NCBI RefSeq assembly: GCF_050920415.1
Contig: NZ_CP169309.1
Origin: Escherichia coli
GTDB taxonomy: Bacteria; Pseudomonadota; Gammaproteobacteria; Enterobacterales; Enterobacteriaceae
Direction: 5' to 3' (one strand)
Length of the DNA stretch: 64,000 bases
This document shows, one piece after another, positions 1 through 64,000 of the stretch. How positions within the stretch are numbered: the stretch's first letter is position 1; each line of letters opens with the position of its first letter. The notes under the pieces are model-generated. The model was not told the origin of the DNA. It ran no database searches and worked only from the letters and a program-made list of their open reading frames with translations. The position numbers and the translations under genes were made by a program.

Positions 1-404
1 TTGCGGTATGCAACCCACCATCCGTTCCAGGCTCCGAGAAGCAGTCCCAGAACCAACGTCACAATGATGGTGAGCGGCAAAGGCCAACCTAACCAGACGT
101 CACAAATAGCCGCGACGCCACCTAATAGCCCCATCATTGAGCCGACGGAAAGGTCGATTTCAGCAGAAATTATGACGAACACCATTCCTACCGCGAGGAT
201 GCCGGTAATCGCGGTCTGGCGTAACAGGTTGGAGACGTTACGGGCGCTTAAGTAGGCACCATCGGTGGTCCAGGTAAAGAACAGCATGATTGCGATGATA
301 GCTGCAATCATCACGAAGACCTGCAAATTCAGTGACTTCAGCCCGGAAAAGCCACCGGATGTCGGTACGGCCAATTTCACTTCAGACGGATTGCTTTTCG
401 ACAT
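1..404 (-). CDS. xylH: xylose ABC transporter permease XylH, 5' part only (gene runs off the window start)
   Basis: Minus-strand translation from the ATG at 402-404 reads [32 protein letters not shown], which I recognise as the XylH N-terminus; sits directly downstream of xylG. Confidence 0.85.
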
Positions 405-1923
405 GATGTTCGCTCCTCAATGCGGCTTCCATCACCTGCTCCTGAGTCAGGTTATGATTTATCAGGTTGGCTTTTAGTTTCCCTTCATGCATCACCAGTA
501 CACGATCGCTAAGGCCGAGCACTTCAGGTAATTCGGAAGAGATGACAATAACGGCAATACCCTGCTGGACGAGTTGGTTAATTAATTTGTAGATCTCGTA
601 TTTCGCGCCAATATCGATACCCCTGGTAGGTTCATCAAGAATGAGAATGCGCGGGTTGAGTAACAGACAGCGAGCGAGGATCGCTTTTTGCTGATTGCCG
701 CCGCTCAAACGTCCAATAGCAAGGTCGGGGGACGACGTTTTAACTTTGAGTTGCTGGATTGATTCCAGAATACATTTTTGCTCTGCCGCGTCATCAAGCT
801 GGCTAATACCGCCGGTAAATTTATTGAGTGCGGCGAGGGTAATATTTTTACCAACCGCCATTACCGGAACGATGCCGTCGCGCTTTCTGTCTTCGGGTAC
901 CATCGCAATCCCCTGGGCGATGGCTTGCTGACAGTTACGAATATCTACCTGTTTGCCATCAATATAAATTTTTCCTTCCCATTGTCCGGGCCACACGCCA
1001 AACAGGCACTGAATGGTCTCGGTACGTCCGGCACCAACGAGTCCGGCAATACCCAGTATTTCGCCACGTTTCAGGGAAAACGAGACATCATTAACTCGTT
1101 TAATATGACGATTAACCGGATGCCATGCCGTCAGATGTTCAATACGTAATATTTCATCTCCGGTGGTATGTGGTTCATTAGGGTAAAGCGCGGTTAACTC
1201 TCGCCCGACCATCATGGTGATAATATCGTCTTCACTCATTCCGGCAGCATCACGCGTACCAATGTGCTGACCGTCGCGAATAACGCAAATCGTATCGGAA
1301 ATCGCTTTGACTTCGTTGAGTTTGTGCGAAATATAAATACAGGCGATACCGTGCTGTTGTAGATCGCGAATAATATCCAGTAAAACCGACGTTTCCTGCT
1401 CAGTTAATGAGGCTGTCGGTTCATCGAGAATTAACAAGCGCACCTGTTTATTAAGTGCCTTAGCAATTTCAACCAGTTGTTGTTGCCCTAGCCCTAAATC
1501 GCCAACGCGGGTATCTGGTGAAATAAGTAAACTGACCTGTGCGAGCAGCTTCTGACAGCGTAGCGTCATCAGATCATAATCCATAATGCCATTATGGGTT
1601 ATTTCGTTACCCAGGAAGATATTTTCCAGCACGGTTAATTCTTTCACCAGCGCCAATTCCTGGTGAATGATGGCGATACCTTTGCGTTCGGTATCGCGGA
1701 TGTGACTCGCCTGAATCTCTTCTCCCGCAAAAATAATGTCGCCTTCGTAGGAGCCATGGGGATAAATACCACACAGCACTTTCATCAGCGTTGATTTACC
1801 AGACCCATTTTCCCCGCAGAGTGAGACGATTTCGCCAGCATTCAACCGCAAGCTAACGTTATCAATTGCCTTCACACTGCCGAAGGTTTTGGTAATGTTT
1901 TTCATTTCAAGTAGATAAGGCAT
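382..1923 (-). CDS. xylG: xylose ABC transporter ATP-binding protein XylG
   Basis: ORF 382..1959; start chosen at [15 protein letters not shown] (513 aa); two ABC ATPase domains with Walker A motifs GENGSGKST and GLVGAGRT. Confidence 0.93.
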
Positions 1924-2000
1924 AACGACTCCACCTAAGCCAATTAATTTACACGGCATGGAGAGAAATCACGCCCCCGCTCCTCGCCGGGGCGTAACGC

Positions 2001-2993
2001 TTACAGCTCGCTCTCTTTGTGGAATCCGTCTTTAACTACCGTATCTTTGATGTTGTTTTTATTCACATCGATCGGTGTCAGCAGGCGGGAGGGAACATCT
2101 TTCAGACCATTATTCAGTGTGGTATCTGCTTTTGGTTCCTGACCATTGCCCAACTCAACGGCAATTTCTGCGGCAGTATTTGCCAACAATGTAATAGGTT
2201 TATACACCGTCATAGTTTGCGTACCGGCAGCAATACGTTTAATACCTGCGAGATCGGCATCCTGGCCGGAAATTGCTACTTTCCCTGATAAACCTTGCGC
2301 GCTTAATGCCTGAATTGCCCCGCCGGCGGTGGCATCGTTTGAGGCAACCACGGCATCAATTTTGTTATTATTGGCGGTCAGCGCGTTTTCCATAATTTTC
2401 AGTGCGTTTTCCGGTAACCAGCCATCAACCCATTGGTCACCAACGACTTTAATTTTTCCGGAATCAACGTAAGGTTTTAACACTTTCATTTGTCCGGCGC
2501 GGAACAGCTTAGCGTTGTTATCTACCGGCGAACCGCCCATCAGGAAGTAATTACCTTGCGGAACAATATCGACCAGGGCTTTTGCCTGCAGTTCACCGAC
2601 TTTTTCATTATCAAAAGAAATATAAAAATCGATATCTGCATCGTTAATCATACGGTCATAAGCTAATACTTTAATACCTTCTTGTTTGGCTTCTTTTACA
2701 ACGTTACTTAATACCTGACCGTTATACGGAATAATGACAAGAACATCGACACCCCGGTTAATCATGTTTTCAATCTGCGACATTTGTGTTTCTTCATTGC
2801 CATTTGCAGACTGTACAAATACTTTCGCGCCGAGAGACTCTGCTTTTTTCACAAAAATATCTCGATCTTTTTGCCAGCGTTCAAGACGGAGATCATCAAT
2901 CGCCATACCTATTTTGACTTCTTTGGCGTGCGCCGCAACGTTGGTAAGCAGAAGTGAGGTGCAAAGGGTGAGTAGAATGTTCTTTATTTTCAT
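2001..2993 (-). CDS. xylF: D-xylose-binding periplasmic protein XylF
   Basis: ORF 2001..3071; start chosen at MKIKNILLTLCTSLLLTNVAAHA (signal peptide), 330 aa; periplasmic sugar-binding fold. Confidence 0.93.
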   Translation of the reverse strand: MKIKNILLTLCTSLLLTNVAAHAKEVKIGMAIDDLRLERWQKDRDIFVKKAESLGAKVFVQSANGNEETQMSQIENMINRGVDVLVIIPYNGQVLSNVVKEAKQEGIKVLAYDRMINDADIDFYISFDNEKVGELQAKALVDIVPQGNYFLMGGSPVDNNAKLFRAGQMKVLKPYVDSGKIKVVGDQWVDGWLPENALKIMENALTANNNKIDAVVASNDATAGGAIQALSAQGLSGKVAISGQDADLAGIKRIAAGTQTMTVYKPITLLANTAAEIAVELGNGQEPKADTTLNNGLKDVPSRLLTPIDVNKNNIKDTVVKDGFHKESEL

Positions 2994-3071
2994 GTTGTAG
3001 GGCCTTCTGTAGTTAGAGGACAGCTTTAATAAGTAACAATCACCGCGATAAACGTAACCAATTTTTAGCAA

Positions 3072-3346
3072 CTAAACAGGGGAAAACAATTACAGATTTT
3101 TATCTTTCGATTACGATTTTTGGTTTATTTCTTGATTTATGACAGAGATCTTACTTTTGTTGCGCAATTGTACTTATTGCATTTTTCTCTTCGAGGAATT
3201 ACCCAGTTTCATCATTCCATTTTATTTTGCGAGCGAGCGCACACTTGTGAATTATCTCAATAGCAGTGTGAAATAACATAATTGAGCAACTGAAAGGGAG
3301 TGCCCAATATTACGACATCATCCATCACCCGCGGCATTACCTGATT
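3072..3346. promoter_or_regulatory. divergent xylA / xylFGH control region (expected XylR and CRP sites; not individually mapped)
   Basis: About 275 bp AT-rich intergenic region between divergently oriented xylF and xylA; individual operator positions not resolved. Confidence 0.5.
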
Positions 3347-3358
3347 ATGGAGTTCAAT

Positions 3359-4681
3359 ATGCAAGCCTATTTTGACCAGCTCGATCGCGTTCGTTATGAA
3401 GGCTCAAAATCCTCTAACCCGTTAGCATTCCATCACTATAATCCCGACGAACTGGTGTTGGGCAAGCGTATGGAAGAGCACTTGCGTTTTGCCGCCTGCT
3501 ACTGGCACACCTTCTGCTGGAACGGGGCGGACATGTTTGGTGTGGGGGCGTTTAATCGTCCGTGGCAGCAGCCTGGTGAGGCACTGGCGTTGGCGAAGCG
3601 TAAAGCAGATGTCGCATTTGAGTTTTTCCACAAGTTACATGTGCCATTTTATTGCTTCCACGACGTGGATGTTTCCCCTGAGGGCGCGTCGTTAAAAGAG
3701 TACATCAATAATTTTGCGCAAATGGTTGATGTCCTGGCAGGCAAGCAAGAAGAGAGCGGCGTGAAGCTGCTGTGGGGAACCGCTAACTGCTTTACAAACC
3801 CTCGCTACGGTGCGGGTGCGGCGACGAACCCAGATCCAGAAGTCTTTAGTTGGGCGGCGACGCAAGTTGTTACAGCGATGGAAGCAACCCATAAATTGGG
3901 CGGTGAAAACTATGTTCTGTGGGGCGGTCGTGAAGGTTACGAAACGCTGTTAAATACCGACTTGCGTCAGGAGCGTGAACAACTGGGCCGCTTTATGCAG
4001 ATGGTGGTTGAGCATAAACATAAAATCGGTTTCCAGGGTACGTTGCTTATCGAACCGAAACCGCAAGAACCGACTAAACATCAATATGATTACGATGCCG
4101 CGACGGTGTATGGCTTCCTGAAACAGTTTGGTCTGGAAAAAGAGATTAAACTGAACATTGAAGCTAACCACGCGACGCTGGCAGGTCACTCTTTCCATCA
4201 TGAAATAGCCACCGCCATTGCGCTTGGCCTGTTCGGTTCTGTCGACGCCAACCGTGGCGATGCACAACTGGGCTGGGACACCGACCAGTTCCCGAACAGT
4301 GTGGAAGAGAATGCGCTGGTGATGTATGAAATTCTCAAAGCAGGCGGTTTCACCACCGGCGGTCTGAACTTCGATGCCAAAGTCCGTCGTCAAAGTACTG
4401 ATAAATATGATCTGTTTTACGGTCATATCGGCGCGATGGATACGATGGCGTTGGCGCTGAAAATTGCAGCACGCATGATTGAAGATGGCGAGCTGGATAA
4501 ACGCATCGCGCAGCGTTATTCCGGCTGGAATAGCGAATTAGGCCAGCAAATCCTGAAAGGCCAAATGTCACTGGCAGATTTAGCCAAATATGCTCAGGAA
4601 CATAATTTGTCTCCGGTGCATCAGAGTGGTCGCCAGGAGCAACTGGAAAATCTGGTAAACCATTATCTGTTCGACAAATAA
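3359..4681 (+). CDS. xylA: xylose isomerase XylA
   Basis: ORF 3347..4681; start at [18 protein letters not shown], 440 aa; recognised as XylA. Confidence 0.95.
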
Positions 4682-4752
4682 CGGCTAACTGTGCAGTCCG
4701 TTGGCCCGGTTATCGGTAGCGATACCGGGCATTTTTTTAAGGAACGATCGAT

Positions 4753-6207
4753 ATGTATATCGGGATAGATCTTGGCACCTCGGGCGTAAAAGTTATTTTG
4801 CTCAACGAGCAGGGTGAGGTGGTTGCTTCGCAAACGGAAAAGCTGACCGTTTCGCGCCCGCATCCACTCTGGTCGGAACAAGACCCGGAACAGTGGTGGC
4901 AGGCAACTGATCGCGCAATGAAAGCTCTGGGCGATCAGCATTCTCTGCAGGACGTTAAAGCATTGGGTATTGCCGGCCAGATGCACGGTGCAACCTTACT
5001 GGATGCCCAGCAACGGGTATTACGCCCTGCCATTTTGTGGAACGACGGGCGCTGTGCGCAAGAGTGCACTTTGCTGGAAGCGCGAGTTCCGCAATCACGG
5101 GTGATTACCGGTAACCTGATGATGCCCGGATTTACTGCGCCTAAATTGCTATGGGTTCAGCGGCATGAGCCGGAGATATTCCGTCAAATCGACAAAGTAT
5201 TATTACCGAAAGATTACTTGCGTCTGCGTATGACGGGGGAGTTTGCCAGCGATATGTCTGACGCAGCTGGCACCATGTGGCTGGATGTCGCAAAGCGTGA
5301 CTGGAGTGACGTCATGCTGCAGGCTTGCCACTTATCTCGTGACCAGATGCCCGCATTATACGAAGGCAGCGAAATTACTGGTGCTTTGCTACCTGAAGTT
5401 GCGAAAGCGTGGGGTATGGCGGCAGTGCCAGTTGTCGCAGGCGGTGGTGATAATGCAGCTGGTGCGGTTGGTGTAGGAATGGTTGATGCTAATCAGGCAA
5501 TGTTATCGCTGGGGACGTCGGGGGTCTATTTTGCTGTCAGCGAAGGGTTCTTAAGCAAGCCAGAAAGCGCCGTACACAGCTTTTGCCATGCGCTACCGCA
5601 GCGTTGGCATTTAATGTCTGTGATGCTGAGTGCAGCGTCGTGTCTGGATTGGGCCGCGAAATTAACGGGCCTGAACAATGTCCCAGCTTTAATCGCGGCT
5701 GCTCAACAGGCTGATGAAAGTGCCGAGCCAGTTTGGTTTCTGCCTTATCTTTCCGGTGAACGTACGCCACACAACAATCCCCAGGCGAAGGGGGTTTTCT
5801 TTGGTTTGACCCATCAACATGGTGCTAATGAACTGGCGCGAGCAGTGCTGGAAGGCGTGGGTTATGCGCTGGCAGATGGCATGGATGTCGTGCATGCCTG
5901 CGGCATTAAACCGCAAAGTGTTACGTTGATTGGTGGCGGGGCGCGTAGTGAGTACTGGCGTCAGATGCTGGCGGATATCAGCGGTCAGCAACTCGATTAC
6001 CGCACGGGGGGGGATGTGGGGCCAGCACTGGGCGCAGCAAGGCTGGCGCAGATTGCGGCGAATCCAGAGAAATCGCTCATTGAGTTGTTGCCACAACTGC
6101 CGTTAGAACAGTCGCATTTACCAGATGCGCAGCGTTATGCCACTTATCAGCCACGACGTGAAACGTTCCGTCGCCTCTATCAGCAACTTCTGCCATTAAT
6201 GGCGTAA
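4753..6207 (+). CDS. xylB: xylulokinase XylB
   Basis: 484-aa ORF starting MYIGIDLGTSGVKVILLNEQG (FGGY sugar kinase N-terminal motif), immediately downstream of xylA. Confidence 0.95.
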   Translation: MYIGIDLGTSGVKVILLNEQGEVVASQTEKLTVSRPHPLWSEQDPEQWWQATDRAMKALGDQHSLQDVKALGIAGQMHGATLLDAQQRVLRPAILWNDGRCAQECTLLEARVPQSRVITGNLMMPGFTAPKLLWVQRHEPEIFRQIDKVLLPKDYLRLRMTGEFASDMSDAAGTMWLDVAKRDWSDVMLQACHLSRDQMPALYEGSEITGALLPEVAKAWGMAAVPVVAGGGDNAAGAVGVGMVDANQAMLSLGTSGVYFAVSEGFLSKPESAVHSFCHALPQRWHLMSVMLSAASCLDWAAKLTGLNNVPALIAAAQQADESAEPVWFLPYLSGERTPHNNPQAKGVFFGLTHQHGANELARAVLEGVGYALADGMDVVHACGIKPQSVTLIGGGARSEYWRQMLADISGQQLDYRTGGDVGPALGAARLAQIAANPEKSLIELLPQLPLEQSHLPDAQRYATYQPRRETFRRLYQQLLPLMA

Positions 6208-6374
6208 ACGTTATCCCCTGCCTGACCGGGTGGGGGATAATCCACATCTATATATATCAGTAATTAATTAATATTTAGTATGAATTTATTCTGAAATCAT
6301 TTGTTAATGGCATTTTTCAGTTTTGTCTTTCGTTGGTTACTCGTAATGTATCGCTGGTAGATATGGAGATCATT

Positions 6375-6716
6375 ATGAAAACCTCAAAGACTGTGGCAAA
6401 ACTATTATTTGTTGTCGGGGCGCTGGTTTATCTGCTTGGGCTATGGATCTCATGCCCATTGTTAAGTGGAAAAGGCTATTTTCTTGGCGTGTTAATGACG
6501 GCAACTTTTGGCAACTATGCATATCTTCGTGCTGAAAGACTCGGGCAACTGGATGATTTTTTTATCCGTGTCTGCCAGTTGGTAGCGTTAATCACAATCG
6601 GTCTCTTGTTTATCGGTGTTTTAAATGCGCCTATCAATGCTTATGAAATGGTGATTTATGCCATCGCCTTTTTTGTTTGCTTGTTTGGTCAAATGCGTTT
6701 GTTTCGCTCGGCATGA
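6375..6716 (+). CDS. yiaB: inner membrane protein YiaB
   Basis: ORF 6333..6716; start chosen at MKTSKTVAKLL (113 aa); hydrophobic, predicted membrane protein; position next to xylB. Confidence 0.65.
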   Translation: MKTSKTVAKLLFVVGALVYLLGLWISCPLLSGKGYFLGVLMTATFGNYAYLRAERLGQLDDFFIRVCQLVALITIGLLFIGVLNAPINAYEMVIYAIAFFVCLFGQMRLFRSA

Positions 6717-6761
6717 GCAACATAAAGCTCTTACACATTCAGGAATGAAAGGAATACTGTG

Positions 6762-7199
6762 ATGGACAACAAAATATCAACCTATTCTCCGGCATTTAGT
6801 ATTGTGTCATGGATAGCTCTTGTTGGTGGTATCGTTACCTATCTATTAGGGCTATGGAATGCAGAGATGCAGTTAAATGAAAAAGGATATTATTTTGCCG
6901 TGCTGGTGCTAGGACTGTTTTCTGCGGCATCTTATCAAAAGACCGTTCGTGACAAGTATGAAGGCATACCGACCACCTCCATTTATTATATGACCTGCCT
7001 GACTGTCTTTATTATCTCTGTTGCGTTATTGATGGTAGGTCTGTGGAATGCGACGTTATTACTCAGCGAAAAAGGTTTTTATGGGCTGGCTTTCTTCTTA
7101 AGCTTGTTTGGTGCAGTAGCGGTGCAGAAGAATATTCGTGATGCCGGAATAAACCCACCAAAAGAAACACAGGTTACCCAGGAAGAATACAGCGAATAA
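6762..7199 (+). CDS. yiaA: inner membrane protein YiaA
   Basis: ORF 6759..7199 (145 aa from second Met); hydrophobic, paralogous in architecture to the preceding ORF. Confidence 0.65.
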
Positions 7200-7240
7200 T
7201 TCACGTAAGCCCGGTCAGTCCAATGTAACCGGGCTTTTAC

Positions 7241-8236
7241 TTAACTCACTAGTCTGTTTCTGTCGATTCGTTGAAGCAGCACAGAAAGTAACAAACTCGC
7301 TGCCAACGTCGCGCAAAAGATCCAAATAATATCCAGTATTGGCCAGTTTTTAAGCTCAATCCCCTGGGTACGCAGCGCATGGATAATCAATGCGTGGAAC
7401 CCGTATATACCTAAAGAATGGCGTGATATCAGCCCAAGCCCGGGAACAGTATGTGTATCCAGCGTGTTTTTAACCAGAGTCAATAGTGCGATTGCGCAGA
7501 TAAAAACCATCGGCCCACAGTAAAGATACCAGGTATCGGCAAAATTTCCGCGCCACTGCAATTCATATAATGTCCCGCGAGAGATAATAAATACCCCCGC
7601 AACAAACAGTGTGGCGCTCACCCACGACAGTGCCTTATGCTGTGTGTCCATCATGCCAATGGCGCGCCCCAACATGCCATACAGGATGTAGTAAAAAGTA
7701 TCGCCATTGATATATAAGTTAATTGGCAGCCATTCAAAACTGTCGATTTTCTGCGGCACAGTATTTGGATTAGCGATGATGCCAATCACCACCATTAGCA
7801 CCAGCAACATTTTACCGCCGACGTTCTTCACCTGAATCAGCGGTGAAACCAGATAAATCACCGCAATCGCGAAGAAAAACCATAAGTGGTAAAAAACAGG
7901 CTTTTGCAGCAGGTTTTTTAGCGCCATCTCTACATTGATGGAGGTAAATAGCGCAATGTAGAGCAGCGCAACAGTGCTATAAAACAGCAGGCATAAGCCG
8001 ATGCGTAAGAAATGGCGCGGCTGGGCGCTGCGTTCGCCAAAAAAGAGATAGCCGGAAATCATGAAAAATAGCGGCACGCTGACACGAGAGGCAGAATTCA
8101 GAACATTGGCGATATCCCAGGTAGCGGGGCTAACACTATGAGCATTGGTCACATACCAGGTTGTGGTGTGAATCATTACCACCATTAAGCAAGCTATCCC
8201 TCGCAGGTTATCAATCCAGTAAATTTTGGGCTGCAT
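7241..8236 (-). CDS. wecH: acyltransferase-3 family O-acetyltransferase WecH
   Basis: 331-aa polytopic membrane ORF starting [25 protein letters not shown], typical acyltransferase-3 N-terminus. Confidence 0.8.
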
Positions 8237-8410
8237 CTGTGTCTCTGTATCTGGTTAAAAAAAGTCTGACCGATAAATCATTCGGTTGGCACACTGGAAT
8301 AATCTGAGTTTTATCACTACAGCTTATAGAGGCTTGAGGAAATTCGTAAGATATCAGCCACTATACCGATATAAATAATAAGACTCACCTGCAAACCAGA
8401 CGGTAATTTA

Positions 8411-8710
8411 ATGATGATGAACTCTTTCTTTCCGGCAATGGCGCTTGTAGTGTTAGTGGGATGCTCGACACCGCCACCCGTGCAGAAAGCACAACGGGTA
8501 AAAGTTGATCCGCTGCGTTCGTTGAATATGGAAGCGTTATGCAAGGATCAGGCGGCAAAACGTTATAACACCGGCGAGCAAAAAATCGACGTCACCGCCT
8601 TCGAACAGTTCCAGGGAAGCTACGAAATGCGTGGTTATACCTTCCGGAAAGAGCAGTTTGTCTGTTCTTTTGACGCGGATGGCCATTTTTTGCATCTTTC
8701 CATGCGTTAA
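8411..8710 (+). CDS. ysaB: putative lipoprotein YsaB
   Basis: 99-aa ORF with lipoprotein signal peptide ending LVGCSTP; synteny upstream of glyQ. Confidence 0.7.
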   Translation: MMMNSFFPAMALVVLVGCSTPPPVQKAQRVKVDPLRSLNMEALCKDQAAKRYNTGEQKIDVTAFEQFQGSYEMRGYTFRKEQFVCSFDADGHFLHLSMR

Positions 8711-8804
8711 GCCCTGCTTTTTCCCGTTTCGTACTGTATATCTTCCATCCAGCGGGTATACTGATCCCTTCCTTTAAATCCACACGTATCCAGCACGAAA
8801 TAAT

Positions 8805-9716
8805 ATGCAAAAGTTTGATACCAGGACCTTCCAGGGCTTGATCCTGACCTTACAGGATTACTGGGCTCGCCAGGGCTGCACCATTGTTCAACCATTGGAC
8901 ATGGAAGTCGGCGCGGGAACCTCTCACCCAATGACCTGTCTGCGCGCGCTGGGGCCAGAACCGATGGCGGCTGCTTATGTTCAGCCTTCTCGTCGCCCGA
9001 CCGATGGTCGCTACGGCGAAAACCCCAACCGCTTACAGCACTACTATCAGTTCCAGGTGGTCATTAAGCCATCGCCGGACAATATTCAGGAGCTGTACCT
9101 CGGTTCCCTGAAAGAGCTGGGCATGGATCCGACTATCCACGATATCCGTTTCGTGGAAGATAACTGGGAAAACCCGACTTTGGGTGCCTGGGGGCTGGGC
9201 TGGGAAGTGTGGCTGAACGGCATGGAAGTGACGCAGTTCACTTACTTCCAGCAGGTTGGTGGTCTGGAGTGTAAACCGGTTACCGGCGAGATCACCTACG
9301 GTCTGGAACGTCTGGCCATGTACATTCAGGGCGTAGACAGCGTTTACGACCTGGTCTGGAGCGACGGTCCGCTGGGTAAAACCACCTACGGCGACGTGTT
9401 CCATCAGAACGAAGTGGAGCAGTCCACTTACAACTTCGAATACGCGGATGTGGACTTCCTGTTCACCTGCTTCGAGCAATACGAGAAAGAAGCGCAGCAG
9501 CTGCTGGCGCTGGAAAATCCGCTGCCGTTGCCAGCCTACGAGCGTATTCTGAAAGCCGCCCACAGCTTCAACCTGCTGGATGCGCGTAAAGCCATCTCCG
9601 TCACTGAGCGTCAGCGCTATATTCTGCGCATTCGCACCCTGACCAAAGCAGTGGCAGAAGCATACTACGCTTCCCGTGAAGCCCTCGGCTTCCCGATGTG
9701 CAACAAAGATAAGTAA
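8805..9716 (+). CDS. glyQ: glycine--tRNA ligase alpha subunit
   Basis: 303-aa ORF starting [25 protein letters not shown]; recognised as GlyQ. Confidence 0.97.
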
Positions 9717-9725
9717 GAGGCGGCT

Positions 9726-11795
9726 ATGTCTGAGAAAACTTTTCTGGTGGAAATCGGCACTGAAGAGCTGCCACCAAAAGCACTGCGCAGCCTGGCTGAG
9801 TCCTTTGCTGCGAACTTTACTGCGGAGCTGGATAACGCTGGCCTCGCACACGGCACCGTTCAATGGTTTGCTGCTCCGCGTCGTCTGGCGCTGAAAGTAG
9901 CTAACCTGGCGGAAGCGCAACCGGATCGTGAAATCGAAAAACGCGGCCCGGCAATTGCTCAGGCGTTCGACGCTGAAGGCAAACCGAGCAAAGCGGCAGA
10001 AGGCTGGGCGCGTGGTTGCGGTATTACCGTTGACCAGGCTGAGCGTCTGACTACCGATAAAGGCGAATGGCTGCTGTATCGCGCCCACGTGAAGGGCGAA
10101 AGCACTGAAGCACTGTTGCCGAATATGGTTGCGACTTCGCTGGCGAAACTGCCGATCCCGAAACTGATGCGTTGGGGTGCAAGCGACGTGCACTTCGTGC
10201 GTCCGGTGCACACCGTGACCCTGCTGCTGGGCGACAAAGTTATTCCGGCTACCATTCTGGGCATTCAGTCCGATCGCGTGATTCGCGGCCACCGCTTTAT
10301 GGGCGAGCCGGAATTCACTATCGACAATGCTGATCAGTATCCGGAAATTCTGCGTGAGCGCGGGAAAGTCATCGCCGATTACGAAGAACGTAAGGCGAAG
10401 ATTAAAGCCGATGCCGAAGAAGCGGCGCGTAAGATTGGCGGTAACGCTGACTTAAGCGAAAGCCTGTTGGAAGAAGTCGCTTCGCTGGTGGAATGGCCGG
10501 TTGTGCTGACCGCAAAATTCGAAGAGAAATTCCTCGCGGTGCCGTCTGAAGCACTGGTTTACACCATGAAAGGTGACCAGAAATACTTCCCGGTGTATGC
10601 GAACGACGGCAAACTGCTGCCGAACTTTATCTTCGTTGCCAATATCGAATCGCAAGATCCGCAGCAAATTATCTCTGGTAACGAGAAAGTCGTTCGTCCA
10701 CGTCTGGCGGATGCCGAGTTCTTCTTCAACACCGACCGTAAAAAACGTCTGGAAGATAACCTGCCGCGCCTGCAAACCGTGTTGTTCCAGCAACAGCTGG
10801 GTACACTGCGCGACAAAACTGACCGCATCCAGGCGCTGGCTGGCTGGATTGCTGAACAGATTGGCGCTGACGTTAACCACGCAACCCGTGCGGGCCTGCT
10901 GTCCAAGTGCGACCTGATGACCAACATGGTCTTCGAGTTCACCGACACCCAGGGCGTTATGGGGATGCACTACGCGCGTCACGATGGTGAAGCGGAAGAT
11001 GTCGCAGTGGCGCTGAACGAGCAGTATCAGCCGCGTTTTGCTGGTGATGACCTGCCGTCTAACCCAGTGGCTTGTGCGCTGGCTATTGCTGACAAGATGG
11101 ATACCCTGGCGGGTATCTTCGGTATCGGCCAGCATCCGAAAGGCGACAAAGACCCGTTTGCGTTGCGTCGTGCCGCGCTGGGCGTGCTGCGCATTATCGT
11201 TGAGAAGAACCTCAACCTCGATCTGCAAACACTGACTGAAGAAGCGGCGCGTCTGTACGGTGATAAGCTGACTAACGCCAACGTGGTTGATGACGTTATC
11301 GACTTTATGCTCGGTCGCTTCCGCGCCTGGTATCAGGACGAAGGTTACACCGTTGACACCATCCAGGCGGTACTGGCGCGTCGTCCGACTCGTCCGGCTG
11401 ATTTCGATGCCCGAATGAAAGCGGTATCGCACTTCCGAACCCTGGATGCGGCGGCAGCACTGGCGGCGGCGAATAAGCGTGTATCTAACATTCTGGCGAA
11501 ATCTGACGAAGTGCTGAGCGACCGCGTGAATGCCTCTACTCTGAAAGAGCCGGAAGAAATTAAACTGGCGATGCAGGTTGTGGTGCTACGTGACAAGCTA
11601 GAGCCGTACTTTGCTGAAGGTCGTTACCAGGATGCGCTGGTCGAACTGGCTGAGCTGCGTGAACCGGTTGATGCCTTCTTCGATAAAGTGATGGTCATGG
11701 TTGATGACAAAGAATTGCGAATCAACCGTCTTACCATGCTGGAGAAACTGCGCGAATTATTCCTGCGAGTTGCGGATATTTCGCTGTTGCAGTAA
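9726..11795 (+). CDS. glyS: glycine--tRNA ligase beta subunit
   Basis: 689-aa ORF starting [20 protein letters not shown], 9 bp downstream of glyQ. Confidence 0.97.
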
Positions 11796-11811
11796 TAACG
11801 TCGTTATTAAA

Positions 11812-11838
11812 AAGCCTGCCATCTGGCAGGCTTTTTTA
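11812..11838 (+). terminator. rho-independent terminator of glyQS
   Basis: GCCTGCC-ATCT-GGCAGGC hairpin followed by a TTTTTT run directly after the glyS stop. Confidence 0.7.
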
Positions 11839-12004
11839 TCGCTAAATAATAGAGCAACCTTTAATAATCTTCTGCTGAATAAAGATTGTCTCATATATTA
11901 ATTTTATGAGATTTTTTAGGATTATATCAAAGAGAAGAAAAGAACTTATTAAGCTAGAATAGCCACAGGTGCTTGAGACTGTTTGTCTCAGGTATTCACC
12001 GAAA

Positions 12005-12065
12005 GGCAGACAGAGAAAAGCCCCACCTGACTATAAATCAAAGTGAGGCCCCTCTATGCATAGAC
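12005..12065 (-). ncRNA. sokA: putative SokA antisense RNA of the hokA type I toxin-antitoxin locus
   Basis: Minus-strand candidate promoter (TTGATT, 17-bp spacer, TAACCT) reading antisense across the upstream in-frame ATG of the hokA ORF, followed by an imperfect hairpin plus U-run; ends inferred, not measured. Confidence 0.3.
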
Positions 12066-12115
12066 ACCATAAGGTTAGCCTCTTACTCGTTGGAAATCAA
12101 CACAGGAGGCTGGGA

Positions 12116-12268
12116 ATGCCGCAGAAATATAGATTACTTTCTTTAATAGTGATTTGTTTCACGCTTTTATTTTTCACCTGGATGATAAGAGATTCACTGT
12201 GTGAATTGCATATTAAACAGGAGAATTATGAGCTGGCGGCGTTTTTAGCCTGCAAATTGAAAGAGTAA
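12116..12268 (+). CDS. hokA: Hok-family small toxic membrane peptide HokA
   Basis: 50-aa ORF MPQKYRLLSLIVICFTLLFFTWMIRDSLCELHIKQENYELAAFLACKLKE preceded by Shine-Dalgarno AGGAGG; Hok family signature. Confidence 0.85.
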   Translation: MPQKYRLLSLIVICFTLLFFTWMIRDSLCELHIKQENYELAAFLACKLKE

Positions 12269-12275
12269 GAGTCTT

Positions 12276-12302
12276 CGGCGGGAAGTTATTCCCGCCTTTC
12301 TT
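12276..12302 (+). terminator. rho-independent terminator downstream of hokA
   Basis: GGCGGGAA-GTTA-TTCCCGCC hairpin followed by TTTCTT. Confidence 0.6.
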
Positions 12303-12456
12303 ACGGCGTTGCGCATTCTCATTGCACCCAAATTTATTCTTCACAAAAATAATAATAGATTTTATTACGCGAACGATTATTTATTTCCTGAATAAACAAA
12401 TAAAAAAATCCCCGCCATTTGGCAGGGATCTTAGATTCTGTGCTTTTAAGCAGAGA

Positions 12457-12669
12457 TTACAGGCTGGTTACGTTACCAGCTGCCGGGCCTTTAGCGCCGC
12501 TTTCGATGGTGAAGGACACTTTCTGACCTTCGTCCAGAGATTTGTAACCATCGTTCTGGATAGCAGAGAAGTGTACGAACACGTCTTTAGAACCATCGTC
12601 AGGAGTGATGAAGCCGAAGCCTTTGTCAGCGTTGAACCATTTTACGATACCAGTCATTTTACCGGACAT
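12457..12669 (-). CDS. cspA: major cold-shock protein CspA
   Basis: 70-aa [73 protein letters not shown]; cold-shock domain with RNP motifs. Confidence 0.97.
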
Positions 12670-12828
12670 AGTGTATTACCTTTAATAATTAATTGTGCCT
12701 TTCGGCGATATGGCGTGCTTTACAGATTTTGAAGCGTTAAAGGAAATGCACACTACGAGGGGTATCAACGATAACTCTTGAAGGGACTTGCCTTACTACA
12801 CTGCTTTAATGGTCTGTACGTCAAACCG
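12670..12828 (-). promoter_or_regulatory. long cspA 5' untranslated leader (cold-box containing)
   Basis: About 159 nt between the cspA start codon and a sequence whose reverse complement begins ACGGTTTGACGTACAGACC, matching the known cspA transcript 5' end from memory. Confidence 0.6.
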
Positions 12829-12950
12829 TTGAAGTGCATTAAGCCACGCATTGGTGGGTGATGCAACAATTATTTTTCATATTTATGATTAATCGGTTGG
12901 AAAACGGTCCTGTCATCAGGACCGTAAACAGCAATAAAGTGGATAAAAGT

Positions 12951-13241
12951 CTATTCCATCAACTGCTTACTTAACGCTGGGTTAGCTTGAATCAGACGCA
13001 TCAATTTTAGTTCGGCACTTGAAGGCTTAACGCGTCGGGATTCCCATTCCTTTACCATGGCGACGGTAACGCCCAAAACCCGAGCGAAATCATCGATTTT
13101 TAACCCCGTACCTTTACGTAACTGCTCAATCTCGGTACAGGACGTTGTTCTATGCGTCAGAGTAATCTTCTGCGTTTCATCTTTAAAAACAATCTGTTCC
13201 AGGCTGCTCAACAGCTCATGCATGGGATCTTTATATTCCAT
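12951..13241 (-). CDS. yiaG: HTH (XRE-like) DNA-binding protein YiaG
   Basis: 96-aa ORF with a helix-turn-helix segment (LRKGTGLKIDDFARVLGVTVAMVKEWE). Confidence 0.8.
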   Translation of the reverse strand: MEYKDPMHELLSSLEQIVFKDETQKITLTHRTTSCTEIEQLRKGTGLKIDDFARVLGVTVAMVKEWESRRVKPSSAELKLMRLIQANPALSKQLME

Positions 13242-13674
13242 TGAAAACTCCTCAAATCACACTGCGGGATCGTGAATTGCATCGAAGCTCATTAAGAATA
13301 GTCGGGAAAAGCAGACACAGCGGGAGTAAGGCAGGGCATGCTCTGCCTGTGATTCGATTCAGCCTTATACTTAGCGTGACTTATAGCGACCTAACGATCT
13401 GATAAATGCCGATATATCTTTTACCACTCCGGGATTGTAAAGATTTCGAAAATATGGCGTTCTGTAAAGACGTAAATCTCTGGCTAGAAAAAAGGCAACT
13501 GCAATGTCATTTTTTAACAATGAAACAACAAATTAACCTTGTTTCGTTTTCTCCATTATTTTACCAGGAAGATTACGTAGAAAGGGTATCCTGCAAGCCT
13601 GTCCTGGACTATCCTTGTCACGTCAGACACGCGTGTGTCGTTGTGCGCTTTTTTTGGGTGAAAGGAGTAAGAAA

Positions 13675-14385
13675 ATGGCGACAGGAAAGTCCTGCTCTCG
13701 CTGGTTTGCGCCTCTTGCGGCGTTATTAATGGTAGTTAGCCTGAGTGGGTGTTTTGATAAAGAAGGCGATCAGCGTAAAGCGTTTATCGACTTCCTGCAG
13801 AATACAGTGATGCGTAGCGGTGAACGTCTACCAACCCTGACTGCCGATCAGAAAAAACAGTTTGGTCCTTTTGTCTCTGATTACGCGATTCTGTATGGTT
13901 ATTCACAGCAGGTGAATCAGGCGATGGATTCCGGTCTGCGCCCGGTTGTAGACAGCGTTAACGCAATTCGCGTACCGCAGGATTACGTTACGCAAAGCGG
14001 CCCACTGCGTGAAATGAACGGTTCTCTGGGTGTGCTGGCGCAACAGCTGCAAAATGCGAAGTTGCAGGCCGATGCTGCGCACTCTGCGCTAAAACAGAGC
14101 GATGACCTGAAACCGGTCTTTGATCAGGCATTCACCAAAGTGGTAACGACGCCAGCTGATGCTTTGCAACCGTTGATTCCGGCGGCACAAACTTTCACGC
14201 AACAACTGGTGATGGTTGGAGACTACATTGCTCAGCAAGGTACTCAGGTGAGTTTTGTCGCAAATGGCATCCAGTTCCCGACTTCGCAGCAGGCAAGTGA
14301 ATATAACAAACTGATTGCGCCATTACCGGCACAGCATCAGGCGTTTAATCAGGCCTGGACTACAGCAGTCACTGCAACCCAATAA
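13675..14385 (+). CDS. yiaF: putative lipoprotein YiaF
   Basis: ORF 13615..14385; start chosen at MATGKSCSRWFAPLAALLMVVSLSGC (lipobox), 236 aa. Confidence 0.75.
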   Translation: MATGKSCSRWFAPLAALLMVVSLSGCFDKEGDQRKAFIDFLQNTVMRSGERLPTLTADQKKQFGPFVSDYAILYGYSQQVNQAMDSGLRPVVDSVNAIRVPQDYVTQSGPLREMNGSLGVLAQQLQNAKLQADAAHSALKQSDDLKPVFDQAFTKVVTTPADALQPLIPAAQTFTQQLVMVGDYIAQQGTQVSFVANGIQFPTSQQASEYNKLIAPLPAQHQAFNQAWTTAVTATQ

Positions 14386-14433
14386 AGAGTAAAAGCCCGA
14401 GCGATTATCGGGCTTTACTTCCCGCAGTCGCGG

Positions 14434-15408
14434 TTAGTCCGCGACGTGCGGATTCACACAGTTCTTCTCAACCTTTCCTTGTAACGCATCAATCAAGTTA
14501 TCCACGGCACAGGCAGCCATGTCATAACGCGTCTCATGAGTGGCTGAACCAATATGCGGTACCGCGACGACATTTGCCATTGAGAGCAACGGCGAATCTA
14601 CAGACAGTGGCTCTTGTTCGAAGACATCCAGCCCGGCGGCGTGAATTTCCCCTTTCTGCAATGCAGCAATCAGTGCATTTTCATCTACCACCGGGCCACG
14701 TCCGGCATTAATGAAAATGGCGGAGGATTTCATTTTGGCGAAATGTTCTGCGCCAAACAGATGATGCGTTTCATCAGTTAACGGCAGGATCAGGCAAACG
14801 AAATCTGACTCTTGTAACAGTGTATCCAAATCGCAGTAGCGGGCGTTGAAGCGTTCTTCTGCTTCTTTATGGTGGCGGCGCGCGTTATAGAGGATGGGCA
14901 TATTGAAGCCAAAGTGCGCACGTTGTGCCAGCGCCATGCCGATCCGTCCCATCCCGACAATGCCCAGTGTTTTATGGTGAACGTCAGTGCCGTACCAGTC
15001 CGGGCCTATGCTCGCGGTCCATTCGCCTGCTTTTACCCGTTCTGCTACCTCCACAACCCGACGAGCGGTAGACAACACCAGCGCCATCAGCGTATCGGCG
15101 ACGGTTTCTGTTAATACGGTTGGCGTGTGCATCAGCAGAATTTTTCGGGCGGTAAGCGCATCGACATCAAAATTGTCATAGCCTACGGAGATCGTTGAAG
15201 TGGCCCGCAGTTTTGGCATTTTTTCCAGTAATGCGGCGTCAACGTTTTCATTTGAACCCAGCAAGCCTTCGGCGTCGGCAAAAATTGCTGCATTTTGTTC
15301 GACGGTTTGTGGGCTGAGGTTTGCCACCTGATGAACGGTGAAATGCTCTTGCAGGCGTTGCAGTAAATCATCAGGTAAGGCTTTGTAGAGGATAACGGAC
15401 GGCTTCAT
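14434..15408 (-). CDS. ghrB: glyoxylate/hydroxypyruvate reductase B (2-ketoaldonate reductase)
   Basis: ORF 14434..15420; start at [16 protein letters not shown] (324 aa); D-isomer 2-hydroxyacid dehydrogenase with NAD-binding motif GIVGMGRIG. Confidence 0.9.
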
Positions 15409-15511
15409 TCTTCTCTCCATTCACTGATAAGGCGATCACCTTAGCCTGAAATATGATGAAGGAAAACTGAAGAATGCCAGGTGATTTTTGCATCACCTGG
15501 CATGAAAGGGA

Positions 15512-16171
15512 TTACAGCGGGCTTAAGGTAATTTCTACACGGCGGTTTTGCGCCTTACCTTCTGCGGTGCTGTTGCTGGCGATTGGGTTAGCCGGGCCAA
15601 GGCCCTGAGTACGGATGCGGCTGGCGTCCACGCCCTGGGTGATCAACGCGCTGGCAACAGAATCCGCACGCTGCTGGGAGAGACGCATGTTCAGGTCGTG
15701 ACCACCCGTGCTGTCGGTATAACCAATCACGTTAACCGCCGTTTTCGGATACTCTTTCAGCACCATTGCCACGCCGGTTAGGGTGTTAGCGCCTGCCGGT
15801 TTCAGGGTCGCGCTGCTGCTGTCGAAGGTTACATTGTTCGGCATATTGAGGATAATGTTATCCCCGCTGCGGGTTACGCTAACACCAGTGCCGCGCATTT
15901 TGTCACGTAGCTTCGCTTCCTGCACATCCATGTAATAACCAACGCCGCCGCCCAGAGCTGCACCCGCTGCTGCGCCAATCAGCGCGCCTTTACCGCGATC
16001 TTTCTTCGAAGAAGAGAGCGCACCAATACCCGCGCCAACGAGAGAGCCCAGACCTGCACCGATAGCAGATTTACCTGCTTCGCGTTCACCTGTGTAAGGG
16101 TTAGTGGTGCAGCCAGATACCGCCAGAGCGCCACTCACTACGGCGGCAATAAGATAAACACGTTTCTTCAT
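15512..16171 (-). CDS. yiaD: OmpA-domain lipoprotein YiaD
   Basis: 219-aa ORF with lipoprotein signal peptide (LAVSGCTT), Gly-rich linker and C-terminal OmpA-like peptidoglycan-binding domain. Confidence 0.85.
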   Translation of the reverse strand: MKKRVYLIAAVVSGALAVSGCTTNPYTGEREAGKSAIGAGLGSLVGAGIGALSSSKKDRGKGALIGAAAGAALGGGVGYYMDVQEAKLRDKMRGTGVSVTRSGDNIILNMPNNVTFDSSSATLKPAGANTLTGVAMVLKEYPKTAVNVIGYTDSTGGHDLNMRLSQQRADSVASALITQGVDASRIRTQGLGPANPIASNSTAEGKAQNRRVEITLSPL

Positions 16172-16323
16172 TGTTAATCCTTAATAACCTTTTTATTCTT
16201 TGCCACGGGTTCCGTGGCGGGAGATTATGCCGCGTGAACATGAAGATTATTCCTGGGAATACTCGGAAATTTGTAAGTAATATTTAACTGCTCAATACAT
16301 CTAATCTTTCAGGAGCCTTCGGT

Positions 16324-18657
16324 TTGGCCAACTCATCCTCACGTTATTCTGTTCTTACTGCCGCTCACTGGGGGCCCATGCTGGTTGAAACCGACGGCGA
16401 AACCGTGTTTAGCTCGCGTGGCGCGTTAGTCACAGAAATGAAAAACTCCTTGCAGAGTGCGGTTCGCGACCAGGTTCACAGCAAAACACGGGTACGATTT
16501 CCAATGGTGCGCAAGGGCTTTCTCGCGTCACCGGAAAACCCGCAAGGCATTCGTGGGCAGGATGAATTTGTTCGCGTGAGTTGGGATGAGGCGCTGGATC
16601 TCATCCATCATCAACATAAACGCATTCGTGAGGCTTATGGTCCGGCATCGATTTTTGCTGGTTCCTACGGCTGGCGTTCAAACGGCGTGCTGCATAAGGC
16701 CTCGACATTATTACAACGCTATATGGCGCTGGCAGGCGGTTATACCGGGCATCTGGGGGATTATTCGACCGGTGCAGCACAGGCGATCATGCCGTATGTC
16801 GTGGGGGGCAGCGAAGTTTATCAACAGCAAACCAGTTGGCCGTTGGTATTGGAACATAGCGATGTCGTGGTGCTATGGAGTGCTAACCCACTCAATACGC
16901 TGAAAATTGCGTGGAATGCATCCGATGAGCAGGGGCTTTCTTACTTTTCCGCACTGCGTGACAGCGGGAAAAAGCTGATCTGCATTGATCCAATGCGATC
17001 GGAAACCGTCGATTTCTTTGGCGATAAAATGGAGTGGGTGGCACCGCACATGGGCACCGATGTTGCGCTGATGCTGGGGATCGCCCATACGCTGGTGGAA
17101 AATGGCTGGCACGACGAAGCGTTTCTGGCGCGTTGCACCACAGGTTATGACGTCTTCGCCTCTTATTTGCTGGGCGAGAGTGACGGAATAGCGAAAAATG
17201 CCGAATGGGCGGCAGAGATTTGTGGGATTAACGCAGAGAAAATCCGCGAACTGGCGGCTATTTTTCATCAAAATACCACCATGCTGATGGCTGGCTGGGG
17301 AATGCAGCGCCAGCAGTTTGGTGAGCAAAAACACTGGATGATCGTCACCCTGGCAGCAATGTTAGGGCAAATCGGCACGCCTGGCGGGGGCTTTGGTCTT
17401 TCTTACCATTTTGCCAATGGTGGTAACCCTACGCGCCGCGCTGCGGTGCTTTCATCTATGCATGGCAGCTTGCCAGGTGGCACCGATGCGGTAGATAAAA
17501 TCCCTGTAGCCCGTATTGTTGAAGCTCTGGAAAACCCTGGCGGTGCATACCAACACAATGGCATGAACCGTCACTTCCCGGATATTCGTTTTATCTGGTG
17601 GGCGGGCGGCGCCAACTTTACTCATCATCAGGATACCAATCGTCTGATTCGTGCCTGGCAAAAACCGGAGCTGGTGGTGATCTCCGAATGCTTCTGGACG
17701 GCAGCGGCGAAACACGCCGATATCGTCCTCCCTGCAACCACCTCGTTTGAGCGTAATGACCTCACCATGACCGGCGATTACAGTAATCAGCATCTGGTGC
17801 CGATGAAGCAAGTGGTGCCTCCACGTTATGAAGCGCGTAATGATTTTGATGTCTTTGCCGAGTTGAGTGAACGTTGGGAGAAGGGCGGCTGTGCGCGGTT
17901 TACGGAAGGAAAAAGTGAGCTGCAATGGCTGGAAACGTTTTATAACGTTGCACGGCAGCGCGGGGCAAGCCAGCAGGTTGAATTGCCGCCATTTGCTGAG
18001 TTCTGGGAAGCCAACCAGTTAATTGAGATGCCGGAAAACCCGGACAGCGAGCGGTTTATTCGCTTCGCCGATTTTCGCCGCGATCCGCAGGCGCATCCAT
18101 TAAAAACCGCCAGCGGCAAGATTGAAATCTTCTCGCAGCGTATTGCCGATTACGCTTATCCGGATTGCCCTGGGCATCCAATGTGGCTGGAGCCGGACGA
18201 ATGGCAGGGCAATGCCGAACCGGAACAGTTGCAGGTACTTTCTGCTCATCCGGCACATCGTCTGCACAGCCAGCTGAATTACAGTTCTCTGCGCGAATTG
18301 TACGCGGTGGCAAATCGTGAGCCTGTCACCATTCATCCTGACGATGCCCAGGCGCGCGGCATACAAGATGGCGATATTGTTCGGTTGTGGAACGCACGCG
18401 GGCAAATTCTTGCCGGAGCGGTCATTAGTGAGGGAATTAAACCTGGCGTGATTTGCATTCATGAAGGGGCATGGCCGGATCTGGATTTAACCGCTGACGG
18501 TATTTGTAAAAACGGCGCGGTGAACGTTCTGACCAAAGATCTCCCCAGCTCGCGGCTGGGGAATGGCTGTGCGGGTAATACGGCGCTGGCATGGCTGGAA
18601 AAATACAACGGTCCGGAACTGACACTTACAGCGTTTGAACCACCGGCCAGCTCATAA
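16324..18657 (+). CDS. bisC: biotin sulfoxide reductase (molybdopterin oxidoreductase)
   Basis: 777-aa ORF, molybdopterin-dependent oxidoreductase family; position between yiaD and yiaC. Confidence 0.88.
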
Positions 18658-19066
18658 TCCAGGTGGGTAGTTGGGTTTCATCCTGCCATGCGCAGTCGAC
18701 AATGTGAAAACCCTGCGCATGGTAAAAATCTATCGCCGGTTGATTTTTTTGATAAACCTCCAGCATCAGATGGGGATGGCGCTGCTGCACATACTGCATT
18801 AGCGCCTTACCAATACCGCGTCTGACGGCCTTCGGTGCGACAAACATTGCAGCCAGAAATCGGCCTTCCATAATGCTGACAAAACCGAGAAGCTTACCGT
18901 CTTCTTCCCAGACCCAGTTTTGCGCGTTGGCAAGATAGGCATCCCGCACCAGCGGAATGCAATCACGCCAGTAATTCGCTTTTATAAAGGGATGCCCCCA
19001 GGTTGTACTTTCCAGCCACAATTCGAGGATCGCGGGGAGTTCTGAACGTTGCGCTTCCCGAATCAT
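18626..19066 (-). CDS. yiaC: GNAT family N-acetyltransferase YiaC
   Basis: 146-aa ORF with acetyl-CoA binding motif ([11 protein letters not shown]); overlaps the bisC 3' end and tag. Confidence 0.8.
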
Positions 19067-19626
19067 GGTTTATTTCCCGGATAGCAACAGCAGCCAACCA
19101 CATGATCATTCACCAGCCCACATGCCTGCATAAAGGAGTAACAGATTGTGGTACCAACAAACTTAAAACCACGCTTTTTCAGGGCTTTAGATAGAGCGTC
19201 GGAGGCGGGCGTAGATGTAGGGATTTCGCTCAACGTTGTGGCTTGTGTCACCTGTGGTTGATGATTGACAAACGACCAAACAAAGTCGGCAAACGGTTCG
19301 CCGTTCTGTTCCATTTGCAGGTACGCCCGCGCATTACCAATAATTGCCTGAATTTTCCCGCGATGGCGGATAATCCCGGCGTCCTGTACCAGTCTTTCGA
19401 CGTCCTCTTCCTGCATTGCTGCGACTTTCATCGGATCGAACTGATGAAAGCAGGCGCGATAGTTTTCGCGTTTTTTGAGGACGGTGATCCACGATAACCC
19501 TGCTTGTTGCCCTTCAAGGCAGATCATTTCGAACAGTTTTTTACTGTCAGTTTCAGGCACGCCCCACTCATTATCATGGTAGGCAATATAAAGCGGGTCC
19601 TGACTCACCCAGCCGCAACGTTCCAT
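19063..19626 (-). CDS. tag: 3-methyladenine DNA glycosylase I
   Basis: ORF 19063..19863; start chosen at MERCGWVSQDPLYIAYHDNEWGVPE (187 aa) with C-terminal zinc-binding cysteines. Confidence 0.88.
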   Translation of the reverse strand: MERCGWVSQDPLYIAYHDNEWGVPETDSKKLFEMICLEGQQAGLSWITVLKKRENYRACFHQFDPMKVAAMQEEDVERLVQDAGIIRHRGKIQAIIGNARAYLQMEQNGEPFADFVWSFVNHQPQVTQATTLSEIPTSTPASDALSKALKKRGFKFVGTTICYSFMQACGLVNDHVVGCCCYPGNKP

Positions 19627-19777
19627 ACTTTCCCTCGCTATGTACCCGATCGTAAAAATTTCAGCCGCTTTTCTTGACGCATCGGTGAAAAAGTCAATAT
19701 TTAATACAGGGCTACTATGCCCGATATCCTTCATACAATGACAATAATATTGCCGAATTCGGCTCTTCCCTGGAGTC

Positions 19778-20482
19778 GTGTTAATGATCATAAAAAAAAG
19801 CGGTGGTCGCTGGCAGTTAAGCCTGCTGGCGAGCGTGGTAATCAGTGCCTTTTTTCTCAACACAGCTTACGCCTGGCAACAAGAATATATCGTTGATACG
19901 CAACCCGGACATTCCACAGAGCGCTACACCTGGGATAGCGATCATCAACCTGATTACAACGATATTCTGTCGCAACGTATTCAAAGTAGCCAAAGGGCGC
20001 AGGGACTGGAAGTCAATCTGGCGGAAGAAACCCCTGTGGATGTGACCAGCAGTATGAGTATGGGCTGGAATTTTCCTTTATATGAACAGGTTACAACCGG
20101 CCCGGTCGCGGCATTACATTACGATGGTACAACCACCTCGATGTATAACGAGTTTGGCGACAGTACTACTACACTGACTGATCCGTTATGGCATGCCAGC
20201 GTGAGTACCTTAGGCTGGCGTGTTGACTCCCGGCTTGGCGATCTCCGACCCTGGGCGCAAATCAGCTATAACCAGCAATTTGGCGAGAATATCTGGAAGG
20301 CGCAATCAGGCTTAAGCCGGATGACGGCGACAAACCAGAACGGCAACTGGCTGGATGTCACGGTAGGTGCTGATATGTTGCTCAATCAAAATATTGCCGC
20401 CTACGCTGCGTTATCTCAGGCAGAAAATACCACGAACAATAATGACTATCTGTATACGATGGGGGTTAGTGCCAGATTTTAA
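19778..20482 (+). CDS. yhjY: putative outer-membrane protein YhjY (autotransporter beta-domain-like)
   Basis: 234-aa ORF with N-terminal signal peptide and C-terminal aromatic residue (ends VSARF) typical of outer-membrane beta-barrels; exact start uncertain. Confidence 0.7.
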   Translation: MLMIIKKSGGRWQLSLLASVVISAFFLNTAYAWQQEYIVDTQPGHSTERYTWDSDHQPDYNDILSQRIQSSQRAQGLEVNLAEETPVDVTSSMSMGWNFPLYEQVTTGPVAALHYDGTTTSMYNEFGDSTTTLTDPLWHASVSTLGWRVDSRLGDLRPWAQISYNQQFGENIWKAQSGLSRMTATNQNGNWLDVTVGADMLLNQNIAAYAALSQAENTTNNNDYLYTMGVSARF

Positions 20483-20596
20483 CGTTATAGATACAATTGA
20501 AACCCATAAATAACAACTAATGTGGCGATAGTGGGGACTAACTTACTAAATAATAAATTTGGTGAATAATTGTCGAGTCATTCATTCCTGAACTAA

Positions 20597-20627
20597 TGCA
20601 TTTCATTCCGTTCTGATGGCATTTCAT
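20597..20627 (+). promoter_or_regulatory. direct repeat GCATTTCAT-N11-GGCATTTCAT upstream of yhjX (candidate YpdB/LytTR binding site)
   Basis: Two near-identical 9-10 bp direct repeats separated by 11 bp, about 85 bp upstream of the yhjX start codon. Confidence 0.5.
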
Positions 20628-20710
20628 GCCGTTTTTCCCCAGGCATAAAGTGCACTTCGTTATGGTTGTCGGCAGAGATTTTTCCTTTTTATTACTGCAG
20701 GAATACTGCC

Positions 20711-21919
20711 ATGACACCTTCAAATTATCAGCGTACTCGCTGGCTGACACTCATCGGTACTATCATTACCCAGTTTGCCCTGGGGTCGGTTTATACCTGG
20801 AGTCTGTTTAACGGCGCGCTTTCTGCCAAGCTGGGGGCTCCGGTAAGCCAGGTTGCTTTCTCTTTCGGCTTGTTAAGTCTGGGGCTGGCAATTTCGTCTT
20901 CTGTTGCGGGCAAATTGCAAGAACGTTTTGGTGTTAAACGCGTCACTATGGCTTCCGGCATTTTGCTGGGATTAGGTTTCTTCCTGACAGCACATTCCAA
21001 CAACCTGATGATGCTGTGGTTAAGCGCCGGTGTGTTGGTTGGTCTGGCGGATGGTGCGGGCTACCTGCTGACGCTCTCAAACTGCGTGAAGTGGTTCCCG
21101 GAGCGTAAGGGACTCATCTCTGCTTTCGCTATTGGTTCTTATGGACTTGGTAGTCTGGGTTTCAAATTTATCGATACGCAACTGTTGGAAACGGTCGGTC
21201 TGGAAAAAACCTTTGTTATTTGGGGCGCGATTGTACTGGTGATGATTGTCTTTGGCGCAACATTAATGAAAGATGCGCCGAAGCAGGAAGTGAAAACCAG
21301 CAATGGTGTGGTGGAGAAGGATTACACGCTGGCAGAGTCGATGCGTAAACCGCAGTACTGGATGTTAGCAGTTATGTTCCTGACCGCCTGCATGAGTGGC
21401 CTGTATGTGATTGGCGTGGCGAAAGATATCGCTCAAAGTCTGGCGCATCTTGATGCAATTTCCGCAGCCAATGCTGTGACGGTTATTTCCATCGCCAACC
21501 TTTCTGGTCGTCTGGTGCTGGGCATTCTGTCTGACAAAATCGCCCGTATCCGTGTTATCACCATTGGTCAGGTCATTTCGCTGGTGGGCATGGCGGCCCT
21601 GCTGTTTGCACCATTGAATGCAGTGACGTTCTTTGCAGCGATTGCCTGCGTGGCATTTAACTTCGGCGGCACTATCACGGTGTTCCCGTCACTGGTCAGT
21701 GAGTTCTTCGGCCTAAATAATCTGGCAAAAAACTACGGTGTGATTTACCTCGGTTTCGGTATCGGCAGCATTTGTGGTTCGATTATCGCTTCACTGTTTG
21801 GCGGATTCTATGTGACTTTCTACGTGATTTTCGCCCTGCTGATTCTGTCACTGGCGCTTTCTACGACGATTCGCCAGCCAGAGCAGAAAATGTTGCGTGA
21901 GGCGCATGGCTCCCTTTAA
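20711..21919 (+). CDS. yhjX: MFS transporter YhjX (oxalate/formate antiporter family)
   Basis: ORF 20666..21919; start chosen at MTPSNYQRTRWLTLIG (402 aa); 12-TM MFS profile. Confidence 0.9.
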   Translation: MTPSNYQRTRWLTLIGTIITQFALGSVYTWSLFNGALSAKLGAPVSQVAFSFGLLSLGLAISSSVAGKLQERFGVKRVTMASGILLGLGFFLTAHSNNLMMLWLSAGVLVGLADGAGYLLTLSNCVKWFPERKGLISAFAIGSYGLGSLGFKFIDTQLLETVGLEKTFVIWGAIVLVMIVFGATLMKDAPKQEVKTSNGVVEKDYTLAESMRKPQYWMLAVMFLTACMSGLYVIGVAKDIAQSLAHLDAISAANAVTVISIANLSGRLVLGILSDKIARIRVITIGQVISLVGMAALLFAPLNAVTFFAAIACVAFNFGGTITVFPSLVSEFFGLNNLAKNYGVIYLGFGIGSICGSIIASLFGGFYVTFYVIFALLILSLALSTTIRQPEQKMLREAHGSL

Positions 21920-22242
21920 TGACCTGCCGCGAGCTACTGGGCTTTAGCCTTAGTGTGAATCAAACGCTTCAACGCAATGTATAAACAATGACGCGTAAAA
22001 TTTGGGCCAGTGAACTGGCCCTTTTTACTGCTTTTTGTAACGCTAAAGTCTCTTTTCAAACTTGCATTTTTGTAAATTTGTGCTTCATGCACACTCTTTC
22101 CCCACACTTTTTCCCTTTGCTGTGGTCTACTTATTCGCGCGTGTAGATTTTACTTATCTGACTACCTCCGCACTTTTCCCCTGCCGGGCCTGAAAAGCCA
22201 CTAAGCAGGGTGTTATCACCTGTTTGTCCAGGGTTTGTTTGC

Positions 22243-23934
22243 ATGAGATACATCAAATCGATTACACAGCAGAAGCTGAGCTTTTTGCTTGCAATCTATA
22301 TTGGCCTTTTTATGAATGGCGCGGTTTTTTACCGCCGCTTCGGCAGCTATGCGCACGATTTTACCGTCTGGAAAGGCGTTTCTGCTGTTGTTGAACTGGT
22401 CGCTACCGTACTGGTGACCTTCTTTTTACTGCGTCTGCTTTCGCTGTTTGGCCGCCGCAGCTGGCGAATTCTGGCATCGCTGGTGGTGCTCTTTTCTGCA
22501 GGTGCCAGCTATTACATGACTTTCCTTAATGTGGTCATTGGTTATGGCATCATCGCATCCGTCATGACCACCGATATCGATCTGTCAAAAGAAGTTGTTG
22601 GTCTGAACTTTATTCTCTGGTTAATCGCCGTAAGCGCATTACCTCTTATCCTTATCTGGAATAACCGCTGTCGCTACACCTTGCTCCGACAACTGCGAAC
22701 CCCAGGGCAACGTATTCGGAGTCTGGCGGTCGTCGTACTGGCAGGTATTATGGTTTGGGCACCGATTCGTTTGCTGGATATCCAGCAGAAGAAAGTGGAG
22801 AGGGCGACAGGTGTTGATTTGCCGAGTTATGGTGGCGTTGTCGCGAACTCTTATCTGCCATCAAACTGGCTTTCGGCGTTAGGTCTTTATGCCTGGGCGC
22901 GGGTCGATGAATCTTCCGATAACAATTCTCTCCTTAACCCTGCGAAGAAGTTTACGTACCAGGCTCCACAAAACGTTGATGATACATATGTCGTTTTCAT
23001 TATTGGTGAAACCACGCGCTGGGATCATATGGGCATTTTCGGCTATGAACGCAATACCACACCGAAACTGGCTCAGGAGAAAAATCTGGCGGCGTTTCGT
23101 GGCTATTCTTGTGACACGGCGACCAAACTTTCTCTGCGTTGCATGTTTGTGCGTCAGGGTGGAGCAGAAGATAATCCGCAGCGCACATTAAAAGAACAGA
23201 ACATTTTCGCGGTATTGAAGCAGTTAGGATTCAGTTCTGATCTCTACGCTATGCAAAGCGAAATGTGGTTCTACAGCAACACGATGGCAGACAACATTGC
23301 TTATCGTGAGCAGATTGGTGCGGAGCCACGTAACCGTGGCAAGCCGGTAGATGATATGTTGCTGGTAGACGAAATGCAGCAATCGCTGGGGCGCAACCCG
23401 GATGGCAAGCATCTGATCATTTTGCATACCAAAGGTTCGCACTTTAACTACACCCAGCGTTACCCGCGCAGCTTTGCGCAGTGGAAGCCGGAATGTATTG
23501 GTGTTGATAGCGGCTGTACCAAAGCGCAGATGATCAACTCCTATGACAACTCGGTGACCTATGTGGATCACTTTATCTCCAGCGTGATTGATCAGGTTCG
23601 CGATAAGAAAGCGATTGTGTTCTACGCAGCTGACCACGGTGAGTCAATTAACGAACGCGAGCACCTGCACGGCACACCGCGTGAACTGGCACCGCCGGAG
23701 CAGTTCCGCGTACCGATGATGGTCTGGATGTCGGATAAATATCTGGAAAATCCAGCCAACGCGCAGGCATTTGCGCAGTTGAAAAAAGAAGCTGATATGA
23801 AAGTGCCACGCCGTCACGTAGAGCTGTACGACACCATCATGGGTTGTCTTGGCTATACTTCACCGGACGGTGGTATTAACGAAAACAACAACTGGTGTCA
23901 CATCCCGCAGGCGAAAGAGGTCGTGGCTAACTAA
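22243..23934 (+). CDS. eptB: Kdo2-lipid A phosphoethanolamine transferase EptB
   Basis: ORF 22210..23934; start chosen at [16 protein letters not shown] (563 aa); N-terminal TM helices plus sulfatase-like domain. Confidence 0.85.
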
Positions 23935-24025
23935 GAGGCCTGCTGACTTTCTCGCCGATCAAAAGGCATTTTGCTATTAAGGGATTGACGAGGGCGTATC
24001 TGCGCAGTAAGATGCGCCCCGCATT

Positions 24026-24102
<77 letters not shown>

Positions 24103-24108
24103 AATTCG

Positions 24109-24137
24109 AAAAGCCTGCTCAGCGAGCAGGCTTTTTT
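24109..24137 (+). terminator. rho-independent terminator after tRNA-Pro
   Basis: AGCCTGCTC-AGCG-AGCAGGCT hairpin followed by TTTTTT. Confidence 0.7.
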
Positions 24138-24152
24138 GCATTTGAAGCCCAT

Positions 24153-24270
24153 GAGGATGAGAACCTCCGGGGGCGGGGAGGTTCGACTCGAGCGAAGCGA
24201 GAGAACGTTGCGCCAGCAACGGCCCGCAGGGCGAGCCACGAAGTGGCGAGTAATCCTCTATCACCGACCA
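24153..24270 (+). repeat. tRNA-Pro 3'-end-containing repeat unit 1 (T-arm start, about 63-nt insert, then the last 19 nt of tRNA-Pro)
   Basis: Begins with GGAGGTTCGA (tRNA T-stem) and ends AATCCTCTATCACCGACCA, identical to the proK 3' end; followed by its own terminator at about 24277..24304. Confidence 0.6.
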
Positions 24271-24276
24271 ATTTAG

Positions 24277-24304
24277 AAAAACCAGCCTACGGGCTGGTTT
24301 TTTG
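24277..24304 (+). terminator. rho-independent terminator after repeat unit 1
   Basis: CCAGCC-TACG-GGCTGG hairpin followed by TTTTTT. Confidence 0.6.
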
Positions 24305-24320
24305 CTTTCTGCGGCCTGAA

Positions 24321-24424
24321 GAGGATGAGAACTTCCGGGGGCAGGGAGGTTCGACTCCAGCAAAGCGAGAGAACGTTGTGGCAGCAACGGCCCGCAGTGG
24401 CGAGTAATCCTCTGGCACCGACCA
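24321..24424 (+). repeat. tRNA-Pro 3'-end-containing repeat unit 2 (diverged copy of unit 1 with a 14-nt deletion)
   Basis: About 85 percent identical to unit 1; ends AATCCTCTGGCACCGACCA (two mismatches to the proK 3' end). Confidence 0.6.
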
Positions 24425-24433
24425 AATCTGAAC

Positions 24434-24519
24434 GTAGGCCTGATAAGACGCGTCAGCGCCGCATCAGGCAACGGCACCGCACTTATTGTCGGATGCGGCG
24501 TGAACGCCTTATCTGACCG
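24434..24519. repeat. REP/BIME element (two inverted REP palindromes)
   Basis: GTAGGCCTGATAAGACGCGTCAGCGCCGCATCAGGCA and CGGATGCGGCGTGAACGCCTTATC: canonical REP consensus. Confidence 0.8.
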
Positions 24520-25056
24520 ACACACCACATATTTCCCTGCCAAATTTGCGCCCCACATCTCACTATCCATTAACGGATTTGTGACAGAATCCATTGTCTT
24601 TTTTTATATTTGCTTAAATCTTTTTTTGCGTTACTTATGGCTGGCGCTGGTATTTTCCGCTGTGCGTTTTAGCGTTCATGGTATTAATCGCTCAGATATC
24701 CATCTTTTCCTCAGATTTTTTTCATTAAATGCATAAAACTTAATCACCAAATGTTGCTAAATATTAAGCTGATTGTTCTGGTTATGTTGGCGTAGCACAA
24801 ATTTCTCTGCTGCAAATAGCTGTTTGAAGTTTTTTTAATCTTTGTTTGTGGATTCTCACCGTTGGTGTAAATCCCGGTTGGCTGTATTGACGTTTTCACA
24901 TTCTGTTGACAGATTGTAGGTCACGAGGGGCATTTTATGGAGGATCCGCACTGTTACACTGATGTTAATTAGTACGGCATCCCCACCTCATAACGTTGAC
25001 CCGACCGGGTAAAAAACAAAAAAGGTCAGGCAGCGACAACCCACTGCAAAGGGTTA

Positions 25057-25073
25057 AAACAACAAACATCACA
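25057..25073 (+). promoter_or_regulatory. CA-rich element in the dppA leader (candidate GcvB sRNA pairing site)
   Basis: AACAACAAACATCACAA about 15 nt upstream of the dppA Shine-Dalgarno (GGAG); GcvB targets CA-rich sites in dppA. Confidence 0.45.
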
Positions 25074-25087
25074 ATTGGAGCAGAATA

Positions 25088-26695
25088 ATGCGTATTTCCT
25101 TGAAAAAGTCAGGGATGCTGAAGCTTGGTCTCAGCCTGGTGGCTATGACCGTCGCAGCAAGTGTTCAGGCTAAAACTCTGGTTTATTGCTCAGAAGGATC
25201 TCCTGAAGGGTTTAACCCGCAGCTGTTTACCTCCGGCACCACCTATGACGCCTCTTCCGTACCGCTTTATAACCGCCTGGTTGAATTTAAAATCGGCACC
25301 ACTGAAGTGATTCCGGGCCTCGCTGAAAAGTGGGAAGTCAGCGAAGACGGTAAAACCTATACCTTCCATCTGCGTAAAGGTGTGAAGTGGCATAACAACA
25401 AAGAATTCAAACCGACGCGCGAACTGAATGCCGATGACGTGGTGTTCTCGTTCGATCGTCAGAAAAACGCACAAAACCCGTACCATAAAGTTTCTGGCGG
25501 TAGCTACGAATACTTCGAAGGTATGGGCTTGCCGGAGCTGATCAGCGAAGTGAAAAAGGTGGACGACAACACCGTTCAGTTCGTGCTGACTCGCCCGGAA
25601 GCGCCGTTCCTTGCTGACCTGGCAATGGACTTCGCCTCTATTCTGTCAAAAGAATATGCTGACGCGATGATGAAAGCCGGTACGCCGGAAAAACTGGACC
25701 TTAACCCAATCGGCACCGGCCCGTTCCAGTTACAGCAGTATCAAAAAGATTCCCGTATCCGCTACAAAGCGTTTGATGGCTACTGGGGCACCAAACCACA
25801 GATCGATACGCTGGTCTTCTCTATTACCCCTGACGCTTCCGTGCGTTACGCTAAATTGCAGAAAAATGAATGCCAGGTGATGCCGTACCCGAACCCGGCA
25901 GACATCGCCCGCATGAAGCAGGATAAATCCATCAACCTGATGGAAATGCCGGGGCTGAACGTCGGCTATCTCTCGTATAACGTGCAGAAAAAACCACTGG
26001 ATGACGTGAAAGTTCGCCAGGCACTGACCTATGCGGTGAACAAAGACGCGATTATCAAAGCAGTGTATCAGGGCGCGGGCGTATCAGCGAAAAACCTGAT
26101 CCCGCCAACCATGTGGGGCTATAACGATGATGTTCAGGACTACACCTACGATCCTGAAAAAGCGAAAGCCTTGCTGAAAGAAGCGGGTCTGGAAAAAGGC
26201 TTCTCTATCGACCTGTGGGCAATGCCGGTACAACGTCCGTATAACCCGAACGCTCGTCGCATGGCAGAGATGATTCAGGCAGACTGGGCGAAAGTCGGCG
26301 TACAAGCGAAAATCGTTACCTACGAATGGGGTGAGTACCTCAAGCGTGCAAAAGATGGCGAGCACCAGACGGTAATGATGGGCTGGACTGGCGACAACGG
26401 GGATCCGGATAACTTCTTCGCTACCCTGTTCAGCTGCGCTGCCTCTGAACAAGGCTCCAACTACTCAAAATGGTGCTACAAACCGTTTGAAGATCTGATT
26501 CAACCGGCGCGTGCTACCGACGACCACAACAAGCGTGTTGAACTGTACAAACAAGCACAGGTCGTGATGCACGATCAGGCTCCGGCACTGATCATCGCTC
26601 ACTCCACCGTGTTTGAACCGGTACGCAAAGAAGTTAAAGGCTATGTGGTTGATCCATTAGGCAAACATCACTTCGAAAACGTCTCTATCGAATAA
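25088..26695 (+). CDS. dppA: dipeptide ABC transporter periplasmic binding protein DppA
   Basis: 535-aa ORF starting MRISLKKSGMLKLGLSLVAMTVAASVQAKTLVYCSEG; recognised as DppA. Confidence 0.97.
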   Translation: MRISLKKSGMLKLGLSLVAMTVAASVQAKTLVYCSEGSPEGFNPQLFTSGTTYDASSVPLYNRLVEFKIGTTEVIPGLAEKWEVSEDGKTYTFHLRKGVKWHNNKEFKPTRELNADDVVFSFDRQKNAQNPYHKVSGGSYEYFEGMGLPELISEVKKVDDNTVQFVLTRPEAPFLADLAMDFASILSKEYADAMMKAGTPEKLDLNPIGTGPFQLQQYQKDSRIRYKAFDGYWGTKPQIDTLVFSITPDASVRYAKLQKNECQVMPYPNPADIARMKQDKSINLMEMPGLNVGYLSYNVQKKPLDDVKVRQALTYAVNKDAIIKAVYQGAGVSAKNLIPPTMWGYNDDVQDYTYDPEKAKALLKEAGLEKGFSIDLWAMPVQRPYNPNARRMAEMIQADWAKVGVQAKIVTYEWGEYLKRAKDGEHQTVMMGWTGDNGDPDNFFATLFSCAASEQGSNYSKWCYKPFEDLIQPARATDDHNKRVELYKQAQVVMHDQAPALIIAHSTVFEPVRKEVKGYVVDPLGKHHFENVSIE

Positions 26696-26732
26696 TTAAA
26701 AGCCATACAAGGTTGATGGCAAACGCAAAACT

Positions 26733-26831
<99 letters not shown>

Positions 26832-27002
26832 TGACCAAAGCGTACTTTGTCAACAATCTGCATACCCGGTGGTGCTGTGCCTTTAAGTGCAGCGCCATCC
26901 GGCAGCAATACTTAATTCCTTGTCCTATAAGGGCGGGAATTGATTTGTGAGCAATACAGACTCGCAGTTCCAGGCTGCGGGTCACTACAGAGAATCCGGG
27001 TT

Positions 27003-28022
27003 ATGTTGCAGTTTATTCTCCGACGTTTGGGACTCGTCATCCCCACGTTTATCGGTATTACCCTTCTCACATTTGCCTTTGTCCACATGATCCCGGGCGA
27101 TCCGGTGATGATCATGGCGGGCGAACGTGGGATCTCTCCAGAGCGTCACGCGCAATTGCTGGCAGAACTCGGCTTGGATAAACCGATGTGGCAGCAGTAT
27201 CTCCATTACATTTGGGGCGTAATGCACGGTGATTTAGGCATTTCGATGAAAAGCCGAATTCCGGTATGGGAAGAGTTCGTGCCGCGCTTCCAGGCCACGC
27301 TGGAACTTGGCGTCTGCGCGATGATTTTTGCGACCGCGGTCGGTATTCCGGTTGGTGTGCTGGCTGCGGTTAAACGCGGTTCTATTTTCGATCACACGGC
27401 GGTTGGTCTGGCGCTGACCGGCTACTCCATGCCGATCTTCTGGTGGGGCATGATGTTGATCATGCTGGTTTCAGTGCACTGGAACCTGACGCCCGTCTCT
27501 GGTCGCGTGAGCGACATGGTGTTCCTCGATGACTCCAATCCGTTAACCGGTTTTATGCTGATCGACACCGCCATCTGGGGTGAAGACGGCAACTTTATTG
27601 ATGCTGTCGCCCATATGATTTTGCCCGCCATTGTGCTGGGTACTATCCCGCTGGCGGTCATTGTACGTATGACGCGCTCCTCGATGCTGGAAGTGCTGGG
27701 CGAGGATTACATCCGCACCGCGCGTGCCAAAGGGCTGACCCGCCTTAGGGTGATTATCGTCCATGCGCTGCGTAATGCCATGCTGCCGGTGGTGACCGTT
27801 ATCGGCCTGCAGGTGGGAACATTGCTGGCAGGCGCGATTCTGACCGAAACCATCTTCTCGTGGCCCGGTTTGGGGCGCTGGTTGATTGACGCGCTGCAAC
27901 GCCGCGATTATCCGGTAGTGCAGGGAGGCGTATTACTGGTGGCGACGATGATTATCCTCGTCAACCTGCTGGTCGATCTGCTGTACGGCGTGGTGAACCC
28001 GCGTATTCGTCATAAGAAGTAA
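27003..28022 (+). CDS. dppB: dipeptide ABC transporter permease DppB
   Basis: ORF 26940..28022; start chosen at MLQFILRRLGLVIPTFIGITLLTF (339 aa). Confidence 0.92.
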   Translation: MLQFILRRLGLVIPTFIGITLLTFAFVHMIPGDPVMIMAGERGISPERHAQLLAELGLDKPMWQQYLHYIWGVMHGDLGISMKSRIPVWEEFVPRFQATLELGVCAMIFATAVGIPVGVLAAVKRGSIFDHTAVGLALTGYSMPIFWWGMMLIMLVSVHWNLTPVSGRVSDMVFLDDSNPLTGFMLIDTAIWGEDGNFIDAVAHMILPAIVLGTIPLAVIVRMTRSSMLEVLGEDYIRTARAKGLTRLRVIIVHALRNAMLPVVTVIGLQVGTLLAGAILTETIFSWPGLGRWLIDALQRRDYPVVQGGVLLVATMIILVNLLVDLLYGVVNPRIRHKK

Positions 28023-28031
28023 GGGGACATC

Positions 28032-28934
28032 ATGTCACAGGTTACTGAAAATAAAGTGATTAGCGCACCGGTGCCGATGACCCCGTTACAGGAGTTCTGG
28101 CACTATTTTAAACGCAATAAAGGCGCGGTCATCGGGCTGGTTTACGTCGTCATCGTGCTGTTTATCGCGATCTTTGCCAACTGGATTGCACCCTATAACC
28201 CAGCGGAACAGTTCCGCGATGCACTGCTCGCCCCGCCAGCCTGGCAAGAAGGCGGCAGTATGGCGCACTTGCTGGGCACCGATGACGTAGGTCGTGATGT
28301 GCTGTCGCGGCTGATGTACGGCGCGCGCTTGTCGCTGCTGGTTGGCTGTCTGGTAGTGGTGTTATCGCTGATTATGGGCGTTATTCTCGGCCTGATCGCT
28401 GGTTACTTTGGCGGCCTGGTCGATAACATCATCATGCGCGTGGTCGATATCATGCTGGCGCTGCCAAGTCTACTGCTGGCGCTGGTGCTGGTGGCGATTT
28501 TCGGCCCGTCGATTGGTAACGCCGCGCTGGCGCTAACCTTCGTTGCGCTGCCGCACTATGTGCGCTTAACCCGCGCCGCCGTGCTGGTGGAGGTGAATCG
28601 CGATTACGTCACCGCGTCTCGCGTGGCAGGTGCTGGGGCGATGCGTCAGATGTTTATTAACATCTTCCCGAACTGCCTTGCGCCGCTGATTGTTCAGGCG
28701 TCGCTCGGTTTCTCTAACGCCATTCTCGATATGGCTGCTCTTGGTTTCCTTGGCATGGGAGCGCAGCCGCCAACACCGGAGTGGGGCACCATGCTCTCCG
28801 ATGTGTTGCAGTTCGCGCAAAGCGCCTGGTGGGTCGTAACCTTCCCCGGTCTGGCGATCCTGCTGACGGTGCTGGCATTTAACCTGATGGGTGACGGTCT
28901 GCGTGACGCGCTCGATCCCAAACTGAAGCAGTAA
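28032..28934 (+). CDS. dppC: dipeptide ABC transporter permease DppC
   Basis: 300-aa ORF, ABC permease. Confidence 0.95.
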
Positions 28935-28944
28935 GAGGTTCGAG

Positions 28945-29928
28945 ATGGCGTTATTAAATGTAGATAAATTATCGGTGCATTTCGGCGACGAAAGCGCACC
29001 GTTCCGCGCCGTAGACCGTATCAGCTACAGCGTGAAACAAGGCGAAGTGGTCGGAATTGTGGGTGAGTCTGGCTCCGGTAAGTCGGTCAGTTCACTGGCG
29101 ATTATGGGGCTGATTGATTATCCGGGCCGCGTGATGGCAGAAAAGCTGGAGTTTAACGGCCAGGATTTGCAGCGTATCTCGGAAAAAGAGCGCCGCAACC
29201 TGGTGGGTGCCGAAGTGGCGATGATCTTTCAGGACCCGATGACCAGCCTCAACCCGTGTTACACCGTAGGTTTCCAGATTATGGAAGCAATTAAGGTGCA
29301 TCAGGGCGGTAATAAGAGCACTCGCCGTCAGCGGGCGATTGATCTGCTGAATCAGGTCGGTATTCCCGATCCGGCATCGCGTCTGGATGTTTACCCACAT
29401 CAGCTTTCTGGCGGCATGAGCCAGCGTGTGATGATCGCCATGGCGATTGCCTGTCGGCCAAAACTGCTGATTGCTGATGAGCCGACCACCGCGCTGGACG
29501 TGACCATTCAGGCACAAATCATCGAACTGCTGCTGGAGCTGCAGCAGAAAGAGAACATGGCGCTGGTATTGATTACCCATGACCTGGCGCTGGTGGCGGA
29601 AGCGGCGCATAAAATCATCGTCATGTATGCCGGTCAGGTGGTGGAAACGGGCGATGCGCACTCTATCTTTCATGCGCCGCGTCATCCGTATACTCAGGCA
29701 TTGCTGCGTGCGCTGCCGGAATTTGCTCAGGACAAAGAACGTCTGGCGTCGTTGCCTGGCGTCGTTCCTGGCAAATACGACCGTCCGAATGGCTGCCTGC
29801 TTAACCCGCGTTGCCCCTATGCCACTGACAGATGCCGCGCTGAAGAACCGGCGCTGAATATGCTCGCTGACGGGCGTCAGTCCAAATGCCATTACCCACT
29901 TGATGATGCCGGGAGGCCGACACTATGA
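28945..29928 (+). CDS. dppD: dipeptide ABC transporter ATP-binding protein DppD
   Basis: 327-aa ORF; Walker A GESGSGKS and LSGGMSQR signature. Confidence 0.95.
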
Positions 29929-30929
29929 GTACGCATGAGGCCACCTCGCAACAACCGCTGTTGCAGGCTATCGACCTGAAAAAACATTATCCGGTGAAGA
30001 AAGGCATGTTCGCGCCGGAACGTCTGGTTAAAGCGCTGGACGGCGTTTCGTTCAACCTTGAACGTGGCAAAACGCTGGCGGTAGTAGGTGAATCTGGCTG
30101 CGGTAAATCGACCCTCGGTCGGCTGCTGACGATGATCGAAACACCTACCGGCGGCGAACTGTATTACCAGGGGCAGGATCTGCTCAAGCACGATCCGCAG
30201 GCGCAGAAGTTGCGTCGACAGAAAATCCAGATCGTCTTCCAGAATCCCTATGGCTCGCTGAATCCGCGTAAAAAAGTCGGGCAAATTCTCGAAGAGCCGC
30301 TGCTGATCAACACCGGTTTAAGCAAAGAACAGCGTCGGGAAAAAGCGTTGTCGATGATGGCGAAAGTCGGCCTGAAAACCGAGCATTACGATCGCTATCC
30401 GCACATGTTCTCCGGCGGTCAGCGTCAGCGTATCGCCATCGCCCGTGGTCTGATGCTCGACCCGGATGTGGTGATTGCCGATGAACCGGTTTCCGCGCTG
30501 GACGTTTCAGTGCGTGCGCAGGTGCTGAATCTGATGATGGATTTGCAGCAGGAGTTGGGGCTGTCTTATGTCTTTATCTCGCACGACCTGTCGGTGGTGG
30601 AGCACATTGCTGATGAAGTGATGGTGATGTACCTGGGCCGCTGCGTGGAGAAGGGAACGAAGGAGCAAATCTTCAATAACCCGCGTCATCCGTACACCCA
30701 GGCGCTACTCTCCGCGACGCCGCGCCTGAACCCGGACGATCGCCGCGAGCGCATCAAGCTCACCGGTGAACTGCCAAGCCCGCTCAATCCACCGCCGGGC
30801 TGCGCGTTTAACGCCCGCTGTCGTCGGCGCTTCGGCCCCTGCACCCAGTTGCAGCCGCAGCTAAAAGACTACGGCGGTCAACTGGTAGCTTGTTTTGCTG
30901 TTGATCAGGATGAAAATCCGCAGCGGTAA
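29925..30929 (+). CDS. dppF: dipeptide ABC transporter ATP-binding protein DppF
   Basis: 334-aa ORF; Walker [10 protein letters not shown] and FSGGQRQR signature; 4-bp overlap with dppD. Confidence 0.95.
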
Positions 30930-30958
30930 CTCACAAAACCGGGGCCATGCGCTCCGGT

Positions 30959-32230
30959 TTACTCAATCAGCTTCAACAGTGGCGACAAGCATAACAAAAT
31001 GCCGTACAGCAGAATCATCCAGGCTTTAAACCCGCGAAGTTTTTCCAGTTGTGAGACTTTATAGATCAGGAAAAATGGAATGAGGCACGACACAATGCCA
31101 TATAACGGGCTTCCCAACTGAAAGAACACCAGCACCGATACACGAAACGAAACCCAAATCGTCAACGTAATGACGATAAAAGCGCAGATCGCCAGAGTCA
31201 GCATGCGTGAGTTAATTTTCTGGGTATCAATAATTCGGCTTAACAGATTGAGAATAATGCCTTTAATGGCCTCGTGGAAACCGAGATAAATGCCAAAGAA
31301 TGCGGTCAGTACGGCAAAGATATTCAGCACCGTAGAGGTGATATGAATGATATGCCCAGGGATCACCTGCGCGGCCAGTGCCAGTGCCGAGATATTTTGT
31401 TCAAAGGCAGAAACGGCTTCTTCGTGGCTAATTGAGAAGGTAAACGAAAAGGCAAAAAACAGGATCACCGCGATGAGCGTGACATAACTAATTCGGTGGG
31501 TACGCAGCGCGAGCCGGGTTGCCAGTACTTTATCCGCTTCCCGTTTACGATAGGCAATATTCATTGGGTTAAGTACCTGAATAAATACCGCAGAAAAGAA
31601 GCAAAAGGGAATGGTAAGCAGGACATCGCGGAAAAAGACGGAGGCTTGCGGGAAGGCGGTTATATTGGCGAAATTCCAGTGCGGGATCATCGCAAAACCG
31701 AACACGACGATAATCCCTACTTTGACCACCACCATTGGCCCGGAAATCTTAAACAGTAATCGTTCACCACCAGACGCAATTGCCACCAGTACGGCGAAAA
31801 TGGCGACTTTATAAAGTAGAGATTGTGAAAGATCGGCATCGGTTAAACCGAAGGTTTTCAGGTACGAGGCGCTGTCGAAAACCACGGAGAGAGAGTAGAT
31901 AAAAATCCCGTGGATAATCATCAAAAAGTAGATAACCCCGAGGAAAATTCCCCAGTTCTTCCCCAGGTAATGACTGATAATATCGGTGTAGTCATTACAG
32001 GAATCGCTTTCAGAAAGGGTTTTTAAATAAATGTCCTGCACTACCCAGGTGGCAGGATAAGCAATGATCGCTGCGGTAATAAATACCCAAATTCCCTTCA
32101 AGCCAATTTGTACTGGCATCAGCACGGTTCCGGCACCAATCGCCATGCCTATGCATAATAAAACCCAGCCGAAGTCGTAGCGTGTAAACGGCATTTTCTG
32201 ATCGTGTTTCGGTAGTGTGTTGTGCTGCAT
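30959..32230 (-). CDS. yhjV: putative amino-acid transporter YhjV (HAAAP/serine-transporter-like)
   Basis: ORF 30959..32293; start chosen at [15 protein letters not shown] (423 aa); polytopic membrane protein. Confidence 0.8.
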
Positions 32231-32363
32231 AAAGTCCTGTCCAGAAAGAAGTCGGCCTCGCAAAAATGAATAAACCCAGTTTCTCTTGCGCAACAGGTGG
32301 AGAAGTCGAATACGCAGTATGTAAAAAATGAGGCAATAGATTCACTGGGGAGGTCGCGAGGAG

Positions 32364-32385
32364 GCGCAATTCTACAAAATTGCGC
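32364..32385. promoter_or_regulatory. perfect inverted repeat GCGCAATT-N6-AATTGCGC upstream of yhjV
   Basis: 8-bp perfect palindromic arms separated by 6 bp, about 135 bp upstream of the yhjV start; no regulator assigned. Confidence 0.3.
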
Positions 32386-32585
32386 ATTTCACTACCAGTC
32401 TGGAGTCAGCCCGGATATGAACTGCAACTATTGCAAATAAAGAAATTAAGCTGGAAGGCATCACGCAATGAGGAAGATTGCCGGGTGCTGACGGTAAAAA
32501 GCAATCGTAAAATCAGCGGCAAGCCGGAAAGGTTCCGGTGAGGCGCAATGTTGCGGGGGCTTAATCCCTGGTGGCATTGGTTGCT

Positions 32586-32654
32586 GGAGAGAGAAAACCC
32601 CCGCACGTTGCAGATATTCACCTGACAACATCACGGGGGCTAATCTTGAACCTA
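32586..32654 (-). ncRNA. rdlD: Rdl antisense RNA, copy 1 (approximate ends)
   Basis: Minus-strand reading gives a GC-stem hairpin (CCCCCG...CGGGGG) followed by UUUUCUCUC; -10-like TATTCT upstream on minus strand; ends inferred from the Rdl family. Confidence 0.45.
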
Positions 32655-32705
32655 GACCACTCAAGAATAGCCGCGAAACGTTGTCATTACAACACAGGCG
32701 GCTAT

Positions 32706-32813
32706 ATGACGCTCGCAGAACTGGGCATGGCCTTCTGGCATGATTTAGCGGCTCCGGTCATTGCTGGCATTCTTGCCAGTCTGATCGTGAACTGGCTGAA
32801 CAAGCGGAAGTAA
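32706..32813 (+). CDS. ldrD: Ldr type I toxin peptide, copy 1 (35 aa)
   Basis: MTLAELGMAFWHDLAAPVIAGILASLIVNWLNKRK; Ldr family small hydrophobic toxin. Confidence 0.85.
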   Translation: MTLAELGMAFWHDLAAPVIAGILASLIVNWLNKRK

Positions 32814-33071
32814 CGTGTCAGACGGGCGTCAGGCTGCCGTAATGGCAATTTGCGCCCGGACCAGGCCGCAGGGATAAAACTCTGCGGCCTTTTTCGTAAG
32901 AAAAATGCAACGGTTGCAAGCGGATAATATTCTGCGGAATGCGCAGCACAGAGTGAAGAAGTGATGGATTCTGGAACAGAAAAACAGTCGTAGAATCAGC
33001 GGCAAGCCGGAAGGGTTCCGGTGAGGCGCAATGTTGCGGGGGCTTTATCCCTGGTGGCATTGGTTGCTGGA

Positions 33072-33140
33072 GAGAGAAAACCCCCGCACGTTGCAGGTAT
33101 GCACCTGACAACATCACGGGGGCCATTCTTGCATCCAAAC
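33072..33140 (-). ncRNA. rdlD: Rdl antisense RNA, copy 2 (approximate ends)
   Basis: Same structure as copy 1; minus-strand promoter-like TTGTAA, 17-bp spacer, TATTCT. Confidence 0.45.
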
Positions 33141-33188
33141 AATACAAGAATAGCCGCGAAACGTTGTCATTACAACAGAGGCGGCTAT

Positions 33189-33296
33189 ATGACGCTCGCA
33201 GAACTGGGCATGGCCTTCTGGCATGATTTAGCGGCTCCGGTCATTGCTGGCATTCTTGCCAGTCTGATCGTGAACTGGCTGAACAAGCGGAAGTAA
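33189..33296 (+). CDS. ldrD: Ldr type I toxin peptide, copy 2 (35 aa)
   Basis: MTLAELGMAFWHDLAAPVIAGILASLIVNWLNKRK. Confidence 0.85.
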   Translation: MTLAELGMAFWHDLAAPVIAGILASLIVNWLNKRK

Positions 33297-33555
33297 CGTG
33301 TCAGACGGGCGTCAGGCTGCCGTAATGGCAATTTGCGCCCGGACCAGGCCGCAGGGATAAAACTCTGCGGCCTTTTTCGTAAGAAAAATGCAACGGTTGC
33401 AAGCGGATAATATTCTGCGGAATGCGCAGCACAGAGTGAAGAAGTGATGGATTTCGACGAACAAAAATGGCCGTAGAATCAGCGGCAAGCCGGAAGGGTT
33501 CCGGTGAGGCGCAATGTTGCGGGGGGCTTTATCCCTGGTGGCATTGGTTGCTGGA

Positions 33556-33624
33556 GAGAGAAAACCCCCGCACGTTGCAGGTATGCACCTGACAACACCA
33601 CGGGGGCCATTCTTGCATCTAGAC
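33556..33624 (-). ncRNA. rdlD: Rdl antisense RNA, copy 3 (approximate ends)
   Basis: Same structure as copies 1-2. Confidence 0.45.
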
Positions 33625-33672
33625 CATTCAAGAATAGCCGCGAAACGTTGTCATTACAACAGAGGCGGCTAT

Positions 33673-33780
33673 ATGACGCTCGCAGAGCTGGGCATGGCCT
33701 TCTGGCATGATTTAGCGGCTCCGGTCATTGCTGGCATTCTTGCCAGCATGATCGTGAACTGGCTGAACAAGCGGAAGTAA
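33673..33780 (+). CDS. ldrD: Ldr type I toxin peptide, copy 3 (35 aa)
   Basis: MTLAELGMAFWHDLAAPVIAGILASMIVNWLNKRK (L26M relative to copies 1-2). Confidence 0.85.
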   Translation: MTLAELGMAFWHDLAAPVIAGILASMIVNWLNKRK

Positions 33781-34038
33781 CGTGTCAGACGGGCGTCAGG
33801 CTGCCGTAATGGCAATTTGCGCCCGGATCAGGCCGCAGGGATAAAACTCTGCGGCCTTTTTCGTAAGAAAAATGCAACGGTTGCAAGCGGATAATATTCT
33901 GCGGAATGCGCAGCACAGAGTGAAGAAGTGACGGATTCCGGAACAGAAAAACAGTCGTAGAATTAGCGGCAAGCCGGAAGGGTTCCGGTGAGGCGCAATG
34001 TTGCGGGGGCTTTATCCCTGGTGGCATTGGTTGCTGGA

Positions 34039-34107
34039 GAGAGAAAACCCCCGCACGTTGCAGGTATGCACCTGACAACATCACGGGGGCTAATCTTGAA
34101 CCCAAAC
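34039..34107 (-). ncRNA. rdlD: Rdl antisense RNA, copy 4 (approximate ends)
   Basis: Same structure as copies 1-3. Confidence 0.45.
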
Positions 34108-34155
34108 AACTCAAGAATAGCCGCGAAACGTTGTCATTACAACAGAGGCGGCTAT

Positions 34156-34263
34156 ATGACGCTCGCAGAACTGGGCATGGCCTTCTGGCATGATTTAGCG
34201 GCTCCGGTCATTGCTGGCATTCTTGCCAGTCTGATCGTGAACTCGCTGAATAAGTGGAAGTAA
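34156..34263 (+). CDS. ldrD: Ldr type I toxin peptide, copy 4 (35 aa, variant C-terminus)
   Basis: MTLAELGMAFWHDLAAPVIAGILASLIVNSLNKWK (W30S and R34W relative to copies 1-2). Confidence 0.8.
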   Translation: MTLAELGMAFWHDLAAPVIAGILASLIVNSLNKWK

Positions 34264-34349
34264 CGTGTCATGCGGGCGTCAGGCTGCCGTAATGGCAATT
34301 TGCGCCCGGATCAGGCCGCAGGGGTGAAACTCTGCGGCCTTTTTCGTTC

Positions 34350-36029
34350 TTATTGCGGGTAAGGCACCCAGTCGCCGCCGTTCAGGCGAACGTACGGTTT
34401 ATCCTGGTATTGAATAACTACTGCATTTGAGTTCTCGGAGACCGGTGCTGTTTGTGGCAACCCACTGGTGAGTTTTTTCCAGTCAACATTGTCTTCGGTG
34501 AAAATCTTACCATCAAGAACGCGAACCACCAGATCGGAGATAGCCAGGAAGCTGCTCGGTTGGTTGATGACAATCGGTGCCCCCTGATGTGGTGCCTTCA
34601 TGCCGAAGAATTTCACCCCAACGGGGACGTCTGTGATAGACGGGCTAGGGATATCACGTAGGCCAGATACCTGCATTCTGTCGCCCTTCAGCGCGCCACC
34701 GTGTTCCGGCACCACTACCACCATCACTTTACGACCCGATTTCTCCAGTTCAGTAAAGAAGGCGTCCAGCTCATCAAAGAATTTCTGCGCTCGCGCTTTG
34801 TAATCCGCTGTTTTGCTGACGCCCGGATAATGGTTGCCGTCATGCAGTGGAAGCGTGTTGTAGAACGTGGCACTACGGCTGTTTTTATCTTTTTCGGTAA
34901 CGTCCAGCCAGCGGTTAAGCACGGCGGTATCGTCATAAACCGGCGAACCATCAAAGCCCAACAAAATAACCGGCAGATTTGTTTGATCCATCAATTCGGT
35001 CTGCATGCCGCCATTTTCGCGAACTTCTTTCAAAAAACCGCCGAACTGGCCGTTATGTCCCATCATCAGGTGCTGGGTAAAGCCCAGTTTCGACAGGTTA
35101 TCAAACAGATAGCAGTCGTTATTTGCCGGTTGATACAGATTAGTGTGCGAAGTCTGCCCGCAGCTGGCGCGCAGTAAACGGATCGCCGCCGGGCCACTGT
35201 AGGAGGTGGCGGAGTTAAAGTTCTTGAACTCAATATCGAAATGCGACCACAGCGGATGCGACATCAACCCGGCGGCTTCAATATCCGACCAGGAAAGCGA
35301 ACAGATATTAATCACCAGTAGTTCAAATGGCTGAGCATCAGCGGGCAGCGAAGACGGGAAGGTCGATTTACGTTTCGCCTCCGCGTTATAGAAATTATTC
35401 AGCCAGGCGTTAAGGTTCGCCGTTGTTGGCGGTGCAGTTTGTGCGGGCATATCACCCACTACCGGTGCGCCACCCGTCGCCGCAACGGTTGCCGCTGCGT
35501 TACCACCCGTCGTTGTTACAGTGGTCGTCGGTTGACCGGCAGGCCACAAGGAGAAACTTGGTCCCGCCAGGGTAAGTACGTTCAGCCATAGCAGAATGGC
35601 AACCACAAAAACGGTAATGCGAATCCATTGTGACAGGAATAACCAGGCCACTAATAAAACAAAAATGGCCCCAATCATCTGCCAGTTAATAAAGCGTGTG
35701 ACAAGGTCGATTAAATAATCGGTACTGAACCCCGCCACCTGCGAACCCTGGCTCATTATGCTTTCCGGGCCAGGCAACCAGGTGTCATGCCAGAACAAAG
35801 CAAAGCCGATCGGCAGGGCAATCCAGTGGCGTAAGCGATGCAGGCTGTAGCGCGGAATGGGCATCAGCAGAAACGCGGCAAACACCAGATTGAGGAGCGG
35901 ATGGAAGTTAAGATATCCCGCCCACAACAGGCCGAACTTAACCAGAAAATAGAAGTTCCAGCCGGAAAGGCCGCGCCAGTATTGCCAGAGGGAAGAAGGC
36001 ATGGCGGTATTTTGCGTAAATTGAGTCAT
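34350..36029 (-). CDS. bcsG: cellulose biosynthesis protein BcsG (phosphoethanolamine transferase)
   Basis: 559-aa ORF, N-terminal TM segments plus periplasmic alkaline-phosphatase-like domain; head of the bcsEFG operon. Confidence 0.9.
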
Positions 36030-36217
36030 TTTTTGGTTGCCCTGGCTTTTTCCGTGCGGCGTAACGTCCCGGCCGGTTTAACATAACGAGGTTTAGCAAA
36101 GAACAAACGTAAGGTGTCGCGAATGCGTCGCAAAGAGTGCCGCGCCAGATAGCCCAGCGGGAAAAATATCAGTGCGCAAACGACAATAATTTCAATGATA
36201 TCGCTGATGGTCATCAT
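36026..36217 (-). CDS. bcsF: cellulose biosynthesis protein BcsF
   Basis: 63-aa single-TM ORF ([26 protein letters not shown]) between bcsE and bcsG with 4-bp overlaps. Confidence 0.8.
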
Positions 36218-37785
36218 GATGAGCGCTCCACAGCATCATCTAACAGTCGCATTGGTTCTGGTATTCTTCGCCAGTGGCGACCATCGTGCTCGGCATTGAT
36301 GACCGGTTTAGAACTTTGCGTTAAAGGCAGCGGCATGCCCCATTGTTCTGGGGCAAGCAGGCGCATCTGCACCAGCTCGGCACTGATTTGATCATCTTCA
36401 AACCAGACCATACGGTTTGAGAAAATGTCGCCAGTCGGCAATGGGAAAATATGATTCAACGCGGTATCCAGATCGTTAATCCGACAGAATGAGAGAAACA
36501 GCACCAGCCGATTACCGCCAATGGTCATGATATCGCCGGTACGGTTAGGGCGACACAGCGTCAGGGCTTGCTCAACGCGGATACCCGGTACCGGACGTAG
36601 GGCAACCAGAACGCCTTTACCATGTGCAGGCAAGAGAGGGTTATTCATCATGTTGTTAACGGCATTACAGAACACATCCCACTTCTGGAAACCACGCAGT
36701 TTGAGCGGCTGGGTCATTGACAGCAAGGTAGTGATATCTTCCGGCACATAGCGACTAAACTTCTGCCCTTGCACGCTTTCGATCATCGTCAGACAGCGGG
36801 AGAGTGGCGCATTCCACGGGATAACCATATTTGCACCGCAGGCCAATAATAAACGTTCATCGGTGGCGCGCAGGCTTGCAGTATTTTCCCGTACGAGGAT
36901 TTTCATCGCACTACCGCGCTGGCGACGCAGAGTATGAATGCTGCGGGCCAGTGGCTCGATTTGCGCATTTTGCTGTAAAGAAAAGACCACCGTCGCCGCC
37001 TGAGCTGTACGGGCTTCATTGAACAGAACTTCGTTATTGTTGAACAGTTGCCAGTGTTCCGATAGGGGCGGTGCACCTTCCAGTACAGCAACATTACTCA
37101 GAATGCGTTTTTCGTCGCTGCGTGGTTGGATCTCCGCCTCTTCGCTTTGAACTAATGTCCAGATACCATTTTGTTGCTGAACGCTAAGCTGCTGACGGGC
37201 GCTGACCCCTTTTTCGTTGCACCAGAAGGCAATATCCAGCAAATGTTGGTCGCCCTGAAAACGCAAACTGGCAAGACCAAAAAGTGAACGGTATTCCTCA
37301 AGCAACAATGAAAATTGTTTATCGTTATTATTTCCGGGATTAATTACCAAAAGCGAACAATGGTTTAACCTGCTCCATTTATTCATTTTATCCAACCATG
37401 AGCGAAGCCGCTCGGCAGGAATGTTTTGCCATGCGTTATTTGCGCAAACAAGAATAAAAAGGTAATTATTGGGATCAATAGAACACTGCAAATCACGGGC
37501 CAAATAGTATAGACCTTTTTCATGATTTAGCATTGAAAATAATTTTATTTTTTCCGGCCCTTGAGAATCATCTAATTGAAAGATTTTCGCCGGATCGCTG
37601 TCCATGCTAATGACCGCGACGTGTGCGGTTTCAGCCTGGGATGCAATTGTTTGATTCGCCAGACTGATAGCATCTTCATGGCGATCGACGTTAAACCACC
37701 AGACGCCGCCTGCTGGCATATGTCGCAGCTCATCCCATAATGATGAGATACCGATAGAGAATACAGGGTCCACAATGTCCCTCAT
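36214..37785 (-). CDS. bcsE: cellulose biosynthesis c-di-GMP-binding protein BcsE
   Basis: 523-aa ORF; position and size match bcsE. Confidence 0.88.
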
Positions 37786-38056
37786 GTCATCATTTTGTCT
37801 GATTATCAGTTTACTAGCGAAAGCTAAGAAATAAACCTACCATTGAAATTAAAACTTATCAGATTTAGCATGTGAATCAATTTAGCAGGTCACAAGACGT
37901 GTGATTTTAGTCTTTTCGTTTTTAACTTTTTTTGTTGCGTAACGGAAAGTCAAAAAGTGAGCAAATTCCCGTCTCGCCGTAAACAATAAACCGGCGAAAT
38001 GCTCACGGTTAGAATTGTCTCATGAACGGTGCGGTTATTTCATAGGGATCAAGCAA

Positions 38057-38245
38057 ATGAATAACAATGAACCAGATACTCTGCCTGATCCCGCGATAGG
38101 CTATATCTTCCAGAATGATATTTTGGCGTTAAAGCAGGCATTTTCACTGCCTGATATTGATTATGCCGATATTTCCCAACGCGAACAGTTGGCCGCGGCA
38201 TTAAAACGCTGGCCGTTGCTGGCAGAGTTTGCGCAACAAAAGTAG
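38057..38245 (+). CDS. bcsR: cellulose biosynthesis protein BcsR
   Basis: ORF 38015..38245; start chosen at MNNNEPDTLPDPAIGYIFQ (62 aa). Confidence 0.8.
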   Translation: MNNNEPDTLPDPAIGYIFQNDILALKQAFSLPDIDYADISQREQLAAALKRWPLLAEFAQQK

Positions 38246-38256
38246 GGGATTGGTGA

Positions 38257-39009
38257 ATGGCCGTACTGGGATTGCAGGGGGTGCGGGGAGGCGTGGGGAC
38301 AACAACCATCACTGCCGCATTAGCCTGGTCATTACAAATGTTGGGAGAAAATGTCCTGGTGGTCGATGCCTGCCCGGACAATTTGTTGCGCCTGTCATTT
38401 AACGTTGATTTTACCCACCGTCAGGGCTGGGCCAGAGCCATGCTGGACGGTCAGGACTGGCGTGACGCCGGGTTGCGCTATACCTCGCAGCTCGATTTGC
38501 TGCCTTTTGGTCAGTTATCCATTGAAGAACAAGAAAATCCTCAGCACTGGCAAACCCGGTTGAGCGATATTTGCTCCGGCTTACAGCAACTCAAAGCTAG
38601 CGGGCGTTACCAGTGGATTTTGATCGACTTACCGCGTGATGCCTCACAGATAACCCACCAGTTGCTGAGTTTGTGCGATCACTCGCTGGCAATCGTCAAT
38701 GTGGATGCCAACTGCCATATCCGGCTGCATCAGCAGGCGCTGCCGGATGGCGCGCATATTTTGATTAATGACTTCCGTATCGGCAGTCAGGTTCAGGACG
38801 ATATTTACCAGCTTTGGTTGCAAAGCCAGCGCCGATTACTGCCAATGCTCATTCATCGTGATGAAGCGATGGCTCAATGCCTGGCGGCTAAGCAACCAGT
38901 CGGTGAATACCGCAGTGATGCGCTGGCGGCTGAAGAGATACTGACGCTGGCTAACTGGTGCCTGTTGAACTATTCCGGGCTGAAAACGCCAGTCGGGAGT
39001 GCATCATGA
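38257..39009 (+). CDS. bcsQ: cellulose synthase operon protein BcsQ (ParA/MinD-like ATPase), intact
   Basis: 250-aa uninterrupted ORF starting MAVLGLQGVRGGVGTTTITAALAWSLQ; codon 6 is TTG (Leu). Confidence 0.9.
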   Translation: MAVLGLQGVRGGVGTTTITAALAWSLQMLGENVLVVDACPDNLLRLSFNVDFTHRQGWARAMLDGQDWRDAGLRYTSQLDLLPFGQLSIEEQENPQHWQTRLSDICSGLQQLKASGRYQWILIDLPRDASQITHQLLSLCDHSLAIVNVDANCHIRLHQQALPDGAHILINDFRIGSQVQDDIYQLWLQSQRRLLPMLIHRDEAMAQCLAAKQPVGEYRSDALAAEEILTLANWCLLNYSGLKTPVGSAS

Positions 39010-41624
39010 GTATCCTGACCCGGTGGTTGCTTATCCCGCCGGTCAACGCGCGGCTTATCGGGCGTTATCGCGATTATCGTCGTCACGGCGCGTCGGCTTT
39101 CAGCGCGACGCTCGGCTGTTTTTGGTTGATCCTGGCCTGGATTTTTATTCCGCTGGAGCACCCGCGCTGGCAGCGTATTCGCGCAGAACATAAAAACCTG
39201 TATCCGCATATCAACGCCTCGCGTCCGCGTCCGCTGGACCCGGTCCGTTATCTCATTCAAACATGCTGGTTACTGATCGGTACATCGCGCAAAGAAACGC
39301 CGAAACCGCGCAGGCGGGCAATTTCAGGTCTGCAGAATATTCGTGGCCGTTACCATCAATGGATGGACGAGTTGCCTGAGCGCGTTAGCCATAAAACACA
39401 GCATCTTGATGAGAAAAAAGAACTCGGTCATTTGAGCGCCGGGGCGCGGCGGTTGATCCTCGGTATCATCGTCACCTTCTCACTGATTTTGGCATTAATC
39501 TGCGTTACCCAGCCGTTTAACCCGCTGGCGCAGTTTATCTTCCTGATGCTGCTGTGGGGTGTAGCACTGATCGTACGACGAATGCCGGGACGCTTCTCGG
39601 CGCTGATGTTGATTGTGCTGTCGCTGACTGTTTCTTGCCGTTATATCTGGTGGCGCTACACCTCTACGCTGAACTGGGACGATCCGGTAAGTCTGGTGTG
39701 CGGGCTTATACTGCTGTTCGCTGAAACGTACGCGTGGATTGTGCTGGTGCTCGGCTACTTCCAGGTGGTATGGCCGCTGAATCGTCAGCCGGTGCCATTG
39801 CCGAAAGATATGTCGCTGTGGCCGTCGGTGGATATCTTTGTCCCGACTTACAACGAAGATCTCAACGTGGTGAAAAATACGATTTACGCCTCGCTGGGTA
39901 TCGACTGGCCGAAAGACAAGCTGAACATCTGGATCCTAGATGACGGCGGCAGGGAAGAGTTTCGCCAGTTTGCACAAAACGTGGGGGTGAAATATATCGC
40001 CCGTACCACTCATGAACATGCGAAAGCAGGCAACATCAACAATGCGCTGAAATATGCCAAAGGCGAGTTCGTGTCGATTTTCGACTGCGACCACGTACCA
40101 ACGCGATCGTTCCTGCAAATGACCATGGGCTGGTTCCTGAAAGAAAAACAGTTGGCGATGATGCAGACGCCGCACCACTTCTTCTCACCGGACCCGTTTG
40201 AACGCAACCTCGGGCGTTTTCGTAAAACGCCAAACGAAGGCACGCTGTTTTATGGTCTGGTGCAGGACGGCAATGATATGTGGGATGCCACTTTCTTCTG
40301 CGGTTCCTGTGCGGTGATTCGCCGTAAGCCGCTGGATGAGATTGGCGGTATTGCCGTCGAAACGGTAACCGAAGATGCGCATACTTCTCTGCGTCTGCAC
40401 CGTCGTGGCTACACTTCAGCGTATATGCGTATTCCACAGGCGGCGGGGCTGGCGACCGAAAGTCTGTCGGCGCATATCGGCCAACGTATTCGCTGGGCGC
40501 GTGGGATGGTGCAAATCTTCCGTCTTGATAACCCGCTCACCGGAAAAGGACTGAAGTTTGCTCAGCGGCTGTGCTACGTCAACGCCATGTTCCATTTCTT
40601 GTCGGGCATTCCACGACTGATCTTTCTGACTGCGCCGCTGGCGTTCCTGCTGCTGCATGCCTACATCATCTACGCGCCAGCGTTAATGATTGCTCTGTTT
40701 GTGCTGCCGCATATGATTCACGCCAGCCTGACCAACTCGAAGATTCAGGGTAAATATCGCCACTCTTTCTGGAGCGAAATCTACGAAACGGTACTGGCGT
40801 GGTATATCGCACCACCGACGCTGGTGGCGCTGATTAACCCGCACAAAGGCAAATTTAACGTCACCGCCAAAGGTGGACTGGTGGAAGAAGAGTACGTCGA
40901 CTGGGTGATCTCACGGCCCTACATTTTCCTGGTATTGCTCAACCTGGTCGGTATTGCGGTCGGTATCTGGCGTTACTTCTACGGCCCGCCAACCGAGATG
41001 CTCACTGTCATCGTCAGTATGGTGTGGGTGTTCTACAACCTGATTATTCTCGGTGGTGCGGTAGCGGTATCGGTAGAAAGCAAACAGGTTCGCCGATCGC
41101 ACCGCGTGGAGATGACGATGCCCGCGGCAATTGCCCGCGAAGATGGTCACCTCTTCTCGTGTACCGTTCAGGATTTCTCCGACGGTGGTTTGGGGATCAA
41201 GATCAACGGTCAGGCACAGATTCTGGAAGGGCAGAAAGTGAATCTGTTGCTTAAACGCGGTCAGCAAGAATACGTCTTCCCGGCCCAGGTGGCGCGCGTG
41301 ATGGGTAATGAAGTTGGGCTGAAATTAATGCCGCTCACCACCCAGCAACATATCGATTTTGTGCAGTGTACGTTTGCCCGTGCGGATACATGGGCGCTCT
41401 GGCAGGACAGCTATCCGGAAGATAAGCCGCTGGAAAGTCTGCTGGATATTCTGAAGCTCGGCTTCCGTGGCTACCGCCATCTGGCGGAGTTTGCGCCTTC
41501 TTCGGTGAAGGGCATATTCCGTGTGCTGACTTCTCTGGTTTCCTGGGTTGTATCGTTTATTCCGCGCCGCCCGGAGCGGAGCGAAACGGCACAACCATCG
41601 GATCAGGCTTTGGCTCAACAATGA
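39006..41624 (+). CDS. bcsA: cellulose synthase catalytic subunit BcsA
   Basis: ORF 38958..41624; start at MSILTRWLLIPPVN (872 aa); GT2 motifs (QTPHHF, QRIRWARG) and C-terminal PilZ domain. Confidence 0.93.
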   Translation: MSILTRWLLIPPVNARLIGRYRDYRRHGASAFSATLGCFWLILAWIFIPLEHPRWQRIRAEHKNLYPHINASRPRPLDPVRYLIQTCWLLIGTSRKETPKPRRRAISGLQNIRGRYHQWMDELPERVSHKTQHLDEKKELGHLSAGARRLILGIIVTFSLILALICVTQPFNPLAQFIFLMLLWGVALIVRRMPGRFSALMLIVLSLTVSCRYIWWRYTSTLNWDDPVSLVCGLILLFAETYAWIVLVLGYFQVVWPLNRQPVPLPKDMSLWPSVDIFVPTYNEDLNVVKNTIYASLGIDWPKDKLNIWILDDGGREEFRQFAQNVGVKYIARTTHEHAKAGNINNALKYAKGEFVSIFDCDHVPTRSFLQMTMGWFLKEKQLAMMQTPHHFFSPDPFERNLGRFRKTPNEGTLFYGLVQDGNDMWDATFFCGSCAVIRRKPLDEIGGIAVETVTEDAHTSLRLHRRGYTSAYMRIPQAAGLATESLSAHIGQRIRWARGMVQIFRLDNPLTGKGLKFAQRLCYVNAMFHFLSGIPRLIFLTAPLAFLLLHAYIIYAPALMIALFVLPHMIHASLTNSKIQGKYRHSFWSEIYETVLAWYIAPPTLVALINPHKGKFNVTAKGGLVEEEYVDWVISRPYIFLVLLNLVGIAVGIWRYFYGPPTEMLTVIVSMVWVFYNLIILGGAVAVSVESKQVRRSHRVEMTMPAAIAREDGHLFSCTVQDFSDGGLGIKINGQAQILEGQKVNLLLKRGQQEYVFPAQVARVMGNEVGLKLMPLTTQQHIDFVQCTFARADTWALWQDSYPEDKPLESLLDILKLGFRGYRHLAEFAPSSVKGIFRVLTSLVSWVVSFIPRRPERSETAQPSDQALAQQ

Positions 41625-41634
41625 TGATAACGCG

Positions 41635-43974
41635 ATGAAAAGAAAACTATTCTGGATTTGTGCAGTGGCTATGGGGATGAGTGCGTTCCCCTCTTTCATG
41701 ACGCAGGCGACGCCAGCAACGCAACCACTGATCAATGCTGAGCCAGCTGTAGCCGCCCAGACGGAACAAAATCCGCAGGTGGGGCAAGTGATGCCGGGCG
41801 TGCAGGGCGCTGATGCCCCCATCGTGGCGCAGAACGGTCCTTCGCGTGATGTGAAGCTGACCTTTGCGCAAATTGCGCCACCGCCGGGCAGCATGGTGCT
41901 ACGTGGCATTAACCCGAACGGCAGCATTGAGTTTGGTATGCGCAGCGATGAAGTGGTGACGAAGGCGATGCTCAACCTCGAATACACGCCATCGCCATCG
42001 TTACTGCCTGTCCAGTCGCAGTTAAAGGTTTATCTCAATGATGAACTGATGGGCGTGCTGCCAGTGACCAAAGAACAGTTGGGTAAAAAAACGCTGGCAC
42101 AAATGCCAATTAACCCACTGTTTATTACCGACTTCAACCGTGTGCGGCTGGAGTTTGTCGGTCATTATCAGGACGTGTGCGAAAACCCGGCCAGCACCAC
42201 GCTTTGGCTGGATGTTGGGCGGAGCAGTGGACTGGATCTGACCTATCAGACCCTGAATGTGAAGAATGATCTGTCACACTTCCCGGTACCATTCTTTGAC
42301 CCGCGTGATAACCGCACCAACACCTTGCCGATGGTCTTTGCGGGTGCGCCGGATGTTGGGCTGCAACAAGCATCTGCCATTGTCGCCTCGTGGTTTGGTT
42401 CGCGTTCTGGCTGGCGTGGGCAGAACTTCCCGGTGCTCTATAACCAACTGCCGGATCGCAATGCCATCGTTTTTGCCACTAATGACAAACGCCCGGACTT
42501 CCTGCGCGATCATCCGGCGGTAAAAGCCCCGGTGATTGAGATGATCAACCATCCACAGAATCCTTACGTCAAACTGCTGGTGGTCTTTGGTCGTGACGAC
42601 AAAGACCTGTTGCAGGCAGCGAAAGGTATCGCTCAGGGTAACATTCTGTTCCGTGGTGAAAGCGTGGTAGTGAATGAAGTGAAACCGCTGCTACCGCGTA
42701 AGCCGTACGATGCGCCGAACTGGGTGCGTACCGATCGTCCGGTCACCTTTGGTGAACTGAAAACCTATGAAGAACAGTTACAATCCAGCGGTCTTGAGCC
42801 AGCAGCGATTAACGTTTCGCTAAACCTGCCGCCGGATCTCTACCTGATGCGCAGTACCGGCATTGATATGGATATCAACTATCGCTACACCATGCCGCCG
42901 GTGAAAGACAGTTCGCGGATGGATATCAGCCTGAATAACCAGTTCCTGCAATCCTTCAACCTGAGCAGTAAACAGGAGGCGAACCGCCTGCTGCTGCGTA
43001 TTCCGGTATTACAAGGTTTGCTGGATGGCAAAACGGATGTCTCTATTCCGGCGCTGAAACTGGGCGCGACCAACCAGTTGCGGTTCGACTTTGAGTATAT
43101 GAACCCGATGCCGGGCGGTTCGGTGGATAACTGTATTACCTTCCAGCCGGTGCAGAATCATGTGGTGATTGGTGACGACTCCACCATCGACTTCTCGAAG
43201 TATTACCACTTCATCCCGATGCCGGATCTACGCGCCTTTGCTAACGCGGGCTTCCCGTTCAGCCGGATGGCGGATCTGTCACAAACCATCACCGTGATGC
43301 CGAAAGCGCCTAACGAAGCACAGATGGAAACCTTGCTGAATACCGTTGGCTTTATCGGTGCGCAGACGGGCTTCCCGGCGATTAACCTGACGGTGACCGA
43401 TGATGGCAGCACCATTCAGGGCAAAGATGCCGACATCATGATTATCGGTGGTATCCCGGACAAACTGAAAGACGACAAGCAGATCGACCTGTTGGTGCAG
43501 GCGACCGAAAGCTGGGTGAAAACGCCGATGCGCCAGACCCCGTTCCCCGGCATTGTGCCGGACGAGAGCGATCGCGCGGCAGAAACTCAATCAACGCTGA
43601 CCTCTTCCGGTGCGATGGCAGCGGTGATTGGCTTCCAGTCGCCGTATAACGACCAGCGTAGCGTGATTGCGCTGCTGGCAGATAGCCCACGCGGTTATGA
43701 AATGCTTAACGATGCGGTGAACGATAGCGGCAAACGCGCCACCATGTTCGGCTCGGTCGCGGTGATCCGCGAGTCCGGTATCAATAGCCTGCGTGTTGGC
43801 GACGTCTATTACGTTGGCCATCTGCCGTGGTTCGAACGCTTATGGTATGCGCTGGCAAACCATCCGATTCTGCTGGCGGTGCTGGCGGCAATCAGCGTCG
43901 TGCTGCTGGCCTGGGTACTGTGGCGTTTGCTGCGTATTATCAGCCGTCGTCGTCTTAACCCGGATAACGAGTAA
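41635..43974 (+). CDS. bcsB: cellulose synthase regulatory subunit BcsB
   Basis: ORF 41548..43974; start at MKRKLFWICAVAMGMSAFPSF (signal peptide), 779 aa. Confidence 0.9.
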   Translation: MKRKLFWICAVAMGMSAFPSFMTQATPATQPLINAEPAVAAQTEQNPQVGQVMPGVQGADAPIVAQNGPSRDVKLTFAQIAPPPGSMVLRGINPNGSIEFGMRSDEVVTKAMLNLEYTPSPSLLPVQSQLKVYLNDELMGVLPVTKEQLGKKTLAQMPINPLFITDFNRVRLEFVGHYQDVCENPASTTLWLDVGRSSGLDLTYQTLNVKNDLSHFPVPFFDPRDNRTNTLPMVFAGAPDVGLQQASAIVASWFGSRSGWRGQNFPVLYNQLPDRNAIVFATNDKRPDFLRDHPAVKAPVIEMINHPQNPYVKLLVVFGRDDKDLLQAAKGIAQGNILFRGESVVVNEVKPLLPRKPYDAPNWVRTDRPVTFGELKTYEEQLQSSGLEPAAINVSLNLPPDLYLMRSTGIDMDINYRYTMPPVKDSSRMDISLNNQFLQSFNLSSKQEANRLLLRIPVLQGLLDGKTDVSIPALKLGATNQLRFDFEYMNPMPGGSVDNCITFQPVQNHVVIGDDSTIDFSKYYHFIPMPDLRAFANAGFPFSRMADLSQTITVMPKAPNEAQMETLLNTVGFIGAQTGFPAINLTVTDDGSTIQGKDADIMIIGGIPDKLKDDKQIDLLVQATESWVKTPMRQTPFPGIVPDESDRAAETQSTLTSSGAMAAVIGFQSPYNDQRSVIALLADSPRGYEMLNDAVNDSGKRATMFGSVAVIRESGINSLRVGDVYYVGHLPWFERLWYALANHPILLAVLAAISVVLLAWVLWRLLRIISRRRLNPDNE

Positions 43975-45087
43975 TTGAAGATGAATGTGTTGCGTAGTGG
44001 ACTCGTGACGATGCTGCTGCTGGCTGCCTTTAGTGTTCAGGCTGCCTGCAACTGGCCTGCCTGGGAGCAGTTCAAAAAGGATTACATCAGTCAGGAAGGG
44101 CGCGTCATCGACCCCAGCGACGCGCGCAAAATCACCACCTCCGAAGGGCAAAGTTACGGCATGTTCTTTGCCCTGGCGGCTAACGACCGTGCAGCTTTCG
44201 ATAATATTCTCGACTGGACGCAGAACAATCTCGCTCAGGGTTCTTTAAAAGAACATTTGCCCGCCTGGCTGTGGGGCAAGAAAGAGAACAGTAAGTGGGA
44301 AGTGCTGGACAGCAATTCGGCCTCTGATGGTGATGTCTGGATGGCCTGGTCGTTGCTGGAGGCGGGGCGTTTGTGGAAAGAGCAGCGTTATACCGACATC
44401 GGCAGCGCGTTGTTAAAACGTATTGCGCGGGAGGAAGTGGTGACGGTGCCTGGGCTGGGTTCCATGTTGTTGCCGGGCAAAGTGGGATTTGCAGAGGATA
44501 ACAGCTGGCGTTTTAACCCCAGCTACCTGCCGCCGACGCTGGCGCAGTATTTCACCCGCTTTGGCGCGCCGTGGACTACGCTGCGCGAAACCAATCAACG
44601 TTTATTGCTGGAAACCGCCCCGAAAGGCTTTTCGCCAGACTGGGTGCGCTATGAGAAAGACAAAGGCTGGCAGCTAAAAGCCGAAAAAACATTGATCAGC
44701 AGCTACGACGCTATCCGTGTTTACATGTGGGTAGGCATGATGCCTGACAGCGATCCGCAAAAAGCGCGGATGCTCAACCGGTTTAAACCGATGGCGACAT
44801 TCACCGAGAAAAACGGCTATCCGCCGGAAAAAGTCGATGTGGCTACGGGGAAAGCGCAGGGTAAAGGACCGGTCGGTTTTTCTGCCGCCATGCTGCCCTT
44901 TTTACAAAACCGCGATGCACAGGCCGTTCAGCGCCAGCGCGTGGCCGATAACTTTCCCGGCAGCGATGCCTATTACAACTATGTGCTGACCCTGTTTGGA
45001 CAAGGCTGGGATCAACACCGTTTCCGCTTCTCGACAAAAGGTGAGTTATTACCTGACTGGGGCCAGGAATGCGCAAATTCACACTAA
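43975..45087 (+). CDS. bcsZ: endo-1,4-beta-glucanase BcsZ (GH8)
   Basis: 370-aa ORF with signal peptide; GH8-family cellulase; start may be the second Met. Confidence 0.9.
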
Positions 45088-48000
45088 ACATATTCACGCT
45101 TTCCCTCGGTCTGGCCGTCATGCCGATGGTCGAGGCAGCACCAACCGCTCAGCAACAGTTGCTGGAGCAAGTTCGGTTAGGCGAAGCGACCCATCGTGAA
45201 GATCTGGTGCAACAGTCGTTGTATCGGCTGGAACTTATTGATCCGAATAACCCGGACGTCGTTGCCGCCCGTTTCCGTTCTCTGTTACGTCAGGGCGATA
45301 TTGATGGCGCGCAAAAACAGCTCGATCGGCTGTCGCAGTTAGCGCCGAGTTCAAATGCGTATAAATCGTCGCGGACCACAATGTTACTTTCTACGCCGGA
45401 TGGTCGTCAGGCACTGCAACAGGCAAGATTGCAGGCGACTACCGGTCATGCAGAAGAAGCTGTGGCGAGTTACAACAAGCTGTTCAACGGTGCGCCGCCG
45501 GAAGGTGACATTGCCGTCGAGTACTGGAGTACGGTGGCGAAAATTCCGGCTCGCCGTGGCGAAGCGATTAATCAGCTAAAACGCATCAATGCGGATACGC
45601 CGGGCAATACGGGCCTGCAAAACAATCTGGCGCTATTGCTGTTTAGTAGCGATCGGCGTGATGAAGGTTTTGCTGTACTGGAGCAGATGGCGAAATCGAA
45701 CGCCGGGCGCGAGGGAGCCTCTAAAATCTGGTACGGGCAGATTAAAGACATGCCTGTCAGCGATGCCAGCGTGCAGGCGCTGAAAAAATATCTCTCTATC
45801 TTTAGTGATGGCGACAGCGTAGCTGCTGCGCAATCGCAACTGGCAGAACAGCAAAAACAGCTGGCCGACCCTGCTTTCCGCGCTCGTGCGCAAGGTTTAG
45901 CGGCAGTGGACTCTGGCATGGCGGGTAAAGCCATTCCCGAACTACAACAGGCAGTGCGGGCGAACCCGAAAGACAGTGAGGCACTGGGGGCGCTGGGCCA
46001 GGCGTATTCTCAGAAAGGCGATCGCGCCAATGCGGTGGCGAATCTGGAAAAAGCCCTCGCACTGGACCCGCACAGCAGCAACAACGACAAATGGAACAGT
46101 CTGCTGAAAGTAAACCGCTACTGGCTGGCGATCCAGCAGGGTGATGCCGCGCTGAAAGCCAATAATCCTGACCGGGCAGAACGCCTGTTCCAGCAGGCGC
46201 GCAGTGTCGATAACACCGACAGCTATGCGGTGTTGGGGCTGGGCGATGTGGCGATGGCGCGAAAAGATTATTCCGCCGCCGAACGCTATTACCAGCAGAC
46301 GCTGCGCATGGACAGCGGCAATACCAACGCCGTGCGCGGGCTAGCGAATATTTACCGCCAGCAATCGCCAGAAAAAGCCGAAGCGTTTATCGCCTCGCTC
46401 TCTGCCAGCCAGCGGCGCAGCATTGATGATATCGAACGTAGCCTGCAAAACGATCGTCTGGCACAGCAGGCAGAGGCACTGGAAAAACAGGGCAAATGGG
46501 CGCAGGCAGCAGCACTTCAGCGGCAACGACTGGCACTGGACCCCGGCAGTGTATGGATTACTTACCGACTTTCGCAGGATCTCTGGCAGGCCGGACAACG
46601 CAGCCAGGCCGATACGTTAATGCGCAATCTCGTGCAGCAGAAGCCGAACGACCCGGAGCAGGTTTACGCTTACGGGCTGTACCTTTCAGGTCACGACCAG
46701 GACAGAGCGGCACTGGCGCATATCAACAGCCTGCCGCGTGCCCAGTGGAACAGCAATATTCAGGAGCTGGTTAATCGGCTGCAAAGCGACCAGGTGCTGG
46801 AAACCGCTAATCGCCTGCGAGAAAACGGTAAAGAGGCAGAAGCAGCAGCGATGCTGCGCCAGCAACCGCCTTCCTCGCGTATTGATCTGACGCTGGCTGA
46901 CTGGGCGCAACAACGACGTGATTACGCTGCTGCCCGTGCTGCATATCAGAATGTCCTGACGCGGGAGCCAACTAACGCTGATGCCATTCTTGGCCTGACG
47001 GAAGTGGATATCGCTGCCGGTGACAAAGCGGCGGCACGTAGCCAACTGGCGAAACTGCCTGCCTCCGATAACGCCTCCCTGAACACACAGCGGCGCGTGG
47101 CGCTGGCGCAGGCGCAGCTTGGCGATACCGCAGCGGCGCAGCAGACGTTTAACAAGCTGATCCCGCAGGCAAAATCTCAGCCACCGTCGATGGAAAGCGC
47201 GATGGTACTGCGCGACGGTGCGAAGTTTGAAGCACAGGCGGGCGATCCAACGCAGGCGCTGGAAACCTACAAAGACGCGATGGTTGCATCCGGTGTGACC
47301 ACGACGCGTCCGCAGGATAACGACACCTTTACCCGGCTGACTCGTAACGACGAGAAAGATGACTGGCTGAAACGCGGCGTGCGCAGCGATGCGGCAGATC
47401 TCTACCGCCAGCAGGATCTTAACGTCACCCTCGAGCACGATTACTGGGGGTCGAGCGGCACCGGTGGTTACTCCGATCTGAAAGCGCACACTACCATGTT
47501 GCAGGTGGATGCGCCGTATTCTGACGGGCGGATGTTCTTTCGCAGTGATTTCGTCAATATGAACGTCGGCAGTTTCTCCACTAATGCCGATGGCAAATGG
47601 GATGACAACTGGGGCACCTGTACATTACAGGACTGTAGCGGCAACCGCAGCCAGTCGGATTCCGGTGCCAGCGTGGCGGTCGGCTGGCGAAATGACGTCT
47701 GGAGCTGGGATATCGGCACCACGCCGATGGGCTTCAACGTGGTGGATGTGGTCGGCGGCATCAGTTACAGCGATGATATCGGGCCGCTGGGTTACACAGT
47801 TAACGCCCATCGTCGGCCCATCTCCAGTTCTTTGCTGGCCTTTGGCGGGCAAAAAGACTCCCCAGGCAATACCGGGAAAAAATGGGGCGGCGTGCGTGCC
47901 GACGGCGTGGGGCTAAGCCTGAGCTACGATAAAGGTGAAGCAAACGGCGTCTGGGCATCGCTTAGCGGCGACCAGTTAACCGGTAAAAATGTTGAAGATA

Positions 48001-48542
48001 ACTGGCGCGTGCGCTGGATGACGGGCTATTACTATAAGGTCATCAACCAGAACAATCGCCGCGTGACAATCGGCCTGAACAACATGATCTGGCATTACGA
48101 CAAAGATCTGAGTGGGTACTCACTCGGTCAGGGCGGTTACTACAGCCCGCAGGAATACCTGTCGTTTGCCATTCCGGTGATGTGGCGTGAGCGGACAGAA
48201 AACTGGTCGTGGGAGCTGGGGGCGTCTGGTTCGTGGTCGCATTCGCGCACCAAAACCATGCCGCGGTATCCGCTGATGAATCTGATCCCGACTGACTGGC
48301 AGGAAGAAGCTGCGCGGCAATCCAACGATGGCGGCAGCAGTCAGGGCTTTGGCTATACGGCGCGGGCATTACTTGAGCGTCGCGTCACATCCAACTGGTT
48401 TGTCGGTACGGCAATTGATATCCAGCAGGCGAAAGATTACGCGCCCAGCCATTTCCTGCTCTACGTACGTTATTCCGCCGCCGGATGGCAGGGTGACATG
48501 GATTTACCGCCGCAGCCGCTGATACCTTACGCCGACTGGTAA
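45069..48542 (+). CDS. bcsC: cellulose synthase outer-membrane/TPR subunit BcsC
   Basis: 1157-aa ORF, TPR-rich N-terminal region and C-terminal beta-barrel-like region. Confidence 0.93.
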
Positions 48543-48623
48543 GTTTTCAGATAGCGCCTCTCTTAATGCCGCTGCGATCGGGTATACTCGGGCGGCAATC
48601 TGGGATTTCCGGGGGGAGACAAT

Positions 48624-50612
48624 TTGCGCGTAAGTCGCTCGTTAACAATCAAGCAGATGGCAATGGTGGCAGCCGTTGTCCTGGTGTTCGTTTTTATTTT
48701 TTGCACCGTTTTGCTGTTCCATCTGGTCCAGCAGAATCGCTATAACACGGCTACGCAACTGGAAAGCATTGCTCGCTCTGTCCGCGAACCCTTATCTTCT
48801 GCCATTTTGAAAGGCGATATTCCCGAAGCGGAAGCTATTCTTGCCAGCATTAAACCGGCAGGCGTGGTCAGCCGTGCCGATGTGGTGCTGCCTAACCAGT
48901 TCCAGGCGCTGCGTAAAAGTTTTATTCCAGAGCGTCCGGTGCCGGTAATGGTTACTCGCATGTTTGAGCTACCGGTGCAAATCTCGCTGGGCGTTTACTC
49001 GCTGGAACGTCCGGCAAACCCGCAGCCAATTGCCTATCTGGTGCTACAGGCGGATTCCTTCCGCATGTATAAGTTCGTGATGAGCACCCTCTCAACGTTA
49101 GTGACCATTTACTTACTTTTGTCGTTAATATTGACGGTGGCGATTAGCTGGTGCATTAACCGCCTGATTTTGCATCCGTTACGCAATATTGCTCGTGAAC
49201 TTAACGCCATCCCAGCCCAGGAGCTTGTTGGTCACCAACTGGCATTACCACGTCTGCATCAGGACGATGAAATCGGTATGCTGGTGCGCAGTTACAACCT
49301 CAACCAGCAATTGCTGCAGCGCCATTATGAAGAACAGAACGAAAATGCGATGCGCTTCCCGGTGTCGGATTTGCCGAACAAAGCCTTGCTGATGGAGATG
49401 CTGGAGCAGGTTGTCGCGCGTAAACAAACCACCGCGCTGATGATTATCACCTGTGAAACCCTGCGTGATACTGCGGGCGTGCTGAAAGAGGCGCAACGAG
49501 AAATTCTGCTGCTGACGCTGGTGGAAAAACTCAAATCGGTACTGTCGCCACGTATGATCCTCGCGCAGATTAGTGGTTATGACTTTGCTGTCATTGCCAA
49601 CGGTGTACAGGAGCCGTGGCATGCTATTACTTTAGGTCAGCAAGTGCTCACTATCATGAGCGAGTGCCTGCCGATTGAACGTATTCAACTCCGTCCGCAC
49701 TGTAGCATTGGCGTGGCGATGTTCTACGGCGATCTCACCGCCGAACAGCTTTACAGTCGCGCTATTTCTGCGGCATTTACCGCTCGCCATAAAGGTAAGA
49801 ATCAGATTCAGTTCTTTGATCCGCAGCAGATGGAAGCCGCCCAACAGCGGTTGACGGAAGAGAGCGATATCCTTAATGCACTGGAAAATCATCAGTTTGC
49901 GATTTGGTTACAGCCACAGGTCGAGATGACCAGCGGTAAACTGGTCAGTGCGGAAGTGTTACTGCGTATCCAGCAACCGGATGGCAGTTGGGATCTGCCG
50001 GATGGCTTAATCGATCGCATTGAGTGCTGTGGGCTGATGGTTACCGTCGGTCACTGGGTGCTGGAAGAGTCCTGCCGACTGCTTGCTGCCTGGCAAGAGC
50101 GCGGCATTATGCTGCCCTTGTCGGTAAACCTCTCGGCGCTGCAACTGATGCACCCGAATATGGTGGCGGATATGCTGGAGCTGTTAACCCGCTATCGCAT
50201 TCAGCCGGGAACGCTGATTCTGGAAGTGACAGAAAGCCGACGTATTGACGACCCTCATGCAGCGGTGGCAATCCTCCGCCCGTTGCGTAATGCCGGCGTT
50301 CGGGTGGCGCTGGATGATTTCGGCATGGGCTACGCAGGGCTGCGTCAGCTGCAGCATATGAAATCGTTGCCAATCGACGTGTTAAAAATCGACAAAATGT
50401 TTGTTGAAGGCTTGCCGGAAGATAGCAGCATGATTGCTGCAATTATCATGTTGGCGCAAAGCCTGAACTTACAAATGATTGCCGAAGGCGTGGAGACTGA
50501 AGCACAACGCGACTGGCTGGCAAAAGCGGGCGTTGGTATTGCCCAGGGCTTCCTTTTTGCTCGCCCACTCCCTATTGAAATCTTCGAAGAGAGTTACCTG
50601 GGAGAAAAGTAG
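48624..50612 (+). CDS. pdeK: c-di-GMP phosphodiesterase PdeK (HAMP-GGDEF-EAL)
   Basis: 662-aa ORF with TTG start per the ORF track (alternative in-frame ATG 33 nt downstream); N-terminal TM segments, degenerate GGDEF and C-terminal EAL domain. Confidence 0.82.
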
Positions 50613-50758
50613 CTACCCCAAACTGATTACAAAACTTTAAAAAGTGCTGGTTTGTGCGAGCCAGCTCAAACTTTTTAACCTTTTTGTTTCAATTATGATC
50701 CAGGTACATTTCTGTGATGTTGTCTGGGTGTTATTTTAAGGCCGCAGGTACCCCATAA

Positions 50759-52081
<1,323 letters not shown>

Positions 52082-52095
52082 TCTCACCACTTATG

Positions 52096-52127
52096 CCCGC
52101 ACTCCCTTCCCCGAGTGCGGGTGTTTG
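52096..52127 (+). terminator. rho-independent terminator of dctA
   Basis: CCCGCACTC-CCTTCCCC-GAGTGCGGG hairpin followed by TGTTTG. Confidence 0.55.
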
Positions 52128-52300
52128 CGCATAATTGACCCCTGTGCCTGAACTTACCACCTGGGTGAGTTCAGGTTTATTTCACTTCTTCCGTGACATT
52201 TTCATGTTCTTGCGGTCTAACACGAAGTGTTTTTAATGTCATTTAGACTGACCGACAACGGGCAGTTTTTTATTACCAGGATAGTTGATCAGGGGTTCAC

Positions 52301-53797
52301 ATGCAGGGCACAAAAATTCGACTTTTAGCGGGCGGTTTGCTGATGATGGCCACTGCTGGCTATGTGCAGGCAGATGCGCTCCAGCCTGATCCAGCATGGC
52401 AACAGGGGACGCTTTCCAACGGTTTACAGTGGCAAGTGCTGACCACGCCCCAGCGTCCCAGCGATCGCGTTGAAATTCGCCTGCTGGTTAATACCGGTTC
52501 GCTCGCCGAAAGTACACAACAGAGCGGTTACAGTCACGCCATCCCTCGTATTGCGTTAACGCAAAGCGGTGGCCTTGACGCAGCACAGGCGCGTTCATTG
52601 TGGCTGCAGGGGATCGACCCTAAACGCCCGATGCCGCCGGTAATTGTCTCTTATGACACCACGCTGTTTAATCTGAGTTTGCCCAATAACCGTAACGACT
52701 TGCTGAAAGAAGCGCTCTCTTATCTGGCAAATGCCACTGGCAAACTGACCATCACACCAGAAACCATCAACCACGCGCTGCAAAGTCAGGACATGGTGGC
52801 CACCTGGCCTGCCGATACTAAAGAGGGCTGGTGGCGCTATCGTCTGAAAGGATCAACCTTGTTAGGTCACGATCCTGCCGATCCGCTGAAACAACCCGTT
52901 GAAGCGGAAAAGATTAAAGATTTCTATCAGAAATGGTACACCCCGGATGCAATGACGCTGCTGGTGGTGGGAAACGTGGATGCGCGCTCGGTTGTCGACC
53001 AAATCAACAAAACGTTTGGCGAACTGAAAGGCAAACGTGAAACACCGGCTCCGGTGCCGACGCTTTCTCCGCTGCGTCCTGAAGCGGTGAGTATTATGAC
53101 CGATGCGGTACGTCAGGACCGGTTATCTATCATGTGGGATACGCCGTGGCAGCCAATTCGTGAATCAGCCGCACTGCTGCGCTACTGGCGTGCGGACCTG
53201 GCCCGTGAGGCGCTGTTCTGGCACGTTCAGCAAGCGTTAAGCACCAGTAACAGCAAAGACATCGGTCTTGGATTTGACTGCCGTGTGCTGTATCTGCGTG
53301 CGCAGTGTGCCATCAACATCGAGTCACCAAACGACAAGCTGAACAGCAACCTTAATTTGGTAGCGCGTGAGCTAGCGAAGGTTCGCGATAAAGGTCTGCC
53401 GGAAGAAGAGTTCAATGCGTTAGTGGCGCAAAAGAAACTGGAGCTGCAGAAACTGTTTGCCGCCTATGCGCGAGCTGATACCGATATTTTGATGGGGCAG
53501 CGGATGCGTTCGTTGCAAAATCAGGTCGTTGATATCGCGCCGGAGCAATATCAGAAACTGCGCCAAGATTTCCTTAATAGTCTGACGGTAGAGATGTTAA
53601 ATCAGGATCTGCGCCAGCAGTTGTCGAACGATATGGCGTTAATTCTTCTGCAGCCGAAAGGCGAGCCAGAATTTAACATGAAAGCGTTGCAGGCGGCCTG
53701 GGATCAAATCATGGCCCCATCTACTACTGCTGCCACAACCTCTGTTGCCACGGATGACGTACATCCTGAAGTGACGGATATTCCACCCGCACAGTAA
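52301..53797 (+). CDS. yhjJ: M16-family peptidase-like periplasmic protein YhjJ
   Basis: 498-aa ORF with signal peptide; size and position match yhjJ. Confidence 0.8.
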   Translation: MQGTKIRLLAGGLLMMATAGYVQADALQPDPAWQQGTLSNGLQWQVLTTPQRPSDRVEIRLLVNTGSLAESTQQSGYSHAIPRIALTQSGGLDAAQARSLWLQGIDPKRPMPPVIVSYDTTLFNLSLPNNRNDLLKEALSYLANATGKLTITPETINHALQSQDMVATWPADTKEGWWRYRLKGSTLLGHDPADPLKQPVEAEKIKDFYQKWYTPDAMTLLVVGNVDARSVVDQINKTFGELKGKRETPAPVPTLSPLRPEAVSIMTDAVRQDRLSIMWDTPWQPIRESAALLRYWRADLAREALFWHVQQALSTSNSKDIGLGFDCRVLYLRAQCAINIESPNDKLNSNLNLVARELAKVRDKGLPEEEFNALVAQKKLELQKLFAAYARADTDILMGQRMRSLQNQVVDIAPEQYQKLRQDFLNSLTVEMLNQDLRQQLSNDMALILLQPKGEPEFNMKALQAAWDQIMAPSTTAATTSVATDDVHPEVTDIPPAQ

Positions 53798-53799
53798 TG

Positions 53800-53831
53800 C
53801 CTGATGGTGATGAGTTAGCACAACCATCAGG
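53800..53831. terminator. hairpin between convergent yhjJ and kdgK (candidate bidirectional terminator)
   Basis: CCTGATGGT...ACCATCAGG 9-bp inverted repeat followed by TATTTAT. Confidence 0.45.
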
Positions 53832-53892
53832 TATTTATGGATGAGCTGGATAGAGGGGTAACACTTTATCCAGCCTTTTGCATATGCTGCTT

Positions 53893-54822
53893 TTACGCAG
53901 GCATCGCCTCACGCGGGATAATCGCGCCGCGATACTGAATAACGGTACTTGCGGTCAGGTGCCCGCGTTTCGCCGCATTTTCCGCACTGCCGCCCGTCAA
54001 ACGTACCGCCAGATAACCGGCACTGAAAGAGTCGCCAGCTGCGGTGGTATCGATCACTTTTTCTTTCGGCAGTTTCACCGCCGGAACATCCACTAACCCT
54101 TCGCCAGCAATGGACACCAGGCAAGAATCCGCCCCGCGTTTCACCACCACTTCTTTCACGCCCGCGTTATGGGTGCGCGCAATGACGTCTTCCACCGGCT
54201 GTTGACCCCACAGCGCGTCTTCATCGTCCAGCGTCAGGAAGGCGATATCCGTGCATTCCAGCATTTGCTGGTACACCTGCTGTGTCTCTTCTTTGCTGGC
54301 CCACAGGCGCGGACGATAGTTATTGTCGAAAATTACTTTTCCGCCGTTGGCGCGGCATCCGCGCAACAAAGAAAGCAGTTTCTCGCGGCTGGTCGGGCTT
54401 AAGATCGCCAGGCTAATCCCGCTCAGGTAGAGATAATCGAAATTCGCCAGCTCTTCGCAAATCGCCGCAGATTGCTCGCTCTCCAGCCAGAATTTGGCGG
54501 CGGCTTCGTTACGCCAGTAGTAGAACGTACGTTCGCCGGTGCTGTCGGTTTCAATGTAGTAAAGGCCCGGCAGACGGTTTTCCATCCGTTGGGTCAGGGA
54601 AGTATCAACGTTCTCGCCGTGCCAGGCGTCCAGCATTTGCTGGCTAAAACTGTCCGTTCCCAGCGCCGTTACGTAATGAACGGTTAATGCCGCAGGATCG
54701 ACCTGACGGGCGATATAGACGGAAGTGTTCAGGGTATCGCCGCCGAAACCGCGCTTAACGTCCGCGCCTTTCTCGGAAAGCTCAATCATGCATTCGCCAA
54801 TCACGGCAATCTTTTTGGACAT
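53893..54822 (-). CDS. kdgK: 2-dehydro-3-deoxygluconokinase
   Basis: 309-aa ORF starting MSKKIAVIGECMIELSEKG; PfkB/ribokinase family. Confidence 0.92.
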   Translation of the reverse strand: MSKKIAVIGECMIELSEKGADVKRGFGGDTLNTSVYIARQVDPAALTVHYVTALGTDSFSQQMLDAWHGENVDTSLTQRMENRLPGLYYIETDSTGERTFYYWRNEAAAKFWLESEQSAAICEELANFDYLYLSGISLAILSPTSREKLLSLLRGCRANGGKVIFDNNYRPRLWASKEETQQVYQQMLECTDIAFLTLDDEDALWGQQPVEDVIARTHNAGVKEVVVKRGADSCLVSIAGEGLVDVPAVKLPKEKVIDTTAAGDSFSAGYLAVRLTGGSAENAAKRGHLTASTVIQYRGAIIPREAMPA

Positions 54823-54886
54823 AGTCGTGAACCTGATCTGTAAAAATTAGCGTTAGTTTGCGCTGTGGTGGTTTGCTGGTCAACCA

Positions 54887-54906
54887 TATTAAAACAGTGT
54901 TCCATT
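54887..54906. promoter_or_regulatory. KdgR-like operator upstream of kdgK
   Basis: ATTAAAACAGTGTTCCATTA resembles the KdgR box (AAATGAAACA-N-TGTTTCATTT) at about 15 of 18 positions; about 65-85 bp upstream of the kdgK start. Confidence 0.4.
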
Positions 54907-54977
54907 ATTTTTTTGAGCCAGAACGTATTCCTGAAAGATTCCGTTGTGGAGTGGGGAAATTTAACCCGGCCAGGCGG

Positions 54978-55004
54978 TAAAGTTCTGCCCTTACGCGCCG
55001 ATAA
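54978..55004 (+). promoter_or_regulatory. sigma-28 (FliA) promoter of pdeH
   Basis: TAAAG-N15-GCCGATAA, an essentially perfect match to the flagellar class 3 consensus TAAA-N15-GCCGATAA, about 50 bp upstream of the pdeH ATG. Confidence 0.75.
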
Positions 55005-55052
55005 TCTTTGTCGAGTCCGGGCAGCATCACTTTTAAACACAGGACATCTTTG

Positions 55053-55820
55053 ATGATAAGGCAGGTTATCCAGCGAATAAGCAACCCTGAAGCAAGCATC
55101 GAGAGCTTGCAGGAACGGCGTTTTTGGTTGCAGTGTGAGCGTGCTTACACCTGGCAGCCGATCTATCAAACCTGCGGACGGTTAATGGCCGTGGAGCTAT
55201 TAACGGTGGTCACGCATCCCTCGAACCCTTTACAACGTCTGCCGCCGGATCGCTATTTTACTGAAATCACCGTCAGCCATCGGATGGAGGTTGTGAAAGA
55301 GCAGATTGATTTGCTGGCGCAAAATGCCGACTTCTTTGTCGAGCACGGCCTGCTGGCATCGGTCAATATTGATGGTCCTACGCTCATCGCCCTGCGTCAG
55401 CAACCAAAAATCCTGCGCCAGATTGAGCATCTTCCCTGGCTGCGTTTCGAACTGGTAGAACACATCCGCCTGCCAAAAGACTCAACCTTTGCCTCGATGT
55501 GTGAATTTGGTCCGCTGTGGCTGGATGATTTCGGCACTGGGATGGCGAATTTCTCTGCGCTAAGTGAAGTACGTTACGACTACATCAAAATCGCCCGTGA
55601 GCTGTTTGTGATGCTGCGTCAGTCACCGGAAGGACGCACGCTCTTTTCTCAGCTTTTACATCTCATGAATCGCTATTGTCGCGGGGTGATTGTCGAAGGT
55701 GTGGAAACGCAGGAAGAGTGGCGCGATGTACAAAATTCGCCTGCATTTGCTGCACAAGGCTGGTTTCTTTCACGCCCGGCACCGATAGAAACGCTGAATT
55801 CGGCAGTTCTGGCGCTATAA
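55053..55820 (+). CDS. pdeH: c-di-GMP phosphodiesterase PdeH (EAL domain)
   Basis: ORF 55008..55820; start chosen at MIRQVIQRISNPEASIESLQ (255 aa); EAL domain protein. Confidence 0.9.
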   Translation: MIRQVIQRISNPEASIESLQERRFWLQCERAYTWQPIYQTCGRLMAVELLTVVTHPSNPLQRLPPDRYFTEITVSHRMEVVKEQIDLLAQNADFFVEHGLLASVNIDGPTLIALRQQPKILRQIEHLPWLRFELVEHIRLPKDSTFASMCEFGPLWLDDFGTGMANFSALSEVRYDYIKIARELFVMLRQSPEGRTLFSQLLHLMNRYCRGVIVEGVETQEEWRDVQNSPAFAAQGWFLSRPAPIETLNSAVLAL

Positions 55821-55875
55821 GCTGCCTCATTTTCTGCCTGGCTGGACTATCTTTAGGACTGGCACAGGAAGAAAT

Positions 55876-57951
55876 ATGAGGAAGCGAATGATGAGCAAGG
55901 CAGGCAAAATAACCGCTGCGATTTCAGGGACTTTCTTGTTGTTGATTGTCGTGGCGATCATTTTGATTGCAACATTTGACTGGAATCGACTCAAACCGAC
56001 CATCAACCAGAAAGTCTCTGCGGAGTTGAATCGTCCATTCGCTATCCGTGGCGATCTGGGCGTGGTGTGGGAGCGGCAAAAACAAGAAACCGGCTGGCGC
56101 AGCTGGGTGCCGTGGCCTCATGTGCATGCAGAAGACATCATTCTTGGCAATCCGCCGGATATTCCCGAAGTAACAATGGTGCATTTGCCGCGGGTAGAAG
56201 CGACGCTGGCCCCGCTGGCGTTGCTGACCAAAACGGTCTGGCTACCGTGGATAAAACTGGAGAAGCCCGACGCGCGTCTGATTCGTCTCTCTGAAAAGAA
56301 CAATAACTGGACCTTTAATCTCGCCAATGATGACAACAAAGACATGAATGCAAAGCCGTCTGCGTGGTCGTTTCGACTGGATAATATTCTGTTCGATCAA
56401 GGGCGGATCGCTATTGATGACAAAGTAAGCAAAGCGGATCTGGAAATTTTTGTCGATCCGTTAGGCAAGCCGCTGCCGTTCAGTGAAGTTACCGGATCGA
56501 AAGGTAAAGCGGACAAAGAAAAGGTGGGCGATTACGTTTTTGGTCTGAAGGCGCAGGGACGTTATAACGGTGAACCGCTCACGGGCAAAGGTAAAATCGG
56601 CGGTATGCTGGCACTACGCGGCGAAGGTACACCGTTTCCGGTACAGGCTGATTTCCGCTCCGGGAATACTCGCGTCGCTTTTGATGGCGTCGTGAATGAC
56701 CCAATGAAGATGGGCGGTGTCGATTTACGGCTTAAATTTTCTGGCGATTCGCTGGGTGATCTCTATGAACTGACGGGTGTTCTGCTGCCCGATACCCCGC
56801 CGTTTGAAACGGATGGTCGGCTGGTAGCGAAAATCGACACTGAAAAATCGTCGGTCTTTGATTATCGCGGTTTTAATGGGCGCATTGGCGATAGCGATAT
56901 CCACGGTTCTCTGGTCTACACCACCGGCAAGCCACGACCAAAACTGGAAGGTGATGTCGAATCGCGGCAATTGCGGCTGGCAGATTTAGGGCCATTGATT
57001 GGCGTTGATTCTGGAAAAGGTGCAGAAAAGTCGAAACGGTCTGAGCAGAAGAAAGGCGAAAAAAGCATTCAGCCTGCGGGCAAAGTGCTGCCTTATGACC
57101 GCTTCGAAACCGATAAATGGGACGTCATGGATGCCGATGTCCGCTTCAAAGGTCGGCGCATTGAACATGGTAGTAGCTTGCCGATTAGCGATCTCTCTAC
57201 CCATATCATTCTCAAAAATGCTGACCTGCGCCTGCAACCGCTGAAATTTGGCATGGCGGGAGGCAGCATTGCGGCGAATATTCATCTGGAAGGCGATAAA
57301 AAGCCGATGCAAGGGCGGGCTGATATTCAGGCCCGTCGGCTGAAACTGAAAGAACTGATGCCCGATGTAGAACTGATGCAGAAGACGCTGGGGGAAATGA
57401 ACGGTGACGCGGAACTACGCGGTAGCGGTAACTCGGTGGCGGCGCTTTTAGGCAACAGTAACGGCAACCTGAAACTGTTGATGAATGACGGGCTGGTGAG
57501 CCGCAACCTGATGGAGATTGTCGGCCTGAATGTCGGCAACTACATTGTCGGTGCGATATTTGGTGATGATGAGGTGCGGGTGAACTGCGCGGCGGCGAAT
57601 CTGGATATTGCCAACGGTGTGGCGCGTCCGCAGATTTTTGCTTTTGATACTGAGAATGCGTTGATCAATGTTACCGGCACGGCAAGTTTTGCTTCGGAGC
57701 AACTGGATTTGACTATCGATCCAGAAAGTAAAGGGATTCGGATTATCACACTGCGTTCGCCGCTGTATGTGCGTGGGACATTTAAAAATCCGCAGGCTGG
57801 GGTGAAAGCCGGACCGTTGGTTGCTCGCGGAGCCGTCGCGGCGGCACTGGCAACGCTGGTAACACCGGCGGCGGCGTTACTGGCGCTGATCTCACCTTCC
57901 GAAGGGGAGGCTAATCAGTGTCGGACGATTTTGTCGCAGATGAAGAAGTGA
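55876..57951 (+). CDS. yhjG: AsmA-family protein YhjG
   Basis: 691-aa ORF with N-terminal TM anchor; start could be the Met 5 codons downstream. Confidence 0.8.
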   Translation: MRKRMMSKAGKITAAISGTFLLLIVVAIILIATFDWNRLKPTINQKVSAELNRPFAIRGDLGVVWERQKQETGWRSWVPWPHVHAEDIILGNPPDIPEVTMVHLPRVEATLAPLALLTKTVWLPWIKLEKPDARLIRLSEKNNNWTFNLANDDNKDMNAKPSAWSFRLDNILFDQGRIAIDDKVSKADLEIFVDPLGKPLPFSEVTGSKGKADKEKVGDYVFGLKAQGRYNGEPLTGKGKIGGMLALRGEGTPFPVQADFRSGNTRVAFDGVVNDPMKMGGVDLRLKFSGDSLGDLYELTGVLLPDTPPFETDGRLVAKIDTEKSSVFDYRGFNGRIGDSDIHGSLVYTTGKPRPKLEGDVESRQLRLADLGPLIGVDSGKGAEKSKRSEQKKGEKSIQPAGKVLPYDRFETDKWDVMDADVRFKGRRIEHGSSLPISDLSTHIILKNADLRLQPLKFGMAGGSIAANIHLEGDKKPMQGRADIQARRLKLKELMPDVELMQKTLGEMNGDAELRGSGNSVAALLGNSNGNLKLLMNDGLVSRNLMEIVGLNVGNYIVGAIFGDDEVRVNCAAANLDIANGVARPQIFAFDTENALINVTGTASFASEQLDLTIDPESKGIRIITLRSPLYVRGTFKNPQAGVKAGPLVARGAVAAALATLVTPAAALLALISPSEGEANQCRTILSQMKK

Positions 57952-57957
57952 TGGAAA

Positions 57958-57993
57958 CTGCCGGATGCGGCGTGAACGCCTTATCCGGCCTAC
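57958..57993. repeat. REP element
   Basis: CTGCCGGATGCGGCGTGAACGCCTTATCCGGCCTAC, canonical REP. Confidence 0.8.
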
Positions 57994-58068
57994 AAATCCT
58001 TGCGAATTCAATATATTTTATGGAAATTCAGGCCTGATAAGCGTAGCGCATCAGGCTTTTCACTCTTA

Positions 58069-59391
58069 TTACAACGATTGATGTCGCGTCTCATGGGTCA
58101 GCAGCAGGGCGATTAAGGTCAAGCCAGCCATCGCCGCCAGATATAACCCCACCGCACCTAACCCGTAGTTAGTCTGCAACCAGGCTGCGATATATGGTGC
58201 AACGGAAGCCCCGAGAATCGACGCTACGTTGTAAGAGAACGATGCTCCGGTGTAACGCACTTCTGTCGGGAACAGCTCTGGTAACAGCGCGCCCATCGGC
58301 CCGAAGGTCAGTCCCATCAGACTTAACCCCAGCAGCAGGAAGGCAAAAACCAGAATCGGGTTGCCAGAACCGAGCAGCGGGTTAAAGGCGAACAGCGCGA
58401 ACAGGATGATCAGCGTGGTGATGATTACCATGCTTTTACGGCGACCAAAGGCATCAGCCAGTAATCCGGCGACTGGCACCATCACGCCAAAACCAATCAC
58501 TGCCATCATCAGCATCCACAACACTTCGTTACGCGGCAGGCCAAGCCCAACTGGCGCGGCGGCGGTACTAAAGGTCATTGAGTAGACCGTCATGATGTAA
58601 AACAGCGTATAGGTTGCCAGCATAATGAACGTACCCAGTACGGTTACGCGAACATGTTTGGTCAGCAGCGTACCCAGCGGGATCTTCACCTGTTTTTTCG
58701 CTTTAGCGACTTTCTCAAACACCGGCGACTCATGCAGCGACACGCGAACATACAGGCCGATAATGACCAGCACCGCCGAGAAGATAAACGGCACGCGCCA
58801 ACCCCAGCTCATAAACTGCTCGTCGGTCAGTAGCCAGGAAAGCAGTAAGAAAGTGCCGTTGGCAAAGAAGAAGCCAATCGGTGCGCCCAGCTGCGGGAAG
58901 GAGCCGTACAGCGCGCGTTTACGCGGTGGGGCGTTTTCTGTCGCCAGTAGCGCCGCACCGCCCCATTCGCCGCCTAAACCCAGACCCTGACCAAATCGAG
59001 CCAGCGCCAGCAACAGCGGGGCGAAAATACCAATCGTGGCGTAACCCGGCAGCAGACCAATCACCACGGTCGAAATCCCCATCGTTAGCAACGAGGCGAC
59101 CAGCGTCGCTTTACGCCCAACGCGATCGCCAAAATGACCAAAGACGGCAGAGCCAATAGGGCGCGCGACGAAGGCGATGGCGAAGGTGGCAAGCGACTGT
59201 AGCGTTGCTGCCGTAGGATCGCCCTGCGGGAAGAAGATATGCGGAAACACAATAACGGCCGCAGTGGCGTAAATATAAAAGTCGAAGAACTCAATGGCCG
59301 TGCCAATGAGAGAGGCGACAAGGACTTTATTACGCGAGTTGATCGGCGTGTATTCTTGCTCGTGGTCGAGTGTTGTGGCTGTTGCTTGCAT
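58069..59391 (-). CDS. yhjE: MFS metabolite:H+ symporter YhjE
   Basis: 440-aa 12-TM ORF. Confidence 0.85.
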   Translation of the reverse strand: MQATATTLDHEQEYTPINSRNKVLVASLIGTAIEFFDFYIYATAAVIVFPHIFFPQGDPTAATLQSLATFAIAFVARPIGSAVFGHFGDRVGRKATLVASLLTMGISTVVIGLLPGYATIGIFAPLLLALARFGQGLGLGGEWGGAALLATENAPPRKRALYGSFPQLGAPIGFFFANGTFLLLSWLLTDEQFMSWGWRVPFIFSAVLVIIGLYVRVSLHESPVFEKVAKAKKQVKIPLGTLLTKHVRVTVLGTFIMLATYTLFYIMTVYSMTFSTAAAPVGLGLPRNEVLWMLMMAVIGFGVMVPVAGLLADAFGRRKSMVIITTLIILFALFAFNPLLGSGNPILVFAFLLLGLSLMGLTFGPMGALLPELFPTEVRYTGASFSYNVASILGASVAPYIAAWLQTNYGLGAVGLYLAAMAGLTLIALLLTHETRHQSL

Positions 59392-59701
59392 AATCTTTTC
59401 TTATTTTTTGGCTAACGAATAGCCATATTACGCACAGCAAAAGTGATATTTCAATGTGTAACAAATCGCGGAGTTGGTCGAAAATCAGCCAAAAAGGGAA
59501 TAATGTTTAAGCTGGTGATTTTTCTTCTATGAAATGCTTCACATAATTTCATAAATGGTGGATAAAACTGGTTTTAGGTTAAATAAAAGTTACCAACTGG
59601 ATTTATATGCTGGAGTAATGAGTTGGAATGAAATTGTTTGCTCCTAAGAGATGACAGAAAAGGCTCTGGGGAAGAGTTTAAGTGGTTATGTGCGCATGAT
59701 A

Positions 59702-59794
59702 GCCGGATGCGATGCTGGCGCATTTTATCCGGCCTACGGGGAGCCAGGCCGAATAAATTCGTAGGCCGGATAAGGCGTTACGCTGCATCCGGCA
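59702..59794. repeat. REP/BIME element (two inverted REPs)
   Basis: GCCGGATGCGATGCTGGCGCATTTTATCCGGCCTAC and inverted GTAGGCCGGATAAGGCGTTACGCTGCATCCGGCA. Confidence 0.8.
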
Positions 59795-59798
59795 TATT

Positions 59799-60812
59799 TT
59801 AAGACTGCGTTTTCCCCGGCATTCTCGGGTCGTCTTTGTATTCGGCGGTGGCAATCCACGCCGCGCAAAACAGCGTCAGACGAGCGAAGAAGTAGAAAAA
59901 CGCCATCAGTCCCAGCACGGAGCCAAATGCTGCGCCAGACGGAGATTTCATCAGCGATGGCAGTGTGTAGGTCATCACGATTTTAATCACTTCAAAACCT
60001 ATAGCAGCAAGAAATGTTCCGCGAATTAGCGCTTTTTTGCGCGGACGGTGGCGCGGCAATCGCCAAAAGATCCAGAAGAAAAGCAGATAGTTGGCGAAGA
60101 TGGAAATCGCAAGACCAATCAACCGCCACGTTGGTTTCAGCCACTCAATGCTGTTCAGGTGCAGGGCGCTAATAATCATTTGCTGCGCCGAACCGGCAAC
60201 CGAGGTGATCGAAAGCGTCACAATGAGCGCAATCAACAAACCAATCAGCGAAATAAAATCACGCAGATATTTAACCCAAAATTTTTCCTGATCCTGTGGC
60301 GAACGTTCCCAGACATCGCGCGATTGAGCGCGAATCGCTTCACGCAGGTTACCCATCCAGTTGATGCCGGAATAAAGCGCCACCGCCAGGCCGACAAGCC
60401 CTACCGTCGTACGCTGTTGAACGGCGGTATTGATGGTGTTTTTCAATGTAGCTGCCAGCGTCGGATCGCTAATATTTTGCAGAATTTTGTCGAAGATATC
60501 CTGCAGCAGCATCGGATGGGAGGCCAGAACGAAACCAGCGGCGGCAAACGACACCATCAAAATCGGAATCATCGACAAAAATGAGAAATAGGTGATAGCC
60601 GCACCAAACTGATTACCCAGCCGATCGTTAAAGCGTTCAGTCGCGCGAATCAGGTGCGCAATAATCGGTTGGCGTTGGACTTTTTCGGCAGTAGTGGTGA
60701 CGGTTTCCAGCGCCTGGCTAACTTTGCCGCCTTTCTCGCTATTATCCAACTGCTTAATCGGCTCGTGCTCCAGATCCTGGGTGGGACGTTTGATCTCGTT
60801 TTCCTGCGTCAT
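59799..60812 (-). CDS. yhjD: inner membrane protein YhjD (YihY/BrkB family)
   Basis: 337-aa polytopic ORF. Confidence 0.8.
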   Translation of the reverse strand: MTQENEIKRPTQDLEHEPIKQLDNSEKGGKVSQALETVTTTAEKVQRQPIIAHLIRATERFNDRLGNQFGAAITYFSFLSMIPILMVSFAAAGFVLASHPMLLQDIFDKILQNISDPTLAATLKNTINTAVQQRTTVGLVGLAVALYSGINWMGNLREAIRAQSRDVWERSPQDQEKFWVKYLRDFISLIGLLIALIVTLSITSVAGSAQQMIISALHLNSIEWLKPTWRLIGLAISIFANYLLFFWIFWRLPRHRPRKKALIRGTFLAAIGFEVIKIVMTYTLPSLMKSPSGAAFGSVLGLMAFFYFFARLTLFCAAWIATAEYKDDPRMPGKTQS

Positions 60813-60860
60813 CCGCTCTTTTGTCCTTCTGTCGTGGTCATTCTTAAAAAGTATAGTCGG

Positions 60861-61760
60861 TCAGTCCAGGTACTCTTTCATTACGCCAGCCAGCCACTGC
60901 ATAAACAGGTTTACACGCCGGGAAAGCTCCCGACGCTGCGGATAAACCAGCGAAAGGGAGAGCGGCTCGGCACGGTAGCCAGGTAATACTTCAATAAGCC
61001 GCCCGGCACGCAGGGCTTCGCGCACGGCAATGCGCGGGATCTGAATAATCCCCAGACCGGCAAAACCGGCGGCGAGATAGTTTTCGCTACTGTTTACCGT
61101 CAACATGCCGCCAGACTTAAACCACTGGACGCCATTAACGCTGGCAACCTCAAAACCTAACGGATGTACACTCAGGTGGGGTGTGTAACGCACTATTGCG
61201 TGTGAAGTCAGATCGTCGGGGCTTTGTGGATAACCAAAGCGTGTCAGATAGTGTGGACTGGCACAGTTGACCATGGTTAGTTTGCCGAGGGGACAGGCGA
61301 TAACACCATCTTCCGATAACGCGCCAGTGCGTATCACGCAATCAAAACCATCATGAAGAATATCTACCGGACGGTTATGGCTACTCAGTTCCAGCTCAAT
61401 TCCCGGATGCTGATAGAGAAATTCCGACAGGCGCGGCAGTAACAGGCTTTTCGCGATTCCTGGTGGGATGTCGATGCGTAATTTACCGCTGATACTGGTG
61501 GCATCCTGTTGAAACAGACCGTCCAGTTCGTTGAGATTACTCAACACATCTTTTGCCCGTTGATAATAGGTCATGCCTTCTGGCGTGAGTTTGACCCGTC
61601 GCGTGGTGCGCTGGAGAAGCTGGGTGCCAAGTTGATGTTCCAGTGCCTGTATCTGGCGCGAAACACTTCCTTTTGGCAAAGCAAAGAAATCCGCTGCGCG
61701 GGAAAAACTTTCCAGCTCCGCGACTTTGATGAACAACTGCATTGCGTGAATTTTATCCAT
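60861..61760 (-). CDS. yhjC: LysR-type transcriptional regulator YhjC
   Basis: ORF 60861..61832; start chosen at MDKIHAMQLFIKVAELESFSRAADFFALPKGSVSRQIQALEHQLG (LysR HTH), 299 aa. Confidence 0.8.
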   Translation of the reverse strand: MDKIHAMQLFIKVAELESFSRAADFFALPKGSVSRQIQALEHQLGTQLLQRTTRRVKLTPEGMTYYQRAKDVLSNLNELDGLFQQDATSISGKLRIDIPPGIAKSLLLPRLSEFLYQHPGIELELSSHNRPVDILHDGFDCVIRTGALSEDGVIACPLGKLTMVNCASPHYLTRFGYPQSPDDLTSHAIVRYTPHLSVHPLGFEVASVNGVQWFKSGGMLTVNSSENYLAAGFAGLGIIQIPRIAVREALRAGRLIEVLPGYRAEPLSLSLVYPQRRELSRRVNLFMQWLAGVMKEYLD

Positions 61761-62279
61761 TTCTTTGACCGATTGTTGTTCACATCGAAACAGTAACGCG
61801 CATATCGCATTGTTTATTGTTTTTTCTAACATCTAATGCCGGGTTTCACAATGTTGTCATGACGAATGTGGCGATTTCTCAGTAGGAAAAGGGGAGAATA
61901 GCTTTATGAGAAAGGTGAATCCCCTTAAACAGAGCGTATTTTTCAGCGATTCCCTTTAAAGTGAATAGAGGACGTATTGGCTATTTGTGCTTATTTTTGT
62001 CTCATTGCCGTTTGTTATTTTGGCTTGTGGTCGCGGAATTTCATTTTTAATTGCATGCGTACTAGCCATCAATATAAGGAAATCCTCAAAATTGTTTTAA
62101 ATAGTGCCCTCGACATGTAATTTCAGGCGTTTAGCTGTAACTATTTATATCGGTAACTATTTTCTACGCGTCATCTCTGTAGAATGGCCACCGCCAAATG
62201 GCGAATTCTTATTTTTTCTCGCGGGTAATACCCTTCCACTACTTAAGTCTTTTTAACGTATTCAGGTGGAGATTCAGTT

Positions 62280-62882
62280 ATGCAAATAGTCATGTTTGAC
62301 AGGCAGTCAATATTTATTCATGGAATGAAAATCAGTTTACAGCATCGTATTCCAGGAGTGAGTATTCAGGGGGCCAGTCAGGCAGACGAGTTATGGCAAA
62401 AGCTGGAAAGTTACCCTGAAGCCTTAGTGATGCTCGATGGCGATCAGGATGGTGAGTTTTGCTACTGGTTGCTGCAAAAAACCGTGGTGCAATTTCCTGA
62501 GGTTAAGGTGTTAATTACGGCGACGGATTGCAACAAACGGTGGTTACAGGAAGTTATTCATTTTAATGTGCTGGCCATTGTGCCTCGTGATTCAACCGTC
62601 GAGACATTTGCGTTGGCGGTCAATAGTGCGGCGATGGGGATGATGTTTCTGCCTGGAGACTGGCGAACGACGCCGGAAAAGGACATTAAAGATCTCAAAT
62701 CGTTAAGCGCCCGCCAGCGGGAGATTTTAACCATGTTAGCGGCGGGCGAATCAAATAAAGAGATCGGCAGGGCGCTGAATATCAGTACCGGAACGGTGAA
62801 AGCGCATCTGGAATCACTGTATCGCCGTCTGGAAGTCAAAAATCGCACCCAGGCGGCAATGATGTTAAATATCTCCTCCTGA
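62280..62882 (+). CDS. yhjB: LuxR/FixJ-type HTH response-regulator-like protein YhjB
   Basis: 200-aa ORF with C-terminal LuxR-type HTH (LSARQREILTMLAAGESNKEIGRALNISTGTVKAHL). Confidence 0.8.
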   Translation: MQIVMFDRQSIFIHGMKISLQHRIPGVSIQGASQADELWQKLESYPEALVMLDGDQDGEFCYWLLQKTVVQFPEVKVLITATDCNKRWLQEVIHFNVLAIVPRDSTVETFALAVNSAAMGMMFLPGDWRTTPEKDIKDLKSLSARQREILTMLAAGESNKEIGRALNISTGTVKAHLESLYRRLEVKNRTQAAMMLNISS

Positions 62883-62932
62883 AGAGGATAATTTTACAGC
62901 CAGCAGGAAGTTAGCGGCTGGCTGTAAAAATA

Positions 62933-64000
<1,068 letters not shown>

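Follow-up and report, generated by a model that had tools for sequence, protein, structure and literature searches.

The chromosomal hok loci of Escherichia coli K-12 are regarded in the literature as inactivated. A preliminary description of the DNA studied here, a stretch of 64,000 nucleotides from an E. coli genome (the window), referred to this view when it pointed to a hokA/sokA locus with no insertion element between glyS and cspA. The locus raises the question of whether all parts of a type I toxin-antitoxin module are present, how it relates to other alleles at the same site, and whether it could be functional. As the best explanation overall, the region from approximately 11955 to 12335 is very probably a complete, insertion-free hokA/mokA/sokA module of the hok/sok family.

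The hokA locus between glyS and cspA

In the window, glyS (9726-11795) closes with a TAA stop codon, and a terminator hairpin lies just behind it at about 11810-11835. A sub-threshold Rfam match to STnc370 also lies over this terminator and mostly reflects similarity to the terminator hairpin. On the other side of the interval, cspA (12457-12669) is encoded on the minus strand, convergent with hokA, and together with its thermoregulator RNA spans 12402-12830. The gene order glyS-hokA-cspA is common to K-12, E. coli C and other genera. Collinearity with the window extends in E. coli MFDS1022581, the nearest genome, over the first 33 kb with three mismatches, up to a copy-number difference in the ldr array, and PGAP names hokA at the same coordinates in that genome (WP_001135731.1).

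The toxin gene hokA occupies 12116-12268 on the plus strand and consists of 50 codons, starting 320 nt after the glyS stop codon. Its Shine-Dalgarno (SD) sequence, AGGAGG (12104-12109), lies 6 nt 5' of the ATG. The product matches Pfam HOK_GEF (PF01848) with E = 7.5e-22 and the NCBIfam HokA equivalog with 129.5 bits (cut-off 89), in agreement with the complete gene, strong SD and distance of about 320 bp from glyS that had been described. Both conserved cysteines, Cys29 and Cys46, are present in the translation; because they are already encoded, HokA needs no RNA editing. A published paper describes a role for the two Hok cysteines and toxicity of HokA upon overexpression.

A second reading frame from the open reading frame list, mokA (12056-12268, plus strand), starts with an ATG at 12056, 60 nt upstream of and in frame with hokA, and reads as a 70-codon, N-terminally extended HokA. 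Its SD, GAGG (12045-12048), is spaced 7 nt from the ATG, as in plasmid R1, and the 60-nt in-frame offset is retained in 13 of 14 cross-genus loci. By analogy with R1, translation of mokA and hokA would be coupled. The two systems differ in that the R1 hok AUG lies one base outside the mok frame according to the published codon numbering. An antisense 23-codon YsaE-like open reading frame was also considered as part of the module and rejected, because E. coli C and several genera lack its start codon or have the frame broken.

The non-coding part of the locus is likewise recognised by family models. On the plus strand, 11967-12118 scores 112.8 bits with the Rfam model RF01794 ("sok antitoxin, CssrC"), whose gathering score is 59. 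As this model stops at the hokA AUG, it describes the hokA mRNA leader, that is, the complement of SokA, and the match therefore supports a conserved leader rather than the transcribed strand. Judged by sequence, the locus belongs to the hok/sok family in every respect considered.

Regulatory elements and predicted folding of the RNAs

Element definitions for the R1 hok/sok (parB) locus were taken from the literature, and the window was aligned to an R1-type hok/sok locus. The two share the order and spacing of the -10 hexamer, tac, leader hairpin, ucb, mok SD (GAGGC), dcb, antisense promoter, hok SD, 3' stem-loop and fbi. The leader in the window is 18 nt shorter than that of R1, and the toxin-coding sequences align with many differences.

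A putative -10 hexamer for hokA, TAGAAT, lies at 11955-11960 on the plus strand, 6 nt 5' of the Rfam leader match, and aligns with the R1-type TATGAT; this promoter has no recognisable -35. On the minus strand, a putative sokA promoter (12100..12072) consists of a -35 TTGATT (12100..12095), a 17-bp spacer and a -10 TAACCT (12077..12072); the R1 Sok promoter (TTGCGC-17-TATCCT) is placed and spaced in the same way. Across genera, the sokA -10 varies only at positions 3-5, which are the least critical (TAACCT, TACCTT, TACTCT, TACCCT), and AATCAA is nearly invariant at this promoter. A consensus promoter scan missed both the hokA and the sokA promoters and returned two promoter-like matches in the interval, compared with 1.9 expected from shuffled sequences; with the scan at chance level, its outcome was counted neither for nor against the promoters. 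By consensus both would be weak, that of hokA without a -35 and that of sokA with a -10 matching at three of six positions. Positional homology to R1 together with cross-genus conservation argues for the putative sokA promoter, the antisense promoter-like element of the preliminary description.

By analogy with R1 hok mRNA, the full-length mokA-hokA mRNA would span 11967-12335 on the plus strand (about 365 nt), with its 5' end at 11967 or 11968 and its 3' end in a U-rich tract just past fbi. At its 5' end lies tac, the translational activator (AGGTGCTTGAGA, 11967-11978; shown as (A)GGTGCTTGAGA), which aligns with R1 GGCGCTTGAG. It is followed by a 5' leader hairpin (11979-12013) with a 10-bp stem formed by 11979-11988 and 12004-12013; this hairpin appeared in every fold and is kept across genera with G-U/A-U/C-G variation. 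The upstream complementary box ucb, the mokA anti-SD (AAGCCCCACCTGA, 12018-12030), contains AGCCCC, identical to the R1 anti-SD A70-C75. The downstream complementary box dcb (GCCTCTTACTC, 12078-12088) carries GCCTC, complementary to the mokA SD GAGGC, and AGCCTCTTAC is identical to R1.

Two further elements lie downstream of the hokA stop codon, all elements named so far and these two being on the plus strand except for the sokA promoter. One is a G+C-rich stem-loop (GGCGGGAAGTTATTCCCGCC, 12277-12296) with an 8-bp stem followed by TTTCTT, a terminator-like match; two terminator-like sites were found, compared with 0.4 expected from shuffles. The terminator of the preliminary description was therefore present as a hairpin, but it probably does not mark the end of the locus: its counterpart in R1 is the final stem-loop of the truncated hok mRNA, and by that analogy it would form the protective 3' end of the processed mRNA. 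The other is the fold-back inhibitory element fbi (TCTCATTGCACCC, 12317-12329). The interval 11796-12302 given earlier thus encloses hokA and sokA but stops short of fbi.

Folding of the full-length RNA supports these assignments. RNAs of 369-379 nt fold at -135.2 kcal/mol (z = -7.6 relative to dinucleotide shuffles) with pairing between the 5' and 3' ends. In the minimum free energy (MFE) structure, positions 11968-11978 of tac pair with 12317-12328 of fbi, ucb pairs with the mokA SD region (12038-12049), the mokA AUG with the 3' UTR, and dcb with 12263-12271 around the hokA stop codon, and a 16-bp helix formed with 12236-12251 sequesters the hokA SD and AUG. This corresponds to the closed form. 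When the RNA is cut at 12300 and so loses its 3' end, the MFE structure shifts to a stem in which tac pairs with ucb. For this truncated RNA, the open form with both tac/ucb and mokA SD/dcb fully established lies 2.3 kcal/mol above the MFE structure, in which GAGG is still partly paired; forcing the open form on the full-length RNA costs 14.8 kcal/mol. In silico, these folds reproduce the closed-to-open switch of R1.

RNAalifold applied to 14 loci independently recovered the tac/fbi, ucb/mokA SD, dcb/stop region and hokA SD/coding region pairings as well as the 3' hairpin. In this alignment, 97.4% of pair cells hold standard pairs, compared with about 40% when partners are slid, and for the tac/fbi helix 98.6% of cells are computed to be paired. 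Compensatory double changes were seen at only 6 of 94 pairs, in the hokA SD helix and in the 3' hairpin (GC/AU in the latter), and covariation was accordingly dropped as strong structural proof. With sequences this conserved, covariation is sparse, and it is conservation and the slid-partner control that carry the structural argument.

SokA is predicted as an antisense RNA of about 56 nt on the minus strand (12066-12010) that lies over the mokA start. Its 5' end would be set by the position of the -10, and its 3' end is indicated by the K-12 sokA pseudogene remnant (3722077-3722111), which maps to 12044..12010 of the window. The predicted fold consists of an unpaired 5' tail, complementary to the region around the mokA start, and a long terminator hairpin, followed by the U-run CUUUUCUCU, the same shape as R1-type Sok. 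A 52-bp target given in the literature for hokA of E. coli C is in keeping with the predicted length of SokA. In the models, both the closed/open logic and the shape of Sok are thus shared between R1 and the window.

Alleles and conservation of the locus

No IS element lies between glyS and cspA in the window. When the 801-bp stretch 11700-12500 was used as a query, it matched 5,425 of 5,426 complete E. coli genomes and aligned end to end with 2,830 of them, so that the interval described as insertion-free is uninterrupted in 52% of the 5,426. The IS-free form is the majority state of the locus in E. coli. Allele frequencies from an 85-nt query were discarded as uninterpretable, since partial matches to IS-disrupted alleles enter the top identity bin.

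As stated in the preliminary description, MG1655 carries IS150 (insJK, 1,443 bp) between glyS and hokA. Comparison with the window revealed that this is not a simple insertion: positions 12045-12083 (39 bp) are replaced by IS150. The bases absent from K-12 comprise the mokA SD and ATG, the sokA -10 and transcription start, the 5' half of SokA and the start of dcb, and because they are missing, mokA and sokA (b4647 and b4614) are annotated as pseudogenes in RefSeq K-12. At the same position, K-12 hokA (b4455) has a coding sequence and 3' UTR 98% identical to those of the window and the same AGGAGG SD, with S instead of N at HokA residue 38. The hokA promoter, tac and ucb are parted from the toxin gene by IS150 in K-12, whereas they are contiguous with it in the window. 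With a 39-bp loss on top of IS150, K-12 is atypical.

The K-12 junction was found in 1,644 of the 5,426 genomes. A second, independent IS150 junction, present in 912, has the opposite orientation; the insertion is clean and has duplicated 3 bp (AAG at 12041-12043). In a third event, IS150 is inserted after 12045 and accompanied by IS1. Such disrupted alleles other than that of K-12 (e.g. CFSAN061768, strain 98202) have the same locus and flanks as the window and go back to independent IS150 events. These three junction types indicate that IS150 struck a 42-bp leader stretch (12043-12084) at least three times; altogether, about 47% of E. coli genomes are disrupted by IS150. A published survey has described hotspots of mobile-element insertion adjoining hok genes in E. 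coli. In the window, the leader is contiguous across 12041-12084, and none of the 14 aligned loci from other genera and Escherichia has an IS element there. The IS-free form is the ancestral state, which was lost to IS150 in K-12 and in about 47% of E. coli genomes.

Insertion-free hokA has been seen before. According to papers that cite Pedersen and Gerdes (1999, Mol Microbiol 32:1090), that study characterised the IS-free hokA/sokA locus of E. coli C and found K-12 hokA to be inactivated by an IS element. An IS-free hokA was also noted in the AIEC strain NRG857c. As the IS-free state is both the majority in E. coli and already described, the novelty implied by the preliminary description was overstated: the locus is an already known, common, insertion-free form of hokA/sokA, described since 1999. 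The E. coli C locus lies at the same glyS-hokA-cspA site, with 322 nt between glyS and hokA, and has the same elements. Its leader (11968-12049), dcb and fbi are identical to those of the window. Inside the transcript, the two alleles differ by about 15 substitutions or indels, among them a linked set of six SNPs at 12050-12063, which falls in the 5' tail of SokA and in codons 2-3 of mokA, and changes of three HokA residues; E. coli C has G at 11967, the SD AGGGGG and a 1-nt deletion in the 3' UTR, whereas the window has A at 11967 and AGGAGG.

To what extent the window allele carries lesions of its own was judged against the cross-genus consensus and other E. coli alleles, and no inactivating lesion was found in this comparison. 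Nine IS-free E. coli alleles show no variation in the leader (11968-12049), in dcb and the sokA promoter, or in the 3' stem and fbi. The hokA SD of the window, AGGAGG, equals the cross-genus consensus, whereas AGGGGG is found in seven of the other eight E. coli alleles compared; the window also carries the consensus at HokA N38 and in the SokA-tail haplotype. In the regulatory elements, where an inactivating point mutation would have refuted the preliminary description, a single oddity stands out: tac begins with A at 11967 in the window, whereas G is found in each of the 13 cross-genus loci and in the other eight E. coli alleles. The exact 60-mer around this position occurs in four of 4,821 genomes. 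The A removes the terminal G-C pair of the tac/fbi helix, with a predicted loss of 4 kcal/mol and an unchanged architecture. As +1 of R1 aligns with 11968, 11967 may be position -1.

Beyond E. coli, a HokA-based scan of one genome per species identified 41 loci. hokA directly follows glyS, usually before cspA, in Escherichia, Pseudocitrobacter, Klebsiella oxytoca, K. michiganensis, Kluyvera, Citrobacter sedlakii and Phytobacter (for E. albertii, the contig gives the cspA side only). Among 14 syntenic loci from six or more genera, mean pairwise identity was 100% for the -10 hexamer, 91% for the leader from tac to ucb and 89% for the segment with the sokA promoter and dcb, compared with 66% at hokA third codon positions and 42-49% in the immediate flanks; for the sequence flanking the -10 hexamer, the figure is 42-46%. 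hokA itself has a dN/dS of about 0.15 across genera, with dS near 1. Broken copies also occur: that of Escherichia sp. E1V33 is frameshifted, that of Kluyvera genomosp. 3 stops prematurely and that of K. sichuanensis carries an insertion. Synteny in at least six genera, a leader conserved at 91% when third positions stand at 66%, and the dN/dS of about 0.15 together indicate that the module is under purifying selection. As judged from these sequences, it has been kept by selection at an old chromosomal site and is vertically inherited, unlike the plasmid-borne R1 locus.

Possible activity of the window allele

With high confidence, the sequence can be read as that of an intact module and a member of the hok/sok family. 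The suggestion that it could be functional is reasonable, since all elements are intact, no lesion was found relative to the cross-genus consensus, and the module is under purifying selection. If it operates like R1, the weak promoter would give rise to a stable mRNA, about 365 nt long and translationally inert. Its 3' end would slowly be trimmed as far as the stem-loop at 12277-12296, with loss of fbi, upon which tac would pair with ucb and free the mokA SD and the SokA target. Abundant, unstable SokA would bind the freed target and lead to cleavage by RNase III. Upon loss of SokA, mokA would be translated and hokA with it through coupling, and HokA would damage the inner membrane. Whether removal of SokA would in fact cause the window allele to kill or arrest cells is, in our estimate, an evenly balanced matter.

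It is quite conceivable that the module is intact in sequence and silent in phenotype, like that of E. coli C: its RNAs would be made and no killing would follow when SokA is lost. R1 mediates post-segregational killing, whereas E. coli C hokA, the only IS-free hokA locus tested experimentally, reportedly does not; papers citing Pedersen and Gerdes (1999) report neither post-segregational killing nor activation by rifampicin for it, and likewise for K-12 hokB and ECOR24 hokC. The predicted folds would fit such behaviour, as GAGG remains partly paired in the MFE structure of the truncated RNA and the fully open form is 2.3 kcal/mol higher. Silence might then plausibly stem from inefficient processing, from poor mokA translation or coupling, or from a SokA that is too stable, and selection could perhaps be acting on a role other than killing, such as growth arrest under stress, phage defence or anti-addiction. 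The negative result for E. coli C is, however, not directly transferable to the window allele because of the roughly 15 transcript differences between them, which include the SD, the SokA-tail haplotype and the 1-nt deletion in the 3' UTR. Strong cross-genus purifying selection on toxin, leader and antisense promoter also speaks against silence, and recurrent disruption by IS150 in 47% of genomes, along with the published IS hotspots next to hok genes, would be expected if intact loci were costly.

Other readings carry less weight. A lineage-specific point mutation that subtly inactivates or deregulates the locus is improbable; the candidate is the G-to-A change at 11967, which is conspicuous for its rarity (the 60-mer in four of 4,821 genomes, against G in 13 cross-genus loci and eight other E. 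coli alleles) and for the 4 kcal/mol that the full-length fold is predicted to lose, and positions G4, C5 and T6 of R1 tac are essential for toxicity according to the literature. Those loss-of-function positions, however, correspond to 11971-11973, which are intact in the window, whereas 11967 forms the terminal pair of the helix and may even lie just ahead of the transcript, at -1. Neither the overall fold nor the tac/ucb alternative changes, and all other elements, including the hokA SD and N38, match the cross-genus consensus. That an AT-rich spacer has produced the reading frame, hairpin and promoter-like sites by chance has a negligible likelihood: only the number of promoter-like matches, two against 1.9 in shuffles, would fit it, and it is already refuted by family E-values of 1e-22 to 1e-38, the Rfam score of 112.8 bits, and cross-genus synteny and conservation.

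It is an unlikely possibility that intact hokA/sokA alleles of this kind are active and costly in nature and that the window allele is more active than that of E. coli C. This would jointly explain why IS150 struck at least three times and disrupted about 47% of genomes and why purifying selection is seen in at least six genera. If the window allele is indeed the more active one, this could be due to the ancestral SokA-target haplotype, the consensus AGGAGG SD and the rare base, which is predicted to make the tac/fbi clamp 4 kcal/mol weaker.

As hokA is already named by annotation pipelines, the locus matters little on its own. Of wider relevance is that the non-coding leader of hokA is more conserved than synonymous sites across several genera of Enterobacteriaceae. 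The statement that chromosomal hok loci are inactive has been drawn mainly from K-12 and a few cloned alleles, and should not be generalised without testing natural alleles.

Other features in and beside the glyS–hokA–cspA interval

On the glyS side of hokA, a full-length but sub-threshold match to STnc370, a Salmonella candidate sRNA in Rfam, was found on the minus strand at 11803-11869. It scored 46.3 bits, below the gathering score of 54, and it overlies the bidirectional glyS terminator, whose hairpin supplies most of that score. A promoter-like site (TTGATA, 18 bp, TAAAAT) is located upstream of the match on the same strand (11930..11901).

At the opposite end of the locus, a 23-codon ORF homologous to K-12 YsaE (b4793) runs antisense to the hokA 3' end (12245-12316, minus strand). 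It is labelled as a hypothetical protein in the annotation of the nearest genome, E. coli MFDS1022581. As its start codon or reading frame has been lost in E. coli C, a strain with an IS-free hokA, and in several other genera, the ORF is only weakly conserved at the protein level. In some E. coli strains the hokA–cspA spacer contains an additional ∼450 bp, which in E. coli Survcare321 spans 1645-2094 of the locus and corresponds to ∼12343-12398 of the window. The window lacks this segment, whose ORF has a cysteine-rich tail and is annotated as a membrane protein insertion efficiency factor of the YidD family. Further downstream, the 96-aa HTH_3 protein YiaG is encoded on the minus strand (12951-13241); its match to the MqsA antitoxin domain is weak (E = 1.2e-5; 25.8 bits, under the cut-off of 30), and no toxin partner adjoining yiaG was evident.

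Repeats downstream of tRNA-Pro and the ldr/rdl array

In the region 24026-24518, two RtT-like repeats (24137-24270 and 24304-24424) come after tRNA-Pro, with a REP-derived naRNA4 match on the minus strand (24437-24518) behind them. The RtT matches are described as 'processed from tyrT' in the nearest-genome annotation, yet in the window they are located downstream of proK.

Between yhjV and bcsG, the type I toxin-antitoxin system ldr/rdl forms a tandem array of four units (32497-34347) with a period of 483 bp and 3.8 copies. The ldr ORFs, each of 35 codons, are at 32706, 33189, 33673 and 34156, and rdlD matches are on the minus strand at 32592-32657, 33075-33140, 33559-33624 and 34042-34107. 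The fourth ldr copy has an altered C-terminus (…NSLNKWK). At this site only one ldrD is present in K-12-like strains and in E. coli C; MFDS1022581 has five copies.

Insertions and sequence variants in the hokA leader

IS150 disrupts the hokA locus in 1,644 + 912 of 5,426 complete E. coli genomes (∼47%). In the leader, at least three separate IS150 insertions were observed inside 42 bp in other strains (loci L002, L003 and L004; window positions 12041-12084). The K-12 event additionally removed 39 bp; a published tally of IS elements lists a single IS150 in K-12, and this sole copy is the one at hokA.

In the window itself, the first base of the 5' element tac (11967) shows a rare G-to-A change, and the exact 60-mer around it was found in 4 of 4,821 genomes. 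Folding predicts that this change weakens the tac/fbi clamp by ∼4 kcal/mol.

Two haplotypes were also observed among E. coli at 12050-12063, covering the 5' tail of SokA together with codons 2-3 of mokA. They are separated by six completely linked SNPs across 14 bp: the window carries CCCCTCTATGCATAGAC, and E. coli C is among the strains with CTACCCTATGCCTGAAC. The remainder of the ∼150-nt leader is invariant. The cross-genus consensus agrees with the window haplotype. This split could have arisen by gene conversion over a short tract, or it could mean that the specificity of antisense recognition has diverged.

Follow-up and report, generated by a model that had tools for sequence, protein, structure and literature searches.

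The reading frame at 12056–12268 (+) of the window, a stretch of 64,000 nucleotides of Escherichia coli DNA, is very probably mokA, which forms the leader frame of a type I toxin–antitoxin locus, hokA/mokA/sokA, that is chromosomal and intact in this IS150-free strain. Translation of mokA is thought to switch on HokA, a small membrane toxin, and mokA of hokA/mokA/sokA is an already known member of the hok/mok/sok family. In the ORF list, the frame has an ATG start and 70 codons plus a stop, with 20 leader codons in frame with the 50-codon hokA. Its 70-residue translation, MHRHHKVSLLLVGNQHRRLG followed by MPQKYRLLSLIVICFTLLFFTWMIRDSLCELHIKQENYELAAFLACKLKE, is identical to the one given in an earlier note on this DNA, so that the in-frame upstream ATG and 70-residue product described there are confirmed. 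The suggestion in the same note that the extension may be a Mok-like leader is likewise upheld, as the frame is homologous by position to R1 mok, is preceded by a Shine–Dalgarno (SD) sequence of its own, overlaps the predicted target of SokA, and carries the annotation b4647 in K-12.

Searches of the 70-residue product against protein families identified the Hok/Gef-type toxin ORF of about 50 residues that characterizes the family. HOK_GEF (Pfam PF01848) matches residues 25–66 with an E value of 1.9e-21, and the NCBIfam HokA equivalog (NF007290) matches residues 21–70 over all 50 model positions, at 128 bits against a cutoff of 89. The gene is found between glyS (9726–11795, +) and cspA (12457–12669, −), the known site of hokA. 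The comparison with annotated mokA/hokA loci that had been proposed as a check was informative, because the K-12 record (NC_000913.3) lists the same frame as mokA. This pseudogene (b4647, 3720448..3720632) has its 3′ end, and hence its stop, in common with hokA (3720448..3720600) and is therefore in the same reading frame as ORF 12056–12268; the window frame thus agrees with b4647 both in locus (glyS–hokA–cspA) and in frame, as expected of an orthologue. K-12 mokA is cut on its 5′ side by IS150, whereas the window contains no IS150, and the locus, with mokA, is therefore intact. A RefSeq E. coli genome with 100% identity over 11796–12456 carries a PGAP annotation of the 50-codon hokA only. Automated pipelines give hokA alone, other gene callers give a 70-residue “HokA,” and the curated K-12 record has the overlapping mokA. 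The window holds the locus without the interruption seen in K-12, and such a strain could be used for testing mok-dependent translation of chromosomal Hok. The naming of the downstream neighbor also varies among genome records: WP_000014594.1 (12457–12669, −) is named CspE in some RefSeq genomes and CspA in another, and is cspA in K-12; the Rfam cspA thermoregulator matches this locus at 493 bits.

The start signals of the frame were compared across the hokA clade and with more distant hok loci. When 13 hokA-clade mRNAs (E. coli, Pseudocitrobacter, Klebsiella, Kluyvera, Citrobacter, and one further enterobacterium) are aligned, neither GAGG at 12045–12048 nor ATG 12056 varies among them. ATG 12056 aligns with the mok ATG of the R1-type plasmid hok locus, and a GAGGC motif at the mok SD is common to the window, R1, hokB, and hokC. 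A longer leader motif, GAGGC-N6-7-ATG...TAGCCTCTTA...GGAGG-N-ATG, is shared by the window locus with R1, hokB, and hokC and recurs throughout the surveyed loci. Judged by these sequence comparisons, the occurrence of ATG 12056 with an SD is more than chance. A structured 5′ leader that fits the family covariance model was also found, with Rfam RF01794 matching 11967–12118 (+) at 112.8 bits (gathering score 59) over the full model (1–157). This family, named “sok antitoxin,” is modeled in the sense of hok as far as the hok AUG and in practice describes the hok mRNA leader; the plus-strand match therefore marks the hok leader and not the direction of the sok gene. The frame further shows the general layout of mok: it has its own SD, starts at the expected distance upstream of hok (∼50–60 nt), and, being open through ATG 12116, continues across the ribosome-binding site (RBS) of hok. 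According to the earlier note, a canonical out-of-frame mok ORF would have spoken against an in-frame leader; none was found, and no other SD-bearing start codon reads through the hokA start. Two TTG codons were considered as starts of an out-of-frame mok and rejected. The one at 12090 gives 18 codons and has no SD, and the one at 11973, which gives 57 residues with no Pfam match, also has no SD and falls within the tac helix, 6 nt from the start of the predicted mRNA.

Coordinates of the elements assigned to the mokA/hokA/sokA locus, in window positions.
Element	Position	Strand	Basis and remarks
Putative −10 box TAGAAT of the hokA/mokA mRNA promoter	11955..11960	+	Putative, read from sequence; 7 nt before start of Rfam match
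mokA–hokA full-length mRNA (inferred)	11967..12335	+	5′ end by homology (start of Rfam match); 3′ end approximate
tac-like 5′ element	11968..11978	+	Pair tables of two MFE folds and RNAalifold consensus
ucb-like anti-SD box GCCCCAC	12020..12026	+	Pairs with mokA SD in full-length fold
mokA Shine–Dalgarno GAGG	12045..12048	+	7 nt before ATG 12056; sequence, invariant in alignment
mokA frame	12056..12268	+	ORF list; K-12 mokA b4647; conserved 70-codon frame in orthologues
Predicted SokA antisense RNA	12005..12066	−	Homology with R1 Sok layout; fold; ends approximate
Predicted sokA promoter	12072..12100	−	−35 TTGATT 12100–12095, 17-nt spacer, −10 TAACCT 12077–12072; inside mokA codons 6–15
hokA Shine–Dalgarno AGGAGG	12104..12109	+	6 nt before ATG 12116; held in predicted long-range helix
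hokA toxin gene, 50 codons plus stop	12116..12268	+	Annotation in 100%-identical RefSeq genome; NCBIfam HokA; HOK_GEF
GC-rich 3′ stem-loop	12277..12296	+	Terminator-like site in scan; compensatory changes at columns 318–319/326–327
fbi-like 3′ element TCTCATTGCACC	12317..12328	+	Complementary to 5′ tac element; MFE folds and consensus

Neither of the two promoters, that of hokA and that of sokA, was picked up by a consensus promoter scan; both are weak matches and were placed by homology. The putative hokA promoter has no good −35 box and, from its sequence, looks like a weak promoter. At the other end of the transcript, the GC-rich stem-loop is probably the protective hairpin that ends the processed, translatable mRNA; its counterpart in R1 stabilizes the truncated hok mRNA (PMC9841398). 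A 23-codon ORF at 12245–12316 (−) runs antisense to the 3′ end of hokA; it is ysaE in K-12 and a hypothetical protein in other genomes, and the version annotated in some E. coli genomes is shorter (60 nt).

To place the frame in its family, leaders were compared among 77 Hok-encoding loci from other species, a survey whose query was the HokA-clade alignment and which is thus biased to HokA-, HokE-, and Vibrionaceae-like relatives, HokA, HokB, HokC, and R1 Hok being too divergent for one joint query alignment. All 10 hokA orthologues, which represent six genera, have an ATG exactly 60 nt upstream, in frame, with 70 codons (the E. coli representative, two Pseudocitrobacter, Klebsiella oxytoca, K. 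michiganensis, three Kluyvera, Citrobacter sedlakii, and one further enterobacterium); one of the Kluyvera has a nonsense codon within hok itself. The same arrangement, with an ATG 60 nt upstream, in frame, and 70 codons, is seen in 6 of 7 further E. coli genomes (94.6–97% identity). In the seventh, strain 1002W03, a single nucleotide is deleted between the SD and ATG of hokA (window 12110–12116), leaving the mok ATG 59 nt upstream; its mokA is therefore not in frame and spans only 29 codons, like that of Phytobacter and UBA5654 relatives. An SD and ATG occupy the mok position in 34 distinct leaders; mok is in frame with hok in 15 of these (frame 0) and out of frame in 19 (+1 in 6, +2 in 13). 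In 32 of the 34, the mok frame runs without a stop to the hok SD or beyond; the other two frames read from the same place are open in 13 and 5. The frame is thus free, and what is retained is reading through to the hok RBS.

The window therefore does not share the R1 trait of a mok out of frame with hok, since a distance of 60 nt places the two in frame. The statement in the earlier note that plasmid mok is out of frame is right for R1, whose 70-codon mok begins 58 nt upstream and is read in the +1 frame. Its expectation that an in-frame extension would be atypical did not survive the survey, given that mokC/hokC and all 10 hokA orthologues are in frame and the family as a whole is split. On the evidence of these leaders, an out-of-frame mok is not a defining feature of the hok/mok/sok family, and the in-frame arrangement is the normal state of the hokA clade and hokC. 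What the survey adds is a modest point, that the frame of mok relative to hok drifts freely while openness to the hok RBS is kept; this drift fits the published conclusion for R1 that translation matters and the Mok peptide does not. Enterobacter and Lelliottia loci and most hokE-like loci contain an intact 50-codon hok with a GGAGG SD and no ATG at the mok position, often also with no GAGG SD; hok in such loci is either translated by another route or silent. Four hokA-like loci appear to have been inactivated: in Kluyvera genomosp. 3, codon 19 of hok is a stop, and Escherichia sp. E1V33, Kluyvera sichuanensis, and Klebsiella spallanzanii have no hok start codon at the expected place.

Codon-level constraint was examined in 15 distinct hokA-clade sequences, with the 19 extension codons after the ATG compared with hokA (49 sites per codon position). 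Variable sites at codon positions 1, 2, and 3 number 6, 9, and 8 in the extension and 18, 15, and 38 (of 49 each) in hokA. The extension has a higher pooled pN/pS than hokA (0.61 versus 0.28), and its synonymous-site divergence (pS) is low, 0.20 versus 0.43. This pattern, as read from the alignment, is one of nucleotide-level and not protein-level constraint on the extension. The 20 extra codons show no third-position bias, so it is likely the act of translation that matters and not the peptide; translating the 20 codons, as opposed to their particular sequence or frame, appears to be under selection.

These data bear on two other explanations of the upstream ATG. In the first, ATG 12056 is the true toxin start, HokA has 70 residues, and the 50-residue annotation is mis-called. 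The 70-residue form is indeed a common gene-caller output (cluster P0001, 891 member sequences), occurs in Pseudocitrobacter and Klebsiella-like relatives, and corresponds to an open frame with an SD. We nevertheless consider this explanation highly improbable, because the NCBIfam HokA equivalog and HOK_GEF begin from Met21 onward, AGGAGG stands 6 nt before ATG 12116, and the 20 extra codons combine the lack of third-position bias with the higher pN/pS; moreover, the upstream ATG is out of frame (59 nt) with hok unharmed in 1002W03 and in the UBA5654 and Phytobacter relatives, and the leaders of R1 and HokB are out of frame as well. In the second, the upstream ATG is untranslated, the 60 nt are kept only as RNA (SokA target, sokA promoter, and helices), and the openness of the frame is incidental. 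The same 60 nt do contain the predicted promoter of sokA as well as several RNA helices, and the conservation of this segment could be due wholly to RNA structure and the embedded sokA promoter. The absence of codon-level constraint and the low pS, which signals nucleotide-level constraint, agree with such an explanation, and 20 stop-free codons are not rare by chance. Against it stand the invariance of the SD and ATG pair in the clade and the excess of open mok frames up to the hok SD over the two control frames, whichever frame mok occupies. In R1, mutations of the mok start codon or SD (GAGG) and premature stops before the hok start abolish Hok toxicity, whereas stops after the hok start leave it, the Mok product being irrelevant (PMC9841398). 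We therefore give the RNA-only explanation little credence and retain the assignment of the frame as a probably translated leader, mokA. Dependence of hok translation on mok translation, with Sok acting through mok, is known for R1 only (PMC9841398; PMC4147584).

Secondary structures were predicted for the mRNA and for the antisense RNA. The region 11967–12335, which is alignable across 13 orthologues, folds with a minimum free energy (MFE) of −135.2 kcal/mol (z = −7.2). In this full-length fold, 11968–11978 pairs with 12317–12328 (tac–fbi), the mokA SD (12043–12049) pairs with 12020–12026, and the mokA AUG pairs with 12313–12316. When the RNA is shortened to 12299, just past the GC hairpin, the 5′ end pairs with 12018–24 and the SD helix is weakened. 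The hokA SD and AUG (12105–12118) are paired with 12240–12253 in both folds. All helices are kept in the RNAalifold consensus of the 13 orthologues, in which tac–fbi corresponds to columns 3–13/353–364 and ucb versus mokA SD to columns 55–61/78–84, the latter consisting of pairs invariant in the 13 sequences. The tac/fbi pairing and release of the mok SD after 3′ shortening that are typical of the family are thus seen in silico, in MFE folds and consensus. In the hok-start helix, columns 151/279 and 141/289 show compensatory changes. The tac/fbi and SD/anti-SD pairs, for the most part, do not vary and so argue neither for nor against structure, which limits the support from covariation.

For SokA, the layout of R1 Sok was referenced from an anti-Sok PNA sequence (PMC1635323). 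The predicted SokA has a 7-nt free 5′ tail complementary to mokA codons 1–4 followed by a hairpin (−25 kcal/mol, z = −3.7). The body of this RNA would cover the mokA SD, and the RNA as a whole would stop 38 nt short of the hokA SD. The predicted sokA promoter is located at the place equivalent to that of R1 (TTGCGC-17-TATCCT), and its −35 box and the TA...T of the −10 are invariant in the 13-sequence alignment. The remnant of sokA in K-12 (b4614), which lies beyond IS150, maps to window ∼12005–12042.

From the observed ORF, homology, conservation, and predicted folds, a model can be drawn by homology with plasmid R1 hok/mok/sok, every functional step of which we infer. The full-length mRNA (∼11967–12335) would be locked by 5′–3′ pairing of tac and fbi, with the mokA SD held by the upstream anti-SD box. 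Trimming of the 3′ end to the hairpin at 12277–12296 would allow tac to capture the anti-SD box, and the mokA SD and ATG would be freed. The hokA SD and ATG would stay buried in the conserved long-range helix, and ribosomes starting at ATG 12056 would have to run through this helix for hokA to be translated. SokA, transcribed from inside mokA codons 6–15, would pair with the mokA SD and start; because it stops 38 nt short of the hokA SD, it would silence hokA only indirectly, via mokA. At in-frame loci, such coupling could not be termination–reinitiation and would have to depend on ribosomes unfolding the region around the hokA start.

Since mokA and hokA share a frame, the product of mokA would necessarily be HokA with 20 additional N-terminal residues. 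It is conceivable, if rather doubtful, that in-frame loci (the hokA clade, hokC, and some hokE-like loci) give two toxin proteoforms, of which the 70-residue form may itself insert in the membrane and either add to toxicity or tune it. The tail of the long form, with a charge of +4 and a His-rich N terminus, would be compatible with a cytoplasmic N terminus. Were the long form toxic, SokA would directly control a toxin and not only a leader.

The locus was compared with the closest known systems. E. coli K-12 mokA/hokA/sokA (b4647, b4455, b4614) has the same glyS–cspA site, the same hokA, and the same in-frame mokA, the difference being that the K-12 locus is broken by IS150 and the window version is uninterrupted. 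The intact mokA/hokA/sokA form of E. coli C was reportedly described by Pedersen and Gerdes in 1999 (Mol Microbiol 32:1090). The hokA/sokA pair of E. coli C has been cited as a working hok homologue pair (PMC3562002). K-12 mokC/hokC (gef; b0018/b4412) also has an in-frame leader with a common stop, 69 codons in length (19 extra plus the 50 of hokC), and its start context, GAGGC-N-ATG, is the same as that of mokA; it differs in the distance between the two ATGs (57 nt versus 60 nt in the window) and in chromosomal site, and HokC is 35% identical to HokA. The overlap of mokC with hokC is cited as complete, and mokC as enabling hokC expression (PMC8825762).

R1 mok/hok/sok (parB) resembles the window in its 70-codon leader ORF, in the GAGG SD at the homologous position, in the hok SD downstream, in the tac/ucb/fbi logic, and in a Sok complementary to the mok start region. 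It differs in that R1 mok, in its +1 frame, ends 4 nt before the hok stop, and the R1 Mok product is unrelated to Hok, whereas mokA is in frame and MokA contains all of HokA. R1 hok/sok is plasmid-borne, with proven killing of plasmid-free cells. K-12 mokB/hokB (b1420/b4428) is a chromosomal hok paralogue with annotated mok and sok, in which mokB is out of frame, starting 58 nt upstream, with 55 codons and a stop that differs from that of hokB.

Activity of the circuit is a separate matter. Chromosomal hokA of E. coli C reportedly mediates neither post-segregational killing nor rifampicin activation (bioRxiv 10.1101/2025.08.07.668861), and the circuit may therefore be poorly active. The region is uninterrupted in 2830 of 5425 complete E. 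coli genomes, with IS150 present there in about half (roughly 48% interrupted); taken with the missing mok ATG in many hok relatives, this suggests that mok function is often dispensable or lost. A locus that is a decaying relic, with mokA intact by descent and its regulatory role gone, would be in keeping with these observations and with the reported inactivity of chromosomal hokA, hokB, and hokC for killing (bioRxiv 10.1101/2025.08.07.668861). However, each of the elements that R1 would lead one to expect has an undamaged, if in part only predicted, counterpart in the window, hokA is under purifying selection (pN/pS 0.28), and the whole architecture is kept by orthologues in six genera, and we regard decay as unlikely and an intact mokA/hokA/sokA locus as the better description. 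Literature searches found no ribosome-profiling evidence for a strain with the intact locus.

The extent of the K-12 interruption was mapped onto the window. IS150 in K-12 is flanked by sequences corresponding to window ∼12043/12044 and 12084, with the sequence to its right aligning from 12084 at ∼98% identity, and ∼40 nt (12044–12083) are absent. Lost with this segment are the start signals of mokA (SD and ATG), its first nine codons, and the −10 box of sokA. In E. coli U1, by a simple insertion with duplication of an AAG target, IS150 follows position 12043 and so stands 2 nt before the mokA SD. The IS150 copy in K-12 and HS4 is opposite in orientation to that of U1, with ∼40 nt missing, indicating two ways of interruption.

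Elsewhere in the window, four tandem matches to the rdlD antitoxin RNA are found at 32592–34107 (−), with scores of 82–90 bits and a spacing of ∼483 nt, a pattern that indicates a four-copy ldr/rdl type I toxin–antitoxin array, as predicted from these matches.

Follow-up and report, generated by a model that had tools for sequence, protein, structure and literature searches.

The two direct repeats upstream of yhjX in the window, by which we mean the whole stretch of 64,000 nucleotides of Escherichia coli DNA analyzed here, are the published YpdB/PyrR sites A and B of the yhjX promoter and as such are already known. An earlier note had read the repeats as a binding site of the LytTR type, and the match to the published site, the domains of the regulator, the distribution of ypdB and the induction data together establish that the interpretation was correct and that the finding had been made before. 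We hold it as nearly certain that the account stands as a whole, that is, that the published A/B operator drives yhjX and that the allele with T in site A, present in this strain, is functional.

Sequence and placement of the repeats

The gene order of the region (bisC, yiaC, tag, yhjY, yhjX, eptB and tRNA-Pro) is that of the E. coli chromosome. The yhjY stop lies at 20482 and the yhjX ATG at 20711, positions which the RefSeq annotations of K-12 and of an identical strain support. Over 20300-21000, strain MFDS1022581 is 100% identical to the window, and 5422 of the 5426 complete E. coli genomes give a match. YhjX passes the NCBIfam equivalog NF049980 (SfMCT; 344 bits, cutoff 320) and therefore carries the RefSeq name "L-lactate MFS transporter"; the K-12 annotation still lists it as "putative transporter", and published work regards it as putatively transporting or exporting pyruvate.

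The elements of the operator and its gene are as follows.

20597..20606, plus strand: YpdB site A, the high-affinity primary site; TGCATTTCAT here, GGCATTTCAT in K-12
20598-20609: conserved 12-mer of site A, GCATTTCATTCC, present in 80/80 species
20607..20617, plus strand: 11-nt spacer TCCGTTCTGAT; the leading TCC is part of the conserved 12-mer and the remainder is variable
20618..20627, plus strand: YpdB site B, the low-affinity cooperative site; GGCATTTCAT
20619-20630: conserved 12-mer of site B, GCATTTCATGCC, with an invariant TTTT downstream at 20632-20635
20574..20631, plus strand: equivalent of the K-12 fragment used for surface plasmon resonance (SPR); 56/58 bases match, the two SNPs being A vs C at 20576 and T vs G at 20597
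20711..21919, plus strand: yhjX, the regulated gene, an MFS transporter of the oxalate/formate-antiporter family

Exact copies of GCATTTCAT occupy 20598-20606 and 20619-20627, with starts 21 bp apart. Across 20590-20640, the local order reads GAACTAAT-GCATTTCAT-TCCGTTCTGAT-G-GCATTTCAT-GCCGTTTTTCCCC, where the text continuing 3' of the second copy is also written GCCGTTTTT. A repeat finder widened the pair to 15 nt, GCATTTCATtCCGTT and GCATTTCATgCCGTT, with 93% identity and a period of 21. Measured against the published GGCATTTCAT, site B matches at 10 of 10 positions and site A (TGCATTTCAT) at 9 of 10, and the spacer is 11 nt long. The two near-identical repeats of 9-10 bp with an 11-bp spacer that the earlier note had described are thus confirmed at 20597-20606 and 20618-20627, and its placement of them about 85 bp before the yhjX start was correct, the count being 83 nt between repeat B and the ATG.

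Identity with the published YpdB operator

YpdB binds a direct repeat of GGCATTTCAT in PyhjX, with 11 bp between its sites A and B (Behr et al. 2016, PMC4847170). The sites of K-12 (Fried, Behr & Jung 2013, J Bacteriol 195:807; Behr, Heermann & Jung 2016, Biosci Rep, PMC4847170) share with the window the locus, the gene order, the repeats and the 11-bp spacer, while the window differs in having T for G at base 1 of site A and A for C at 20576. From position 20598 to the ATG, the alignment shows the window to be identical to K-12 MG1655. The SPR oligonucleotide of Behr 2016, CGCGTCATTCATTCCTGAACTAAGGCATTTCATTCCGTTCTGATGGCATTTCATGCCG, is said there to span all the nucleotides protected from DNase I in Fried et al. 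2013 (PMC4847170). Taken through that description, the comparison with the published YpdB footprint gives an exact positional match, with 56 of 58 bases identical (PMC4847170).

The published kinetics assign a KD of 1.2 nM to site A and of 21 nM to site B (PMC4847170). Inactivation of A abolished all binding and inactivation of B left a single binding event; YpdB was described to bind as monomers in a sequential and cooperative manner, B requiring an occupied A, and the nucleotides flanking the sites were found to affect expression in vivo (Behr 2016, PMC4847170). The gene responds strongly to the stimulus, yhjX being up 678-fold at 3 mM pyruvate (PMC7660256). That yhjX is the pyruvate-responsive target of YpdA/YpdB, as had been proposed, is supported by the locus being the same as that of the published operator (PMC4847170).

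The assignment to the LytTR class is supported as well. LytTR sites have been defined as two repeats of 9-11 nt placed 11-13 nt apart (quoted in PMC4847170), and the repeats here fit that architecture with a length of 9-10 nt (12 nt by conservation), a spacer of 11 nt and a period of 21 bp. K-12 YpdB/PyrR combines PF04397 LytTR (E 2.4e-34) with PF00072 Response_reg. The regulator genes ypdAB lie outside the window; ypdB was found in 5422 of 5426 complete E. coli genomes, and with the gene near-universal in the species, ypdA and ypdB are very likely present in the source genome.

The same arrangement of two 9-11 nt repeats, 11-13 nt apart with a period of ~21 bp on one face of the DNA, is known from the Gram-positive operators of the AgrA, ComE, PlnC and VirR type (PMC4847170). 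Those operators differ from the yhjX site in their unrelated consensus, in their regulators and in serving quorum sensing and toxins rather than pyruvate scavenging. They lie just upstream of a weak -35. Another related system is the promoter of btsT (yjiY) with its regulator BtsR (YehT), which likewise belongs to a paralogous pyruvate-sensing system of the LytS/LytTR kind and whose locus is absent from the window. The BtsR site there, said to have been described by Kraxenberger et al. in 2012, reportedly shares the direct-repeat architecture and the control of a single transporter gene and reportedly differs in its repeat sequence and in having a 13-bp spacer.

An alternative is that the yhjX repeats are bound mainly by BtsR and not by YpdB, which we regard as very improbable. 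The BtsSR and YpdAB systems are interconnected, and yhjX induction in uropathogenic E. coli has been ascribed to the pair BtsS-YpdB, but that cross-talk takes place at the level of the kinase and the DNA-binding partner named is still YpdB (PMC9765748). Moreover, YpdB binding was measured directly on this DNA with PyjiY, the BtsR target, as the nonbinding control, and yhjX was described as the sole direct target of YpdB (PMC4847170).

Conservation across Enterobacteriaceae

We collected yhjX loci from 80 Enterobacteriaceae species representing ~25 genera and aligned the 200 nt before the start codon. Both 12-mers and their 21-bp spacing were found in all 80 orthologous promoters, and the mean information reached 1.86 bits in three 12-nt blocks vs 0.80 in the rest of the intergenic region.

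20577-20588: block 0, consensus GyCATTCATTCC, 1.80 bits
20598-20609: site A, consensus GCATTTCATTCC, 1.96 bits
20619-20630: site B, consensus GCAnTTCATGCC, then invariant TTTT, 1.81 bits

The core TCAT[TG]CC recurs at an exact phasing of 21+21 bp in 79 of 80 distinct sequences. Conservation of the motif across genera had been reported earlier (PMC5552118). Position 1 of the published 10-mer varies among the species, being G in 51 and T in 29 at site A, and T in 44, G in 28, C in 6 and A in 2 at site B, and these mixed counts indicate that the position is unconstrained. The two or three bases that directly follow the 10-mer on its 3' side (kCC) are invariant. Given the free first position and the invariant 3' end, the recognition unit is better written as GCAnTTCATkCC.

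Within the species, 4171 of the 5422 E. coli genomes are only 90-95% identical to the window across the 701 bp of 20300-21000, and just 8 reach 99% identity or more. The 3' end of yhjY and the distal part of the intergenic region are unusually polymorphic; the YpdB sites and the core promoter are nearly invariant.

The conservation bears on a further alternative, in which a short direct repeat without any part in regulation arose here by chance or by duplication. Short repeats are indeed plentiful: exact 9-mer pairs at most 30 bp apart yielded 20 seeds (~13 loci) in the window vs 6.45 +/- 3.6 in dinucleotide shuffles, and taken alone, such a pair is not rare and is unremarkable. Single copies of GCATTTCAT are also found on the minus strand at 43697 and 59529; considered as candidate sites, they have no tandem partner and we took them as chance occurrences. 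The tandem arrangement, on the other hand, is unique. A 22-base pattern GCATTTCATNCC-N9-GCATTTCATNCC, allowing up to 3 mismatches, was found in the window only at the yhjX promoter, where sites A and B match with 0 mismatches and block 0 with A with 3, and 0.00 occurrences were expected from 100 shuffles. In addition, the sequence and spacing are kept in 80 of 80 species while the surrounding DNA diverges, and both binding and mutational data have been published (PMC4847170). Conservation and published binding data have thus already refuted the chance origin, to which we assign practically no credence.

The T allele of site A

Of 5426 complete E. coli genomes, 1626 have the exact 71-nt haplotype of the window (20570-20640), an ST131 strain among them, and 3561 have the exact K-12 haplotype. 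Consequently, ~30% of complete E. coli genomes have T at position 1 of site A. Indirect evidence on its function comes from UTI89 (ST95), which also carries the T allele and in which the native yhjX transcript was acid-induced in the wild type and not in a ΔbtsSΔypdB double mutant (PMC9765748); as the double deletion also removes the kinase BtsS, that result does not isolate YpdB. Natural promoter variants were all found to respond to pyruvate (bioRxiv 2021.07.18.452581). We conclude that T at the first base of site A is a common natural allele and very likely neutral.

A third in-phase unit upstream of site A

The earlier note had mentioned a weaker third repeat further upstream. Such a repeat is present exactly 21 bp before repeat A, with 9 of 12 bases identical in register, and we refer to it as block 0.

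20577..20588, plus strand: block 0, GTCATTCATTCC; located within the published DNase I-protected fragment and having the invariant TTCATTCC in common with site A

The SPR oligonucleotide begins at CGCGTCATTCATTCC and therefore takes in block 0 (PMC4847170). In the literature examined, we did not find block 0 as a named site, and the word "third" is absent from PMC4847170.

One explanation is that the published two-site model understates the extent of the operator and that YpdB reads block 0 together with A and B, block 0 being weak and cooperative. The spacing of 21+21 bp in 79 of 80 promoters, the invariant TTCATTCC common with A and a conservation of 1.80 bits per position, on par with the 1.81 of site B, are all consistent with this, as are the location of block 0 within a fragment described as DNase I-protected and the influence of flanking nucleotides on expression in vivo (PMC4847170). 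Against it, YpdB-D53E binding was gone entirely when A was mutated with block 0 and B intact, and only one event was seen when B was mutated (PMC4847170), which indicates that block 0 has no detectable binding, independent or A-assisted, under those SPR conditions. Furthermore, the 5' part of block 0, GyCA, differs from GCAT, and in 70 of 80 species the A/B matrix gives the block a score below 8 of 22 bits. We consider a three-unit operator possible and somewhat doubtful. Such a reading refines the two-site explanation and does not replace it, and block 0 may be a weak cooperative third position or have some other role.

Predicted core promoter and 5' untranslated region

Downstream of site B, two features were annotated from the alignment.

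20661..20666, plus strand: predicted -10 hexamer TATGGT, with T in 80/80, A in 80/80, T in 69/80, any base, G in 61/80 and T in 78/80
20642..20653, minus strand: inverted copy of the motif, reading GCACTTTATGCC and agreeing with the site-B consensus at 11/12 positions; located between the predicted -35 region and the predicted -10

Transcription would start near 20674, as suggested by an invariant CAG at 20673-20675. With the start predicted there, site B would lie at approximately -55 to -44, and B, A and block 0 would be centered near -49.5, -70.5 and -91.5. A scan for consensus sigma-70 promoters found none between the repeats and the ATG, the single hit being at 20469-20497 at the end of yhjY; this is expected for an activator-dependent promoter, and the -35 region would be poor, as also expected. 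With TAAAGT (20646-20651) as an alternative -10, site B would overlap the -35; we rejected this possibility, as the hexamer is not conserved across genera and UTI89, where yhjX is induced normally, has TAAAGC at the place.

A matrix built from sites A and B places the inverted copy at +22/+23 relative to B; 24 of the 80 species have it, the window included, and it is lineage-restricted. It could act as a low-affinity operator limiting expression.

Further downstream, an imperfect palindrome TATTACTGCAGGAATA at 20690-20705 overlaps the Shine-Dalgarno sequence AGGA (20699-20702). The GGA at the small GCAG/CUGC hairpin is a possible CsrA contact, and PMC11508082 mentions that YhjX is activated in a CsrA-dependent way. 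The predicted RNA fold of the 5' untranslated region was no better than those of shuffled sequences (z = -0.30), and an Rfam search of the yhjY-yhjX intergenic region gave no match.

An upstream palindrome and other candidate factors

The alignment revealed one more conserved element on the yhjY side of the operator.

20527..20542, no strand assigned: GATAGTGGGGACTAAC, an imperfect palindrome of the form GATAG-N6-CTAAC; it follows the yhjY stop, precedes the YpdB sites and is conserved in the majority of the 80 species

The distance from the palindrome to block 0 is 46-47 bp in 31 species and 54-58 bp in 27 species; the two classes are approximately one helical turn apart, a pattern that suggests a second DNA-binding factor. 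The palindrome may be part of the yhjX control region. Among the consensus sequences of CRP, FNR, PdhR/GntR, OxyR/LysR, NarL, ArcA, TrpR and SlmA, we know of none that fits it both in sequence and in spacing. The literature was searched for additional factors acting in the yhjY-yhjX intergenic region, and the only result was a PhoB ChIP-chip site of a different sequence, reported in K-12 as TTTTAACGTAACAGTCAC at -225.5 of yhjX (PMC3465305). The equivalent in the window, at ~20476-20493, is ATTTTAACGTTATAGATAC, and with several bases different, the PhoB site may not be kept in this strain.

The conservation patterns indicate that the third in-phase unit and the upstream palindrome are under purifying selection. 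A broader proposition is that control of yhjX extends beyond the two-site "AB-BA" model, with block 0, the inverted copy and the upstream palindrome all taking part; we think this rather unlikely. If it were true, the inverted copy could let an excess of YpdB shut the promoter off again.

Other features of the window

The window contains a 483-bp tandem array of 3.8 copies at 32497-34347 with four Rfam matches to the rdlD antitoxin on the minus strand (32592, 33075, 33559 and 34042); it is a type I toxin-antitoxin array of the ldr/rdl kind in expanded form. At this place, UTI89 carries three Ldr toxin genes and K-12 presumably one. The following matches also passed the Rfam gathering score.

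11967-12118: sok/hokA antitoxin
12402-12830: cspA thermoregulator
24026-24102: tRNA-Pro(CGG)
24137-24424: two RtT RNAs
24437-24518: naRNA4
26754-26796: ES036

The matches within 11967-12830 and 24026-26796 are ordinary for this region of E. coli.

Regulatory model and implications

The initial steps of the mechanism at this promoter have been published. Extracellular pyruvate activates the kinase YpdA, and YpdB is phosphorylated by it; a first YpdB monomer binds the upstream high-affinity site A, and its presence there allows a second monomer to bind cooperatively at the lower-affinity site B, 21 bp or two helical turns downstream on the same face of the DNA. For the steps that follow, we infer that site B abuts a weak -35 region accompanied by the conserved -10 TATGGT at 20661-20666, and that the bound YpdB pair would recruit RNA polymerase and thereby switch on yhjX, probably a monocarboxylate-type MFS transporter.

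The site, its regulator, the stimulus (pyruvate) and the binding kinetics have all been published, and the result carries little weight as a discovery. Nevertheless, the earlier reading shows that a real operator can be recovered from sequence alone. The comparative refinements are minor, testable additions: the recognition unit GCAnTTCATkCC with its free position 1, the T allele, block 0 and the upstream palindrome could guide the design of pyruvate biosensors or a re-examination of the AB-BA model.

Follow-up and report, generated by a model that had tools for sequence, protein, structure and literature searches.

The two sequence units that follow the tRNA-Pro(CGG) gene proK in a 64,000-nt stretch of Escherichia coli DNA (NZ_CP169309.1; hereafter, the window) are very probably tandem copies of the RtT element, that is, of the "repeat of tyrT" family, in a tRNA-Pro-linked version. 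We scanned the window against Rfam 15 at gathering thresholds, and both units exceeded the gathering score of the RtT family (RF00391, 45 bits) over the full model (positions 1–130), on the + strand only: unit 1 at 24137–24270 with 100.4 bits (E = 4 × 10−21), and unit 2, a decaying copy, at 24304–24424 with 63.4 bits (E = 5.8 × 10−12). The original prediction, made from the sequence of the window, had described the units as either remnants of integration or excision, or a tRNA-derived structured RNA, and had proposed a covariance-model search as a check. That search places both units in RF00391, and the second description is essentially right: the units are members of this family, their ends come from the T-arm and acceptor of the neighbouring tRNA, and they fold with compensatory changes.

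RtT units in the eptB–dppA interval

The region of the window is 100% identical to that of E. coli strain MFDS1022581, for which RefSeq/PGAP gives the order eptB, tRNA-Pro, RtT sRNA, RtT sRNA, dppA. PGAP-annotated K-12 derivatives have one RtT at proK, and in the curated MG1655 record nothing is annotated in the homologous interval. Since pipelines already annotate RtT, the observation is correct but already known, and the case of the window is one of correct labelling: a routinely annotated RtT array, neither a new element nor an integration scar. The original prediction held that it would fail if the units belonged to an annotated repeat family unrelated to tRNA; the family is indeed annotated, but it is linked to tRNA. 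The PGAP note "processed from tyrT transcript" is narrower than the family, whose members in Enterobacterales are found downstream of genes for tRNA-Tyr, tRNA-Pro, tRNA-Lys and tRNA-Arg. The tyrT copies align to the units of the window, with a body identity of only ~80%.

The family reportedly goes back to work on tyrT from 1978 to 1991, by Egan and Landy in 1978 and by Bosl and Kersten in 1991. Published accounts describe RtT as an RNA released from the transcript of tyrT and of many other tRNA operons, propose that it modulates the stringent response, and mention RtT homologues seen on Northern blots in A. pleuropneumoniae; citing papers credit the discrete RNA release at tyrT to Bosl and Kersten (1991). 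A covariation analysis of the RtT family is already in print (PMC7657543). Our literature search found no paper specific to the proK copies and no report of their expression, and the family-wide observations given below (cognate tails, fold) may in part stand in older papers.

The tRNA-Pro(CGG) gene itself occupies 24026–24102 on the + strand, as called by ARAGORN, by the Rfam tRNA model (60.7 bits) and by the RefSeq annotation of the identical locus. Its last 19 nt (AATCCTCTATCACCGACCA, 24084–24102) are reiterated downstream. The units start 35 and 202 nt past the tRNA on the same strand, and the tRNA 3' end recurs in register, its three copies lying at 24084–24102, 24252–24270 and 24406–24424. 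The tail of unit 1 matches the tRNA 3' end at 19/19 positions and that of unit 2 at 17/19, with GG replacing AT at 24414–24415. The units are 92% identical over 77 nt (24153–24229 vs. 24321–24397) at a spacing of 168 nt. Two related units after an intact tRNA-Pro and its terminator, each ending in the tRNA 3' end, had been predicted as such, and the predicted lengths of 118 and 104 nt hold if counted from GAGGATGAG (24153 and 24321, respectively) to CCA.

The definition of the unit needs amendment. The T-stem and the tail were correctly recognized, but the repeat period is 168 bp and comprises the tRNA 3' end, trailer, terminator and RtT body, and an inverted copy of the T-arm had gone undescribed. 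This inverted copy (GAGGATGAGAACCTCC) lies 5' of GGAGGTTCGA in each unit, the latter being present at 24177–24186 in unit 1 and at 24345–24354 in unit 2; the segment 24153–24169 and the tRNA T-arm at 24074–24090 form an inverted repeat with 88% complementarity over 17 nt. A non-tRNA insert is present as predicted, although its lengths are 65 and 51 nt on recount, not 63 and 49 nt. The reduced length of unit 2 stems from the loss of 14 nt between two GGCGAG repeats.

Each unit is preceded by a trailer with an intrinsic-terminator hairpin. The first occupies 24103–24139 (+), with a stem at 24108–24120/24124–24136 and a T-run at 24132–24137; it contains a perfect 12-nt inverted repeat (24109–24120/24124–24135) followed by TTTTTT, and its RNA folds at −19.6 kcal/mol (z = −5.0). 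The second, at 24271–24306 (+), was called by folding (stem 24276–24287/24292–24303), and its hairpin and U-run (24276–24303) fold at −18.5 kcal/mol (z = −5.6), which bears out the predicted second terminator after unit 1. Copy 2 has diverged from copy 1, and in some strains the copy-2 variant lies directly 3' of tRNA-Pro. A simple consensus terminator scan listed neither array hairpin, a miss that is due to the rules of the scan, because folding shows both hairpins to be strong. Upstream of proK, a consensus scan called a promoter-like site by its consensus match alone (TTGACG, 17-nt spacer, TAAGAT; 23985–24013, +; 9/12), and the same scan found no promoter-like site within the array. With a strong terminator hairpin before each unit and no internal promoter-like site, expression of the proK units may be very low; their transcription would depend on read-through of the terminators. 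From such read-through transcripts the tRNA 3'-maturation nucleases would be expected to release each unit as a discrete RNA, as has been reported at tyrT, because tail and trailer copy the 3' processing site of the tRNA.

The array ends at a BIME-like REP pair at 24437–24518 (Rfam naRNA4, RF02564; 69.6 bits on the − strand and 50.3 bits on the + strand; an inverted repeat), in agreement with the REP elements predicted after unit 2, and the same REP closes every proK allele that we examined. Within the units the REP-type model (RF02564) has no match; it matches only at 24437–24518, downstream of them. ARAGORN found no tRNA in the window besides proK and no tRNA-like gene within either unit, and the sole match of the Rfam tRNA model is 24026–24099, the units containing sequence of the T-arm and the acceptor 3' strand only. 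Small open reading frames in the array, such as a 46-aa arginine-rich one at 24136–24276, are mechanical calls that nothing supports.

Elsewhere in the window, four tandem units of 483–484 bp, 96% identical, lie at 32555–34304, each with a match to rdlD (RF01813, 82–90 bits; 32592–34107, − strand), and form an array of the ldr/rdl type I toxin-antitoxin. K-12 presumably has a single ldrD/rdlD at this locus, and the four-copy array may be a strain-specific amplification. A sok antitoxin RNA of the hok/sok type (RF01794, 112.8 bits) adjoins the cspA thermoregulator 5' UTR (RF01766, 493 bits), the two matches lying at 11967–12118 (+) and 12402–12830 (−), respectively, and the sRNA ES036 (CssrF; RF02751) matches at 26754–26796 (−) with 44.8 bits vs. 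a gathering score of 37.6.

Fold of the units and compensatory changes

Folded alone, unit 1 has a minimum free energy of −50.9 kcal/mol (z = −2.9) and forms all five helices of the family model, on the + strand: P1 (24153–24158/24253–24258), P2 (24161–24168/24177–24184), P3 (24187–24203), P4 (24206–24211/24216–24221) and P5 (24235–24239/24243–24247). Unit 2 folds at −37.3 kcal/mol (z = −1.28) and lacks P5, its 14-nt loss taking away the 5' half of that hairpin; the P5 hairpin is likewise lost in two other units of the sample, L065 and L109. The P4 hairpin, CGTTGC-GCCA-GCAACG in unit 1 (24206–24221), reads CGTTGT-GGCA-GCAACG in unit 2. The hairpin is thus kept, as had been predicted, but the wobble is a one-sided change from C-G to U-G and not a two-sided compensatory one. 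In this fold, both halves of the split direct T-arm copy pair with the 5' inverted copy to give P1 and P2, a conserved domain of ~65 nt (P3, P4, P5) emerges at the position of the T-loop, and the last 7–12 nt, ending in CCA, are single-stranded.

We aligned 42 distinct long-form units. RNAalifold recovered P1, part of P2, and P4 from these. Under the P1–P5 model, 90.1% of the cells were paired, 107 cells carried changes on both sides (vs. 36.7 in shuffles), and the covariation score was 0.211, compared to 0.102 in shuffled alignments and at most 0.114 with the partners slid. A Rfam-like structure, with TTCG and the P2 loop paired with the GCCCG-AGGGCG region, was also tried and fell below the P1–P5 model (87.0% paired, 39 double-change cells, score 0.135). 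The Rfam consensus structure omits P2 and P5, both of which are well supported here. Compensatory changes were found at 4/5 pairs of P5, which has no relation to the tRNA sequence, and P1 showed them as well. Because P5 is unrelated to the tRNA and yet compensatory, it is the best evidence of selection on the fold of an RNA (or of a single strand); P1 and P2 covary with the identity of the tRNA, and their covariation may simply follow from the T-arm being copied in both orientations, with no selection on pairing. Counted over the five helices as a test of strand, G-U and A-C cells were similar in number (41 vs. 38), and we infer the RNA strand from the orientation of the tRNA and from the Rfam matches, which are on the + strand only.

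The inverted T-arm copy also bears on a reading in which the array acts in cis on the proK transcript or on neighbouring genes. The inverted copy might pair with the T-arm of tRNA-Pro in read-through precursors and change their processing, or the terminators, structured units and REPs might together insulate dppA from transcription of proK. In favour of action in cis are the 88% complementarity of 24153–24169 to the tRNA T-arm, the Rfam class of RtT (Cis-reg), and the position of the array, with a highly expressed tRNA gene on one side and the dppA promoter region on the other. However, the inverted copy has nearer and better partners inside its own unit (P1 and P2), which are those used in the minimum free energy structure, and the reading has no experimental support. 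Strains with 0.x, 1.x and 2 units all exist (see the next section), so that a dosage-critical role in cis is unlikely. We regard action in cis as improbable.

Copy number at proK and cognate tails across Enterobacterales

The prediction had also called for a comparison of copy number at proK across E. coli. In our survey of 5426 complete genomes, 5422 matched the region, and the number of units varies between strains: at least one full proK-type unit was present in 2678/5426 genomes. The alleles that we examined form an in-register series of 0.x, 1.x or 2 units. In the 0.x allele, the tRNA and a terminator of either variant (L005 and L128) are followed by a 42-nt stump of a unit that is fused to the REP; the 1.x allele additionally has a full unit and a further terminator between the first terminator and the stump. 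In the 1.x allele of K-12 (L002), trailer and terminator are duplicated without change, and L129, also 1.x, has the variant terminator. A further allele, L130, has a single unit joined to half a REP; its tail is the TGG variant, as in unit 2 of the window, and ~290 genomes have partial matches of this kind. The allele of the window has two full units. Its variant trailer and terminator (24271–24306) were found in 160/5426 genomes, in some of them under the tRNA-Pro feature, and its exact unit 2 with the 14-nt deletion was found in 7/5426 genomes; this terminal copy is rare and has partly degraded.

Comparison of the REP junctions of L002, L005, L128 and L129 to window positions 24431–24437 shows that most alleles cut the terminal unit after GGAGGTTCGACTCG and join the REP directly (ACGTAGGCC), and that the window retains the full terminal unit, with the same REP joined after AATCTGA. 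This suggests that the common truncated terminal form may have arisen by deletion with short homology. More generally, unequal recombination or slippage between the 168-bp modules probably makes the arrays expand, contract and recombine, and the alleles with 0.x, 1.x and 2 units are best accounted for by such unequal recombination, slippage and small deletions among tandem modules. Because about half of the E. coli genomes have no full unit and unit 2 is degraded, any function at proK is dispensable. The polymorphism in copy number at proK supplies natural strains with 0, 1 and 2 units in which the function of RtT could be tested.

These frequencies fit a reading of the proK units as evolutionary relics, RtT-derived DNA that is essentially unexpressed, since transcription would end at the terminators, and is drifting to loss; the units would then be family members by descent with no activity at this locus. 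In addition to the genomes without a full unit, many of which have just the 42-nt stump fused to the REP, this reading accords with the two strong hairpin and U-run terminators that precede the units, with the lack of an internal promoter-like site in the consensus scan, with the state of unit 2 (half of P5 gone, two tail mismatches, z = −1.28), and with the blank at this locus in the curated MG1655 record. However, the order Pro-tRNA, T-run terminator, long-form RtT unit persists in Escherichia albertii, Citrobacter, Pluralibacter, Pseudescherichia, Serratia, Budvicia, Gilliamella and Tatumella. The Pro-linked P5 varies and yet stays paired (GCCAC/GTGGC, GCCGC/GCGGC, GTCAC/GTGAC and GCATC/GATGC), and the tails remain identical to the tRNA while the bodies diverge to ~83% identity. 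The maintained arrangement, P5 and tails point to purifying selection somewhere in the history of the family. That the proK units are relics is a serious possibility, although not the most probable one.

We further searched a single genome of each species for the core hairpin motif CGTTGC-N4-5-GCAACGRCCCG, which yielded at least 120 loci, and assigned tRNAs by ARAGORN and tail matching, accepting tRNA genes on the same strand up to 1.2 kb upstream. In Enterobacterales, at least 81 cores had such a tRNA, of the types Tyr(GTA), Pro(CGG, TGG, GGG), Lys(TTT) and Arg(ACG). Among the matches listed, the tail differed from the last 19 nt of the upstream tRNA by 0–2 mismatches in 73/81 cases (0 mismatches in 36, 1 in 31 and 2 in 6), and the identity to the tRNA ended at 18–19 nt in nearly all units, which places a single junction position in the T-loop (TTCGA|ATCC). 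Where the tRNA tail departed from the consensus of its type, the RtT tail had the same substitution in 5/5 cases among the matches listed. These cases are L096 (Citrobacter youngae), L027, L028, L036 and L060, the comparison being with other species or with the second gene copy of the same operon; gene conversion, recent duplication or selection may each be the cause. The final 19 nt of tRNA-Tyr form the end of the tyrT copies, and a partial copy in the lysT–valT spacer ends in the last 18 nt of tRNA-Lys. Core matches outside Enterobacterales were mostly in high-GC genomes without a nearby tRNA, and we took them as chance.

The units come in two forms. In the long forms, found with Tyr, Pro and some Lys tRNAs, an inverted copy of tRNA positions ~49–69 is followed by a short loop, a direct copy of the T-stem 5' strand with TTCGA, the ~65-nt insert and the 19 terminal nt of the tRNA. 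The short forms (Arg and most Lys) are reduced to the tail-pairing strand, the core hairpin and the sequence downstream of the hairpin. Between tandem tRNA-Arg(ACG) genes in Enterobacter sp. Bisph1 (L017, region 709–1700) and Brenneria roseae (L106, 3444–4200), we observed short RtT-like modules made up of a P1 strand, the core hairpin and an exact tRNA-Arg tail; the short forms of Arg operons go unannotated because they fall below the RF00391 gathering score. In the E. coli lysT–valT region (L006, 1398–1566), an RtT match of 60.6 bits covers tRNA-Lys and the spacer, with no RtT annotated by PGAP; in this short form the genuine T-arm of tRNA-Lys replaces the 5' part of the RtT model. In Marinobacterium lutimaris (L031), two core matches 177 nt apart (reverse complement, 3431 and 3608) lie behind tRNA-Arg(CCG), with only the first 9 nt of the tail matching the tRNA, and may be a distant relative of the family outside Enterobacterales. 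At tyrT in Citrobacter and Kosakonia (L015, L029 and L102), an RtT-like core lies ~170–180 nt upstream of the first tRNA-Tyr, with a tail in which only TCCTT is preserved before the sequence diverges; this core is apparently a degenerate unit preceding the tRNA genes.

Body identity among the matches listed was 0.83 for units of the same tRNA type in different genomes, 0.775 for units of different types in the same genome, and 0.771 for the background. Exchange between tRNA types within a genome was considered and rejected, the same-genome identity being close to background. The bodies group by tRNA type and not by genome, and the tRNA-specific lineages are therefore old, with no sign of recent movement between loci. 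The same ~65-nt module is joined at a fixed T-loop junction to the 3' fragments of at least six tRNA types, is preceded in long forms by an inverted copy of the T-arm of that tRNA, and has a tail that follows the substitutions of the upstream tRNA. These features are the basis of a reading in which RtT is more than a duplicated trailer: it might have a tRNA-specific function, serving its own tRNA, or the enzymes that recognize the T-arm and acceptor end, as a decoy or antisense partner, or it might be created and maintained by tRNA-templated copying or conversion. With regard to this reading, the grouping of bodies by tRNA type (0.83 vs. 0.775) argues against recent mobility, and we think the reading unlikely to hold.

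tRNA 3' ends are common integration targets, and the threefold direct repetition of the tRNA 3' end at proK is what might be expected if the repeats were attachment-site scars of mobile elements. The other evidence speaks against such scars. The eptB–dppA interval contains tRNA-Pro, RtT, terminators and REPs, with no further annotated gene and no integrase, foreign gene or foreign DNA; in at least 20 genera, the tRNA ends at Tyr, Pro, Lys and Arg loci enclose the same body of ~65–110 nt; the tRNA-identical segment is 18–19 nt nearly everywhere, with one junction position over six tRNA types; the fold of the body is conserved with compensatory changes; ARAGORN called no tRNA-like gene in the units; and the array repeats in register with its terminator included. 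The integration or excision remnants of the original prediction are accordingly dropped as extremely improbable, in favour of an RtT array.

Comparison with known systems

The closest system is RtT at tyrT (rttR/rtT). Like the proK units, the tyrT units lie downstream of the tRNA in the same orientation, are tandem and variable in copy number (1–4 units at tyrT), each end in the last ~19 nt of the tRNA, and share the core AGCGAAGCGAGA, the CGTTGC/GCAACG hairpin, GCCCG-AGGGCGAG and CGAGTAATCC. The proK units differ in that the tail and both T-stem-derived helices are of tRNA-Pro and not tRNA-Tyr sequence, and in a period of 168 bp vs. 178 bp at tyrT. An intrinsic terminator hairpin precedes each unit in the proK arrays examined, whereas the tyrT spacers (L003) have no hairpin with a T-run. 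Discrete RNA release is reported at tyrT and predicted for the proK copies.

A regulatory RNA derived from a tRNA spacer, 3'ETS-leuZ, was reportedly described by Lalaouna et al. in 2015. Like RtT, it is a by-product of a tRNA operon transcript that is freed in tRNA maturation and is located immediately downstream of a tRNA 3' end. 3'ETS-leuZ acts as an Hfq-dependent sponge on defined sRNA partners, and we know of no partner or target of RtT. Unlike RtT, 3'ETS-leuZ is not a repeat family and has no copy of the tRNA 3' end at its own end.

The attL and attR sites of islands and prophages resemble the proK array in being direct repeats of the 3' part of a tRNA downstream of the intact tRNA; the array differs from them in having no integrase or island, in the conserved structured element between its repeats, and in the constant length and junction over six tRNA types. 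REP and BIME elements are, like RtT, short structured intergenic repeats of enterobacteria, and a REP pair adjoins the array; RtT units, unlike these, have no REP consensus and are linked to tRNA genes in a fixed orientation with tRNA-specific ends.

Follow-up and report, generated by a model that had tools for sequence, protein, structure and literature searches.

The C/A-rich element of the dppA leader in an Escherichia coli chromosome as the known GcvB target site and ACA-motif translation enhancer

The dppA locus and its leader

The stretch of DNA analysed here (64 kb; hereafter the window) is part of an Escherichia coli chromosome. Its segment 24000–25200 was 100% identical to strain MFDS1022581 (NZ_CP169399.1) and shared 95–99% identity with nearly every other complete E. 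coli genome. NZ_CP169399.1, the closest genome, departed from the window across the whole 64 kb by a few SNPs and a single ldr repeat unit, and the two are not byte-identical. The local gene order was eptB, tRNA-Pro(CGG), dppA and then dppBCDF, and the features discussed below are collected in Table 1.

Table 1. Coordinates of genes, repeats and leader features in the window
Feature	Position	Strand	Basis or remark
eptB	22243–23934		local gene order
tRNA-Pro(CGG) (proK)	24026–24102		
RtT repeats, two	24137–24270 and 24304–24424		Rfam matches
naRNA4 (CssrE) match, REP-derived	24437–24518	minus	Rfam; upstream of the dppA promoter region
AT-rich stretch, 32–38% GC	about 24550–24880		
Probable -35 hexamer TTGACG	24887–24892	+	sequence, 17 bp upstream of CAGATT; conserved in enterobacterial alignments
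Invariant block TTGACAGATTGT with probable extended -10 TG-a-CAGATT (24907–24915; hexamer 24910–24915)	24906–24917	+	
dppA 5' untranslated leader, 165 nt, start 24923	24923–25087	+	PMC1807950
Conserved hairpin with 17-nt A-rich loop GGGUAAAAAACAAAAAA (25007–25023)	24996–25033	+	MFE fold and RNAalifold consensus
C/A-rich element AACAACAAACAUCACAA, GcvB R1 target and translation enhancer (probability about 0.95)	25058–25074	+	four ACA within 25059–25073
Predicted GcvB duplex, GcvB nt 82–62, G75 bulged	25058–25077	+	RNAduplex, -24.9 kcal/mol
Shine-Dalgarno GGAG, 2 nt downstream of the element	25077–25080	+	sequence; invariant in 17 genera
dppA coding sequence, 535 aa, periplasmic dipeptide-binding protein	25088–26695	+	ORF and RefSeq annotation of the near-identical genome
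ES036 (CssrF) match	26754–26796	minus	Rfam; inside the 307-bp dppA–dppB spacer
yhjV, poorly characterised HAAAP-family amino-acid transporter	30959–32230	minus	convergent, just downstream of dppF
Tandem array of four ldr/rdlD type I toxin-antitoxin units	32497–34347		483-bp period x3.8; four Ldr ORFs, four Rfam rdlD matches

The distance from the end of tRNA-Pro(CGG) at 24102 to the dppA ATG was 985 bp, and not about 490 bp as a sequence-only reading of the same DNA had given for the proK–dppA interval. This interval was occupied mostly by the two RtT repeats, a REP element and the AT-rich region upstream of the promoter. The RtT repeats formed a 168-bp tandem unit present 1.9 times (24084–24424), which began within the 3' end of the tRNA-Pro gene. 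Among the E. coli matches listed, the annotation shows a single RtT copy in several genomes and two in others, and coverage of the 24000–25200 query reached at least 80% in only 3377 of the 5422 E. coli matches; on both grounds, the RtT repeat appears to be polymorphic in copy number. The naRNA4 match overlapped REP-type palindromes that could be read from the sequence. A search of 24500–25150 against Rfam matched no family, even at E ≤ 1, so that nothing points to a further known leader element. The suggestion that the long interval left room for additional leader-based regulation accordingly found no support, as the leader comprises only 165 nt.

Two further observations concern other parts of the window. 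A full-length cspA thermoregulator (Rfam, 493 bits) was matched at 12402–12830 on the minus strand, over the leader and coding sequence of a gene that RefSeq names cspE, a name that looks like a discrepancy of automatic annotation. The ldr array comprised four units in the window and five in NZ_CP169399.1, while K-12 carries a single ldrD/rdlD at the ldr locus.

The published E. coli dppA::gfp fusion was cloned from the annotated transcription start, with the 5' end of its insert at -165 (Urban & Vogel 2007, PMC1807950). This start corresponds to position 24923 of the window and lies 135 nt upstream of the C/A-rich element, not downstream of it, the arrangement that the earlier reading had regarded as incompatible with a GcvB site. 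Given the published start and the conservation of the region, TTGACG and TG-a-CAGATT are the probable dppA promoter. All 12 columns of TTGACAGATTGT were invariant across 17 Enterobacteriaceae genera, and the block was more conserved than the flanking -35 region and the leader; it fits an extended -10, and could alternatively be the binding site of a regulator. A sigma-70 consensus scanner missed TTGACG and CAGATT, and its sole match, at 24581–24610, was unrelated to the dppA promoter. Comparison of 24880–25100 with K-12 MG1655 revealed a single difference, T versus C at 25010. Since the promoter and leader are otherwise identical, experiments performed in K-12 apply directly to this locus.

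The 17-mer AACAACAAACATCACAA occurred once in the window, at 25058–25074 on the plus strand. The sequence-only reading had recognised this element correctly and had placed it one base too far to the left (25057–25073); its location directly upstream of the dppA ribosome-binding site was likewise borne out. The element spans -30 to -14 relative to the ATG at 25088, that is, 14–30 nt upstream of it, and 16 of its 17 bases are C or A. The four ACA motifs have the arrangement ACAACAAACATCACA at 25059–25073. By composition, the element was at chance level: the window contained 11 clusters of 17-mers with at least 16 C or A on both strands, against 10.8 ± 2.9 in dinucleotide shuffles. Similarly, four ACA motifs within 15 nt were found in one cluster on either strand, that of dppA, against 2.9 ± 1.7 expected from dinucleotide shuffles. 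The exact consensus of R1 targets, CACAACA, was absent from the element, where the nearest matches were AACAACA (6/7) and then AUCACAA. CACAACA is a statistical motif of R1 targets that does not strictly define them. As dppA is a founding member of the GcvB target set, the absence of the exact heptamer was not counted against membership.

We folded the region from -165 to +45. The mean predicted probability of being unpaired was 0.90 over the element, compared with 0.49 over the leader overall, and both the element and the Shine-Dalgarno sequence were unpaired in the RNAalifold consensus structure of 17 enterobacterial genera. The same alignment contained compensatory changes at 3 of the 7 stem pairs of the hairpin at 24996–25033, whose A-rich loop lies about 35 nt upstream of the GcvB site. 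The first base of this A-rich loop, 25010, is the one at which the window (T) differs from K-12 (C). Hfq has an about 10-fold higher affinity for the first 166 nt of dppA mRNA than for GcvB, and binding through the distal face has been predicted (Tree et al. 2014, PMC4104026). The A-rich loop is thus a likely binding site for the distal face of Hfq (ARN).

Complementarity to GcvB and conservation of the element

Pairing was computed with the K-12 GcvB sequence (NC_000913.3, 2942696–2942901; 206 nt), which was scanned at full length against the leader from -170 to +40 by windowed RNAduplex. An RNAduplex run without windows had returned an end-to-end "duplex" of -99 kcal/mol, which was rejected as meaningless in favour of the windowed scans. 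Every top solution joined GcvB nt 51–92, the R1 region, to window positions 25044–25086. The core duplex comprised 20 bp with GcvB nt 62–82, arranged as 7 Watson-Crick pairs, the bulged G75 and 13 further pairs including 2 G-U, and its last base in the leader was the first G of the Shine-Dalgarno GGAG (25077). A longer duplex running through the Shine-Dalgarno sequence reached -29.2 kcal/mol but would require the opening of GcvB stem-loop 1.

The specificity of this match depended on how it was counted. When only Watson-Crick pairs were allowed, with at most one interruption, the helix at dppA comprised 17 pairs, which was the unique maximum in the 64 kb on both strands (next best, 12) and was reached by 0 of 200 dinucleotide shuffles (mean maximum, 13.0; highest, 16). 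Pairing with GcvB R1, which the sequence-only reading had proposed as a check, was thereby found. The raw RNAduplex energy against GcvB nt 61–92 was not exceptional: across 25,590 windows (mean, -13.0; sd, 4.0), the dppA value of -24.9 kcal/mol was lower than the mean by about 3 sd, but many GC-rich windows scored lower still, down to -32.5 kcal/mol. Pair counts that admitted G-U were also at chance, with 13 sites of at least 20 pairs in the window and 20 pairs reached by 60 of 60 shuffles. Such counting is uninformative, since every G and U in R1 has two possible partner bases; raw duplex energy and G-U-allowed counts were rejected as statistics and Watson-Crick-only helices were preferred.

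Accessibility was then taken into account. After addition of the opening energies (target, 1.0; GcvB, 8.5 kcal/mol), the net energy at dppA was -15.4 kcal/mol, which ranked second among the 49 annotated translation initiation regions in the window (median, -0.9 kcal/mol). These 49 regions were obtained by mapping the RefSeq starts of NZ_CP169399.1 to the window, where the additional ldr unit shifts starts beyond about 33 kb by about 484 bp.

The sRNA itself was examined in the closest genome. In NZ_CP169399.1, gcvB lies in the ygdI–gcvA spacer (1005623–1005828), is identical to that of K-12 at 206 of 206 positions and scores 199 bits against the Rfam GcvB family (RF00022). Across E. coli, gcvB was at least 99% identical in 5389 of the 5425 genomes with a match. 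The gene is unannotated in NZ_CP169399.1 and in five other E. coli records among the matches listed.

Of 5422 E. coli genomes, 5320 had a leader of at least 99% identity. The least similar match among those sampled at even spacing along the ranking, a strain of 98.6% identity, retained the element unchanged. For comparison beyond the species, dppA loci were gathered with a degenerate pattern for the conserved DppA peptide YCSEGSPEGFNP, which is blind to the leader; the pattern yielded 120 loci on contigs representing one genome per species, and start codons were then located. All 64 dppA orthologues from free-living Enterobacterales carried at least three ACA motifs between -40 and -8, and in each of them pairing with E. 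coli R1 was predicted at -15 kcal/mol or lower (median, -21.2); these counts are descriptive, as the species are related and not independent samples. The sampled genera included Escherichia, Citrobacter, Enterobacter, Klebsiella, Pantoea, Erwinia, Serratia, Yersinia, Photorhabdus, Xenorhabdus, Proteus, Edwardsiella, Hafnia, Dickeya, Pectobacterium and Rahnella, among others. Throughout these 64 orthologues the element kept its position while the flanking leader diverged. At least three ACA motifs were present in only 1 of 45 more distant homologues (Marinomonas, Alpha- and Betaproteobacteria, Desulfobacterota). Six loci had a weak element or none: those of two insect-symbiont Pantoea, Arsenophonus, a Plesiomonas MAG and the Vibrionaceae Grimontia and Enterovibrio.

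Interpretation and rival explanations

The locus has been studied in vivo. GcvB represses an E. coli dppA::gfp fusion that starts at -165 by 3.2-fold, and by 1.6-fold in an hfq deletion, so that the translational fusion proposed as a check by the sequence-only reading has already been reported as repressed about 3-fold; in an RNase E truncation mutant the repression persists (4.9-fold) (PMC1807950). The dppA mRNA is listed as a verified R1 target in both E. coli and Salmonella (PMC9299463, Table 1), and RIL-seq, with thousands of chimeras, places it together with CLASH and MAPS among the strongest partners of GcvB (PMC9299463). The pairing of R1 with dppA was established with a delta-R1 mutant and footprinting, according to PMC4104026, which cites Sharma 2007. 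The dppA leader, GcvB and Hfq assemble into a ternary complex (PMC4104026). A 4-nt mutation in the dppA site did not abolish repression, which the authors attribute to the length of the duplex (Tree et al. 2014, PMC4104026). In EHEC, the phage-encoded anti-sRNA AgvB modulates dppA through sequestration of GcvB and not through binding to the mRNA (PMC4104026).

The enhancer activity of the same segment has been described separately. The GcvB target in dppA contains four ACA motifs in 15 nt (PMC3879156). Deletion of this 15-nt segment lowered a Salmonella dppA-lacZ fusion by 96%, and its randomisation left 0.5–5% of the wild-type level (PMC3879156). The CA-rich enhancers of gltI and dppA are masked by GcvB (PMC9988348).

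We therefore assign the element, with a probability of about 0.95, as the binding site of the Hfq-dependent sRNA GcvB on dppA mRNA and as an ACA-motif translation enhancer. The site is already known: it is the same as the published GcvB–dppA site and not a relative of it. The view of the sequence-only reading that the element is a GcvB-type target and dppA a classical target of this sRNA is supported by the pairing with R1, the conservation and the published repression. For this assignment, sequence, position, complementarity, predicted accessibility, conservation and the identical gcvB of the closest genome were determined here, while in vivo repression, Hfq dependence, R1 dependence, footprinting and enhancer activity are taken from the literature. 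We found no evidence here that contradicts the assignment as a GcvB site.

The following sequence of events is the most likely. Transcription of dppA would start about 165 nt ahead of the ATG, and the open C/A stretch from -30 to -14 would boost the recruitment of the ribosome (30S) at the adjacent Shine-Dalgarno sequence. GcvB, which is made through GcvA in rich medium or with glycine, would anneal through its G/U-rich R1 region (about nt 62–82) to positions -30 to -11 of the leader. Hfq would assist the annealing, probably while bound to the loop of the A-rich hairpin some 35 nt further upstream. The resulting duplex would hide the enhancer and abut the Shine-Dalgarno sequence; binding of the 30S subunit would consequently be blocked and DppA synthesis would fall.

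Three other explanations were weighed. The element could be a translation enhancer only, that is, an unstructured ACA/CA-rich site acting possibly via protein S1, and its complementarity to GcvB would then play no regulatory role. The near-abolition of dppA expression by deletion or randomisation of the ACA segment, independently of GcvB (PMC3879156), the predicted unpaired state of the element and the frequency of C/A-rich stretches in the window would all agree with this. However, the repression of the E. coli leader fusion by GcvB is specific and depends on Hfq (PMC1807950), dppA stands out among GcvB partners in RIL-seq, CLASH and MAPS (PMC9299463), and the 17-pair Watson-Crick match to R1 exceeds what chance would give. 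Loss of repression with GcvB delta-R1 and its restoration by compensatory mutations, reported for Salmonella as cited in PMC4104026, point in the same direction. Moreover, the two roles are not exclusive and the literature shows both, and we regard a purely enhancing function as very improbable. More improbable still is a functionless chance run of C and A that resembles a GcvB site by composition alone. Composition statistics at chance level and unexceptional raw duplex energies would be expected of such a run, whereas no other site in the window equals the Watson-Crick helix to R1, the element holds the same position in 64/64 free-living Enterobacterales with a diverged flanking leader, and published mutagenesis supports function; together with the conservation, this mutagenesis already refutes a chance run.

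Equally little weight can be given to the idea that another factor, either a different G/U-rich sRNA or an RNA-binding protein, mainly targets the element and that GcvB is secondary. We found no evidence here in its support. AgvB acts by sequestering GcvB (PMC4104026), the literature examined reports no other partner, no Rfam element lies over the leader and the site lacks CsrA-type GGA motifs. The RIL-seq and CLASH chimeras, as summarised in PMC9299463, also argue against it.

The known GcvB site and enhancer is thus the reading retained for the element, and it brings no new biology: the GcvB–dppA pair is a founding example of multi-target sRNA regulation and of the silencing of translation enhancers by sRNAs. 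The locus serves as a calibration case in which an experimentally validated regulatory site was recognised from the bare sequence. The site was recovered by Watson-Crick complementarity, by accessibility, by its position at a translation initiation region and by phylogenetic conservation, but not by base composition or by raw duplex energy when G-U wobble was allowed. As the G/U-rich R1 pairs promiscuously through G-U wobble, thermodynamics alone would not single out the site.

A candidate site at yhjV and comparison with known systems

The first codons of yhjV (32230 to about 32209, minus strand) read AUG CAG CAC AAC ACA CUA CCG and contain the R1 consensus CACAACA. The yhjV start had the best accessibility-corrected GcvB energy of the 49 initiation regions (-16.1 kcal/mol). 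By the Watson-Crick-only measure the site was unremarkable and was not among the window sites with at least 11 pairs, and a literature search found no link between yhjV and GcvB. E. albertii retains ACAACACA at the yhjV start; it was the sole informative orthologue, too few to judge conservation. The predicted energy makes yhjV a tentative candidate for an unreported R1 target of GcvB, which we consider rather unlikely to be genuine. If it were, GcvB would control two adjacent uptake systems, dpp and yhjV. A smaller possibility than this is that the A-rich hairpin at 24996–25033 might be a dedicated landing pad for Hfq that is needed for the action of GcvB on dppA.

The closest known system is GcvB–dppA of E. 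coli K-12 and Salmonella Typhimurium (Urbanowski 2000; Sharma 2007; Urban & Vogel 2007; Pulvermacher 2008; Yang 2014), with which the element shares gene, position and sequence. Relative to K-12, the region from the promoter to codon 4 was identical except at 25010, which lies outside the site, and gcvB (that of the closest genome) was identical; relative to Salmonella dppA, the same four ACA motifs in 15 nt were present. The dppA duplex is unusually long among R1 targets (20 bp here), and a 4-nt mutation therefore does not break it (PMC4104026).

The R1 targets oppA, gltI, livJ/K, argT and yifK likewise carry C/A-rich single-stranded sites in or upstream of the ribosome-binding site. The gltI site is said, in the work of Sharma and colleagues from 2007, to lie further upstream of the Shine-Dalgarno sequence than that of dppA. 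All of these mRNAs encode amino-acid or peptide transporters and are bound by R1, and some of their sites double as translation enhancers (PMC9988348, PMC3879156). Enhancer activity of the ACA motifs was measured on Salmonella dppA and not in the strain of the window. With the ACA-motif enhancers described by Yang et al. (2014), the element shares clustered ACA motifs upstream of the Shine-Dalgarno sequence, an unstructured context and, for those enhancers, a requirement for efficient initiation.

Follow-up and report, generated by a model that had tools for sequence, protein, structure and literature searches.

The module most closely resembling the locus analysed here is the type I toxin-antitoxin pair ldrD/rdlD of Escherichia coli K-12 (LDR-D; b4453/b4454). 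According to the summaries of Kawano 2002 given in PMC4147584 and PMC8309996, overproduced LdrD stops growth and condenses the nucleoid, and RdlD represses the toxin and relieves its toxicity. RNase III-dependent double-stranded RNA has been found at ldrD/rdlD (PMC7373196). Reviews still regard the mechanism of RdlD repression as unresolved (PMC8309996), and a mechanism acting through a leader ORF, ldrX, has been proposed, not demonstrated (PMC4147584). For the paralogue LdrA, which is reported to be 57% identical to LdrD, a drop in ATP has been described (PMC8309996). Three other LDR units lie in tandem elsewhere in the K-12 genome (PMC4147584).

Multiplication of these modules is not new. 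BL21(DE3) has three ldrD/rdlD pairs between bcsG and yhjV as compared to one in K-12, and RdlD transcripts have been reported (PMC5435950). Lineage-specific duplication is a feature of the Ldr loci of enterobacteria (PMC2887945). The ibs/sib and zor/orz loci similarly consist of strain-variable tandem units, each with a small toxin and an antisense RNA, within one intergenic region (PMC2887945, PMC11264685), although they belong to unrelated toxin families and have a different antisense geometry. Discrimination between cognate and non-cognate partners has been shown for Sib/Ibs (PMC2943612), whereas a counterpart for Rdl/Ldr is only a possibility.

Here we describe a tandem Ldr/Rdl array in the window, by which we mean the whole 64,000-nucleotide stretch of E. 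coli contig NZ_CP169309.1 that was analysed. This region is very probably a four-unit allele of the E. coli LDR-D locus, made up of complete ldrD/rdlD modules and generated by unequal recombination.

Organization of the array

The array is flanked on the left by yhjV (30959..32230, - strand), onto which the RefSeq annotation of strain N96 was transferred, and on the right by bcsG (34350..36029, - strand), identified from the ORF list and the same transfer. With four units, the distance from the yhjV start to the bcsG stop amounts to ~2.1 kb, as compared to ~0.67 kb in K-12. The first-pass annotation had placed the array between these two genes, and both the N96 annotation and a comparison with K-12 bore this out. 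It had also claimed a four-copy tandem array at 32505-34345 with units of about 483 bp and had proposed a self-comparison of the region. Tandem Repeats Finder returned a single array at 32497-34347 with a period of 483 bp, 3.8 copies, 95% matches and 0% indels, and the repeat analysis showed four head-to-tail copies in register, successive copies being spaced 483, 484 and 483 nt apart, in agreement with the claim.

The whole array (32497..34347, + strand) comprises four functional ldr/rdl cores, all of which are complete, and three inter-unit spacers, as judged from the Tandem Repeats Finder and repeat family results. In the alignment, the spacer between units 1 and 2, which contains the putative promoter region for the ldr gene of the unit that follows, was located at 32893..32988 (+ strand), and the equivalent spacers were found at ~33376-33471 and ~33860-33955 on the same strand. 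The fourth period stops at the ldr terminator, 3 nt short of the bcsG stop codon, and lacks the ~96-nt inter-unit spacer; the count of 3.8 periods results from this. Upstream of unit 1, the sequence at 32361..32496 (+ strand) aligned with the spacer as a degenerate copy that retains the relic of a terminator-like hairpin, indicating that the periodicity of the array continues upstream in a decayed form.

The Ldr toxin reading frames

Each of the four units was found to contain what had been claimed for it, that is, a 35-codon ldr ORF, a terminator of its own and an antisense Rdl-like region (4/4 units). The toxin ORFs are all on the + strand. The ORF of unit 1 (32706..32813) encodes MTLAELGMAFWHDLAAPVIAGILASLIVNWLNKRK and was identified from its Pfam match and the RefSeq annotation of the N96 orthologue; translation of the ORF of unit 2 (33189..33296) gave the same peptide. 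Unit 3 (33673..33780) encodes an L26M variant, ...ASMIVNWLNKRK, which is the commonest LdrD-type peptide in E. coli, and unit 4 (34156..34263) carries the two substitutions W29S and R34W (...IVNSLNKWK). Pfam PF13940 (Ldr_toxin) was matched over positions 1-35 of 35 by the peptide of units 1 and 2 (E = 6.2e-26) and by that of unit 4 (E = 9.7e-22). The window peptides are identical at 33/35 positions to the LdrD of PDB 5LBJ, an NMR structure. None of the three variants of the Ldr peptide matched an NCBIfam HMM, and neither did the 25-aa upstream ORF described below, these peptides probably being too short for the filters; despite this, RefSeq names such peptides Ldr family toxins. Together with the matches to Rfam RF01813 given below, the Pfam match and the identity to 5LBJ corroborated the assignment to the Ldr/Rdl type I toxin-antitoxin family.

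A Trp residue is regarded as the signature of the Ldr/Fst superfamily (Fozo et al., PMC2887945). The signature stretch reads NWLNKRK in units 1-3 and NSLNKWK in unit 4, where the conserved Trp is replaced, and many strains have W29S fixed in the unit nearest to bcsG. The peptide of unit 4 may thus be attenuated, and the four units may not all be equally functional. Nevertheless, no segment of the unit varies less than the ldr ORF, where 7 sites out of 108 (0.065) carry non-singleton variants, and this low variability argues for purifying selection.

The Rdl antisense RNAs

Four 66-nt rdl genes were detected on the - strand with Rfam RF01813 (rdlD), which has a gathering score of 50 bits, and all matches spanned model positions 1-66 of 66: unit 1 at 32592..32657 (85.5 bits), unit 2 at 33075..33140 (82.9 bits), unit 3 at 33559..33624 (81.8 bits) and unit 4 at 34042..34107 (90.4 bits). 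The 5' end of Rdl is located 48 nt upstream of the ldr ATG in every unit, within the toxin 5' UTR and not over the start codon. The same 48-nt gap is present in the curated K-12 record, in which ldrD is at 3699980-3700087 and rdlD at 3700136-3700199. Based on the sequence and Rfam comparison, Rdl consists of a single-stranded 5' tail of ~11-16 nt followed by a long terminator stem-loop. The variation in this tail resembles the discrimination determinants of the Sib RNAs (PMC2943612).

Membership in the hok/sok family was considered and rejected, given that the ldr 5' UTRs scored only 27-30 bits to RF01794 (sok), the gathering score of which is 59. A true hok/sok-type locus was found elsewhere in the window, at 11967-12118 (112.8 bits).

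Transcription signals and the upstream reading frame

The array contains 8 terminator-like sites, one per transcript per unit, as compared to 2.9 +/- 1.9 in shuffled sequences; four of these hairpins belong to ldr on the + strand and four to Rdl on the - strand. The ldr terminators were located by the terminator scan at 32863..32897 in unit 1 (an 11-bp stem followed by a T run), 33346..33380 in unit 2, 33830..33864 in unit 3 and 34313..34347 in unit 4, the last of these ending 3 nt before the bcsG stop codon. The predicted fold of the ldr mRNA was far more stable than that of shuffled sequences (z = -7.0).

A sigma-70 consensus scan of the array returned no promoter at the stringency of the scan, and the promoter positions were therefore deduced solely from the transcript geometry known in K-12. 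By this geometry the putative ldr -10 hexamer lies ~190 nt upstream of the ATG and reads TAAAAT in unit 1 (32508..32513, + strand, assigned on position only) and TAGAAT in units 2-4. The putative rdl promoter of unit 1 (32664..32692, - strand) would consist of TTGTAA, a 17-nt spacer and TATTCT, and coincides with a nearly invariant stretch in the diversity profile.

The ORF list also includes an upstream ORF of 25 codons that lies within the 5' UTR of ldr and is partly overlapped by rdl. In unit 1 it is located at 32548..32625 (+ strand) and encodes MLRGLNPWWHWLLERENPRTLQIFT; the equivalent ORFs at 33031-33108 and 33998-34075 are on the same strand. The corresponding ORF of unit 3 is joined in frame to ldr by a +1 G, resulting in an ORF of 88 aa (33514-33780, + strand). 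Among 43 units examined the upstream ORF was intact in 37, fused to ldr by a +1 G in 5 (including unit 3 of the window) and truncated in 1. This ORF may or may not correspond to the proposed leader ldrX.

Comparison with the described loci

As far as can be judged from sequence, the features of ldrD/rdlD are all found in the window, with the exception of the Trp signature in unit 4. The array shares with K-12 ldrD/rdlD the site, the orientation, the terminators and the 48-nt offset between the Rdl start and the toxin start codon; the peptides are identical at 33-34/35 positions and the Rdl RNAs differ at 4-7 of 66 nt. The K-12 locus consists of one unit without the spacer, whereas the window has four units with the ~96-nt spacer and the W29S/R34W substitutions in unit 4. 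That K-12 has a single unit at this site, as the first-pass annotation stated, was confirmed in the curated K-12 record. Its statement that a triplicated array is located at the unlinked ldrABC site agrees with PMC4147584 and with the 4 matching places found in K-12. The ldrABC/rdlABC units (LDR-A, -B and -C) likewise form a tandem array of Ldr/Rdl modules, which share their family and architecture with the present units but differ from them in their unlinked locus, a longer period (~520-540 bp in Escherichia relatives) and diverged LdrA/B peptides.

The array of BL21(DE3) between bcsG and yhjV is of the same kind, at the same locus and with the same 483-bp period. It contains three units as opposed to four here, and its unit haplotypes belong to the other lineage in the neighbour-joining tree. 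The last unit of BL21(DE3) is of the K-12 LdrD type (F3, M26).

Copy number in E. coli

The array and its flanks were compared with the complete E. coli genomes using megablast, and 5,425/5,426 genomes were matched (5,438 matching records). In a systematic sample of 60 score-ordered records, Ldr genes were counted between yhjV and bcsG, and the five-copy and other locus structures were verified. One copy was found in 22 records (including K-12 MG1655 and O157), two in 7, three in 18 (including BL21), four in 11 and five in 1. Because single-copy loci such as that of K-12 lack the inter-unit spacer, the spacer provides an independent measure of copy number. As a query it matched 3,304/5,426 genomes, in which the total of 6,991 matching places was distributed at 1-4 per genome, and in a sample of 60 genomes one, two, three and four spacers were present in 8, 34, 16 and 2 genomes, respectively. 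The two measures together gave estimates of ~37-39% for one copy, 8-12% for two, 30-35% for three, 16-18% for four and ~2% for five; given that RefSeq is a biased sample of E. coli, these percentages, which derive from two systematic samples of 60 and the whole-collection spacer counts, are descriptive only. More than five copies at this site were not seen among the 5,426 complete E. coli genomes.

The suggestion that the copy number might be strain-specific was thus only partly borne out, since the locus is polymorphic throughout the species, with 1-5 units, and four copies occur in ~16-18% of complete genomes. In the same way, the comparison across E. coli genomes that had been proposed did reveal variation in copy number, but four copies proved to be common and not peculiar to a strain. 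The notion of a local expansion relative to K-12 holds in so far as K-12 has one unit here, but K-12 represents the low end of the range of 1-5. In four-copy strains, for example N96, RefSeq annotates four genes as 'type I toxin-antitoxin system toxin Ldr family protein'. The locus is known to be polymorphic, and its four-copy allele is common, has already been annotated and is no novelty.

Origin and distribution of the arrays

A neighbour-joining tree was constructed for 43 units from 15 loci. Across strains, the first units of the arrays clustered together, as did the last units, whereas internal units clustered by lineage. Four-copy arrays fell into two haplotype families, one with the window, N96 and FDAARGOS_497 and the other with OkiPb01706 and CH4790. 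The presence of four-copy arrays in at least two haplotype backgrounds indicates recurrent gain and loss and not a single local expansion, and recurrent unequal crossing-over would be expected to produce such a grouping by position and lineage together with two haplotype families. The two genomes that came next in similarity over 24 kb (98.6%) had a matched region shorter by ~1 kb, which fits two fewer units. Unequal homologous recombination between the 483-bp repeats would repeatedly add and remove units and so give rise to the 1-5 copies found among strains.

Other genera were scanned with a conserved 19-mer of Rdl, using one genome per bacterial species. Ldr units adjoin bcsG in Citrobacter, Salmonella enterica subsp. 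arizonae/diarizonae, the Klebsiella oxytoca group, Kluyvera and Pseudocitrobacter, and tandem arrays of 2-3 units were found in K. michiganensis, K. spallanzanii and K. oxytoca (Klebsiella) and in Kluyvera sichuanensis and Kluyvera ascorbata. These findings suggest that the site is old and that amplification is recurrent; the arrays of the other genera probably arose independently. An origin by a mobile element was rejected on the basis of the adjacency to bcsG across several Enterobacteriaceae genera and of the location of matching places, only 30/26,161 of which were on plasmids.

Proposed mechanism

By homology with K-12 LdrD/RdlD, rightward transcription of each unit would yield a highly structured mRNA for ldr of ~370 nt, with a 5' UTR of ~180 nt and its own intrinsic terminator, in which the 35-codon ORF would encode a single-helix inner-membrane peptide. 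Leftward transcription of each unit, starting at a putative promoter immediately upstream of the ribosome-binding region of ldr, would yield the 66-nt Rdl. As in K-12, Rdl is expected to pair with the ldr 5' UTR and block toxin synthesis, the Rdl/ldr duplex is likely to be a substrate for RNase III, and overproduced toxin would stop growth and condense the nucleoid.

Alternative explanations

Since tandem repeats of ~0.5 kb exceed the length of short reads and can be mis-counted, the 483-bp repeat might have been mis-resolved in the assembly and the true locus might have fewer or more units; furthermore, the source isolate is outside the complete-genome collection (best 24-kb match 99.2%), so that there is no second assembly of it. 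Against this, all four units differ from one another, at 11-22 of 393 aligned positions in pairwise comparisons (94.4-97.2% identity). They are therefore not an assembler's copies of one sequence and can be resolved. The independent assembly of strain N96, which outside the array differs from the window by ~4% in dppF (best 24-kb identity 99.2%), contains these four units in an unchanged order and differs from them by a single mismatch (position 32754, changing P17 to S in N96 unit 1). Four-unit arrays are moreover present in ~16-18% of complete, mostly long-read, genomes. Given the divergence of the units and the near-identical N96 array, an assembly artefact is unlikely, and we consider a wrong unit count at this locus to be very improbable.

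The differences between the units could also mean that the array is partly decaying, with only some units active and others, in particular unit 4, drifting towards pseudogenes or antitoxin-only loci of the kind known for zor/orz (PMC11264685). The loss from unit 4 of the Trp that Fozo et al. give as the Ldr/Fst signature (PMC2887945), the fixation of W29S in the bcsG-proximal unit of many strains and the frameshifts in the upstream ORF that affect unit 3 as well as 5 further units among the 43 examined are compatible with this idea. It appears unlikely, however, given that the four ORFs are intact at 35 codons with strong Pfam matches, that the four Rdl genes, both sets of terminators and the putative promoters are conserved, and that the low variability of the ldr ORF points to purifying selection. 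Alternatively, the differences may reflect functional diversification, in which the units are insulated, each Rdl prefers its own ldr mRNA and additional copies contribute modules rather than dosage. Variation between units is indeed concentrated in the single-stranded 5' tail of Rdl, where non-singleton variants were found at 8/17 positions, the rate per position in the other segments being 0.07-0.15 (p = 0.003 in a permutation test for clustering). The four tails in the window are all distinct, with 2-6 differences within Rdl nt 1-24, and represent the four combinations of two linked substitution blocks, and in 11/12 of the examined arrays with at least two units all tails were distinct (four units could not be scored); such discrimination has a precedent in the Sib/Ibs family (PMC2943612). 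On the other hand, the stem-loop of Rdl hardly differs between the units, and the linked substitutions may derive from a few gene-conversion tracts together with positional orthology, in which case the sites are not independent. The duplex energies, considered as support for insulation, were rejected: predicted Rdl/ldr duplexes had energies of -136 to -144 kcal/mol for cognate and -107 to -135 kcal/mol for non-cognate pairs, i.e. all pairings were very stable and no discrimination was seen. With stable non-cognate duplexes and non-independent sites, insulation is only a possibility, and we hold a diversified array to be a tentative and rather improbable reading. The wider proposal that multi-copy LDR-D arrays in general are sets of mutually insulated pairs, in which the hypervariable tail (Rdl nt 1-17) would serve as a specificity code as in Sib/Ibs, is doubtful.

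Implications

With the region taken as a four-unit allele of the LDR-D locus, its significance goes little beyond correct annotation, the module being a textbook type I toxin-antitoxin system and the tandem copy-number variation at the site being already visible in RefSeq annotation and in the literature on BL21(DE3). Caution is warranted for short-read assemblies, in which Ldr units may be mis-counted. Given that the Ldr copy number varies between close relatives, the single copy of K-12 should not be taken as the norm. The differences concentrated in the 5' tails of Rdl might allow the units to be regulated independently of one another. If so, expansion of the array would create new, independently regulated modules, of which the distal W29S unit could be a diverged or attenuated member.

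Sequence variation among the four units

Differences between the units of the array are concentrated in the single-stranded 5' tail of the antisense RNA Rdl (nucleotides 1-16; minus strand, 32642-32657, 33125-33140, 33609-33624 and 34092-34107 in units 1-4, numbered from the yhjV side), in which 8 of 17 positions were variable as compared to a rate of 0.07-0.15 in the other segments (p = 0.003 for the clustering). The four units of the window carry four distinct tails, which are assembled from two linked substitution blocks. This variation could be a specificity determinant, or it could simply reflect positional orthology together with gene conversion.

The run of five G residues (GGGGG) was extended by one G (GGGGGG) in unit 3, and as a result an upstream ATG shares the reading frame of ldr. 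The fused ORF has 88 codons (33514-33780) and replaces the 25-codon upstream ORF. Of the 43 ldr/rdl units examined, 6 have the additional G, unit 3 among them, and the fusion results in five of these. The Ldr peptide encoded by the bcsG-proximal unit 4 (34156-34263) carries the two substitutions W29S and R34W, the former of which removes a tryptophan that is conserved in the superfamily. The exact DNA sequence of the 3' end of this ldr gene was found in only two of 5,426 complete genomes (N96, the nearest E. coli genome, and MFDS1022581). A one-base variant of this sequence is widespread, with 042, IAI39, SMS-3-5 and CE10 among the strains that have it. FDAARGOS_497 was the strain checked for the encoded peptide, and its version has W29S but not R34W.

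History of the locus

Upstream of unit 1 (32361-32496) the inter-unit spacer recurs in degenerate form and retains a relic of the ldr terminator hairpin (AGGCGCAATTCTACAAAATTGCGCATTT), which suggests that an older unit has decayed here or that the tandem state is ancestral. When the window was compared with N96, the dppD/dppF-yhjV side (29500-31600) showed 65 mismatches in 1.5 kb (about 4%). The two sequences were nearly identical, by contrast, across the ldr array and on the bcsG side. This shift in divergence indicates a recombination breakpoint near yhjV.

Other RNA features in the window

The ldr 5' UTRs of units 1-4 (plus strand, 32555-32708, 33038-33191, 33522-33675 and 34005-34158) matched the Rfam sok model RF01794 only weakly, at 27-30 bits (E about 1e-3) and thus below the gathering score of 59. 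These matches may reflect the hok-like organisation that has been proposed for ldr mRNAs or may have arisen by chance. A strong match to the same model (112.8 bits; plus strand, 11967-12118) marks another type I toxin-antitoxin RNA locus in the window, which adjoins the cspA thermoregulator 5' UTR (minus strand, 12402-12830, 493 bits). In the region 24026-24518, two RtT RNA repeats scoring 100 and 63 bits come after tRNA-Pro(CGG), and there is an naRNA4 match on the opposite strand. The arrangement seems to be a common type of tRNA-linked repeat region.

Ldr arrays in other genera

An E. coli-type ldr/rdl unit, with a peptide 91% identical, was found on the 'Bacillus sp.' contig NZ_JABWSY010000055.1; this contig is tiny (503 bp) and of low coverage (0.66), and the unit is almost certainly contamination. 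Tandem Ldr arrays of 2-3 units adjacent to bcsG, with periods of about 477-530 bp, were identified in Klebsiella michiganensis, K. spallanzanii, K. oxytoca, Kluyvera sichuanensis and Kluyvera ascorbata. They and the E. coli array are probably of independent origin.
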